From Eledone cirrhosa (Eukaryota), in NCBI GenBank assembly GCA_964016885.1, contig OZ024746.1, positions 57,412,001 to 57,476,000 on the forward strand: a DNA stretch of 64,000 nt. Reading direction: 5' to 3'. Positions 1-64,000 of the stretch are shown here, piece by piece. Within the stretch, counting starts at the first letter, position 1, and each line of letters starts with the position of its first letter. The notes beneath the pieces were generated by a model. That model worked only from the letters and a program-made list of their open reading frames with translations. It was not told the DNA's origin and searched no databases. The position numbers and the translations under genes were made by a program.

Positions 1-202
1 AATTAACTAATATCTAGACTCATGCGGCAGACAAAAGTAATTCAACTTAATGGTACAGGGAATACAGAGGAAGGACATGTGGTTATATGTAGCAGCTATC
101 GCCCTCCTTTCAGCTTCTCTAAGGGATATTTTACCCGGTTTTCCAAGCTATTGTATCAGTGTTTATCAGTATCTTATGTGTTTGAAATTTTCTAAATTCC
201 TT

Positions 203-332
<130 letters not shown>

Positions 333-360
333 CTCGATATATATATATATATATATATAT

Positions 361-636
361 AGTGGTGGAACACTGGAAGGTAATATCCGTAGTGGTAGAG
401 CACTCAGTCCAAGAGACGAGTTAGTTAGAAGTGGTTACACAACAGTTAGTTCACCATACCGAGAACAATTGTTTCACCTTCGCGGATCTTCAGATCGGGA
501 TGTGTATGGTTATAGGAACAGAAAGGACAACCAATGTTTTCCTTCCTGTTCCTATTACCCTACACATCCCGAGCTGAAGATCCGCGAAGGTGAAACAGTT
601 GTTCTCGGTATGGTGAACTAACTGTTGTGTAACCAC

Positions 637-641
<5 letters not shown>
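361..641 (-). mobile_element. Fold-back non-coding module (PLE pseudo-LTR type) between (TA)n tracts
   Basis: Arms ~426-527 and ~541-641 are near-perfect reverse complements. A one-sided extension occupies 361-425. Each arm holds a hammerhead motif. Confidence 0.8.
569..608 (+). ncRNA. Minimal type I hammerhead ribozyme
   Basis: CCGAG-CUGAAGA-uCCgcgaaGGu-GAAAC-aguu-GUU^-CUCGG. Stem I CCGAG/CUCGG is perfect. The mirror copy at 459-498 (-) has a palindromic stem III (ACAAUUGU). Confidence 0.8.
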
Positions 642-680
<39 letters not shown>

Positions 681-689
<9 letters not shown>

Positions 690-1037
690 ATATTAACAAA
701 TGGAAACTATATTTATAAAACCATATTTATTTCATTATACATATTTCAAGGGTCACCAAGTTAAACTATGGTGCGCTTTCATCAGATAAAATATAATGTA
801 GGTTAGTTTTATAAATAAATATTGATATACCCTTAAAAAATGCAACCATTCTGGTTGGAATATCCAGGAGATTCCAACCTGAATGGTTCCATTTTTTAAG
901 GGTATATCAATATTTATTTATAAAACTAACCTATATTATATTTTATCTGATGAAAGCGCACGATAGTTTACCTTGGTGGCCCTTGAAATATGTATAAATA
1001 AATAAAAATAGTTTCCATTTGTTAATATATTGTATAT
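681..1037. mobile_element. Fold-back module with a hammerhead in each arm
   Basis: Arms of ~170 bp are inverted around ~860-880. A degenerate relative lies at 56343-56440. Confidence 0.75.
729..792 (-). ncRNA. Type I hammerhead ribozyme (AUA site)
   Basis: AUUUUAU-CUGAUGA-aagcgcacca...ugguga-cccuu-GAAAU-augu-AUA^-AUGAAAU. A weaker mirror copy lies at 940-1003 (+). Confidence 0.65.
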
Positions 1038-1103
1038 TTACAGGAATAGTTTGTTGAGTGCTTTATTTTGGTTGTTGTATCCCAACAAATTAAATATAAC
1101 CTC

Positions 1104-1146
<43 letters not shown>

Positions 1147-1147
<1 letters not shown>

Positions 1148-1341
1148 ACGAAGGAAATGTGGTAAGGAACCAGGGGGACCATAACGCACCAAAGTACTCA
1201 ATACTTAGAGTAGTAGAGTGGGTAATAGGAACAAGTAGGACCCCGACGGCTGAGCTCAAGCCGTTTCGACGGCTAATTCCGGTCCAGAATTAGCCGTCGA
1301 AACGGCTTGAGCTCAGCCGTCGGGGTCCTAATCGTTCCTAT
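1147..1341 (-). mobile_element. Short fold-back of the same family as 35369-36046, with the hammerhead core deleted
   Basis: Arms ~1225-1280 and ~1287-1341. Each keeps GAAAC-GGCUUGAGCUCAGCC-GUC-GGGG. The ~80-bp left extension is shared with 35369-35446. Confidence 0.8.
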
Positions 1342-1344
1342 ATA

Positions 1345-1380
<36 letters not shown>

Positions 1381-1882
1381 GATTTAAACCGTAGATAATC
1401 CATTTCATTGAGTTAAATAAGTAAAAAAAATATGCATGGAAAGCTTTTTGTGTTTACACAATGTAATTCATAGAATTCATAGTTCAGAAGCTTCTACAGA
1501 ATTTGTGACACTCTCGTGCATCTTTAAAGCTTGCAATTTCTTAAAAGCACACATTATTAACATGAAAACTTAGACCAATGTGTTACGTCTTTTTTAAAGA
1601 GAATTATATATCCGAACACAAACAAATAGATATAAACATATGTATATATTTGTAAATCATCAATCGGTATTTAATACAATACCTGTATATTTTTTCAGCA
1701 TGTGTTAAAAGCGTTCTTTTTTTTTTTTTTCATATTTCAAAGAACGTAAGTGCAAGACAAAATGGAGATGGCAAAAGTCTTCTTAAATATGCAAACATGC
1801 GTATTTTCGTTTCAAAAACAGGTTCTTCTTAACAATGTTATTCTCCCACACCACGTCTCATATATATATAGATGATATGCCA

Positions 1883-2074
1883 ATAATTGTTAATACTTTT
1901 GGCACAAAGCCAGCAATTATCCCAGTACATTACTGGTACTTTATTTTTTAGACCCCGTAAGGATGAAAGTCCAAGTTAAGCTCGGCGGGATTTGAACTGA
2001 GACCATAAAGGGCCATAACACTTTGCTGCAAACATGGTGTCCGACACTCTACAGATACTGCCAATCCACCGCCC
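1883..2074 (-). mobile_element. tRNA-derived SINE (family A)
   Basis: Reverse complement of the family consensus: A-box TGGCAGTATC-G, B-box GTTCAAATCC, core CTTTCATCCTTACGGGGTC, AT-rich tail. Confidence 0.9.
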
Positions 2075-2083
2075 TGTTATGCC

Positions 2084-2276
2084 AATAATTGTTTCTACTT
2101 TTGGCACAAGGATAGCAATTACCCAGTGCATTACTGGTACTTTATTTTATCGACCTCGTAAGGATGAAAGGCAAAGTTAACGTCGTCGGGATTTGAACTC
2201 AGATAATAAAGGGAGGTTACTCTAAGCATCAAAGCATGGCGCCCGACCCTCTACCCAGTCTGCCAATCCACCTCCC
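2084..2276 (-). mobile_element. tRNA-derived SINE (family A), tandem second copy
   Basis: Same consensus. TATGCCAATAAT occurs before, between and after the two copies. Confidence 0.9.
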
Positions 2277-2390
2277 TGTTATGCCAATAATGTTTTTGCA
2301 GATGTGGTAACACTGACTTCGAGTCTACTTTACCAATCTACCCTCTGCACAAACGGATAGCGTTAGCTATCAAAACATAGTATAGCTTAC

Positions 2391-2650
2391 TAAGGCGGTT
2401 AGTGGAAGGGAAGAGCGACGACGTACATGGGGAAACTCTAGGCCCTCGATGAAAATCAACTAGCCATTCTCATCGGAAGAACTTTCGAGCCGGGGCCTAT
2501 GGACAACTTCCAGAAATCCCTGGCCTGGCAGTGCTACCGAGGAGCTTTGCCAGTTCGCGATTAACTCTACAGGCATGGAAGTGCCGTCAGCCGGACATGC
2601 GCGCAGGGCGACGAAACCGTTCTGCACGCACTCGTCCAGTGTCGGAGCAT
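2391..2650 (+). mobile_element. Fragment of the L1/Tx1-type LINE ORF2 C-terminal region
   Basis: Similar to 4560-4810 and 39290-39550 (GGGCCTATGGACAACTTCCAGAAATCCCTGGCCTGGCAGTG; encodes DNFQKSLAWQCYRGALPV). Confidence 0.8.
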
Positions 2651-5421
2651 TAGTTAACGCGCGTTGACGGGTTCGATCTCAACAACAGGTGGTGGTTTAA
2701 CCTGAAAAGGGCTATTAGTGTAGAATCGATAAGCGTTAGCAAAAGACTAGTGAGAGAGGTAAATAAAGTTGAGGCAGAGTTAGTTAGAACGTAAGAAGAG
2801 GCGTTTAGGACATTCTTGTGGCGAGATTGGCACTCGACCAATTCTTCAACGCAAAGCATGAGGCTGCGTTATCAGAGCTAGAGCGCGTGCTCTAAGACAC
2901 GAGGGGACGAAAGCCGTTCAATGGGCCCGGGCGGTGGAGGGGCTACGTGGCAACAAGTCCACAATTCGGTCTTTGTCTGATCAAAACGGGCGCATGTTGG
3001 TCGAATCCGAGCAGATGTGTGCGGTTTTTCAACGGCACTTTGCTCAATTTTTCGGGAGCGGCACGGGCCGGATCGGAGTATGGACTTTGATGCATACCTC
3101 GACGGACTGCCACGGCTCTCGACGACCGCAACCCAGTGCTGCAAAAAGCCGATTACAGCAGGTGAAATACGGGAAGCGATGTCTGACTGCACGAGGGGTA
3201 AATCGCCAGGTTTGGATGATTTGCCCTACGAGCTTTATGCGTATATGCCAGACTTGTTCGGCGACCTCTTGGCAGATGCCTACTGCAACTGGCAGCAGAA
3301 CGGGAGTATTCCCAATTTTGTGAAACGGGGAGCGGTGGCGTTGCTGAGAAATGAACCGAACAAGAGGGACGTTATAGACAAATTCAGGCCCATAACTCTG
3401 CTAAACACAGAGTTTAAGATCGTTGTCAATGTTTTAACAAAGAGATTGGCGCTTGTCGTCGGGGATCTGGTGGGAGAGGCGCAGACATACATTCCGGACA
3501 GCACGTGTGGGGCCCCGATCTATTTGAATCAATCTAAAGCATTTGATAGGGTCGAGCATCGGTACCTTACTGCGGTCCTCGAGGCGGCCGGCTTCGGGGC
3601 CGTTTTTAGGCGCTGGATCGCTACGATGCACAGCGACAACTGCTAGACTATGAGGGTGAGTAGTCATCTGTCGCAGCCTTTCAGCATCATGCGCTCGGTC
3701 CGCGAGGGTTGCCCTCTTTCGTACCCCATGTAGGTACTTGCCCTCCTTCCGTTAGTGCACAAATGGAGACGAGGAGTGGGTTCCACGCGAACTGGGATGC
3801 GGGAGATCCATGTCATATTATGCCGACGGGGTCACCGTGGAGGTGCCGAGCACCAAACACGTCCAGATGCTCGGCACCGCTCTCAAGGAATACGAAGCGG
3901 TGACAGGAGCAAAGATACACGGTGGCCTTGCAACTCCCCATCTGGTGAGGCAAGTCCATGCCGTCCGATAGCGTCGTGGGGCGCTTGACGGAAGAACCGG
4001 TTAAATTGCTCGGGGTCTGGTTCGGTCTGGACCTCCGGATGGAGAAAAACTGGAGCGAGGGGACAGGCAGGGTGGCCTCTCAAACCCAGAAATGGGCCGA
4101 GAGGAGGCTATCTCTGAAAGGTCGGGCGGAGGTGGCGAATGCGTACATCACGTTTGACATCTGCTACAGCCTGACCGTCGTACCTTGCCACCGCCCAACT
4201 AAGACCAACATTGAACGCCTTCTCTTCCACTTTTTTGTGGAAAGGATGTGCTACCATGGTCAGACGATCCATTTGCTGTCAACACCCGTTGCATGGAGGA
4301 CTAGGCATGCCGTGGCTGATGAGGCGCAACATGCGCTGAGGCTGCGACATCTCTGGTGCTTCCTTGACGGTGAACATGTCTGGTCGCCGTTTGCCAGACG
4401 TGCTTTTATCCAGCACGTCTCCTTGACGGAGCTGCATCCTGGATCAAGAAAAGAGCGAGGGATAGCGCTTGGAATTTTGAATGACTCAAAGCGCCCACCG
4501 TCCTCTACCAGCTGGGCACTTGTATCGGTGGAAAATCCACCTTGGCATTTTATAGAGTAAAGAGCGATGACGGTCTCGGGGAGACCCTGGGCGTCGAAAA
4601 CGATCAGCTGTTCGCTCTCTTCAAGAGAAGTTTCAGACCGGGGCCTATGGGCAACTTCTAGAAATTCCTGGCCTGGCAGTTATACCGGGGAGCGTTTCCG
4701 GGTCGGGATATGCTCTACAGGTACGGAGGTGCTGTCAGCCGAGCCTGTCTGAGATGCGTGCAGGGCGACGAAACCGACCTGCACGCATTCGTTCAGTACC
4801 CGAGAATTGCTGACTTGTGAAGCTATGTCGAACAGTTGCTGTCGGGCGTAGGACGGATCCGGTTATCGATTGAGTCCATTGTGCAGATAGCCCCGCCATC
4901 CTCCTGTAAAGAGGTGGAAGGGTAGGCAGTTTTCCTCTGCCTGGTAGCCATGGCAAAATAGATTGTGTGGTGGACAAGGTTGAAAGGGTTGAAGACGGAC
5001 GCATTCCTCTCCGGCCAATCCCTGACTAACTTTTTCAAGTTTCACTTGAAGAGGAAAATCAGGGTGGAGAGGCAAGTGCTCTATTCTATTAAGTGTGTTG
5101 AAAGGTGGGTGAAAGTGGCGAGTCTGGTCTGAGTGAACGGGTCGCTCTGAGTATGCGCCTGTAGACTGAGGAGTGGGAAAGTGAGAGAGCGGGCTTGCTC
5201 TCATGGTCAGGGTGGCAATGTTTTTTTGTTTGGTTTTCACCACGAGTGAGCCTCAGAGGTTTCCCCGTTCTTGGGGAATTTTTGTCTTTGAATTTTTTTA
5301 ATTTATTTCTATCCCGATTTAAATTTTGTCATAACCTATTTACACGATCAAAACCCACTTTGTATCGTCCTGTACTGTTCTGTGCCGTCTGTGACGTCAG
5401 CCCTTGTGACCAATAAAGACA
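2651..5421 (+). mobile_element. Degenerate L1/Tx1-clade LINE (ORF2 RT and C-terminus, frameshifted)
   Basis: ORF 3017-3646 has KSPGLDDLPYELY, FRPITLLNTEFKI and NQSKAFDRVEH. ORF 3958-4560 has KLLGVWFG and LSLKGRAEVAN. The element ends in AATAAAG followed by (ATT)n. Confidence 0.9.
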
Positions 5422-5445
5422 TCATTATTATTATTATTATACTTC

Positions 5446-5744
5446 GGGGATTGGCAGTATCGGTAGAGGGTCAGACGCCATGCTTTCCAGCATAATTACG
5501 TCCCTTTACGATCTGAGTTCAAATCCCGCCGGGGTTGACTTTGCCTTTCATCCTTACGGGGTCGACAAAATAAAGTACCAGTAATGCACTGGTTAATTGC
5601 TGGCCTTGTGCCTAAAGTAGAAACAATTATTATTATTATTATAACCGCCGAGGTTAACTTTGCCTTTCATCCTTCCGGGGTCGATAAAATAAAGTACCAG
5701 TAATGTACTGGTTAATTATTGGCCTTGTGCCTAAAGTAGAAACA

Positions 5745-5750
<6 letters not shown>
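5446..5750 (+). mobile_element. SINE family A: near-full copy (5446-5628) plus a 3' half copy (5645-5750)
   Basis: A/B boxes, conserved core and AGAAACAATTATT tail. Confidence 0.9.
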
Positions 5751-5775
<25 letters not shown>

Positions 5776-5803
5776 GTATTATAATTATTATTATTATTAT
5801 TAT

Positions 5804-7210
5804 TACGGTTGCATTTATCTTGATTTATGTCCATACGAGTTATCACCAAGTCACAACCAGTGATCTCAAGAGACAACAAGGTCTGCCATGTTCAAGAAAG
5901 ATATACATACACAAACATGTATCTTTAGGTGTTTAGACTTGTGATGTACTTATATTGACAGAATTTTCCTTACTATATGGGCAGTTCCCATTAGTATATC
6001 TTTTGTATTTCTCCTATACGTGAGCTTCCTGGGATTTGCGATAAGTAGTCATTAGACACCTTAGTTATCATTCCTAGAGCGCCTACAACCACTGGTTTTG
6101 TTTTAGTTCTCAATTTCCACATTTTTTCCAATTTCTATCTCAATTTCTTGCTCAATTTTTCAAATGTTTTTATAGATACATTCTTGTCATTGGAACGGAC
6201 ATATCAGTTAGCAGGCATACCCTCTTTTTAAAGTCCTTCAGTATTATATCAGGTCTATTTGCATCTATTTTTCGGTCTGTTTGGATGCTAAAGTTCCACA
6301 AGTTTGAGATGTGATCTTTTTCAAGTATGGGAGGTGATTGATGCTCCCACCAATTCTTTTGATGGGGAAGGTCAAAATGCTTACACATTATTCTATGTAT
6401 GTATTGTGCAGCTCTGTCATGCCTGTTTAGGTATTCGGTTGGAGCTATAGGACTGCACATTGAAATTATATGATCAATGGTCTCTGGTTGTTTTTTACAT
6501 ACACGGCATAATGGGTTGCATCCATTTTTTATTACGTTGGCTTGGTAATTTTTAGTTGGCAGACACTGATCTTGTGCTGATATAATCAGTCCTTCAGTCT
6601 CCGATTTCAGTCCAGAGGATGCCAACCACTGATGGGTTAAAGTTTTGTCAACAGCAGGATTGTTAGCTCTTTCTGGGTATTTTCCATACAGAGGCTGTAC
6701 TTGCCATTTCTTAGCCAGTTTCTGTAGCAGTTTTTCTTTGCAGTTACTTTTACCTGCTTTGATTTTTCTGTGTTTTTCATTTCAGCAGTAAATAGTACTT
6801 CTGAAATGTGTAGTCCATTACTGTATCTTTGTGCATCTTTTGTAATGGAATATGATATTTTGATGCTTTCGTGTTTCAAAACGAGTTTGATCATCCAATC
6901 ATGTGATTCCCTTAGACATGTAGATAATCCAATTGTTGCAGTTTTCAACGCAATGTCTAACTGGATTAACCCACGTCCTCCTTCTTTCCTAGGGAGATAT
7001 ATTCTATCTATATCTGCCTTAGGGTGATGCATTGTGTGCATGGTTAAGCATTTTCGAATTTTTGTATCGAGCCTACGGATCTCTGTGCTTGACCAGTTGA
7101 TGACATTGTAACTGTAGGTTACTACTGGTATGGCAAGCGTGTTTATGGCATCGATCCTATTCCTTGCATTCAATTCCGTTCTTAAGATTGCTCTTACTCT
7201 GCGGTAACAG
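5804..7210 (-). mobile_element. 5'-truncated R4/Dong-type non-LTR retrotransposon with restriction-like endonuclease
   Basis: ORF 6637-7173 has HHPKADIDRIYLPRKEGGRGL. ORF 6170-6625 has CRVC..ETIDHI..C, RHD, RPDIIL and DMSVP, and a downstream frame reads PVVVGALG. (TAA)n flanks both ends, the known Dong target. Confidence 0.92.
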
Positions 7211-7289
<79 letters not shown>

Positions 7290-7353
7290 GATATAAACCC
7301 TACTTACATTTATGTAATCTGCTATGCTAGACCAAGAAATCAAATCTTAATGT

Positions 7354-7421
<68 letters not shown>

Positions 7422-7426
<5 letters not shown>

Positions 7427-8466
7427 TATGAAGAGAGAAGAAACATTTAGATATAATTAGTAATCAGATGTATCATACCTAAACTGCTTCTATATTCCTC
7501 GACTACGTAGTTTCGTTGCATAATCAAAAACAATATATCACAGAGATATAGAGCTTTTGTGAGGTCTGCCGACTTGTCAAGAGGATACCTCATTTTACTA
7601 GCTTCAAAGAACACGTCTATAAGATATGGGATAGAATCCCAAAAGGCGGAGGGGGAGTCAATCACGTGATACAACGGTCAAGAAACAGAGCTAAGCCCCT
7701 TATGTACTTTTAGCTCTGATACTGGTTCAGTCTAATCTATTAAGATTGGTTTGTCCCAGTTATTCATAGAGCAACATCGGTTAAGGTTGGCACCATTAAC
7801 TCAAGGATGGATGTGGATATATTCATGTATATGTATGTGTCCGCATGTATCTGTGTGTTTCTCAATATATTGTTTATAATTCACCCTGGTCGAGTAATCC
7901 TTGAAGTGTAGTGACTGCTGAAAGCTGCCATTACTCATACTTCTTGCCTCCTTAACCACCTCTTCTACGGCCTCGATATAAATACCCCCTCCGCCTCCGT
8001 GGTATTTTTTCAGGTTTATAAGGGGCTTAGCTCTGTTTCTTGACCGTTGTATCACGTGATTGACTCTCCCTCCGCCTTTTGGGATTCTATATCACAGCTA
8101 ATAGACGTGTTCTTTGAAGCTAGTAAAATGAGGTATCCTCTTGACAAGTCGGCAGACCTCACAAAGGCTCTATATCTCTATGATGTATTGTTTTTGATTA
8201 TGCCACGAAACTACGTAGTCGAGGAATCCAGAAGCAGTTTAGGTATGATACATCTTATTACTAATTATATCTAAATGTTTCTTCTCTCTACATAATGTAC
8301 TTTTAGCTCTGATACTGGTTCAGTCTAATCCATTCGGATTGGTTTGTCCCAGTTATTCATAGAGCAACATCGGTTAAGGTTGGCACCATTAACTCAAGGA
8401 TGGATGTGGATACATTCATGTATATGTATGGGTCCGCATGTATCTGTGTGTTTCTCAATATATTGT
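7422..8466 (+). mobile_element. Non-coding module with inverted and direct repeats (A'-B-C-A-B) and hammerheads
   Basis: 7422-7703 is the reverse complement of 8018-8299. 7702-7873 is repeated directly at 8295-8466. (TA)n flanks both ends. Confidence 0.85.
8136..8225 (+). ncRNA. Type I hammerhead with U3-A8 variant core
   Basis: UCCUC-UUGACAA-GU(c)GGCA...UGCCAC-GAAAC-UACGUA-GUC^-GAGGA. The mirror copy at 7496-7585 (-) has the same core. Confidence 0.8.
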
Positions 8467-8622
8467 AAATATATATATATATATTTATTGTTACCCATAG
8501 GCAGATCTCACACAATGCAGCCTCGACAGATGAATACTGCTTGATTATGGCTGACAACTGATGCAACCAAGATACCATAGTAAAAACCAATATATGGAAC
8601 ATTATATTATGTAACATATTAT

Positions 8623-8811
8623 GAGGGCGGTGGATTGGCAGTATCGGTAAGGGTTTGACGCCATGCTTTCCAGCATAGTTACGTCCCTTTACCATCTGAG
8701 TTCAAATCCCGCCGAGGTTGACTTTGCCTTTCATCCTTACGGGGTCGATAAAATAAAGTACTAGTAATGCACTGGATAATTGCTGGCCTTGTGCCAAAAG
8801 TAGAAACAATT
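8623..8811 (+). mobile_element. SINE family A
   Basis: Full consensus, flanked by the duplication TTATATTATGTAACAT. Confidence 0.92.
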
Positions 8812-8847
8812 ATATTATGTAACATTCTCTCATTATTTTAATTTATA

Positions 8848-9038
8848 GAGGGCGGTGGTTTGGCAGTATCGGTAGAGGGTCGGACGCCTTGCTTTCCAGC
8901 ATAGTTACGTCCCTTTACGATCTGAGTTCAAATCCCGCCAAGGTTGACTTTGCCTTTCACCATTACGGGGTCGATAAAATAAAGTACCAGTAATGCACTG
9001 GGTAATTGCTGGCCTTGTGCCTAAAGTAGAAACAATTA
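8848..9038 (+). mobile_element. SINE family A
   Basis: Full consensus, flanked by the duplication ATTATTTTAAT. Confidence 0.92.
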
Positions 9039-9060
9039 TTTTAATATATATTCCTTTGAA

Positions 9061-9164
9061 GTTCCGATGAGCCGCTCTATCTTTAAATATGTTAATTATT
9101 TTCAACTGAACCAGATCAATTCTGATCCAGAAATATTATGTAGAGTAGCGAAACAATTGTAAAC
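9061..9164 (+). ncRNA. Type I hammerhead-like motif with CCGAUGA (U4C) core and long stem II
   Basis: GUU-CCGAUGA-GCCGCUCUA...UAGAGUAGC-GAAAC-AAUU-GUA^-AAC. A second copy lies at 52077-52195 (-). Confidence 0.6.
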
Positions 9165-9283
9165 GGACATTATTATTATTAATATTATTATTCTCTACAT
9201 TTCTTACATCAAACTAAAATATGTTGACAATCTTTTAATAATATCTTCCTTGTGAAATTTGTGGCCTTGCTTTGCTTAACTGA

Positions 9284-9500
<217 letters not shown>

Positions 9501-11839
9501 CTGTGTGTGTATGTACGTGCATGTGTTTGGTTGCGAACGCGTGTTTATTTTTGTAATCCACATCCATAACCATGTCAATATTTGGAGGATAATCCGTTCG
9601 AAAACCACCCACTTATATAAAGGATGTAGTAATCATTTAGGCAGGCACATATATAATATAATTTAAACTTTTTCAACCTATAGATATCTGCCTCACTGAA
9701 TAAATTAATTCAGATTGACGTCAAATTCGTTGCTCATCAATGTAATACAACTAACTACTACTATTCTATATAAAGATAGAAAGGCAAATAGATAACATGT
9801 CGTATTTATCTATAAACACACAGCGGAAATGATAAATGGCTGATAATTGCTCAACTCGTTTTCTGTCCACCCTCACTACAGGAAGATGGGGGCATTATGG
9901 ATTCTTGTCTCATATATTTGATATATGTTTTAGATTTGCTTTTTTAATCATTTTTAAGCACTGATAACTGGTATAATGCGAAAATCAGATTGCACCTTGT
10001 TGACATGAAAGCATATATTAATGTGTGATTCCAGAACTTGTTATGAAAAAACAATTGATAAGAGCATCAGTATCAGTATTCGTTTTAGCTTGAATTTCAT
10101 AGCTATAATTGTTCAGAAATAGTTCCATTCGCCAGAAGGAGAGCAGTAAACTTACTTTTGTCTTGAATGGATTTAAATTTTATAGAGCTTAGAAAAAAGT
10201 GATTTTCATTTTGGCAATCAAAATCTGGCAAGTTTAGCAATACCACTAATTACTCCGAAACATTTATGTACCACTCCCACAATGTAATCGACTTTCTCCT
10301 CCACCCTCATCACTTACCTTGTGTCTGATATAAGAAGTATTCTTCATTTTCTCAGTAAGTCCTGATTGATTCATTTAACACCAAACCGCAGCTGGTTCTT
10401 TGTACGTTGCAAAGCTCTTTCGTTTGAAGTGTTTATATCTATCTAAAAACCTGCCATCATATTCTTATGAGAAACATGGTTGTATTATATTCACAATATC
10501 CCGATGAGAGAGTGTTTTGTATTATTAATCAGTCTACTTGATTACTTTCAAAATGTGTTTTGAATGGTGGACAGTGTCTCCCAATAGATATATGGTAACG
10601 AAATGTTTCAATATGAATTCCATTCACGTTTCATCGGTGCATAATGTTAAAACTTTCTAGTACATGCATTATGATATGTGGTGGCATTGCCACATTTCTT
10701 AAAGATTACAAGAGCGTCATTTTTTTGGCATGCAGCGTAACTTCCAATAAGAGGTAGAGAAAGAATGAAGCAGAGTCAATTATTGAAGTTTTAATAAGAT
10801 GTAATGCATCTAGATGTCTATTTTTGCGATATGAAGTTGACATAGTTCTGAGTAAGAGAGTAATCACTATTTACCAAAGGAAATTGTAGAGTTCTAACAT
10901 TACTAGACATCGTGTAATCATTAAAGATAATGACTTAATTCCTATTTTGTATTCAAGGTCATAAATCGATATATTGTGGCGTGGACATTTGTCATTATTC
11001 AATATAATGTCTTAGTAACTGAAATACATTGAGTCGATTTACCATCGTGCTTCCCAATAGGTTTGACAAATGACTATATAACATAACCAAGATATACTTC
11101 ATATGTTTTATTATCATTGTTGGCAATTTTACTATCGATCACTTTTTGCAAAAGTATTACCATCATTTTTTTACATCAAAGACCATTCAGCCATTTAAAC
11201 AGGAAGTAGAATACATCAGCTTGAAATGCGAGAGTAAACGAAAGTTTACTGATTTAAAATTCCCATAGTTCTAGATTTTATTGTAGGAAATAGAACACAT
11301 GTGATCCTCAATATTAGCAGGTGGGAAACCAGCCATATGAAGTGGAGTAACGATGCATCTTTTGGGAACAGATGATACGAAAATGATACAAACCGCTGGG
11401 CTTTGCCAAACGCGCTTGTCTATATCCAAGGCAGTTATACATTAATGATCTAAGGAACAATGTCTTGCCGTCTAAATTAAGAAGCTGAATCAATCATAAT
11501 TTGAAATATATGAAAACAACGTGTGTGAAGCTGGAATATGGTGAGAGCATTCGGCCGATATATCAGAGATACGGAGTTCAATGCTTTGTAATGACCGCTT
11601 TCAATATGCGTTTACCCCTAACAGAACACAATCAAACTGTCATACATCTCCATACCAAACTTCGCACGCATCATCCCTTCCTGCACCATGATTCCGCGAT
11701 AGAAGTGTAATATAGGTAAACACGTACTTTACTACTGTGGCGGGAACTGTGTATATCAGAGTTAAACCAACATTAAACTAGTTACACGATTATTCAACAG
11801 ATTACTCGATACTTAGGAGAGTAGTGTGACTATATTAAA

Positions 11840-12036
11840 ATATTTCGGGGCACAAGGGCTGAGCTCTAGCCATTTCAAAGCTAGGCCCTGACTATTAACA
11901 AACCGACTTACACTAGACTAGCCATTTCTTCAGAGACATAGCTTATGTGATTAACGTGTCCGTAAAATCAGTTTGTTGACAGTCTGGACTGGATTTGGTT
12001 GTTGAAACGGCAAGAGCTCCGCCATCCGTCCCCAAT
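11840..12036 (-). mobile_element. Degenerate fold-back related to the GGCTTGAGCTCAGCC family
   Basis: The minus strand of 11847-11938 reads CUGAAGA-aauggcuag...cuagcuuu-GAAAU-ggcuagagcucagcc. A partial mirror lies at 11995-12036. Confidence 0.55.
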
Positions 12037-12335
12037 ATATATATATATTGGCGCGATCACTCTGGAAAATTTAGTGTAAATTTATATGTAAATTTATATG
12101 TAAATTTACTAAATTTAGTGTAAATTTATATGTAAACTTTTATATGTAATAATCTCCCATTAGATTGAGATACACATTTGGCTGTATTGTGCTGTGCTTT
12201 CTAGTAAAAATGCAACCAGTCGTAAGCAACTACCACACCCCTTCCAACCTGACCGCGACTACGTCACGATTTTTAGTCATTTTGAATGAATTCTTGGCGC
12301 GATCACTTTGGAAAATTTAGTGTCTAGATAAGAGC

Positions 12336-12427
12336 AAATCTCCTCATGAGTCCGGTGCTCGAGTTTATATAATTATTACATAATTATTGGAAAACTCAAA
12401 ATACGGATGAAACCATGGTAGAGGTTT
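12336..12427 (+). ncRNA. Hammerhead relic (G5C, probably inactive)
   Basis: AAAUCUC-CUCAUGA-GUCCG...CGGAU-GAAAC-CAUG-GUA^-GAGGUUU, with a 7-bp stem I and palindromic stem III. Confidence 0.65.
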
Positions 12428-12703
12428 TAAATATATTCTATTTTCTCCTAGTTTATTTTACACCTAATTCTGTTTAGTTGACTGTATCTGGGCGATTACG
12501 CTGTCGAAATATTGGATAAATATTCCATTGCGGCCGGCGCGAAGGGCTAGTTTCGGTTACTTGTCGGAGATTTCTTCATAGAAGCCTCATTCTTATAGCC
12601 TGGTCTATTCGATTTTTTATATGGTTAATTATGCTAATTGGGAGAGGATATGGTATATATTTTATCTTGTGGTTCTATAGACATATTTTATGATATATGT
12701 GTA

Positions 12704-12769
<66 letters not shown>

Positions 12770-12958
12770 TATATATATATAATATAAGTTAAAAATGATG
12801 AAATAAAAATTCAAGTCATTAAGAATATACTTCACTGCTTTAAGATCGTTTCTAGGTGATAATAATACATTGTACGCATATTTCGTTATCGATCCATAGT
12901 TAGTTACAAAATATCAGATAAGGAATATATTTACCTACGCGTATAATGTGGATATTTC

Positions 12959-13025
<67 letters not shown>

Positions 13026-13204
13026 ATGTATATAAGAACAAATGGTGGTTAAAGGAGTTCCATGTATGCGCATTTCAAAAACAAATATCATCATGCAATA
13101 ATATTTGTGTTTTCATCAGATACAACAGGAGGACATGATATGAAGGCTAAAAAGCACTTGTGGAAAATCAACATATTTTACTACAATAAAACTCACCTCC
13201 TACA

Positions 13205-13307
<103 letters not shown>

Positions 13308-13308
13308 G

Positions 13309-14895
13309 TAGTAGAATAATCGAGTATCGAAAAATCGGCGCACGAGTTCACGATAAACAAAATTTGAAATGAGCGGTAGAGGGCTCAATAATTCAGATAA
13401 ATCAGAGCTATAACTATCGTTAAAATACCGTCACACATAGAACAAGTCTATAATCAACCGTACGACCGAAAAATTGCGATCTGGAAGACTCGGGACACTC
13501 AGAAAAAATATCAATAATTCAATAAATCAAATGAATGTAAAAAGCATACCCGGACCCGCTAGAAAGATGGTAAATCTAGCTTCTTGGGTTTCTGTAAATC
13601 CTCAAACTGCCCTCTATCAGCTCACATATATAAGACTTCTAAAGGCCAGCGGACGGGAAATTTACTTCCTCAACGAGCTTTTGTCCGAACGAATGAAAAG
13701 GCATAACCCAGGCTGACGAAACGCACATGGAATTCAGCAAGGGAGATAACCTCTATATCCGCAAAAAATATTCGGGAAAATGTGGAAATACACATATCGA
13801 ATAAGAGTGCTCAATAGACATGTTAAAATAAACAGGAGCTATTCATCATTTAATAGAATCGACAAAAAATGAACAATAAAATTAACTGGTCAATAGCTAG
13901 GTCTAGAGCTAAATATAGTAGAATAATCGAGTATCGAAAAATCGGCGCACGAGTTCACGATAAACAAAACTCTAAATGAGCGGCAGAGGGCTCAATAATT
14001 CAGATAAATCAGAGCTATAACTATCGTTAAAATACCGTCACACATAGATCAAGTCTATAATCAACCGTACGACCGAAAAATTGCGATCTGGAAGACTCGG
14101 GACACTCAGAAGAAATATCAATAAATCAATAAATCAAATGAATGTAAAAAGCATACCCGGACCCGCTAGAAAGATGGTAAATCTAGCTTCTTGGGTTTCT
14201 GTAAATCCTCAAACTGCCCTCTATCAGCTCACATAAAAATATATAAGACTTCTAAAGGCCAGCGGACGGGAAATTTACTTCCTCAACGAGCTTTTGTCCG
14301 AAAGAATGAAAAGGCATAACCCAGGCTGACGAAACGCACATGGAATTCAGCAAGGGAGATAACCTCTATATCCGCAAAAAATATTCGGGAAAATGTGGAA
14401 ATACACATATCGAATAAGAGTGCTCAATAGACATGTTAAAATAAACAGGAGTTATTCATCATTTAATAGAATCGACAAAAAATGAACAATAAGATTAACT
14501 GGTCAATAGCTAGGTCTAGAGCTAAATATAGTAGAATAATCGAGTATCGAAAAATCGGCGCACGAGTTCACGATAAACAAAATTCGAAATGAGCGGCAGA
14601 GGGCTCAATAATTCAGATAAATCAGAGCTATAACTATCGTTAAAATACCGTCATACATAGAACAAGTCTATAATCAACCGTACGACCGAAAAATTGAGAT
14701 CTGGAAGACTCGGGACACTCAGAAAAAATATCAATAAATCAATAAATCAAATGAATGTAAAAAGCATACCCGGACCCGCTAGAAAGATGGTAAATCTAGC
14801 TTCTTGGGTTTCTGTAAATCCTCAAACTGCCCTCTATCAGCTCACATAAAAATATATAAGACTTCTAAAGGCCAACGGACGGGAAATTTACTTCC
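13309..14895. repeat. Tandem array of about 2.6 units of 607/613 bp
   Basis: GTAGAATAATCGAGTATCG recurs at 13311, 13918 and 14531. The units are nearly identical, and (TA)n bounds both sides. Confidence 0.95.
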
Positions 14896-15015
<120 letters not shown>

Positions 15016-15079
15016 TTATATATATATTTATATATAATATATTTATATATATATATATATATATGTATATATCTCTATA

Positions 15080-15162
<83 letters not shown>

Positions 15163-15171
15163 GTATATATT

Positions 15172-15318
15172 TTATTTCTGAAGACGGCATATATGTGTGT
15201 TTGGTATGTATATTTAATCTTGATAGTTTGTATAATTTTGTATAATTTTGTACATAGATCTGTTGAATATGCATGCCAATTCTAACACATATATATCCTA
15301 GAAACGATCGTTAAATAA
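15172..15318 (+). ncRNA. Type I hammerhead with a very long stem II
   Basis: UUAUUU-CUGAAGA-cggcauauaugugu...acacauauauauccua-GAAAC-GAUC-GUU^-AAAUAA. It lies in a repeat (~15170-15520) also found at 63439-63650 (+) and 61173-61272 (-, distal part). Confidence 0.75.
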
Positions 15319-15567
15319 TGAACTTTTTTTGTTTAATATAAGGAACTGTTTCATTGTTTTATTCATTATTCTTTTAATATTTTATCTTGACTCTGTATTC
15401 CGTTTATCTTTCACCGAAAGTGATTTTTCATTGCATCTCTTCTTTCCATGATATCCGGACTACATTGAGTTCTTCATACGGATTGGACACTACCGTAAAC
15501 TCTTGGTAGATTTATCTACATATATATATATATATGTATATGTATATATCTCTATATATATATAATA

Positions 15568-15599
<32 letters not shown>

Positions 15600-15931
15600 A
15601 GTCTAAGTAACTAACGAAAAGCCATTTGTTGGCATTTTGGGGGTGGACAACAAAAAATGTTTCATTACTGTTCTACAGTTGCAATCTACAGGAAACATCC
15701 GTTGATAGGCCGATATTCTTCCATAAGAAGCTAGGAATACATTTCAGAAATATTTAGCCTTCAATGGTCTCTTTACAATATGCCATGCGGCTGCAGATCA
15801 TAAATAGCTTTGTATAAGCTTAGTAGATTAATTAGTATAACATAGTACACGGCTTATTTTCTAATAATTCACCAGATCTATACATTAATAATATTATTAT
15901 TTTATTTAGCGGGAGATGGAGATATGTTATT

Positions 15932-16131
15932 GAGGGCGGTGGATTGGCAGTATCGGTAAAGGGTCGCACGCCATGCTTTGACGCATAGAGTTACGGCCCT
16001 TATTCAAATACCGCCGAGTTACGCCCCTGAGTTCAAATCCCGCCGAGGTTAATTTTGCTTTTCATCATTACGGGTTCGATAAAATAAAGTACCAGAATTG
16101 CTGGCCTTGTGCCAAATGTAGAAACAATTAT
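15932..16131 (+). mobile_element. SINE family A (internal duplication of the B-box region)
   Basis: Consensus match. Confidence 0.9.
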
Positions 16132-16230
16132 TATTTTATTTATATATATATATAGGAAAAGAGACAGGTCCCGACTGCTGAGCTCCGGCCGTTTTGACAG
16201 CTATATATATATATATACGTATATATATGA

Positions 16231-16347
16231 AGGCCTGTTGCATATTGGTTAGAGAACTGGATTCGCGATCGTGAGATTGTGAGTTCGATTCTTGGACCGG
16301 GTGATGTCTTCTGCCCTTGAGCAAGACATTTTATTTCACGTTGCTCC
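16231..16347 (+). mobile_element. tRNA-derived SINE family B, 5' part
   Basis: TTGGTTAGAG...GAGTTCGATTC followed by CCCTTGAGCAAGACATTTTATTTCACGTTGCTCC. A related minus copy lies at 30660-30885. Confidence 0.7.
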
Positions 16348-16412
16348 TTCTAACTGAAGTTGCGACCGATAGAGAGTATCAGCAATTGCGCGCGCATATA
16401 CACACACACACG

Positions 16413-16448
<36 letters not shown>

Positions 16449-17077
16449 CTGAATATTTTACTCTAGCAAATATAAGTAGCTTATCCAAATGAAGCCAGTG
16501 CTGTTGAAATCAATAAGCCAATACGAGCCATAAAGAATTGATAGATTTTTCTCTCTGCCCAGGGGCGGATATTTTTTCGGCCTTATAGGAGTTTGGAAGA
16601 ACATAACAATAATTTTGTTCAAGTGGGAGAGAATAGACTACATATGATCAATAGCGTGCCATTAATATATCGGTAACCATGTATTTCTTGTTTATCACAT
16701 AGCGTTGACTTCGTGTGATCATATACAGAATACCTTTTTCTTAAGTGTTTACTGAATACATACACACATATAAACATACATGTATATATACATAATACAT
16801 ATATTTATATATATATATACACATACATATACACACATATATACATATATATATATATACATACAGACACACACACACAAACAAACTCACAAACACACAT
16901 GCATATATATATAAATATAAATATAAATATACATATATATATTTATAGTTGAACAAATAAAACAATAAACAAACAGGTATATATACATACAACGCCTCAT
17001 TAGCTTCACACACACACGCATGTACATATTTATATATATATAAAGAGAGAGATAGGGAGAGTGTGATTGGGGTAAAG

Positions 17078-17178
<101 letters not shown>

Positions 17179-17581
17179 TATATATATATAGAGAGAGAGA
17201 GGGATTCATTTTGGTTTGTTGGTTCACCACTAGATAGACCTGGTCATTCCGTCTGGTCAACCTTGATGTGATATTAGGGAGAGCACTCGACTTAATGAAA
17301 ATCATCCGTCTCGGTTTGTGTTGTTGGTGGTGCGAATACAGAGTTAATTATTATAAAATAACAGGAGGCGAGACTGGTGTAATTACTTAAATATTTATTA
17401 TAATATGAACATTTCAATGACATGGTTCAGTATGAATCCGGTGACATCATCAGGTATTCGAAATTTAGCAAAGGAATATAATCCATGGGGCTGAAATGAC
17501 AGAGAGACAGGAAGGCGCCACACATTTAGCAGTTTCTAGTTCGGTCGGCCGCCCCAAGCGAGAAAGAAAGAGAGAGAGGGA

Positions 17582-17665
<84 letters not shown>

Positions 17666-17815
17666 TTGTATCGTAGTTTCACACATGATTTAATTGAAAT
17701 TATGCTAAGAAGCACTTAATATTTTCTTTGTTTCTGTCGTAACTCTCATTTCCTCGTTCATGTCTGCTGTGAATAGAAAACCTGGATATATACTTTAAAT
17801 GCATAATATTATATA

Positions 17816-17907
17816 TCCGTATATTTGTGTATAATACCCGGCCGATAGTTTAAACAGATAGTTTAAAACTATCGGCCGCGTATTATACACATATACAATT
17901 ATACGGA
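17816..17907. repeat. Short imperfect palindrome
   Basis: TCCGTATA..TGTGTATAATACCCGGCCGATAGTTT pairs with AAACTATCGGCCGCGTATTATACACA..TATACGGA. Confidence 0.8.
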
Positions 17908-18782
17908 ATGTAAAAATAAATCTACAATAATTTATAGCTTATATCACCTATGTTCTACATAGGTTCTATTGAGCTGTGCTAGAACACATGACCTGTCTCC
18001 TTAAATACTGTCCATCGTATTGCATATTTAACGTCGTGGTTTCTCATGTTTCATGAGAAGGATTTCTTGAATTGCGTGTCAGTTTTAAATTAATTCATCT
18101 TGTAGTTCAAGATTCCTATGCGGTTGTGAATTATACAGAGTGAAAATGCAACGCATAATTGACAATATATCAGATTTGTGTCTATACGGTGCTGGCACTC
18201 ATAGCTTTGCGCTGCTTTCTTTACCTGGCCACTTTACTCATTTATGATTGAGGCTAATGTATGTTCCAATCTTAGACGATCATCGGTCCGCGTTTATCCC
18301 GATTTCATTTGCCTAAATCAACTGACGTGTCAAGAACCCTCCGTAAGTTACCTACAGGTCCGCTGAAAATTTGACAACAAATCTACAGTTAATGATTTTG
18401 TTAAATATGTTTTAACTCCAATAACAGGGAAAGGAGCTCACAGTGAATCCCTCTCACGGGTTCATTCCATGTTACAAATTTAGCCTCTATACCATGTAGC
18501 CTCAATATGCTAGTGATTAACATGAAGTTACTCAAAAATATATTGTTATTTCTGGATCAAACCTGCATCATATCAATGCATATTCTAGGGAAACTGAACT
18601 CCGTTTTAATATGAAAGCTGCCGTGTCTCACATTTCTCTCCATCTAAGGTCATTTCTCGAATCAAAGCTCATTTTTCGAAATGTGAACTATAGATGTGAA
18701 CAAACAAAATATACTTAATCGTTGCCCACATGGTTATAGTTTGTATCTGACACCGTCAATATGCGACAGTAAAAGCGCTAAA

Positions 18783-19014
18783 ATCCTTACGGGGTCGATA
18801 AAATAAAGTACCAGTAATACACTGGGTAATTGCTGGCCTTGTGCCTAACGTAGAAACAATTATTTGTTGCAGCAAAGAGTTACATCCGCTTATGGTCTGA
18901 GTTCAAATGTCGCCGAGGTTAACTTTGCCTTTCATCTTACGGGGTCGATAAAATAAAGTACAAGTTATACACTCGGGTAATTGCTGGACTTGTGCCAAAC
19001 ATAGAAACAATTAT
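18783..19014 (+). mobile_element. Two 5'-truncated SINE family A fragments in tandem
   Basis: The TACGGGGTCGATAAAATAAAGTAC...AGAAACAATTATTTGTTG segment occurs twice. Confidence 0.85.
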
Positions 19015-19689
19015 TTGTTGAGTAACTAAACCATTATTTGGTTTGATTAGTCTTCCGATGGCTAATTAATTGTTAATTTTCAAGTCAATTATCAAAACTA
19101 TTTTCTCTAATCTTGATACGTTGTTTCTCGTCCATCTTCTATTTTAATCTCTCTTGACATGCTGAGGTGTTTCTCTTGTGTCCACATACGGGTGTGCTAT
19201 TCACTAAGAGTGTGTGTGTGTGTGTGCAAGTGTATGTGCGTGTGTGTATGCGCGCGTGCGTGTGTGTGTGTGCATGGCTAAGTGTACGAGCTTCAGTGTT
19301 TAGAAGGCGAGCATTTGAGTCACTGCATGTATGTGTGTCTCTATTTTTCGCTTTCCAAAATGACTTCAATAGTGCGTGTGTTTATATTGGCACCATGACA
19401 CCCCCTAATTATAAAACCCTCTGTGTCAACACTGGATTTCATATCAGGAATCTTCCAAAACAAATACAAACAGGGAGTACCCCCCACACACACATGCACA
19501 CACACTCACATACACGAACTCATCCACAATCACGCACAGACTCACAGACAAACAAACGTACACATGTGTATACATCTACATATTTACTGGAATTGAAGTC
19601 ACAACGTCCCGATAACTTATCGATTCATAAATGCTCATGCCTACATTCATACAAACATATCTACACGCATACACACATACATACATACA

Positions 19690-20297
19690 TCGTGGCTGCC
19701 AACTCGTTTTCGATTACGGCCACTACTTATATCCATGTAAGAGAACCTCTAGCGATGCGCTGAACGAGTGTGACTTTTTAGTCCAGACAGCGACTTGAAA
19801 ACTCTGGTACAAACACTACACTTGTGACAATCATTGACACATATTGCTGGGTCGATGGTACCATGTAACGACAAGTGCAGAGAGATCTCCAGATATAAAG
19901 CAATGCCTGTGACGTGAAGCTTTTATAGTGAGCAAAGGCACTGCACAAATCCAGTCCCACTCTCTTAACCAAGATGACATTTACCAAAAAGAAGAACAAG
20001 TCAACATCATTGGATACCATCAGGGTTGCAGGTGTTATATCAGAGTTTTCCTTCTCCTAGAATTCTGCCTTGTCAAAGGCTAAGGGGTCATCTCTCCCGG
20101 TGATTTTGGATGGCCATTGACACTTAAGCGCTCCTTTGCCCTCCGACAGGTTTGATTTTAGTCCTGCAGGATGTCCAAAGTCACCCTCCTCACCAAGAAA
20201 CCTTGGTGGGGTTGCCAGTTTAGTCGCCAACGACCCGACCATGAGACAGGTTGTCCTGGGATACATGTTACCAGTAGCACCAACTGGTGACCTGACA
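19690..20297 (-). mobile_element. Internally deleted RTE-type element (5'UTR joined to the 3' end), copy 1
   Basis: The 3' end encodes a frameshifted C2H2-type terminus, with a (TGTA)n tail on the minus strand. It is near-identical to 20321-20887. Confidence 0.7.
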
Positions 20298-20320
20298 TAA
20301 TACATACATACATACATACA

Positions 20321-20887
20321 TGATGGCTGCCAACTCGTTTTCGAGTATGGCCACTACTTTATATCCATGTAGGAGAAACCCTACCGATGCGCTGAACGAG
20401 TGTGACTTTTTAGTCCAGCCAGCGACTTGAAAACTCTGGTACAAACACTACACTTGTGACAATTATTGACACAGTGCTGGGCCCATGGTACCATGTGACG
20501 ACAAGTGCAGAGAGATCTCCAGATATAAGGCAATGCCTGTGCCGTGAAGCTGTTATAGTGAGCAAAGGCACTGCACAAAGCCAGTCCCACTCTCTTAACC
20601 AAGATGATATTTACCAAAAAGAAGAACAAGTCAACATCATTGGATACCATCAGGGTTGCAGGTGTTATATCAGAGTTTTCCTACTCCTAGATTTCTGCCT
20701 TGACAAAGGCTAAGGCTTCATCTATCCCGGTGATTTTGGATGGCCATTGACTCTTAAGAGCTCCTTTGGTCTTTGACAGGTTTTGTTTTTAGTCCTGCAG
20801 GATGTTCAAAGTCACCCTCCTCACCAAGAAACCTAGGTGGGGTTGCCAGTTTAGTCGCCAACGACCCGACCATGATACAGGTTGTAC
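20321..20887 (-). mobile_element. Internally deleted RTE-type element, copy 2
   Basis: ORF 20381-20650 ends in HKCSVCTRVFKSLAGLKSHTRSAHR, a typical RTE terminal zinc finger. (TACA)n lies on both sides. A divergent third 5' fragment lies near 21380-21480. Confidence 0.72.
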
Positions 20888-22857
20888 ATGCATACATACA
20901 TACATACATACATACATACATACATACATACATACATACATACATACATACATACATACATACATACTTATATGCATACATACATGATGCCTACAAACCC
21001 TTCTAAGATTATTGCAATCGCTTGTCAGATTACAGAAAATGGTACAATTTTAGGCTACGGCCAGGCACACTAACCTGTAACATATCCTGAACAAGCAATG
21101 CATGTGCTTTGAAGGATTTTTAAGTGTGGAAACGCCTTGCACTCGACCAATCCCACTCTCTGAGCATCGAAAACACTACCCGAAGGGGAGAACTGGTCAA
21201 CATCAACGGATACTTCCGAAGCCGCAGGTTTTTTTCAGTTTTCAGTGTTTCCCTCTCTTAAAAGGGTATTGTGACAACAACTGGGGGCCTTTCATTCTCG
21301 GGTGAAAAAAAAAAAGTACTATTTGGATGAACGGTGTCTCTGCTGAGTTTCTCCGACCTTTGCCGGGTCTTGTATTACATGATGCAGAGTGTCCAAATAT
21401 CACCCTCCTCACGAATCAAGCTTGGTGGGGTTGCAGGTTTAGTCGCTGACGACACGACCATGTGACGAGTTATACTGGTTTACATACATACATACATACA
21501 TACAAACATACATACATACATACATACATCCTTACATATATACATAATACATACGTACTTACATTCATACATACACACAGGGTGTCCAAATATCACACAT
21601 ATATACATACATACACACATGTATTGCTAATTGTGTGTATGTTTGAGTGCACGTTTCTGTGTGCTTATGAGTCGAGTGGTAAGTAAAATATCGATCACTT
21701 ATATGTGGATTTAATAACGTCGAAACATTTTCACATTGTTTAACAGAAATATAAGAGTACTCATTTTTTCAATGTACGTCATGACAATGCAGCACATCGT
21801 TGATATACATAGATATGTCAGTTATAACATTAGCCGCCCGTACATAGTTGTTTCAGCACGATCAATTGAGTGAGTCGTGAGTTATTGTAGTTTATGTGTA
21901 GACAGATTTTTTTTTTTTTTAAATTCTATCATATTAGTGATTCATCAACATATCCAACAACGCTACACAATGAATTATGTGTGAAACTCAACAAATCTGC
22001 CACCGGAACATTTAATTATAATCTTGAAATACATGTGCACGGTAATCTTTCGCCGTTACTACGGTAGCTGTGATTTGATGAAAGCTCAATATATTTAACG
22101 AAACATATTACATATGGGTACGCATAAACTTTAATATCTGAGGAAGTTGCTATGAGTTCATAATTTAATATTCCCAGAAGGTGTATAAGTATAAGTTTAC
22201 TATTGTTTCTGATATACCATTTTATATGAGATAGCTGGTATATGATTATAGTTAAAAATACTAAAAATTAGATTAAATATCGAGTATTATACACAGATAT
22301 ATTGTATATGAGTTACGATACATTACGAATTTGTGTTAGTCCTATTGTTAATAAATAAGTATATGAATGTCGGGGTCTCTTATTTCTCAGTCATCGATCC
22401 AAATTGAATTGTATTGTATGTCCCAGTAAAATATATTGTTTATCAAGCGTGTGGCAATATGTTATCAAATTGGTTAGAGACATTTGAGTGGAAATTTGCC
22501 ATAAATTATGTTTGAACATTGAAAATATAAATTAGGAAGATAAAGGAGAATATATATTTGATGGCGGTTAAAGCAACAGGCAGCGATAACAAACTGTAAT
22601 TATATTACACACAACATAAACATTACACTTAGCTTCATTATAACCAACTATACCACATTGCCTCTATAGTTGATGCATATAATTGCGAGTATGATGGCGA
22701 TTATGATGATGATAAAAATGTGTGTATGCATATATGTATGTAGAATCAGTCACACAACTAGAATTATAAAAACACAGCTACAGATTCACGTATGTGTATT
22801 TTTATAACACACACATCCGTTCAAACAAACACGTTCATATATATACATGCATATATG

Positions 22858-22966
<109 letters not shown>

Positions 22967-23055
22967 GTATATCCATGTAAATACGTATACATGTGCTTAG
23001 ACTGTTCTTTTTATACTGCGACATACTCGCCCTCAAATATATATATACATACATA

Positions 23056-23125
<70 letters not shown>

Positions 23126-23150
23126 TTTATATATATATATACATATGCAC

Positions 23151-23231
<81 letters not shown>

Positions 23232-23693
23232 TGTGTGTGTGCATATCTTTCCATGCAGTATATGCAGGACGCTTGTATGCATTTGTGTACATTAACATTT
23301 TTTGAATGAAAATAATTGTGTTTTATACATTTATAAATCTACATACGGACATTTTATTTTAAATAATGATACAAACACAATAACAGCTCCTATGCAGGAG
23401 CCCCCAAAAATCTATTTATCTATATACATACAAACGTATGTAGGCACGCACACAGGCCCATACAGACACACGTAGACCCACATGCATATATATATAAATA
23501 AATATATATATATTTATATATATATATATATATACATGTTGTTTTAATAAATATTTGCTCTACGGTTCTTATATATTTTATATATATTTATCCTTATCGA
23601 GCCCTCTTTGGATTTTAGTCTTCAAATGTATTATTATTACTACATATATATATATATATACATATATATATGTATGTATATGTATATATATAC

Positions 23694-23746
<53 letters not shown>

Positions 23747-25256
23747 GGTATGTATGTATATCAATGTATGTATTATTCTTGGATACTTCATAAAATATAT
23801 ATGAAAAATTAAATACCCATACGTAGGAGTGTATACATATGCATGTATTTATGTATGTATGCATGTATGTATATATATATAACAGTCGATGCACACAATT
23901 CATAACCTATTCACTAATGTGTACCGACATAATTTTAGAGAGACACATGCATTTATTAGACACCATAATGTTGTCCATAGATGAACGAAAAGATGTGTAC
24001 ATATATATACAGATATTTATTTGTATATATTTGTCTATGAATCTATATACTCTTCAAAAGTATATATGTATGTATACGTGAGTATTTGAGTGGTTGGGTG
24101 TATGTGAATAAGTAACTATGCTTGAAAATGTGTATGAATTTGAGAAAATGAATATATTAATACATTTATGTCTGTTTTACTTAGCACAATTTACTTGAAA
24201 TGTAATTGAAGAGAGCTACACTGTAAAACGGTCTGAGCATTCTCGTTGAACATCAGTTACAACGGCCGCCATTTTGGTTAATCTTCAAATAGAGTGACAG
24301 TAAGACATTAACACGTTGATAGCTAATGGAACACACATACACACACACTGGAACAATCTCACTCTAATTGCGACAATTATGATATAATTAGTTATGAGCT
24401 TGACGGCATTGTGAAAATTATCATCTCGTCTATTATATGTGACTTCAACATTAGCTTGTTGCAGATGAAATTCATCCAGTATGTTTCCTCACAAAATTGG
24501 CATTAGAAAGACAAAGACGTGCTCATTAGAAAATGAGTTCACTATCGTCTGAATCTCAGTGAATTATGTAATAACAATCAGGAATTTAAATATGTATCAG
24601 AGAGAATGTCAAGGGATTACTGAATTTCCTTGCTACTGTAGACATTTAATCGTCATAACATGACATTAAATGACTCAGTGTTTGGTCCGGTCTCTCTGCT
24701 ATGAGTCCGAATCCCGCTACTGTAACCTTCGAATTTCATTATTTGTGGTCGATAAATAAAGTGCCAATCATTAGATGATTGATTAGCAGAATTGTTAATT
24801 TGTCAATCAGGAGAGTTTGCTGCATCTGATGCAGCTCTGTATATTCAGAATTCATTCTATTCCTCCATCTGTGACAAGATGTGATTGGCAGGTACTACGA
24901 ACAATGGGAAAATAAATTAAATCCTCATTTGATTCGGGCTAATTTTCTACTTCCTTCCTGTCTTGTTTTCGCTAATTGTACTCGTCAGAAGTTTTGACAA
25001 AATATAGGCAAAACAAACAAATATGAACCAACAATTGAGAAACTTCGTGGATTATACTAATTAGATACCAATTAAATATCTCCAAAATGCATATCCCGCC
25101 GGAGCAAAAGTTATTTTGCGTATAGCTGTCAATGTTAAAAAGGCTTGAAAAAGAGTAACAGATTTCTTTGATTGTATGTCTATCGGACGAGAGCCACAGT
25201 CAGGCTGGAAATAATAATTCATCAAATAAAGTTCTTGATGCATCCCCCCCCCCCCC

Positions 25257-25287
<31 letters not shown>

Positions 25288-25409
25288 CATATATAATATC
25301 TCGTTATTGACGCACTGGACCGAGATATCTTGTCTTTAATGCGTAGAGATATCCATGATCTCCAGCAGACAACTGATGAAAAGGAAAATATCGCGCGTTC
25401 GTGCTTTCC

Positions 25410-25844
<435 letters not shown>

Positions 25845-26769
25845 TGGGGAAAGAGCACAACGAGCCAGGCATACATATACCTAGAAAGATATCGAGCTAA
25901 GGCAAATATTCCGATATGTTCTTGTAACAAAAAGATGTTATTAAATTCATATTAGAATTGGTATTTAGCTGTAAATACCAAGCTGGCGCTGGGAATAGCG
26001 TGGTGAACTAATTAATGATTGAGTGGTATGTTAACATAGGATGTACAAATCTCCCGCTACGTTGAAATGTTACACAGCTGTGATACCTTTCTAGAAAGAG
26101 TGATAACAATAACAACAAAAACCACTAACAACAATGAACGAAGCAGCAACTACAACAAAAGAAAGTAGAAAAATATCTAGAAGAATGAAGTAAAATATCT
26201 TGAAATCATAAAAGAAATTGTGCAGCAACCTAATATCTAGAAATAACCGGATGAATGTAGATATGTTAAGACAATTACCGGATACAAGTAAAAGGTCAGA
26301 TAGATTCTTGTTATTTACTCCTCCTGATAACATATATAGATACATCTCACCTTAAAGGAATCAACGGGTATGTTTTTTTTCGTTTCTTTTAATATACTAT
26401 AAGTGATATTTATAATTTTATTGAAATGTTAGTCTTCCTGAATCAATGCATCAGGATTTCAATGTGTGTGTATGTAAGTATGTACATATGTAAGTATATA
26501 TATATATATATATATATATATGCGTGTCTGTGTGTGTGCGTGTGGGTGTGTGTGAGAGTGTGTGTGTATGCGTGTGAGTGTGTGTGTTTGTATGTGTGTA
26601 TCTATCTATCTATTTTTGAAATATATTTCAATCAATTTACATTGCAAATTTAGATTTGAAAGGTTTCTTGCGAAAACTTAAATAAATGCAACTATCTTTA
26701 TATTTTTAGATTATTATCGTTAGCATTATTGTTGTTGTTTTTGTTGTTTTTTATTGATGAAGGTGTTTA

Positions 26770-26831
<62 letters not shown>

Positions 26832-28186
26832 AACAATACCAAAGAAGATAACAAGTATAAGGTCGCAGCAAGCGAGCCACAAAGTGCAACGTGGATTTAG
26901 CTACCTTCATAGAAGCGAAGTGTCTCATTCAGTGGGACGGCAGCAAATCGAAATAGGAGGGCCGAAACACGTCATTTCCATGCCACTGCGCATGGAGAAC
27001 ATTCCCTTAGCCGACGTTATATAATTGGTTACAAACTGTGACGAACAGTGGAAAACCGTCGTCCACAATAACAAAAAGAAAAAAAAAACTCTCTGACTTC
27101 GCCCACAAAACAAAGTAGAGAAAAAACTAGACTTGAGGCAACTATTACCAACACCAACACCAATGTCGCCAGGCCCAGCACCACCCACTCCACCACCACT
27201 ACCCTGCATCAGCCACCACTAACACTACAACAGATGCTGCAAACACCAAGAACATCCCAAGCAGAACGAAATCAACTTTTTTGTTATTGCTTTCTATTAA
27301 TCTGAGCACTGAATATTAACTTGCCTAGCAGTTCAGATTGCAATAATGATATCTTTACTCCAACCCATCCCACTGCGTAGCATATTAGGCAACAGTCTAT
27401 AACCTTGTAATAACCTTGCATCTATTCCAAACATTGTCAGTAAAATGTTGTAGATAGAAAATACATAGAAATCTTTCGAGTGGATTGCAACAAATCTGAA
27501 AACTTGTCACATATTATATCCCGTTGAATCAATTTGGAAATATTTGGAAACCCGCTTGCCTATACTATAAGATCGACTATACCGGTAATTCAAAGACCAG
27601 ACTTATCACGTATTTTGTCACGTTGGTTTAGCTTCTGAATTACTTTAAAGCATAATATGTCTATGGGCTATTCAACTGCTTATGCTTCAATTCACGAGTT
27701 GAATGTTAAGTTGTTCAAACAGAGTGTTTATCCTAGAAAGTGACGGATGATCCATCAACTAAGCACAATTGTTACTTTTGTGTAGATGTGAAAATCTAAT
27801 GAAACGATGAATACGTTGGCAACTCTATGAATTAACATCATATAGAAATCTGTTGATACAACAATAAAACCTCGTTGAATCACCTTTTTTTATTTTAGAT
27901 GGGGTTATAATGTGTTGCCATAAAAGCGTAATCTCTCTCTTGTGGGCTCTTAATTACATTTATATCTTCCCGTTATATTTCATCACTGAATCCATATTCT
28001 TCTCATTCACCAGCTTCACAAATACTGGGGGATATGCTGAATAAGGTCGTTTCATTTGTTTTGTTTATATCACATTTGCTCTCCCTACTTCATTCTAAAC
28101 ATTGTCATACCATGAAAAACAATATCATCAAACATAACAAAAAACGTTTCTCAACCAACACTCTAGCAACAGTAACTAAAACATAT

Positions 28187-28307
<121 letters not shown>

Positions 28308-28412
28308 TAATATTATATATTTATATATATATATAATATTATATATATAATATTATATATATATACATATATAATATGATATATTTAGTTTCTGAATTTG
28401 TTTACATATATT

Positions 28413-28518
<106 letters not shown>

Positions 28519-30659
28519 TATGTATTTATATAAACAAGAACACCACAGCAAGAAAGATAACAATGGCAGCAATAGCAACAAGCTTTTATAACCCAATAAA
28601 AAAATCTAGCTGTAGGTTTATGTCAAGAGTGCAAAAACACAAGGTTTCTTTGAACGAAAACCAATGCCACCTTATCAAACGGAATTCAACATTAAGGACA
28701 AAATGAGTGCCAAGCCTCCTTTTGATAGCAAGTAACAATATTTCCTTTGATTATCATTTTAGATGAGATCTGAAAGGGTAACAGCTTCACATATTCTCGT
28801 ATTAAGTGTTCTTAACATTCAAAAATATCACTTAGACGATAGATGAAGCAACACGAAGTATAAGAGCTGCATGGTAATTACAGCTGTTGCCGTTTTTGGC
28901 ATGTAGCATTCTCTTTCTTGAAAGCTTGCCCGATATCCGACATTCCTTATGCTTGCCTCGCCACCGTAAACGCACATGCATCTACTTAAGCATATTTACA
29001 TAATCGTCCATAAACATACACTGACAGTCACACACAAATAGAACTACAATAAGGTCGTACATACATACTTACGCACAGAGCCATAATCCCATATACACGG
29101 CCATACATATAAAAATAACAATAATTCATATGCACGTGCACATATACATATATAACTACAATATGCACATAGACACATGTACGACTACGATGATAACACA
29201 GATTCAAACACGCTCATACACACGAACTCGAATACGTACACACAAACACAACCATTCTCTATCCCTCATAAAGATAATCACACTCCTCTTTACATACACA
29301 CTCGCACTCAGTCATACGCACATAAACACATGCACATAAAAACACTAACTCTAGATAAAATCCAAACGTTTATAGTTCTATTCAATTCTATATTGAAAAG
29401 GAAATTATAATATTAATTCATTGATCAATACTATAACCGTTGTACTGATATTCCGGTGGCAATTACGCTACAAAGGAGTAAATACATTGACAGGTTTAGC
29501 CGTGACCTTTTACGTTTAAGTTTCAAATTGTACCGAGTCAGCATCTTAAATTCATAGATCAAGGATTGATAAAAGAAATGGAACCCAAGAAATAATATTT
29601 ATTTAAACTACTAACCGCCAACATAAAATATAGCGAAGCCAGTAGGGAGACGGATTAAATACACTGAGAGGTAATTAGTTGAGATTACCGTATATACTTA
29701 TTATAGTACACAAATTCATAGAATAAATATCAGCCACTAAATATGATTTATTTAAATGTACCTATGGGTATGTATAAATGCTATTAGGTTGGTTCTCATA
29801 TGTCATTGCTGTATCTTATAACACCCAACCTAAAACAGACATACACGTACATAGACACGCATGTTACCTCAAGATATACCGCACTCCCCGAAAATGCCTG
29901 ATTAAACATACGTTCTTTCCTCCAGGATAAAGTTGTTGAATTTTTCGTTTCTTCGTCTTCTTACCCACGGCTATATTTCGGTTTCTTCTATCTCTTATGT
30001 TATCTTCTAACGAGTGACTTACGCCCAATATATTAAATCTTCTTGCTACATCAAGCCTTAGCCTAATATATATCTTCCATTCGTGTTAATTTCTTTCGTT
30101 GACATTTCGTGTATATATATATATATATATATATATAACATAGTGAAACAAAACAAAACAAAAACAAAAATAAACAGAAGATTATGGGTTACTCAGAACC
30201 TCACGTTATAAAAATACTAGTAAATATTTGAATATGAACCTAAGGTTTCTCTTCATATATATGCGAGGTTTAAAATACATAACAAAGTATAAAATCATTA
30301 ATGTAAAAATAAAATGTGACTTTTATGATATATGTAGGTATTCAGAAACAATTTAACTAGATTTGCAATAATCGGTTACACTTTGATTAGCTTTAGAAAC
30401 TTTCATTTTGATTTGCGTTATGTATATTTATTTCGCATGTTGCTATATGTTATGTTGAAATAATGTATTCCACAATTTTTTTTATTTGTGTGTGACTCAT
30501 TCTTTTGAATCAGTCGTCATAGGTATCATTGTCTTTGACATTAGCGTGGTGTTTGACCTAAAGTAAGCAAAAGAATATCCACACCAATTGACTCCTACCT
30601 GTATCTATGAACGCAAATATATGTAATCAGTAAACTTACAGACACCATCTTTTTTTTGC

Positions 30660-30885
30660 ATGTCTTAGGCCAGAAGGCTCATTTGGCCGGTGCTTATCCC
30701 GGTTTCATGGTATGATGCGACTGAGAGTACAAGACTCTCCCTTGGACAGGACGCCAGGCAATCGCATGGTAAAAACCCCAGGTATTGCTTTTACTCATTT
30801 TCAGCTGTGTATACTGGAGTAACGTGAAATGAAATGTGTTCAGTAATCGAACCCAAGATATTATGATCGTACGTCCAACACTCTT
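30660..30885 (-). mobile_element. SINE family B (degenerate)
   Basis: The reverse complement contains GGGTTCGATT and ATTTCACGTTACTCCAG, as at 16231-16347. Confidence 0.6.
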
Positions 30886-31197
30886 CCCAGAGGCGCGTGG
30901 CCTCCAGACAGACACCATTTCTCAACAGATATATAACACACAAGACAATAAACGTTTTTTACATCTTACACATCTGAACTATACTCAAAATGGTGTGATT
31001 ATAAAATGATTCAAACCTCAACCAGGTAATGTTATGGGGGCAACGAAACCATTAGATTGCGGCTTAAATAGATCCTGTATAAAAATGTGTCTCTTTGTGT
31101 CTATCATATCCTTATATACTGTATATATATATTATATAATTGTCTGTAGTGTGGGACTATTATATATATATATACGTATATATATATATTTATTTAT

Positions 31198-31700
31198 AAA
31201 TTTGAAGACTAAAATCCAAAGAGGGCTCGATAAGGAAAAATATATATCAAATATATAAGAACCGTAGAGCAAATATTGATTAAAATAACAGATTAAAGTT
31301 TAGGCAAAGAATCGCTGCTTTCACCCTTAACGGGATCTTCTGAAACTAACAAAGTCAATCTGTAAACGCAGAACTGGATATTTCAAAAAACGTTGCAACC
31401 GGAGGAAGACAGGAAGACGATACTTTGGTTCGTAGAAACGTTCGCTGGCTAAGAACGGGAAAAAACGAATATAATACGTCATTAATAGGAGCGGTCAAAA
31501 ACAATTACGCGCAAAGACAGAACCACGTTTATGGTATAAAAGAGGTCGTAGACTAATGTTCTCTTAGGTGGTGCATAGAGACGTTCTCTGGCAATGAACG
31601 AAAAAAACGAAGATATTACGTCATATGTGGAGCGTGGAGAACAGTAGCACGCAAAGACAAAACCCCGTAAATGGTATAGCAGAAGTCGTAGACTACATTC
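31198..31700. repeat. Dispersed non-coding repeat with an internal ~140-bp duplication
   Basis: 31198-31290 is the reverse complement of 23537-23628. 31455-31554 resembles 31597-31695. Confidence 0.7.
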
Positions 31701-32248
31701 TAACTATTTTAATAAATATATATATTTATTTATTTATATATACATATATATATATATGTATGTGTGTGTGTGTGTGTATACATATGTGTGTGTATATATG
31801 TGTGTGTGTGTCTATACCAGTTATTTTGTAAATTCATACTCGTATTTGAACGGCGTTTCAAACAATAAATTAAATTTCGATTGAAGCCTTAAATTAATTA
31901 GGGTTAATTTAAATATATGTCAAAGTATTGATGTGTGGTATAGAGTTTGGATTATAATTGATGTAAATTTGTTTTACTCAATATGGAATCAAAAATTTGT
32001 CTAAAACTCTATTGCTTCAAAGAATATGTTTCTGGTTTGTTATGTTTTTCTTTCTGTTTTATTATTTTCTAATTAGAGACAGATAGTAATTTAGTTTAGC
32101 CAACAACACACGAGATCAACATAAATCTATTCACATATACATTGCGTGTATATGTGGATACATATTGCTTTATTTATTTATGTACCTATATGAATATGCA
32201 TATGTATATATATATACACACACACATATATATATATATTAACGTATG

Positions 32249-32912
32249 TTGTAGCTCTGGTTCGTTAGAATTTATTGAGCGCTTGCCACACATCTCGGAA
32301 GTTGTCTTTCGCTAATTTCCAATAACCGAAATACGATTCTCGCTAATTTATATTCTCGCTAATTTATATTATAGCTTTGTTATATTTAACCACTCTGTCG
32401 AGAGCTTCATTCGATTTGTGATATTTTGCATGTTCGCAATATTATACACAGATGAATTAATTCGCCTAATTTAGGTGTTGCCTCCCATGCTGAACCCCAC
32501 GTGGGGTCAGTTACAGACACATCTGTGTGGTCTTTAGAACTGAATCCCGTTGATAACGCGCACTCCTAGTTCAGTCAGGATACGAGAAACTTACCATCCT
32601 TTATGTAAGTGGACAGTAAATGACTTATGGAGCCGCAGAAACCCCAGCACTGGACTTTACCATCATTCCAGGGGTCCGGTGAGTATAAAACATTTATGCT
32701 TTCATATATTTTTATATCTGTATATCTGTTTGACCCGAAATAGGAGTTCGAATCTTCGCTGTGTGGATAATTAGTTTAACCACCATCACAGTGTGTTTGG
32801 CCTTTAACGTAAGTTGTAAGCTCTAATTCTTTTGAATTATTGAGCGCTTGCCTCACATTTCGAAAGTGTTTTTTCGTTATTTCATGGGCTGAAATTCGAT
32901 TCTCGCTAATTT
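32249..32912. repeat. Partial-tandem module between (TA)n tracts
   Basis: ~100 bp (TTGTAGCTCT...ATTGAGCGCTTGCC...CGATTCTCGCTAATTT) at 32249-32349 recurs at 32814-32912. Confidence 0.7.
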
Positions 32913-32915
32913 TTT

Positions 32916-33037
<122 letters not shown>

Positions 33038-33150
33038 CATATAATATATATATGTATATATATATATATATATGTACGAATATATGTGTGCATATAAAAA
33101 TATAACTATCAAGTAGAATTATCGCTCTACATAGTTGAATAAAATTAACG

Positions 33151-33370
33151 TAAATCTGAGTTTTTCGAATATTAATAATTACATTGGAATCGTTTGCAAT
33201 TATGCAAACAGCTTCTTTAGCCCATGTCAGTAGGATGACTCAGAAATGCTTGCTTGCCAACACATATGCAAAAATGACGGAGTCATACTAATCACATACC
33301 TTAAAGAAGTTGTTTGCATGATTGCAAACGAAACGAATGTTTCTGGTAATGTTCGAAAAACTCAAATTTA
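33151..33370. mobile_element. Degenerate fold-back with a hammerhead relic
   Basis: TAAATCTGAGTTTTTCGAA pairs with TTCGAAAAACTCAAATTTA. The right arm has uuaaaga...GUUUGCA/UGCAAAC-GAAAC-gaau-GUU. Confidence 0.6.
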
Positions 33371-33453
33371 AATTTAAATTTATATATATATAGGAAAAGT
33401 GTCAGTGCACGACGGTGGAGATCAGGCCGTTTCGACAGCTAGATCTAAACAAA

Positions 33454-33498
<45 letters not shown>

Positions 33499-33566
33499 CA
33501 AGGTCTAGCAAATAGAGAAAAGGTTTTTAAATAAATTTTATAAAGTTCGCTGTACTTTCTATATGT

Positions 33567-33648
33567 CCTTTACCGCACTGTTTCAAATCCCAAAATAAAC
33601 GGATAATTGAAGCGGACATCCATTGAGAAGGGGACTCTCTTCAGAAGG
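33567..33648 (-). ncRNA. Type I hammerhead ribozyme, canonical core
   Basis: CCUU-CUGAAGA-GAGUCCC...GGGAUUU-GAAAC-agugcg-GUA^-AAGG. Confidence 0.75.
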
Positions 33649-33862
33649 TTCTTCTCGCTCGAAGAATATAAAATTGCAGAGTTCAAATCACAAACTGTCG
33701 CCATACAAAACCATTCCCGTATGAGAGTGAATGAGGAAAGGAATAATTGTGTCTAGTGCCGTGTGTAAAGACAGAGGCAGTGTGGATAGGTCAATGCCCT
33801 GCCACAAGAAATAACAGCAATTCAAACGACCAAATGTTATCTTAAACTTGTATCCCTATATG

Positions 33863-33901
<39 letters not shown>

Positions 33902-34022
33902 AGGTGAGTTTTATTGTAGTACAATAAAGCAATGCAGATATCGGATAAGAAGCACTCTACAGTTTGTAGGACTGGAGTATACATAGTATATAAGATCAAA
34001 AGATGTTTAAATGAGTTCCATG

Positions 34023-34093
34023 TATTTTATTATGCGCATTTCAAAAACAAATATCATCATGCAATAACATTTGTGTTTTCATCAGATAAAATA
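34023..34093 (-). ncRNA. Type I hammerhead ribozyme, canonical core, AUA site
   Basis: UAUUUUAU-CUGAUGA-aaacacaaauguua...ugauauuuguuuuu-GAAAU-GCGC-AUA^-AUAAAAUA, with an 8-bp perfect stem I. A damaged copy lies at 13062-13124 (-). Confidence 0.8.
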
Positions 34094-34164
34094 GGAGGAC
34101 ATGATATGAAGGTTAAAAACACTTGTGGATAGTGCAGTTTTAAATCAACATATATGATATGTTG

Positions 34165-34516
<352 letters not shown>

Positions 34517-35315
34517 ATCTATTCATATACGTACATAAATAAATATATGCATATCTAATTTATATTTGCCATGTCTGTGTAGAAACGTGTATTTACAACC
34601 ACTAACTACAAACGTGTGTAATTGTATGTATGAGTGTCTGCATATGTTCCCCGTGCCTGTGCTGCTTGTGTGCATTTCTTCACATCCAATCATTTCGATT
34701 ATTCTTCGTTTTGGCAATATATTTAAGTGTTTCCCGTTACCAACGTTATTAAGAAATTTGAGAAACAGCTGGTCTTATTGTCATAGAGAAATGTCTTATG
34801 GTATGGGCTGGTGGTCTGTGTCTTGATGCTGATAGTTGGCGGAATAGATGTAAATGAATGTGATATGAAATGTACAGATCTAGTGCGAGAAACATGAAAG
34901 AATTACTGAAGAGAGTAATATTTATTTGATCACCTCAAACCTTCCACTTGATAACATTTCTTAAAGAAATCTAAGAGGATTTATTTATGCATTAATTTTC
35001 TAGGAGAGGCGAATGTCTTTAAGACTACAATCAGCGGATGTAGAACGAATATTAAAGAAACGCTGACAGTAGACGTGTTTATCTAAGGAAAATATCAGAT
35101 AATATCAGATAATATCAGATAATAGAAAGAACAAAGTCCAAATTTTGAGAGAACCTTTATAGATTAAAATAAACCGAAGAATTTTCAGTCCTTTTCCATC
35201 TCCTCAATCATTTATTAGGATATAGTTCAGCCATATTTTCGTGATTTGAAACAGAATGAAAGGAAATTATAAAAGAGATTTTACGACAGTTAGATTGCAA
35301 AGGCGGTAGCACATA

Positions 35316-35368
<53 letters not shown>

Positions 35369-35369
<1 letters not shown>

Positions 35370-36046
35370 CGAAGGAAATGTGGTAAGGAACCAGGTGGAC
35401 CATAACGCACCAAAGTACTCAATACTTGAGGTAGTAGAGTGGGTAATAGGAACCAGTAAGACCCCGACAGCTGAGCTCAAGCCGTTTCGACGGCTAATTC
35501 TGGACTAAATGAAAATTTATCCTGGTATTTAAATAGCCGATCTTCTCAAGGGGTAATTCCATTTATTTATTTATTCTAGCCTAACAATAGCTAGAGACCT
35601 AGGTCGTAGAATTTAATTTACTTTACTTTTTTCTTTACACTCATTTGTTTTTCTTTACACTTATTTGCTTTTCTTCACTCTCAGTATTTTTTCTTTCCTA
35701 TATATGTCTACCCCCCATTGTTCTACCTACCGTTCCGACTTCCTCCCCCTCCCCCTCCCCTGTATCTTCTTTGACCTCATGCCCAGCTGTAGCTGGCACT
35801 ACAAACGCTTGATTGGGTCTACTCCACCCCCTCCCCTCTTTCTCCTACTGGCAGGTTTAGCCACCATCTCCCCTACTAATTTGCAACCACAGAATTACTA
35901 CTGATTTTTGACAATCACTTTGACCATATATGGAATTACCCCTTGAGAAGATCGGCTATTTAAATACCAGGATAAATTTTCATTTAGTCCAGAATTAGCC
36001 GTCGAAACGGCTTGAGCTCAGCTGTCGGGGTCTTACTGGTTCCTAT
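35369..36046 (-). mobile_element. Fold-back PLE-type module with identical ~117-bp inverted arms
   Basis: 35446-35562 is the reverse complement of 35930-36046, with a non-coding spacer and (TA)n flanks. Fragments of the same family lie at 1147, ~16152, ~33391, ~43995 and ~60572. Confidence 0.88.
35938..36031 (+). ncRNA. Type I hammerhead with U3-A8 variant core
   Basis: ACCCC-UUGAGAA-GA(u)CGGCUA...UAGCCGUC-GAAAC-GGCUUGAGCUCAGCU-GUC^-GGGGU. An identical mirror lies at 35461-35554 (-). Confidence 0.8.
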
Positions 36047-36098
36047 ATATATATATAGATAGATAGATATGTATGGATATGTTTATATGTATAGACAT

Positions 36099-36200
<102 letters not shown>

Positions 36201-36840
36201 TTCCACCCGACAGGCTGAGACCACGCTGGGGCATGCCATTCATACTACACTATATGTATGTCGTATTACTTGTAATCTATAAGGTCTGTAGGATTGAAAT
36301 ATTAATTATTTATTCAAGTATGTTGTATAGTAAAATATGTAAATACTCCGAACGGTAGATTAGAACTGATTACATATAAAGCACTAAATTTAATTATTTT
36401 CAGTCAAATGATTAAGGCTGTCGTATCTATTATTTATTTTCGTTGAATAGTTATATTTTTCAACGGCAACAAATAAATAATTGTGTAAATTTCCATGTTG
36501 ATTCCTTTCAACACTACATGCGCATATCCAGTGAAATTTATGTATTGTTTATGAGGTGATAAAAAATCTGAAACATATCCGTATTTTTCTTCAATAATTG
36601 TTGATTTATGTAATCTATTGAGTTCTATTATTGGCTAAAGGCTAGATACTACAAATGACATCTTTATATAGACTTACTTGCCCAACTAGATCTACCGTTG
36701 TCCATAACATTCAAGATATTCAGATCAAATATAAAAGTTCGTTCAAATTACTTTAGTAACTCAGAACTTTCTAGAACAAAAGATTTTAAAATTAATTTCA
36801 ATAGGATCTTATTAAAGAAAATTTGTCTTCATTAAGACTA

Positions 36841-37030
36841 ATAATTGTTTCTACTATTGGCACAAGGCCAGCAATTACACAATACATTACTGGTAGTTTA
36901 TTTTATCGACCCCGTAAGGATGAAAGGCAAAGTTAACCTTGGCGGGATTTGAACTAAGAATGGCAAGGGCCGTAACTCTATGCGTTAAAGCATGGCGTCC
37001 GATCCTCACCGATACTGCCAATCCACCGCC
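36841..37030 (-). mobile_element. SINE family A
   Basis: Consensus match, with target duplication ATTAAGACTAA on both sides. Confidence 0.92.
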
Positions 37031-37047
37031 ATTAAGACTAAAAATAC

Positions 37048-37348
<301 letters not shown>

Positions 37349-37366
37349 AGCAACTATACATGCCAC

Positions 37367-37412
<46 letters not shown>

Positions 37413-37499
37413 GCACACATGTCGAGTCGTATTTCATAATTCAATAACCCGAAAACATGGCAATAACGTATACATATATATATATGTGTGCGGGTGTGC

Positions 37500-37626
<127 letters not shown>

Positions 37627-37894
37627 TATGGTTGGGTGTGTGTGTGAGTCTGTGTCTGTGTGTATTATTGTTTGTGAATGATTGTGTATGTATGTCAGTG
37701 CATTTGCAAATGTGTACCTGACAAGTTCATACCTAACGCCGTAAGTCTCAGCTGTCACAGTAACAACTCAACATGTTATGCTATGGCTACAATTAGAATT
37801 ATCAAATATAAACATCTGTGACCATTTCTCTCAACTCTTCTCTTTTTCTCACTCCTTCTCGCCCCTCATCTCTCTATGTGTAACTCTCTCTCTC

Positions 37895-37943
<49 letters not shown>

Positions 37944-38106
37944 CTCTCTATCTCTCTCTCTCTCTCTCTATTTCATGTTTTCTCTTGAGGTTTCTATGTC
38001 ATTCTGGCTATCCATATCTATCCTTTCTTTATTTTTTATATCTCCATATCATTCTCTTTATCTATATATCCATATCAATACTTGAGTATGGATCTCTCAC
38101 CCTCCG

Positions 38107-38159
<53 letters not shown>

Positions 38160-38160
38160 A

Positions 38161-40165
38161 AAAGAGAAGAGTTGAGAGGGTTGGGAACGAACCCGGCTTT
38201 GGTGGGGCTCTGATCAACTTGGATCAATCTAAGGCGTTCGATAGGGTCGACCATGGTTACCTGGATGCGGTGCTAGCGGCGGCAGGCTTCGGACCCGTTT
38301 TCAGGGGCTGGATCACTGCTATGCACAGCAGCCGCATCTGCTCTAGGGTCAAGGTGAACGGCTACCTCTCGGAGCCGTTCAAAAAATCGCGCGGTCCATC
38401 CGACAAGGGTGCCCTCTCTCCTCCCTTCTGTATGTGTTGACTCTCGAGCCACTACTGCGGAAGTTGGAGTTGTTGCAGGGCATCCCTTTGGAACCGGGAT
38501 TGCGGAAAGCGGTGTCGGCGTACGCCGATGACGTGACAGTAATGGTGTCGACGGCCTCCGAAATCGAGGCGGTCGGCACCTTACTGGAGGAGTACGAAAA
38601 GTTCACAGGGGCTAAGCTGAACCGGGACAAGTCGATCGGTTTGCAACTCGGCACGTGGAGGGGCAGACCGATGCCCTCCGATGGCGTCGTCGGACGCTGG
38701 ACGGAGGGCCCGGTGAAGTTGCTCGGGGTCTGGTTCGGACCGGACCTCCAGGTGGAGAAAAACTGGGCGGAGGTTACGAACAGGGTGTTTGCACTGACCC
38801 AGAAGTGGGCCAGTTGCAAACTATCCCTGAAAGGTCGGGCGGAGGTGGCGAACACCTACATAGCGTCCGTCATCTACTACCGCCTGACCGTAGTGCCCTG
38901 CCCAAGGGAAGCCCTCACCAAGATGGAGCGCGCGCTCTTCCAATTCCTTTGGAAGAGGCGGGCTCCTATGGTGAGGAGATCCATCTGCTGTCAACACCCT
39001 TCGAAAGGAGGGCTGGGGATGCCGTGGCTAATGATGCGTAAACACGCATTAAGGCTACGGCACCTCTACGTATTCCTCACCGGACAACCGGTGTGGGCCT
39101 CGTTTGTGAGACGAACCTTTCCCAGACTCGTCTCACTCACCGAGCTGCAATCCTGGGTCAAGCAAAGACCGAGAAAACTGGGCGCCTGGCACACTGAGTG
39201 TGCCCAGGCGCTCACCGCCCTCTGGCAGGCGGATCCGGTTATCAGTGGAGACTCCACCGCAACATTCTATAGAGGGCTGGTACGCAGCAGGTGCGACGAC
39301 GCCCTCGGAGAAGCCCTAGACATGGAGGAGGACGAACTGGCCAGCCTGTTCGGTAGGACATTCAGCCCGGGACCTATGGCAACTTCCAGAAGTCCCTGGC
39401 CTGGCAGTGCTACCGAGGGGCTTTACCCGTTCGAGAAAGGCTCTACAGACACGGGCGCCCGGGTAGGGACCCCGCCAAAAAGATCTGTCCCAGATGCGTG
39501 TGCGACGAGGAAACCGTTGCACACGCATTGGTACACTGCTCGGGCGTAGCCGATCTGTGGGGCTATGTCGAACAACTGCTGTCAAGGGTGGGACCGATCC
39601 GGTTGACCACCGAGTCTATTGTAATGATCAAGCCGCCTCCCCCCTTCAAAGATGAAGCAGAGGCGGTGTTTCTGTGCGTAATAGCCATGGCGAAAGAGGT
39701 TGTATGGTGGACGCGTCTGAAAGGACTGAGGTCAGGCACCTTTCTCTCTGGCCAACAACTGGTCCGTTTCTTCCGTTATCATTTCGGAAGAAGGATCAGG
39801 ATGGAGAGAGAGGTGCTGCACCCCAGCCGTTTCTATGAAAGATGGGTGAAAGTGGCGAGAATGGCCCGTGTGAATGGGCCTTCACTCTACATCAGACTAT
39901 AGGTGAGGAAGATGAAAGACCAAGGGAGCACCCCTTCTCTGTGCTCCTGAGGAGAAGGGTTGCACACTTTTTTCGGGTGTGTGTGCGACCCGCCAAGGCG
40001 CCTCCTCTCTATTGAGGATTTTGTTAAAAATTTTATTTTTTGTGATATCTTATTTTATTTTTATATTTTGTTATTGCCTCCTCCTTATTGAGGACGCCTT
40101 TTTGTGTAAACTCCCCCTTTGTACTTGTCCCACTTTTGATGCCCTAGTGGCAAATAAAAGAAACC
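38161..40165 (+). mobile_element. 5'-truncated L1/Tx1-clade LINE inserted in (ATCT)n
   Basis: Motifs DQSKAFDRVDH, RQGCPLSP (frameshifted), AYADD, KLLGVWFG, KGGLGMP and EETVAHALVHC. A 3'UTR and AATAAAAG follow. (TATC)n lies on both sides. Confidence 0.93.
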
Positions 40166-40169
40166 TATA

Positions 40170-40226
<57 letters not shown>

Positions 40227-40399
40227 GTCTATATATCTATCTATCAAGTTCTCTATCTATCTATCAAGTTCTCTATCTATCTATATACCTATCGATCGAT
40301 CTGTCCATGTATCTCCATCAGATATCCTCATCGTTTGCCTCTCAGTGCATATCTCGTTATCTCTCCATCTTAACTTTTTATCTATGTCTACCTATCCAA

Positions 40400-40510
<111 letters not shown>

Positions 40511-40852
40511 CACATACACACACTACACATATGTATATATATATCCACCCATCCATCTATCTATCTATCTATCTATCTATCCATCTATCTATCTATCTAT
40601 CTACTTACCTATCCATCTTTAACCATATCTATATGCTTCTCCGTGTCTCTTTCTCAAATATCTTGTTTACTTCCTTCGTTTCAGGTGCAACGTCTTGCCA
40701 AACTCTGAATGTATCGTGGGATGGAATTGTGTTTTACTGGAGATAACATGTCAATCTCCCAGCATGCACTGCTCGCTACAGAGAATTATAACCAAAACCT
40801 ATTATTATTTATTGTTTTTATAACCAAAACCTATTATTATTTTTTTGTTTTT

Positions 40853-41043
40853 GAGGGCGGTGGATTGGCAGTATCTGTAGAGGGTCGGACGCCATGCTTT
40901 CCAGCATAGTTACGTCCCTTTACGATCTGAGTTCAAATCCCGCCGAGGTTGACTTTGCCTTTCATCCCTACGGGGTCGATAAAATAAAGTACTAGTAATG
41001 CACTGGATAATTGCTGGCCTTGTTCCTAAAGTAGAAACAATTA
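40853..41043 (+). mobile_element. SINE family A
   Basis: Full consensus. Confidence 0.92.
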
Positions 41044-41221
41044 TTTATGGTTTTTATGATTAATATTGTTCTGTTGTTGTTTGGCTGGATGTGTTTGATC
41101 TTACAGTTGCGGTTCTAATCTATGAAGGTGAGAACTAAAGGTGATTGGGATGTGTTAATAACTAACAGTTTGTTGTAGCTGCTGTTGTTGTTATGATAAT
41201 AGTTGGTCTGATTAAAGGGTG

Positions 41222-41750
41222 TACTAGTAGTAGTAGTAGTAGTAGTAGTAGCTTCAGCAGCAGTAGTAGTAATAGTAGTAACAATACCAGCAACAGTAGC
41301 ATCAGTGATAGTAGTAGTAGTAGTAGTAGTAATAGCAGCAGCAGTAGTAGAAGACGTCGTAGTAGTAGTAGCAGCAGTAGTAGTAGTAGTAATAGTAGCA
41401 GTAGCAGTATTAGTAGTAGTAGTAATAGCAGCAGCAGTAGTAGAAGACGTCGTAGTAGTAGTAGTAGCAGAGCAGCAGTTGTAGTAGTAGTAGTAGTAGT
41501 TGTAGTAGCTGTAGTAGTAGTAGCAGCTGCAGCAGCAGTAGTAGTAGCAGTAGTAATAGTAGTAGTAGTAGTAGTAGTAGTTTTAGTCTTTCTTGCTCTA
41601 AGGAATTGGTGCGATATAATGTAGTTTGTTGCTGTATGCTGTAGATATAGCTACAGTATTTGTTGGTATCGTTGACATAGCCATTGGTGATGTTATATCT
41701 GTTGGTATAGGAAATTGCTTTCATTGTTATAGCTATTGTTGTTGTTGGTT

Positions 41751-41785
<35 letters not shown>

Positions 41786-41983
41786 ATTGTTGTTGCCGTT
41801 GCTTTTCGTGTTGTTGGTTTTATTGTTGTTGTTGTATTGTGGTTGTTGTTGGTTTTGATGTTGTTGTTGTTGGTGGTGGTTATGTTGTTGTTGCTGCTGC
41901 TGCTGTTGGTTTGTTCTTGTTGATGCTGTTGGTGTTGTTGTCTTTCTTGTTGTTGCTTTCGTTATTGTTGTTGTTGCTTCTAC

Positions 41984-42020
<37 letters not shown>

Positions 42021-42385
42021 GATGTTGGTGGTGGTAGCGGTGGGGTTAATGGTGGATGTGTTGATGACGTCGTTGTAGTTGGTGGTGTTGGTGGTGGTGG
42101 GTTTGATGGTGTATGTGCTGGTTACGATGTTGTTTTAGTGGCGTTTGTTGCTAATGTTGGTGTTGGTGGCGGGGCTGAAGACATTCTTGTTTTTGTTGCT
42201 GATGTTAATGGTGTTGGTGGTGGTGATGGGGCTGATGGTGGATGTGCTAATGACGTTGTTGTTGTTGTTCTTGTAATGGCTTTTGTTGATGATATTACTG
42301 TTGTTGTTGTTGCTGTTGTTGTTGTTGTTGTTGGTGGTGGTGGTAGTGGTGGTAGTGGTGGAGGTGGTGATGACGTTGTTGTTCT
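41222..42385. repeat. Mosaic trinucleotide low-complexity region: (AGT/AGC)n, then (TTG/TGG)n
   Basis: Read directly. Confidence 0.95.
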
Positions 42386-42548
42386 TGCCGCAAGGTGGTG
42401 CTAACTCACGCAGGTGAGCTGTTGTTTAGTAAGCTTGTCAAAGTAACATTCTTTCGTTTTATTGAATCATATCTCACGACATGGAGATGAAAACGAGAAA
42501 ATAAAATATGCCGACTTATATATCTTGCAGCGTGTTGTATATGTATGT

Positions 42549-43330
42549 AACTGCGTGTATGGTAGTGTATAGTGTATATAACTGCGTGTATGGCAGTGTA
42601 TAGTGTTTATAACTGCGTGTACGGCAGTGTATAGTGTATGTAACTGCGTGTATGGCAGTGTATAGTGTATATAACTGCGTGTATGGCAGTGTATAGCGTA
42701 TGCAACTGCGTGTATGGCAGTGTATAGTGTATATAACTGCGTGTATGGCAGAGTATAGTGTTTATAACTGCGTGTACGGCAGTGTATAGTGTATGTAACT
42801 GCGTGTACGGCAGTGTATAGTGTATATAACTGCGTGTATGGCAGTGTATAGTGTATATAACTGCGTGTATGGCAGTGTATAGTGTTTATAACTGCGTGTA
42901 CGGCAGTGTACAGTGTATGTAACTGCGTGTATGGCAGTGTATAGTGTATATAACTGCGTGTATGGCGGTGTATAGTGTTTATAACTGCGTGTACGGTAGT
43001 GTATAGTGTATGTAACTGCGTGTACGGCAGTGTATAGTGTATGCAACTGCGTGTATGGCAGTGTATAGTGTATGAAACTGCGTGTATGGCAGTGTATAGT
43101 GTATATAACTGCGTGTATGGCAGTGTATAGTGTTTATAACTGCGTGTACGGCAGTGTATAGTGTATGCAACTGCGTGTACGGCAGTGTATAGTGTATGCA
43201 ACTGCGTGTATGGCAGTGTATAGTGTATGCAACTGCGTGTATGGCAGTGTATAGTGTATATAACTGCGTGTATGGCAGTGTATAGTGTATATAACTGGGT
43301 GTATGGCGGTGTATAGTGTTTATAACTGCA
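42549..43330. repeat. 31-bp minisatellite, 25 units
   Basis: Unit AACTGCGTGTATGGCAGTGTATAGTGTATAT, with starts at 42549, 42580, 42611 ... 43324. Confidence 0.95.
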
Positions 43331-43480
43331 TGTATATAGCTTGGAGTACATATAGGCATGTGAGTTTTATGGAAGCATATATATATGAATGCGCAATTAT
43401 ATGTGATTTTGTGTGTCCATGTGTATGTGTTATCATGGAAAAGTGGATTCGTTTATGGAGAAAAATCAGTGTGATTAAGC

Positions 43481-43616
<136 letters not shown>

Positions 43617-43919
43617 ATGCACCTTGTTTATGTTATTACATGTGAGTGTAACAATGTATAGACTTGAAACTATAAGAGTACACATGGGTATATGTGTATG
43701 TATATATGTATATGGGATTATATATGTATATATATTGGTATAGCCATGTGTACTCGTCATTATACATGTGTCAATAAATGCATATACTCCTGATTGTGTG
43801 AATGAATATACTTGAATATATTTGATTATGGACCTGTATGTTTCTCTACATTTATGTGTGCATAAGTGTATATACTTCAGTTGGTATGAGTATAGATGGA
43901 TAAGTATATATACATATTA

Positions 43920-43995
<76 letters not shown>

Positions 43996-44356
43996 CCGTC
44001 GAAACGGCTTAAGCTCTGCTGACCGGGTCATACTTTTTCCTAAAAATATATATATATATAAATATATATACATATATATATACATAACCCGAAATTGGCC
44101 AAATGTGGTGCGTAGGGCTACATCTGTGATATGACCCAAACCAAAGAAAACGGTGAAGATCAATGAAGGAGAGCTTCGTCAAGTAGGTGTGAAAAGGGCC
44201 TGGATTGAATGGAGAGAAAAATTGAAATAACACACATAATAATATATGTCACATGTGTATACTAACTTATACTACTCAGATATACGCATATGCATCAACA
44301 TTTATAATCACGTGCTCATCTCATTCAAGTTACATTTTTACTTCACATATATCTTG

Positions 44357-44546
<190 letters not shown>

Positions 44547-44579
44547 CTACATATGTATATATACATATATATATGTATA

Positions 44580-44624
<45 letters not shown>

Positions 44625-44636
44625 GTATATATATAT

Positions 44637-46610
44637 AGCGGCGATGAATTAGTTTTGCGAGGTTTTTTATATGAAATCGTGTGTAGATTATCTCGTTGAA
44701 CTTAAATATGAGGCCCTTTAGGGTAGTTTTGATACTAGCCGCTATTGCATGTGCGACCATATTTCTTACCTGATCATTGTTTTGGGGGGTCCGTATAGCT
44801 TTGGTCCACCCAATCTACCTTCCCATGGGAGTCTTTTTTGCCATCTACACCCAAAATGAGGGAGCAGCCATCGACGTCAGCATAGCTGGTGATGTTGCCA
44901 ACCTTTTCATGGTATGGTGGGAAAGGAGACTTAAAGATCTCCTTAATGAAAGCTGTATAGACCTCATCATGTACTCTCGTTATGTAGACGATATCAATAT
45001 AGTTATAAGAACACCCCCACTAGAGAGCACTAACAAGTTTGATTTAGAACGTAGCACGATGGAAAGCATCCACCAGATAGCTAATTCCATACACCAGAGT
45101 ATAACTGCAACTATCGACTTCCCTTCCAAACACCCTAACAATAGACTACCTGTATTAGCCACAGAACTCTGGATTAACACTATAGACGAGAGACCCCAAA
45201 TTCTCCACTCACACTATGCTAAACCCATGGCCGCCAAATACCTGATACTCAAAAATTCAGCAATGTCCAGTAGTGCTAAGTTTAATATTCTGATCGCAGA
45301 TTTGGTACGAGTGATGAAGAATGTGTCCCGCATGTGCGACCCAGCAGAAATGGAAAGACACATCCAACACTTCATCAACCGCATGCAGTTCTCTGGCTAC
45401 AACCAAAGAGACAGAGTCAGAGTATACGAAGGAGCCATGGAAAAGTATAAGACCCTCATAGAACTGGACATGAAAGGAATTTGCCCATTATACAGGAGCA
45501 AATCATGGAATAGCTTAGATAGGGCTAGACATAAGATAGGGAAAGCCGCCTCATGGCACGACAACCAGAGATACCAGAGTGTCATGTTTGTGGACGCCAA
45601 CCCTGGAGGGAAATTAGCTAACCAGTGTAGAACGGCCCTGAGAAAGACCCACTTAAAAATAAAGGTGGTATAAAAGCCAGGAACCACCATAAAATCCCTG
45701 ATCAGCAAAACCTACCCTTTTAAGAAAACCCACTGTACCAATAGGACATGTATCATATGTAAGGTGAACCCCCGGATAAAATGTAAAACTAGAAACGTAG
45801 TCTATAGCATAAGATGTACAGAGGGTACTTGCAGAAACATGACAACAACATACATAGGTGAGACAGCTAGTACCATAGGGGAAAGGATAAACAAACACTG
45901 GGGGGAACTAAAAGGACGAAAAAACGGGTCAGTACTATACGAACATGCTAGACAACAACATGACGGTAACATAGATAACATAGAAATTAGAATAATATCT
46001 AAACATAGTAATGACCCAGCAGATAGTCAAATCAGAGAGGCCAGTGAAATAGAAATTAGAAGACCAAAGCTAAACAGATAGAATGAATGGAATAGCAACA
46101 ATACCCAAACAAACAACACTGACCTAAGAGAAGTATATATAAGTAAATAAAATAAGATAAATAAATAAATAAATACATACACAAGCACAATGACAACACG
46201 CACATAAACACACACCAGTCACCCATCACACAGCAAACATAACACTATACACACACGCAAACGCATGCGCAAAGAAGACGAAATAAAATAAACAAACAAG
46301 CAAATAAATAAATAAATATATAGACAGACTGAATAAAAATAGTGTAGACATACAACACAACAGGAGGAAAATATAACACCACTGACGATGTTGCAGATGT
46401 GCAACGAAAGATCTATGACAAACTATATATATGTGTTTGTGTCTATGTTGTATCTGTATTATTTTTGATCATCGGTCAGTCAATGGCAACATTGAGGACC
46501 GAGTAAATTAGATTACCGATATAAAAGACAGCGAGAAGCGAAAACCAACCAAACAGTGAGTGTGTTCTGGCAATATTACACAAATATGACCCTCCCCAAG
46601 TATAACAATA
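44637..46610 (+). mobile_element. Penelope-like element (RT + C-terminal GIY-YIG), 5'-truncated and 5'-inverted
   Basis: RT motifs YTQNEGAAI, YSRYVDD and HYAKPM. EN motif NVVYSIRC...YIGETASTIGERINKH (45764-46081). The terminal repeat runs to ~46610. Confidence 0.92.
46378..46417 (+). ncRNA. Minimal hammerhead-like motif in the PLE terminal repeat
   Basis: CA-CUGACGA-uGUUGCA-gaug-UGCAAC-GAAAG-au-CUA^-UG. Stem I is only ~2 bp. The same motif lies at ~58389-58428 (-), sense to that element. Confidence 0.5.
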
Positions 46611-46621
46611 TATATATACAC

Positions 46622-46844
<223 letters not shown>

Positions 46845-48062
46845 AATCAAAATAGATGTGTAGTAAAAATGTAACTTGAATGAGCACGTGGTTATAAATG
46901 TTGATGCATATGCGTATATCTGAGTAGTATAACTTAGTATACACATGCGACATATATTATTACGTGTGTTTAGGTGACAAATAGTTATTTCAATTTTTCT
47001 CTCCATTCAATCCAGGCCCTTTTCACTCCTACCGGAGGAAGCTCTCCTTCATTGATCTTCACCGTTTTCTTTGGTTTTTGTCATATCACAGATGTAGCCC
47101 TACGTACCACATTTGGCCAATTTCAGGTTGGTGAGGCAATTTACCACATAGCTGGGTAGACTCATTTCTACAGCCGCGAGAACTTGTGATAAAATGAATA
47201 TAAATACTGATAACATGATAGATAAATTAATAGAAAAGACGTCTATAAGAAAACACAGAATATTCAGCACTATGTTAATATAATGTAATTAACCTCTTTA
47301 GGTTGGGGTGGGGGTATCAATTATCATATTAATAAAGGAACTGGCTCGTGAAATTAGTGTTTAAGTGGCTAGGTATTTCACAGATATGCGTAGAAAACGT
47401 AATTCTTAAAGAGATTCAACGTTATTCACTGTGTGTTATATGTGACTCTTTGAGTTGCCGGTACATTTCCTCCAATTGGCTTGAAACTGCTTCAAGCCAA
47501 TGAGCTGACATAGCTGAGGCTATGGTGATGACAGTTGCCTCGCATTGTGGGCGGACTCGGAACCGTATGATTTCGAAACGAAGCGTTTAAACATCCGGCA
47601 ATAATGCGTCAAAATCTTAATATTCTTTTAGCGAATATACGAAAGAATGTGTTGGGCCTTCGTGGGTTTGGACAATGAGTATTCCAATTGTTTTAGCAAA
47701 AGAACAAGAGCACACTCGTAAAATTAACGTGCAGATGGCTGACACCTTTACAAACACGTGTACAGTTAACGTACTTCTTAACGATATTCAGTACACAATA
47801 TTGCGTGACGAAGCTGACACTGGAATAACTCATATATTCCAGGTGATTCGTCTGGAAATACAGTGTCGTATTCCAGAACTCAAGGCACCGCAGCGTATCG
47901 AACTGAAGACATAAACGATTTCAGTATGCCGTCACAGATAAAACACTAATATTAATAATAAAATAATAAGGATATGAATATTGATACTAGAACCAATTGG
48001 CATATCGTTTTAAAGTCCTAAACATACTTTTCACAAGAGTTTGCGTAATGGAGCTAAACGCG

Positions 48063-48114
<52 letters not shown>

Positions 48115-48131
48115 ATGTGTGTGTGTGTATT

Positions 48132-48180
<49 letters not shown>

Positions 48181-48329
48181 GTATATATATATGTATATAT
48201 ACATATGTATATATACATATATATATATATGTATATATATATGTATATGCATCTATCTATATATATATATATATATAAATATATATATATGTATGTATGT
48301 ATACATATACATATGTATATATACATATA

Positions 48330-48429
<100 letters not shown>

Positions 48430-49086
48430 TTATGTCTCTTACGACTGCTTCAAATCTGGCACTCGGCCTACATCGAAAAGAAGGAACGAAAAAAAAAATA
48501 GACGAACGTTAACAACAAAACAACAGCGATACAAACAGAATAAAATACACTATAATACTACATACACAAGCAAAACATTATTAATAATAGTTTAGTAAGA
48601 AAAGTGTTGAGTCAATGTAATGTTTTAGTTTGAATTAGTTTCAAGTGTTTCTAGATAGAAATAATGCGTTCCGTGCTACTTAATACATTTACAGAGCTGA
48701 CCATGCTCTACGTACAGTAGTAATGGTCAATTTGTCTTGACCAGCTGCCAACACATACTAATTGCTTCCAAACTCTCCAGGATTTACGTGGTAAATTTCC
48801 GACTCACTGATTCTTGAATATCATAACACCTGTGCAATCGTCACTGCCTATATGTTAATCTAAACATGGAGTCTACCGGTGAGTTACTTGCTTGATAGCT
48901 TGATGGGTAAATGGGTAGATGGATACAATTATATGTATGTATGCATTTATATATATATACATATATGTCTATGTGTTGTATGTTGTGTTTACTCCTCTTG
49001 TTTTATTTCGTGTATCAGTTTATGTGATGTATCTAAGTACAAAATGTACACACGCATAAGCGCACTCATACACACACACACACACC

Positions 49087-49125
<39 letters not shown>

Positions 49126-49172
49126 GGAGAGGGGGGGGGGGCAGATAGAGAGATAGAGAGAGAGAGAGAGAT

Positions 49173-49217
<45 letters not shown>

Positions 49218-49628
49218 CAAATTCAGTTCCCCTAGCCAAATCAGTTATGATGTAAGAAAGGTAGAAGAAAGAATTCCTAGTAACTAGCCATAGTATGCAG
49301 GAAATAAATATATAAAGATAGGACATATAGAATGATAAGCAAAAAGTAGGAAAGTACAGAAAAAATGACGGAATGAGAAATAGAGACACAGTAGAAATGA
49401 AACTAATGGGAGAATATAGGGAGAAAAATAAAGTAAAATGAGAAATGTATTAGAGTAAATTATAATCTTAAAAAGAATGGAGATAAAGGGAGACAGTGGT
49501 GATCTGATTCATTGCCGTACTATTTAATGCTAATTAGTTAAACGAGACATATTGTGATCGTTTATGGTAGTATTGAGCGCTATTTAATTTCTATTCAACA
49601 GAAGTGTTGTTTTTTGTGTGTAGGTGTT

Positions 49629-49688
<60 letters not shown>

Positions 49689-50307
49689 TGTATGTGTGTG
49701 TGTATGTATGTGTGTGTGTATGTGTGTGTGTTTGTGAGGTTTGTATGTGATATATTTTTGTAAGTATATAGCTGTGTGGCATATGCCAGTCATCATCTAG
49801 GCTAGATATATAGACACACGTAAAAATATATAAGTATATATATAAGTATGCATTTTTGTATGCATGTACGTACGTATGTATGTATGTATGTGTATATATA
49901 TAATACAAGGACCAACTGGCATAAAACTAACTTAAAACACATAGCATTAGACCATCTTATCATGAAAAGAAAATTTTTGGAAACAGTTTTTTAAGAAATA
50001 TTTTGAATTGTTTTTGGTGTAAACAAAAAAAATCATTAAATTGTGTGAAATGTTTAAAGATCTGTATACCACATGACGACCTCATGCTGGGGGAATCGAG
50101 AAAAAGAAAACTACCTAGCTGTCAAACTCAGGAAAATGTGTAAGATGGAGATGAATATACACCTCAATACAACTGCATATGGCCTTCGATATTTTTAATA
50201 ATCTGTAATGCTCTTGTGTGTACCATTTATACGTTATTCAACACTTCATTTCATTGGCATCATAGCAGACAGACAAAAGTATGAATTTCACATACCATGT
50301 CGGTTAG

Positions 50308-51000
<693 letters not shown>

Positions 51001-51120
51001 TTACATTGAGGGAAAGAAGCGATGGGGAGGAGAGATAAATAAAGAAAAAAAGATCAAAAGGAATATATATATATATACAACACAAATACACAAATGCACA
51101 CTACCCACTACACACACATA

Positions 51121-51230
<110 letters not shown>

Positions 51231-51432
51231 AGTATGTATATATATAGATAAATATGTGTAACAATATACATAGATATACACACACACACACACATGTATA
51301 TATATATATATGTATAGGTAAATATGTATAACAATATACAAGAATATAACAGATAAAATCCATGGGGCTGAAAATCATAGACAAGAGGACGACCGACCAT
51401 CTAGCATCTTTTACTTTAGTCGGTCGCCCTCA

Positions 51433-51482
<50 letters not shown>

Positions 51483-51657
51483 TTCAGGAGTAACTAATCT
51501 TAAAGAGATTGCTTAAAGCCAAAGCGTAATGTGCTCAATGTGCAATATGTATATTGTTATACATATTTACCTATATATATACATGTGTGTGTGTGTGTAT
51601 ATCTATGTATATTGTTACACAAATTTATCTATATATATACATACTTATATATATATG

Positions 51658-51694
<37 letters not shown>

Positions 51695-51755
51695 TTGTGT
51701 GGAAAGCAGCTAGGTGGCTGGGTTCATCCAGAAGTTAGGCGCGCAGAGCTGGAAA

Positions 51756-53520
51756 TATTCAATAGTTAAGCAAAACAAGACCACAAATTTCACAAGGAAG
51801 ACATTATTAAAGTGGATTGGCAGTATCGGTAGAGGGTCTGACGCTATGCTTTGCAGCAAAGAGTTACGCCTCTTTATGGTTTGAGTTCAAATCCCGCCGA
51901 GGTTAACTTTGCCTTTCATCCTTACGGGGTCGATAAAATAAAGTACCAGTAATGCACTGGATAATTGCTGGCCTTGTGCCAAAAGTAGAAACAATTATTA
52001 AAAGATTGTCAACATATTTATTTTCACGTGAGGAATGTATAGAATAATAATAATATTATTAATAATAATAATGTCCGTTTACAATTGTTTCGCTACTCCA
52101 TATAATATTTCAGGATCAAATGACTATATATCATTATTGATCTGGTTCAGTTGAAAATAATTAACATATTTAAAGACAGAGCAGCTCATCGGAACTTCAA
52201 AGGAATATAAATTAAAATAAGGAGAGAATGTTACATAATGTAATGTTCCATATATTGGTATTTCACTCTGGTGTCCTTGGTGTATCAATTGTCAGCCATA
52301 ATCAAGCAGTATTCATCTGTCGAGGCTGCATTGTGTGAGATCTCCCTCTGGGTAACAAGATGGCCGCCAATGGACATATTTACCTTACTAATTAGAGAGT
52401 GGTTTCAGGGCAAGTAACTCCTCGAGAGATTAGAAATGGTGCGTAGTTTATAGTTAAGTGCAAATTTGTTTATTTTTTTAATTGAGCGACAATGTAGGCG
52501 ACTTATAATTATGTAAGTTAGTTATAGCTATTTAACTTATTAGCTACAAGTAAAAATGGGGCTAGGTGACTATGTTGGGTCAAATATTCTGTTGGCGAAG
52601 GAATTAGCCCTTCGCTGTTGCCAGATAATAGTTACCTCCGTTCTATCGTTAATCGGTAGAGGTCGTGATAGAGTTATGTAATATGCTTCGGTAATACAGA
52701 GATCACAAGATTTTCTTCGTCCATTGAAAGGTTGGGCCCTAGCTAAGATATCCCATGTTAGTGAGTGTTCAATGTTGGTTAATTTAAGGTTTTTAATGAG
52801 CCTAGCTAGAGATGTCGAACATCTGTTGTTAGGGTCTCGGAAGGAAAAGAGTGCGCGTTATAGCGTACCTTAAAAGGTTAGACCCAATATAGGAGCTGGT
52901 ATTCGAAGCAGTTTTAACCGTGCACGTATAGACTATGTTGGGTGTCAGGCAGTGTCCATTTAGTCGGCATGCATTAGGGTAACGGCAGTTGCAGTTGCTT
53001 CTGCGGTTAGTGAGAGTAGGGTAGTTTAACCTAAGCGGTTGGTCATTGTTAGAAGGATTAGATGGGGGAGGTGTGCTACTAGAGTAAGTATTGGGGTAGT
53101 GGCGTGGTGTTATTTGATAGGGGTGGTGGTACCGCGGTGTGGGAGTTATACTGTCTTAGTTTATGATGGTTACTGAATGCGATGTGGCTTGCTAGGTTAG
53201 GTGTTGTGGAGAATGAGACTTTAATGTTATTTTTATTAAAGAGTTTGTAATATCTATGGTTGGGGGGGGGGTAGATAGGATAGAGAAAAAGCGTTTAGTG
53301 ATGTTAGTGGCTAGATTAAATGAGAATGAGGGGGTTAAACCAGGTGATATTTCTAGGTCTATCCCTTCTAGGGGTATTTGTGGAGTTGGTAGGGGCTTTC
53401 CTAGGGTTATTATTACCTGCGAATTTGTTATTTGTCATCCTATTTCTCATTCCTGTTCTAGGGTTGATTTTTAGTTCGCTACTTGGAGCGGGGAGCAGGC
53501 CGCTCCCACCATTAAAGTTC
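51756..53520 (-). mobile_element. Degenerate PLE 3' part: RT/EN linker, Cys-rich segment, GIY-YIG and pseudo-LTR
   Basis: Minus-strand fragments ATNITKRFFSIL, YYKLFNKNNIKVSFSTTPNL, CNCRYPNACRLNGHCLTPNIVYTCTV...SYIG and SLTWDILARAQPFNGRRKSCDLCITEAYYI. The pLTR spans 51756-52358, and an inverted partial pLTR lies at ~53730-53851. Confidence 0.85.
51812..51997 (+). mobile_element. SINE family A inserted in a pLTR
   Basis: Consensus match, with ATTATTAAA duplicated. Confidence 0.9.
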
Positions 53521-53548
53521 CTTGTATAGGTGCTGTAATTGCTAAAAT

Positions 53549-53731
53549 TCGGTAGAGGATCGGTAGAGGTGCGGACAACATGCTTTGACGCATAGAGTTA
53601 CGGCCCTTGCCACTCTGAGTTCAGATCCCGCCTAGGTTAACTTTCCCTTTCATCCTTACGGGTTCGATAAAATAAAGTACCAGTAATACACTGTTATAAT
53701 TGCTGGCCTTGTGCCAAAATAGAAACAATTA
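53549..53731 (+). mobile_element. SINE family A (5'-clipped)
   Basis: Consensus match. Confidence 0.88.
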
Positions 53732-53860
53732 TTATTAATATTATTATTATTATTCTCTACAATCCTTACATCAAAATAAAATATGTTGACAATCTTTTAA
53801 TAATGTCTTCCTTGTGAAATGTGTGGTCTTGTTTTGCTTAACTAATGAATAATTATATAT

Positions 53861-54587
53861 ATAAACGGAAAAAATGAAACGAAATTTCATTTCCCGCTCT
53901 TAGTACGGCTGTTACTTAAATATAAGTATGTACACGTACATACACATATCTATACAGACGTATAGTAGTATGTATATATATATACATACATGCACACATA
54001 TATATATATATACTTATGGATTCACCGAACACTTATTATAATGCTCGGTGTGTTTGTAAACAAACATCCCGTATTAAGCCGTAGTGTCCAGCAACCATCG
54101 TTGCTCGTTTGTTCAACACTGACAAAGGAACGCTGTACTAGTTTCAAGCTTATTAGCTATCGTCAGCAACGTATACCTTCCTGCCATATTGTTGAACGTA
54201 TATACTTACCTGATGCATATTAACAGCTGAGAAGCCAATTTTGCATATCCAGTGGGTTAATCGGCCGGGTGCACCGAAAACGATAAACGGAAAAGTATAT
54301 ATGGAAAAGTATATACGTTCAACAATCTGGCAGGAAGGTATATGTTGCTGACGATAGCTAATAAGCTTGAAACTAGTACAGCGTTCCTTTGTCAGTGTTG
54401 AACAAACGAGCAACGACGGTTGCTGGACACTACGGCTTAATACAGGATGCTTGTTTACAAACACACCGAGCATTATATTAAATGTTCGGTGAATCCATAC
54501 GTACATATATATATATGTGTGCATGTATGTATATATATCTACATACTACTGTACGTCTGTATACATATATGTATGTACGTGTACATA

Positions 54588-54593
<6 letters not shown>
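53861..54593. mobile_element. Fold-back module with ~285-bp inverted arms, each with a hammerhead
   Basis: 53921-54207 is the reverse complement of 54307-54593. Confidence 0.88.
54342..54384 (+). ncRNA. Minimal type I hammerhead ribozyme
   Basis: AUGUUG-CUGACGA-uAGCU-aaua-AGCUu-GAAAC-UA-GUA^-CAGCGU. A mirror copy lies at 54130-54172 (-). Confidence 0.85.
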
Positions 54594-54678
<85 letters not shown>

Positions 54679-56001
54679 GTGTGTGTGTGTATGATTGTAT
54701 TGTACACCAATTTCATATGTATTAATACACATGCAGACTATACAAATCTGAAGAAGGAATCTAAAACAAAACAAAAACAAAATCACCAGCAACCAACAGA
54801 ATTGCGTCTATGAATTTGCTATAGCAACCAGCTTGAGGAAATCACGCACGAAATAACCAGGTATATATACCTGAGATATCCATCATAGAACGCACCTGTT
54901 TTCTGTCAATTAACAAGACACGTTACCAGCAAGATATTTATGTGTGCAGTCAGAACTTTGTAAGCATTTAGATATAGAACTATGGGGAATACGCGCTTCT
55001 CCCGGTTATAATTCTTATCCACGAAATAAATTGATGTTTAACCATTCGCAAACCCCCTGTGGTTTCGAAGAAAAATAGTTTAGGGTTGTTTTTGTTTTCC
55101 TTTATTATTATTATTATTTTCTATTTTCATTTTGTGTATGTGTGTGTGTGTGTGGGGGGGGGGTCTTAATGTGTGTTGGGATCAATTGTTCTTTATTGAT
55201 GTAAACTTTTGTTGATGAGTTTACTTTCGTTTTTGATGTTGTTGAAGACCTTTTCATATCTAACAGGACAACATGCGTGTCGGTGATAAATGGGCAGTTG
55301 CTGTGGTATTGTAGTGGCACATCTTAAACAGTTGTCCAAGTAACAACCTTCATCTATCACGAGATCATTGCAGGACACATTATTTTTTTTTTCCTTCAAC
55401 ATATCTAACAGCTACATCTATATACGTACAGATGTAATGAGTATAAAAGCCTTATATCAACATGTGTTAAAACATTAAAACATTCGCATTTCCCTTGTGG
55501 TTTCCGAGGGATGTATTTAAATGTGATTTGTTTCTTTTCGTGCGCGCATCCGACCATTTGGTTTTAGTTATAGATGTAAACTTTTGTACAAATACTTTAT
55601 GTTTTTTTTCTCCCTTGTTTCTTCAAAATAATCATTACAAATCTAACAGACCGTCACTTATATGAGTAATTACTGGTAAAGATGTGCTCCAAATTAGAAA
55701 ATTAATAGACGGAAACTATGTGGAAGCGTGTCGCTCCATCTTCATCACATATTTTGCTACACTTATTCGGCATGCAAATTAATTCGAGTGTTCATTTAAC
55801 AATTCACGTGTTAATTCACGATTTCAATGTTCAGTTGATCGAACATCTAACTTCATATCGTCAAAACCAACGGCGGATCCACTATACACTAGAAGCTAGA
55901 CCTGGTAATCACCTATATAGAACGTTAATCTGCCGTAAATTACTTTCTTTTACAATGCTGACAGTACATATATTCATGCATACACGCGCACACAGACACA
56001 C

Positions 56002-56102
<101 letters not shown>

Positions 56103-57325
56103 CATATATTTATATACAGCTCGCTCATCCATGGGGCTCACTCTACTATTATCCGGTTCGATCTGTAATAAATCTTGCTTCGAGTTGATCGATAGAGGAA
56201 CATATGTAATATGTTAATAAATATGATATGATGCAACACTGAATCCTCGTTTGTAATATATATATATATTACCTCACAGCCGATAGCGGGCTTATACTAT
56301 TAAGTTTACGCTAAGCTATGTCAATATCTTAACACCAGATATATTTTATCTGGTGAAAGCATACTAAAATTTAGTATCCTTGAAATACGCATGATAAAAT
56401 AAATATGGTATTATAAAAATATTTACCATTTATTAATATTGTTAATGTATATATATATATATATATATATATATGCATACGTACACATATATATATAGTT
56501 TAAAGAGCGTTAACACCTGTATCCTGCATGTAAATGAAATGACTGAAGCAGACCTGGTACAGAATTTCCAATATTCAGTATAAAAATCAGTATAAGTCCC
56601 TTAACAAACCACGTTACAGCAATAACAACGTTACTATAAGGAATAAGAAAATGACAGTAACAATGTCCCACGTCTAATTTACGGCTAATTATAGTTGACC
56701 ATATTAAACCCATTACTTAACAGGTACTTGTTTTAATGAGATTTGACCAAAACGGATTGGGTAAGGTATTTTGAAATGGTTCTCTACACGATACTGGCAT
56801 ATATTTTGTTAAATACTGAACCAAAAATATCTAATATTTCTGTGCATTTTAATATAATTAATGCGTGCAACATTTAGAAAGCTAAATTCGTTTAATGTGT
56901 GAGATGTATGATATCAGGTAATGACTAAAATATTTTTCCTGCAGATACGGAAAAGATCCCCGGATGTGATTCTGCTTGGTTGAGCGTTATCTACGGAAGT
57001 TTAGCCTCACTGCAATTTGTCGAATTGATAATAAATGGATGGTTAAATGTCATATGAATAAATGTATATTTGTTTATATTGAACTCTGAAAGAATGATTG
57101 TTTTCAAATATTCGCATAGTGAAACCTATATTACTCAGAGCATGTAATTATATGGTGAGAAAAATAATACTACCGATTAATTTATGACGATTGATATCTA
57201 GGTTATAAACAGATTATGATTATTATTTAGAATACATATATTCTTGATATGATAAGGGGGAACTTCTATTAAATATTTAGTGTTTCTGCGTTACAGCCAT
57301 TCATATATAACATTTAATATATATA

Positions 57326-57480
57326 GGGTGGTGGTTTGGCGATCTGAGTTCAAATCCCACCTAGGTTAGCATTGCCTTTACTCCTTACGGGGTCGACAAA
57401 ATAAAGTACATATATAATGCCCTGAGTCGATTTAATCGGCTTTCCCTTCTCCCAAAAAGGGTCGCCTTGTTCCTAAATCA
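57326..57480 (+). mobile_element. Degenerate SINE family A relative
   Basis: CTGAGTTCAAATCCC and CCTTACGGGGTCGACAAAATAAAGTAC. Confidence 0.7.
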
Positions 57481-58059
57481 TTAACCAATATTTAATATAT
57501 GTGAAACATATCTCAGGGTGCGATTTTAAATTATAACCGATGTACACAAGATTACCTAACGAAACCTCCTCTATGTAGTAACCTCATTGAAAGGAACAGC
57601 AGAGGAGATACATAAACTCATATTTAAACGTCTTAGATAAGGGAACGTTCTATAGATATTGCAATCCTAGATATAATATTAGAATCTAGGAAATAATATT
57701 AGAAGCCTAATTGACTTGATCACAGTTCAGCAAATAGCTGTCATTAAACCTAGTTTGGAAAAACTGAAAGATATATAATTGTTAATAACCATCAATATAT
57801 CAAGCCGATTTATGCAAATACTGAAACTAGACTGGTCACTCTAGAATACGTACACCAGAATTTCTTAAAATGAAATGAAGTCCAAAAATGTTAGACTAGG
57901 ATTGTAGGTATTACAATCATATCATTGAGTGATGTGGGTTATTGAATTACAATTGGATGATAAAATCTTAGCTCGATAATTTGTAACGCTACAAATATCA
58001 ACTGGAATTGTTCTATATATAAGAAATATACTTGTTGACCACAGACAGAAGCACAAACG

Positions 58060-58126
<67 letters not shown>

Positions 58127-58127
58127 A

Positions 58128-60575
58128 GTGGCGATGAATTAGTTTTGCGAGGTTTTTTATATGAAATCGTGTGTCGAAACAAATATTGTTGTATTTGGGG
58201 AGGGTCGTATTTGTGTAATATTGCCAGAATTAATAACAGAACACACTCACTGTTTGGTTGGTTTTCGCTTCTCGCTGTCTTTTATATCTGTAATCTAACT
58301 TACTCGGTCCTCAATGTTGCCATTGACTGACCGACGGTCAAAAATAATACAGATACAATATAGACACAAACGCATATATATAGTTTATCATAAATCTTTC
58401 GTTGCACATCTGCAACATCGTCAGTGGTGTTATATTTTCCTCCTGTTGTGTTGTATGTCTACGCCATTTTTTATTCAGTCTGTCTATATATTTATTTATT
58501 TATTTGCGTGTTTGTTTATTTTGTCTTCTTTGCGCATGCATTTGCGTGTGTGTATAGTGTTATGTTTGCTGTGTGATGGGTGACTAGTGTGTGTTTATGT
58601 GCTTGTTGTTATTGTGCTTGTGTATGTATTTATTTATCTTATTTTATTTACTTATTTATACTTCTCTTAGGTCAGTGCTGTTTGTTTGGGTGTTGTTGTT
58701 ATTCCATTCATTCTTTCTGTTTAGCTTTGGTCTTCTAATTTCTATTTCACTGGCCTCTCTGATTTGCTTATCTGCTGGGTCATTTCTATGTTTAGATATT
58801 GTTCTAATTTCTATGTTGTCTATGTTACCGTCATGTTGTTGTCTAGCATGTTCGTATAGTACTGACCCGTTTTTTCGTCCTTTTAGTTTCCCCCAGTGTT
58901 GGTCTATCCTTTCACCTATGCTACGAGCTGTCTCACCTATGTATGTTGTTATTATGTTTCTAAAAGTACCCTCTGTACATCTTATGCTTTAGACTACGTT
59001 TCTAGTTTTACAGTTTATCCGGGGGTTCACCTTACATATGATACATTTTCTATTGGTACAGTGGGTTTTCTTAAAAGGGTAGGTTTTGCTGATCAGGGAT
59101 TTTATGGTGGTTCCTGGCTTTTATACCACCTTTATTTTTAAGTGGGTCTTTCTCAGGGCCTTTCTACACTGGTTAGCTAATTTCCCTCCAGGGGCGGCGT
59201 CCAGAAACATGACACTATGGTATCTCTGGTTGTCGTACCATGATGTGGCTTTCCCTATCTTATGCCTAGCACTATCTACGCTATTCCATGATTTTCTCCT
59301 GTATAATGGGCAAATTCCATCCATGTCCAGTTCTATGAGGGTATTATACCTTTCCATGGCTCCTTCGTATACTCTGACTCTGTCTCTTTGGTTGTAGCCA
59401 GAGAACTGCATGCGGTTGATGAAGTGTTGGATGTGTCTTTCCATTTCTGTTGGGTCGCACATGCTGAACACATTCTTCATCACTCGTACCAAATCTGCGA
59501 TCAGAATATTAAACTTAGCACTACTGGACATTGCTGAGTTTTTGAGTATCAGGTATTAGGAGGCCATGGGTTTAGCATAGTGTGAGTGGAGAATTTGGGC
59601 TCTCTCGTCTATAGTGTTAATCCAGAGTTCTGTGTCTAATACAGGTAGTCTATTGTTAGGGTGTTTGGAAGGGAAGTCGATAGTTACAGTTATACTCTGG
59701 TGTATGGAAATAGCTATCTGCTGGATGCTTTCCATCGTGCTACGTTCTAAATCAAACTTGTTAGTGCTCTTTAGTGGGGGTGTTCTTATAACTATATTGA
59801 TATCGTCTACATAACGAGAGTACATGATGAGGTCTATGGAGCTTTAATTAAGGAGATCTTTAAGTCTCCTTTCCCACCATACCATGAAAAGTTTGGCAAC
59901 ATCACCAGCTATGCAGACGCCGATGGCTGCTCCCTCATTTTGGGTGTAGATTTTCTCATTGAACTTAAATATGTGGCCCTTTAGGGTAGTTTTGATACTA
60001 GCCCCTATTGCATGTGCGACCATTTTTCTTATCTGATCATTGTTTTGGGGGTCTGTATAGCTTTGGTCCACCCAATCCACCTTCCCATGTGGGTCTGTTT
60101 TGCCATTGAGGTTATGGAGGGGGGGGGGGTCTACCTCTTATAGGTCTACTAGGGCAGAAACATCTAAGGTCATGGCTGTCTAGTTAGTCAGTGTCGTAGG
60201 TAAGTCTAAGTAGGAGGCCCAGTTTGTCTGTGTCGACGTCGCAGAACTCCACCTCACGCTCAATGATCATCTTCACACATATTTTCACAACAAAATCAAT
60301 GTTAATGGATGGGTACAGTGACACCACATCCATGCTGCCTATTATGCAGTTGGATAGGCTCCTGTTTTTGTTGCACTCACTGATTCTGCTGAGGAAGTCC
60401 TCTGTACTGTCACATACATCTGGGGACATCGTGATTATGGGGCGTATAACCATTGAGAGGAAGTAAGAGATCCTGTAGTTGCTAGCTATATTAGTTCCGC
60501 ATACGGGTCTTGTTGGTGGTCCTGTTTTCGGGTCGTCGACTGTTTTGTGGTCTTTGCGGAGCCCATAGTAATAGG
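58128..60575 (-). mobile_element. Penelope-like element (RT + GIY-YIG), same family as 44637-46610, longer 5' extent
   Basis: YYYGLRKDHK, TRPVC, IIGSMDVVSLYPSI, YTQNEGAAIG, YSRYVDD and YIGET in broken ORFs. The terminal repeat runs down to 58128. An oppositely oriented terminal copy lies at 60975-61147. Confidence 0.93.
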
Positions 60576-60692
60576 AAAATGTTTACCACCGACGGCAGAG
60601 CTCAAGCCGTTTCGACGACTATTTCCGGACACTGGAGTCCAGAAATAGCCGTCGAAACGGCTTGAGCTCTGCCGTCGGGATCAAGCATTTTT
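60572..60692. mobile_element. Short fold-back of the GGCTTGAGCTC family at the PLE 5' junction
   Basis: CCGACGGCAGAGCTCAAGCCGTTTCGACGACTATTTC pairs with GAAATAGCCGTCGAAACGGCTTGAGCTCTGCCGTCGG. Confidence 0.8.
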
Positions 60693-60742
60693 TTCTCTCT
60701 TACTCTCTCTCTCTCTCTCTCTCTCTCTTTATATATATACAC

Positions 60743-60884
<142 letters not shown>

Positions 60885-61890
60885 ATATATGCATATATAT
60901 ATATAAAAAAAGAAAATGTTCCCTCTACATGGCTGAATACAATAAATGTAATCTGATTTTTTTTTATACTTATAATTAACCGATATAAAAGACACAGAAG
61001 CGAAAACCAACCAAACAGTGAGTGTCTTTTGTTATTAATTCTGGCAATATTATTACACAAATATGACCCTCCCCAAGTATAACAATATCTATTTCGACAC
61101 ACGATTTCATATAAAAAATCTCGCAAAACTAATTCATCGCTGTTATAAATATATATATATATATATATATATGTAGATAAATCTACCAAGAGTTTACGGT
61201 AGTGTCCAATCCGTATCAAGAACTCAATGTAATCCGGATATCATGGAAAGAAGAGATGCATTCAAAAATCACTTAATTTTTATTATTTTTTGTTAACCTA
61301 TAATTATATTTTACTATAGATAAAATACAAAATCTGTTTTAATAATTATAAACCTAATTAACATATACTATAGAAATTAATATATAATTTTTAATTTAGT
61401 TAACCTATAATTTATATTCTACTACCGATGAAATACTTGATTTGGTTTTTTTCCCTATTACTAAATTCATTTCCTAATATTGATATCATAATGTTAATAT
61501 TTTTAATTTAGTTATGCTATAATTAATACTCTACTACTGTTTAACTTCAAAATTCCGCTTCAAAGATTATAAACCTAAGTAGTATACACCTTAACTATTT
61601 TTAATTTAGTTAACCTATAATTAATAGTCTACTTATCTTAAAATGCATAATTTTGCTTTCTTTCTTACATTTCCTAATACTGAAACTACTATGTAAACAC
61701 ATATTATGATCTAGATGCTATTTAATATTCTATGTTCCTTGAAACCTATTTTTACTATAATCCCCCCCTATAATTATTTGTATTTGTAAGCGTGGATGTA
61801 CATATGCATATGTAGGTAGGTATGTATGTTTGGGTGCCTGTATGTGAGTATAAAAATACATATGTGCGCATGTAAATAAGGGTGTATGAT

Positions 61891-61937
<47 letters not shown>

Positions 61938-62179
61938 ATATATGTGTATATATATGTGTGTGTATGTATATGTATATATATATATATATGTCTATGTGTA
62001 TGTGTGTATGTGTATATATATATATATATATATTTGTGTGCATAATTGTCTGACTGTGTGTATTTATTTATTTATTTATTTATTTATTTATTTTATATAT
62101 ATGTATATATGTATATGTGTATATATATGTACATATATATATATATGTATATATATATATGTATATATGTGTATGTATA

Positions 62180-62210
<31 letters not shown>

Positions 62211-62227
62211 TTATGTGTGTATATATA

Positions 62228-62266
<39 letters not shown>

Positions 62267-62404
62267 GTGTGTATGTATATCTCTTTATTTATGTATGTCT
62301 GAGTTGTGTGAGCGTGTAGTTGTATGTGTATATGCATACATGGATGTGTGTGTGTGTATATATGCGTATATGTATATGTCTGTGTGTGTGTGTATATGTA
62401 TGTA

Positions 62405-62543
<139 letters not shown>

Positions 62544-62572
62544 GGGTATGTATGTGTATATGTGTGTGTACA

Positions 62573-62623
<51 letters not shown>

Positions 62624-62738
62624 ATTGTGAATTATTTATATGTATATATATGTGTGTATGTATATGTGTCTATGTATTTATATGTGTATATGTATGTGTC
62701 TCTATATATGTGTGTGTGTATGTATATGTATATATGGT

Positions 62739-62783
<45 letters not shown>

Positions 62784-63438
62784 ATGTATATATGTATATA
62801 TATATATATATGTATCGATGTGTATTTTATATTTTACTTGGTTTTATATATATATATTTTTTTAATATTCTTCTTTTTATTTCTTAATTTATAGATACAT
62901 TTTTAAATAGGCAGTTTGTCTGACACCCGTAAATACTGCCCCCCCCCCACCTACTTTCTGTATCTGGATCTAAATATATGTGGCAGTGCTTATGTGCGCG
63001 CCTTAATGTCCATATGCTTATGATAATAATATATATACACACATATATGTGTGTGTGTGTGTGTGGGTGTGTGTGTGTGTGTATGTTCGTGGTTATGTGT
63101 ATGTTTATGCGTATATGCGCGTGTGTGTGTGAATGTATGTTTATGTGTGTATATATGAATGTATATATGTTTATATACGTGTATGTATTTTATCTGTAGA
63201 TTATAAACATACAGAGACATTAGCCCTGAATTTTTGTATTTACATACATTTTTTCGACATGCGTATGCATGTGAACATATATTTTTATGCATATCTGTGA
63301 ACGAAGTTACTTACATATATACACACACCTAACTGTATTTTCTAGATATATTTTTTGTGTATTTCATTGGTCAATTTGAACTCTGTTCCCAAAAAGACCT
63401 GTAATTTTGAATTGTTGTTATTATCAATAAATATATTT

Positions 63439-63587
63439 CATTATTTCTGAAGACGGCATATATATGTGTTGGTATGTATATTAAATTTGATAGTTTGTAT
63501 AATTTTGTATAATTTTGTACATAGATCTGTTGAATATGCATGCCAATTCTAACACATATATGTCCTAGAAACGATCGTTAAATAATG
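63439..63587 (+). ncRNA. Type I hammerhead with a very long stem II
   Basis: CAUUAUUU-CUGAAGA-cggcauauauauguguugg...cuaacacauauauguccua-GAAAC-GAUC-GUU^-AAAUAAUG, with an 8-bp perfect stem I. Confidence 0.8.
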
Positions 63588-63643
63588 AACTTTTTTTGTT
63601 TAATATAAGGAACTGTTTCATTGTTTTATTCATTATTTTCTTA

Positions 63644-63755
<112 letters not shown>

Positions 63756-63801
63756 TATGTATGTATATATTATATATGTATATGCGTATGCATATATTAT
63801 C

Positions 63802-63864
<63 letters not shown>

Positions 63865-63892
63865 AAATGTAATCTGAGTTTTTCGAGTATTA

Positions 63893-64000
63893 ATAATTGT
63901 TTCTACTTTAGGCACAAGGCCAGCCATACCCAGTGTATTACTGGTACTTTATTTTATCGACCCCGTAAGGATGAAAGGCAACGTAAACCTCGTCCGAGTA
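63893..64000 (-). mobile_element. SINE family A 3' half, at the window edge
   Basis: Reverse complement of the core and tail. Confidence 0.85.

Follow-up and report, generated by a model that had tools for sequence, protein, structure and literature searches.

Penelope-like elements (PLEs) of the Hydra clade have a single ORF with RT followed by GIY-YIG and carry an RWK-type motif, DKT, CxCX5C, CxxC and CxH. They insert into (TA)n, have a hammerhead near the 3' end and leave an inverted, 5'-truncated copy with a one-sided tail (accessible text of Craig et al. 2021, PMC8557442). According to the same text most members are shorter than 3 kb, their tails measure 30-40 bp and the hammerheads listed in its File S2 all have a C3-G8 core together with a short stem III and a short loop II. 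C3-G8 is a tertiary Watson-Crick pair in hammerheads (PMC3884650, in part). PLE hammerheads with U3-A8 cores were published in 2014, about 1,300 of them in Schistosoma (Cervera and de la Pena, PMC4209133, accessible part). Those of the Cercyon PLEs from Schistosoma mansoni are type I motifs with U3-A8 covariation that occur in pairs on opposite strands, 100-700 bp apart, and they are described there as minimal, with almost no stem III, dimer-dependent and weak in vitro. For Poseidon PAc from Anolis carolinensis the sections available to us report two fixed 3' ends that define a tail downstream of the hammerhead, in vitro starts of RT at two internal sites with a spacing equal to the tail, uncut RNA as main template, AT-rich targets and in vitro insertion unaffected by HHR mutants (Frangieh et al. 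2024, PMC11167929). The PAc hammerhead overlaps the ORF start and, according to these sections, no RNA-seq reads start or end at the cut. Fold-back structure and tails of such elements are already known (PMC3846280, in part). Type I hammerheads are also typical of animal non-LTR retrozymes, the cleavage of which was seen in vivo as monomer and circular RNAs and for which a PLE origin was proposed (PMC7229834; bioRxiv 10.64898/2026.07.22.740005; both in part). In the accessible part of the consulted literature self-cleavage of PLE hammerheads in vivo is described as unshown. A literature search, mostly in freely accessible papers, yielded no report of genomic 5' ends at the hammerhead site of a PLE and none of PLE fold-backs cut off in loop II. 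Lunse et al. 2017 reportedly treat hammerhead variants of PLEs and the Terminon paper is said to link hammerheads to element ends at telomeres; both may bear on novelty.

Here, we describe a fold-back insertion in a window of 64,000 nucleotides (64 kb) from Eledone cirrhosa (contig OZ024746.1, 57,412,001 to 57,476,000). The insertion is 679 bp long, with (TA)n on both sides and with arms placed head to head (Table 1). Its exact inverted repeat comprises 117 nt (35446-35562 versus 35930-36046; a further comparison gave 121 nt with 99% identity). Positions within the element are counted from the predicted cut, with C17 as 0 (36026 on the plus and 35466 on the minus strand) and the next base as +1. 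The window copy is a non-coding, 5'-truncated fold-back fragment of the 3' end of a Hydra-clade PLE with (TA)n as target, and it was presumably made from uncut RNA. A search of the animal's own genome with 486 nt gave 1,341 candidates, of which 40 were scored, all being 99-100% identical. Together with the identical arms this supports a recent insertion, as the first-pass annotation had proposed from the arms. The same annotation considered this the most repeated hammerhead family of the window, which holds for half-ribozymes (the 3' half occurs in nine arms) but not for the whole core, present only in the two arms at 35368-36046.

Table 1. Positions of the insertion, its ribozymes and related copies (window coordinates; element numbering with C17 = 0)
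Position	Strand	Feature
35318..35367		(TA)n target, left flank
35368..35562	-	Left arm, element 3' end from -96 to +98 including the tail
35368..35445	-	Tail of 78 nt, delimited by the fixed 3' ends (+20, +98), where RT likely starts internally
35461..35554	-	Hammerhead identical to that on the plus strand, predicted cut 35466/35465
35561..36046	+	Right arm, element 3' UTR from -465 to +20, 2 nt shared between both arms where they join
35938..36031	+	Complete type I hammerhead with U3-A8 core, predicted cut 36026/36027
35943..35949	+	Core box UUGAGAA (U3, A8)
35982..35992	+	Loop II from -44 to -34, start of most genomic family copies, candidate transcription start
36007..36025	+	Stem III, self-complementary, 19 nt; cis hairpin or 18-bp dimer duplex
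36047..36194		(TA)n target, right flank
1147..1341		Mini fold-back (older subfamily), each arm beginning in loop II, ribozyme 3' half only
60568..60682		Second mini fold-back of the 35368-36046 family, more decayed, ends approximate

The source of this fragment can be recognized in longer genomic copies, which have one ORF upstream of the window-type 3' sequence. Intact ORFs of 717-719 aa are found at two loci (L131 and L133), the tandem unit measures 3,542-3,543 bp with the ATG at +190 in tandem copies, and the 3' UTR has about 1.1-1.2 kb. The RT/EN partner that was expected to emerge from extension of long copies is thus identified by its RT and GIY-YIG motifs. The protein shows RWR, DKT, YRDD, CxCX5C, GIY-YIG, CxxC before a conserved E and CxH after a conserved N. 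A single ORF with RT and C-terminal GIY-YIG is the arrangement of EN+ PLEs, and tandem or partial-tandem pLTRs, an inverted 5'-truncated copy and a one-sided tail are likewise PLE features. In motif comparison with the accessible text of Craig et al. 2021 (PMC8557442) the protein agrees with the Hydra clade, with RWR here and an RWK-type motif there, and the insertion in (TA)n agrees with the target of this clade. Its descriptive traits are not all shared, since the core is U3-A8 instead of C3-G8, the unit of about 3.54 kb exceeds the usual length of under 3 kb and the tail has 78 nt instead of 30-40 bp; canonical core and length, however, stand outside the protein definition of the clade. Judged from its protein motifs, the source element is a young and very abundant Hydra-clade PLE. 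A Pfam scan of three ORF pieces returned 0 families, and 2,164 protein relatives were recognized among 8,000 scored candidates, the best 120 with 39-53% identity. Assignment to Naiad/Chlamys (N-terminal EN, without canonical hammerhead) was rejected because EN is C-terminal here and a hammerhead is present. A non-LTR retrozyme was rejected as well, since the tandem unit of 3.54 kb is coding and the short copies are fold-backs: unlike those tandem repeats, this is an autonomous family with short head-to-head fold-back derivatives that contain half a ribozyme. In contigs of three sequencing runs over the pLTR-ORF junction the family is present and both 3' ends recur, RNA starts and levels not being readable there.

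At one place of the genome (L132:6770-9900 and L324:1-441; G000:C1 about 91.49 Mb) about 64 head-to-tail repeats of a 55-nt piece from within the ORF open a five-unit tandem array of the element, directly before the inverted arm. Slippage of RT or an expansion at a later time is a possible origin. Remnants of a related RT/EN ORF, decayed and 35-44% identical to the protein of this family, are found in the window at 52612-53396 (minus strand), and several other Hydra-like families (about 35-53% protein identity) have copies no more than a few kb away from these insertions. Many Hydra-clade lineages reside in this genome.

Both arms contain the identical hammerhead with stems, core and triplet as originally annotated. 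Three helices, the core boxes, G10.1-C11.1, A15.1-U16.1, the strand ends in stem I and the GUC triplet are those of a type I hammerhead, with U3-A8 in place of C3-G8. The minimum-energy fold of the 94-nt monomer is the active hammerhead fold (-22.7 kcal/mol, pair probabilities of the core helices 0.47-0.97), its folding energy being ordinary if compared with shuffled sequences (z = -0.52). Stem III had been thought to fold in cis as well as to dimerise, and the predicted energies (-4.9 kcal/mol for the hairpin, -26.3 kcal/mol for the two-copy duplex) agree with both; but since the two arms lie on opposite strands they cannot form the dimer with each other, and a read-through transcript of the locus is predicted to give a 117-bp hairpin. 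Type I architecture, U3-A8 covariation and paired opposite orientation are shared with Cercyon, whereas the present ribozyme differs from the minimal Cercyon motifs (PMC4209133, accessible part) in having a 6-bp stem III in cis, the option of an 18-bp dimer, a bulge in stem II and about 37-45 nt in loop II. An Rfam scan (E <= 1) gave no hammerhead model among the 150 of 213 matches listed, which were microsatellite-driven miRNA noise only; the U3-A8 core and the long loop II may be the reason for this miss.

Support for the motif not being a product of chance comes from its copy number and from the concentration of subfamily variation in loop II, N7 and the downstream sequence. Exact 5' halves occur 2,197 times and exact 3' halves 10,389 times in the genome, reversed-pattern controls giving 0. 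In an alignment of 23 arms (5' strands set by the search pattern, one row truncated) variants shared by at least two insertions were counted per column. They affect 17/39 columns in loop II and 12/29 downstream, compared with 2/18 in stem II, 1/10 in stem I, 5/19 in stem III and 2/11 in the core, and N7 is a further position that varies between subfamilies.

Conservation of the core among the copies, which had been presumed, is true only for the window's own subfamily, with U3-A8 in 100/100 (the first 100 of 2,197 genome copies). A looser pattern detects 5,892 complete 5' halves, and a hand count of the first 100 cores comprises 74 U3-A8, 23 C3·A8, 2 U3·G8, 1 G3 and 0 C3-G8, while each of the four letters occurs at N7. 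In a set of 78 related metagenome loci (partly redundant) a descriptor search found 59 C3-G8 hammerheads and 1 with U3-A8, the control with reversed sequences giving 0; in the printed matches the stem III region has at most 10 nt versus 19 in this family. U3-A8 thus appears rare in the Hydra clade (1/60 hammerhead-bearing relatives), and the idea that it is common in this lineage applies to the genome but not to the clade. The variant core is present as written in the first-pass annotation, but it had already been published for PLEs (PMC4209133, in part). Alone it is not new; what is new for the Hydra clade is its occurrence together with a long stem III and a long loop II. The sole U3-A8 hammerhead of the 60 metagenome loci (L387, about 1937) has a short stem III and loop II and is probably a separate switch. 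An older insertion of the genome (L228, G000:C1:5772330-5772580) shows a U3·G8 wobble core in both arms, a possible intermediate between C3-G8 and U3-A8.

Further ribozymes and fold-backs are found in the same window. A second U3-A8 family (7420-8460; loci L111-L130) has a non-coding unit of about 593 nt, and occurs as partial tandems and fold-backs in (TA)n. Its stem III is a perfect palindrome of 10 nt, its loop II is long and its N7 is mostly U (C in the window copy); the family looks like a retrozyme or mini-PLE. The two families had been called unrelated, and at the DNA level there is indeed no blastn match, but both have a bulge in stem II, a long loop II and 5 bp in stem I, so that they need not have arisen independently. 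Candidates for canonical C3-G8 type I hammerheads lie at 728-793, about 930-1000, 34023-34093 and 33567-33648, the first two forming an inverted pair that adjoins (TA)n. At 466-640 there is a fold-back insertion of a different family; its arms measure about 50-60 nt, its tail terminates at (TA)n and no hammerhead was seen in it.

The 3' ends of the arms are fixed. Arms end at +20 or +98 and there adjoin (TA)n; the +20 end was found in 58 inverted partner arms of a survey of tail-anchored arms, and among short fold-backs the combination +20/+98 occurs in 32/49, 9 more being halted at +36 merely by subfamily mismatches. Two fixed ends that define a tail downstream of the hammerhead are also the situation in PAc, and by analogy with this anole element (PMC11167929, in part) +20 and +98 may represent two internal RT start sites here too. 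Uncut RNA as main template and AT-rich targets are further likenesses to PAc. PAc, with its hammerhead overlapping the beginning of the ORF, differs from the present family, whose ATG is found 190 nt further downstream in tandem copies and whose genomic copies begin at the cut.

These copies are the main evidence for activity of the ribozyme. Genome-wide, 183 fold-back junctions lie within a few nt of the predicted cut (one duplicate match at C1:88.8 Mb excluded; control 0), and the first 49 distinct loci were scored. In the 30 junctions without overlap 44/60 arms start at +1, 4 at 0 and 2 at -1, while past the cut there are 3 at +2, 5 at +3 and 2 at +4. Against an assumed flat 1/8 over 8 positions this corresponds to p = 3e-27, arms within one locus not being independent; counted by hand per locus, at least one arm starts at +1 in 27/30 (p = 2e-14). 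Of the 49 junctions 12 are blunt and fit +1/+1 or 0/0 with a 2-nt overlap, and in 17 the two arms, each starting at +1, are separated by untemplated or unrelated letters. Inserts and flanks vary between the +1 junctions, and just 4/98 arms extend to -1 or beyond, though the search pattern permitted such arms; the search covers arms from +4 upstream, so trimming past +4 is invisible to it. The simplest reading of these ends would be run-off of RT on RNA cut after C17. Read from DNA copies, the +1 pile is therefore likely a footprint of in vivo self-cleavage that affects a minor fraction of the element's RNA, and both the predicted self-cleavage 3' of C17 and the cut after 36026 proposed in the first annotation gain indirect support from the genomic copies.

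Other conceivable sources of the +1 pile are a minor transcription start at +1, cutting by a protein nuclease, stopping of RT at stem I or a preference for joining at the G run, C17/G+1 being a pyrimidine-purine step, the blunt junctions being palindromes and a few arms carrying an extra G. We regard such origins as rather improbable, since joining by overlap does not account for the 17 loci with letters between +1 arms, the far longer palindrome of stem III draws few ends (4/101 arms, -13 to -10) and the edge falls on exactly the bond predicted by the ribozyme model. A point in their favour is that the edge is kept in a second tail type, which shows C3·A8 in 6/8 linkable complete copies. It has 104 junctions near the cut, and a hand count of the 50 listed gives 24 with both arms at +1 or blunt, 11/100 listed arms starting at -1 or beyond; nine loci of this type were inspected individually. 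Its junction rate relative to tail arms is 104/9,154 (1.1%) versus 183/8,075 (2.3%; p = 8e-9), so that this mixed type, the short copies of which lack the core, still yields +1 junctions at about half the rate. This would not be expected from a fully dead core, unless U3-A8 members or trans partners supply them.

One near unit-length copy (L323) begins at 0/+1, includes the ORF and extends as far as +98 of the following unit, with the 3' ribozyme uncut. It has an internal deletion of 158 nt, which was considered as an intron and rejected because it is a microhomology deletion. For the second U3-A8 family of the window one junction near its cut site was found (copy number uncounted), with ends at +2/-3 and not +1/+1, and the cleavage footprint thus gives no sign of generality. 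In four junctions (L178, L266, L280, L310) short copies of sequence from near the junction, inverted or repeated, lie between the arms, which suggests repeated template switching during the joining of two cDNAs.

Most copies, however, do not begin at the cut but within loop II. Exact counts are level upstream (2,197 for -88 to -68 and 2,167 for -63 to -43) and leap downstream to 10,389 for the 31-mer from -26 to +5, which is specific for the young subfamily, and to 37,288 for -34 to -14, older subfamilies included. The 5' starts of 101 tail-anchored arms (97 loci, drawn from the first 100 places on contig C1) are located at -44 to -34 in 60 cases, at -33 to 0 in 21 and beyond -100 in 13. Seven arms scored +1, but two of them (L090, L176) were dropped as artefacts, since an additional G or mismatched letters had led to this score. 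Loop II starts are found in 21/30 arms of the older tail type, one indel artefact (L261) having been moved. Within 58 fold-back junctions 114/116 arms start at -45 to -34 and none at -33 to -31; these junctions comprise 33 different end pairs, which means that the loop II starts are separate events. An arm reaching from -37 into the ORF (L322) indicates a template that began at -37 and continued into the coding region.

The same diversity speaks against short fold-backs as a MITE-like family from one or a few master copies, in which the piles would reflect founders and not RNA ends. Such an origin would fit tens of thousands of near-identical short palindromic inserts and the recurrence of some junctions (12 blunt, 9 with single-letter inserts). 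Besides the 33 end pairs, the inserts at +1 are varied and both piles recur in subfamilies with different diagnostic letters; we thus consider the MITE-like reading already largely refuted, with hardly any probability left to it.

There is, in our estimate, an even chance that the pile at -34 to -44, as read from DNA copies, marks the transcription start of the element. The 3' part of loop II, which contains the initiator-like word TYAGT, is kept across subfamilies while its 5' part is variable. This conserved word, the weakness of the loop II hairpin (-3.2 kcal/mol, with loop II pairs contributing only about -3 kcal/mol), which seems insufficient to stop RT, and the transcription of tandem PLEs from the upstream pLTR (review PMC6765202; PMC2377424; both in part) are the reasons for considering a start at this site. 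With a chance that falls slightly short of even, the pile could instead result from a nuclease nick trimmed to stem II or to a protein footprint, or from a stall of RT at the loop II hairpin, because the sharp downstream edge at -34 abuts extended stem II and the 3' strand of the hairpin spans -44 to -36. A TATA-like word 29 nt upstream of the pile is not conserved in older subfamilies, for which reason it was dropped as support for a transcription start, and in the 58 junctions the start letters are not purine-specific and give no clear extra-G cap signal. A stall, on the other hand, is hard to reconcile with so weak a hairpin when even the stronger stems I-III rarely stop RT (21/101 arms over 34 nt), and the kept initiator-like word and the upstream pLTR start of tandem elements also speak for a transcription start rather than for a nick or stall.

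With a probability of about 0.75 we consider the insertion as a fold-back of a Hydra-clade PLE in (TA)n, the U3-A8 hammerhead of which likely cuts a minor part of the RNAs after C17 in vivo. The RT/EN protein would nick (TA)n and reverse transcription would start at internal sites of the RNA, on one strand from +20 and on the other from +98, as observed for the anole element in vitro. Each cDNA would extend to the end of the RNA or to a stop of synthesis, and the two cDNAs would be joined head to head. Long copies such as the window insertion would then derive from uncut RNA, arms beginning at +1 from ribozyme-cut RNA, and the mini fold-backs of about 200 bp, the majority of insertions, from RNA beginning in loop II. 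The ribozyme seems dispensable for spreading because most templates are uncut and the C3·A8 subfamily has multiplied. The hammerhead could even be a decayed and inactive relic, kept since its DNA overlaps with promoter and RT start signals. C3·A8 in 23/100 cores, the missing 5' half in about four fifths of young arms and in vitro insertion of the anole element without effect of HHR mutants (PMC11167929, in part) would fit a relic, but the stems hold while N7 and loop II vary freely and the footprint at +1 exists, and so we judge a relic to be highly improbable. A transcription start within the ribozyme would provide the mRNA with a 5' end containing half a hammerhead that is unable to cut itself off. 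It is conceivable, though doubtful, that in an asymmetric dimer a complete 3' hammerhead pairs via the palindromic stem III with this 5' half-ribozyme and cuts it; the product would be a unit-length RNA from +1 with the 3' ribozyme and RT start sites intact, as in L323.

For the biology of these elements this means that the predicted bond can be read from integrated copies to the exact nucleotide, and this for a non-canonical core. As a rough share, about 5 of 100 arms begin at +1 and 60 in loop II while 13 are long. Counting of junctions is applicable to any genome with a young PLE family, and the present family supplies natural core variants (U3-A8, C3·A8, U3·G8) together with intact ORFs for direct tests. 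If the loop II start and the asymmetric dimer prove true, fold-backs by tens of thousands would represent a fossil map of RNA start and cut sites, and such a map could be used in any Penelope-like family.
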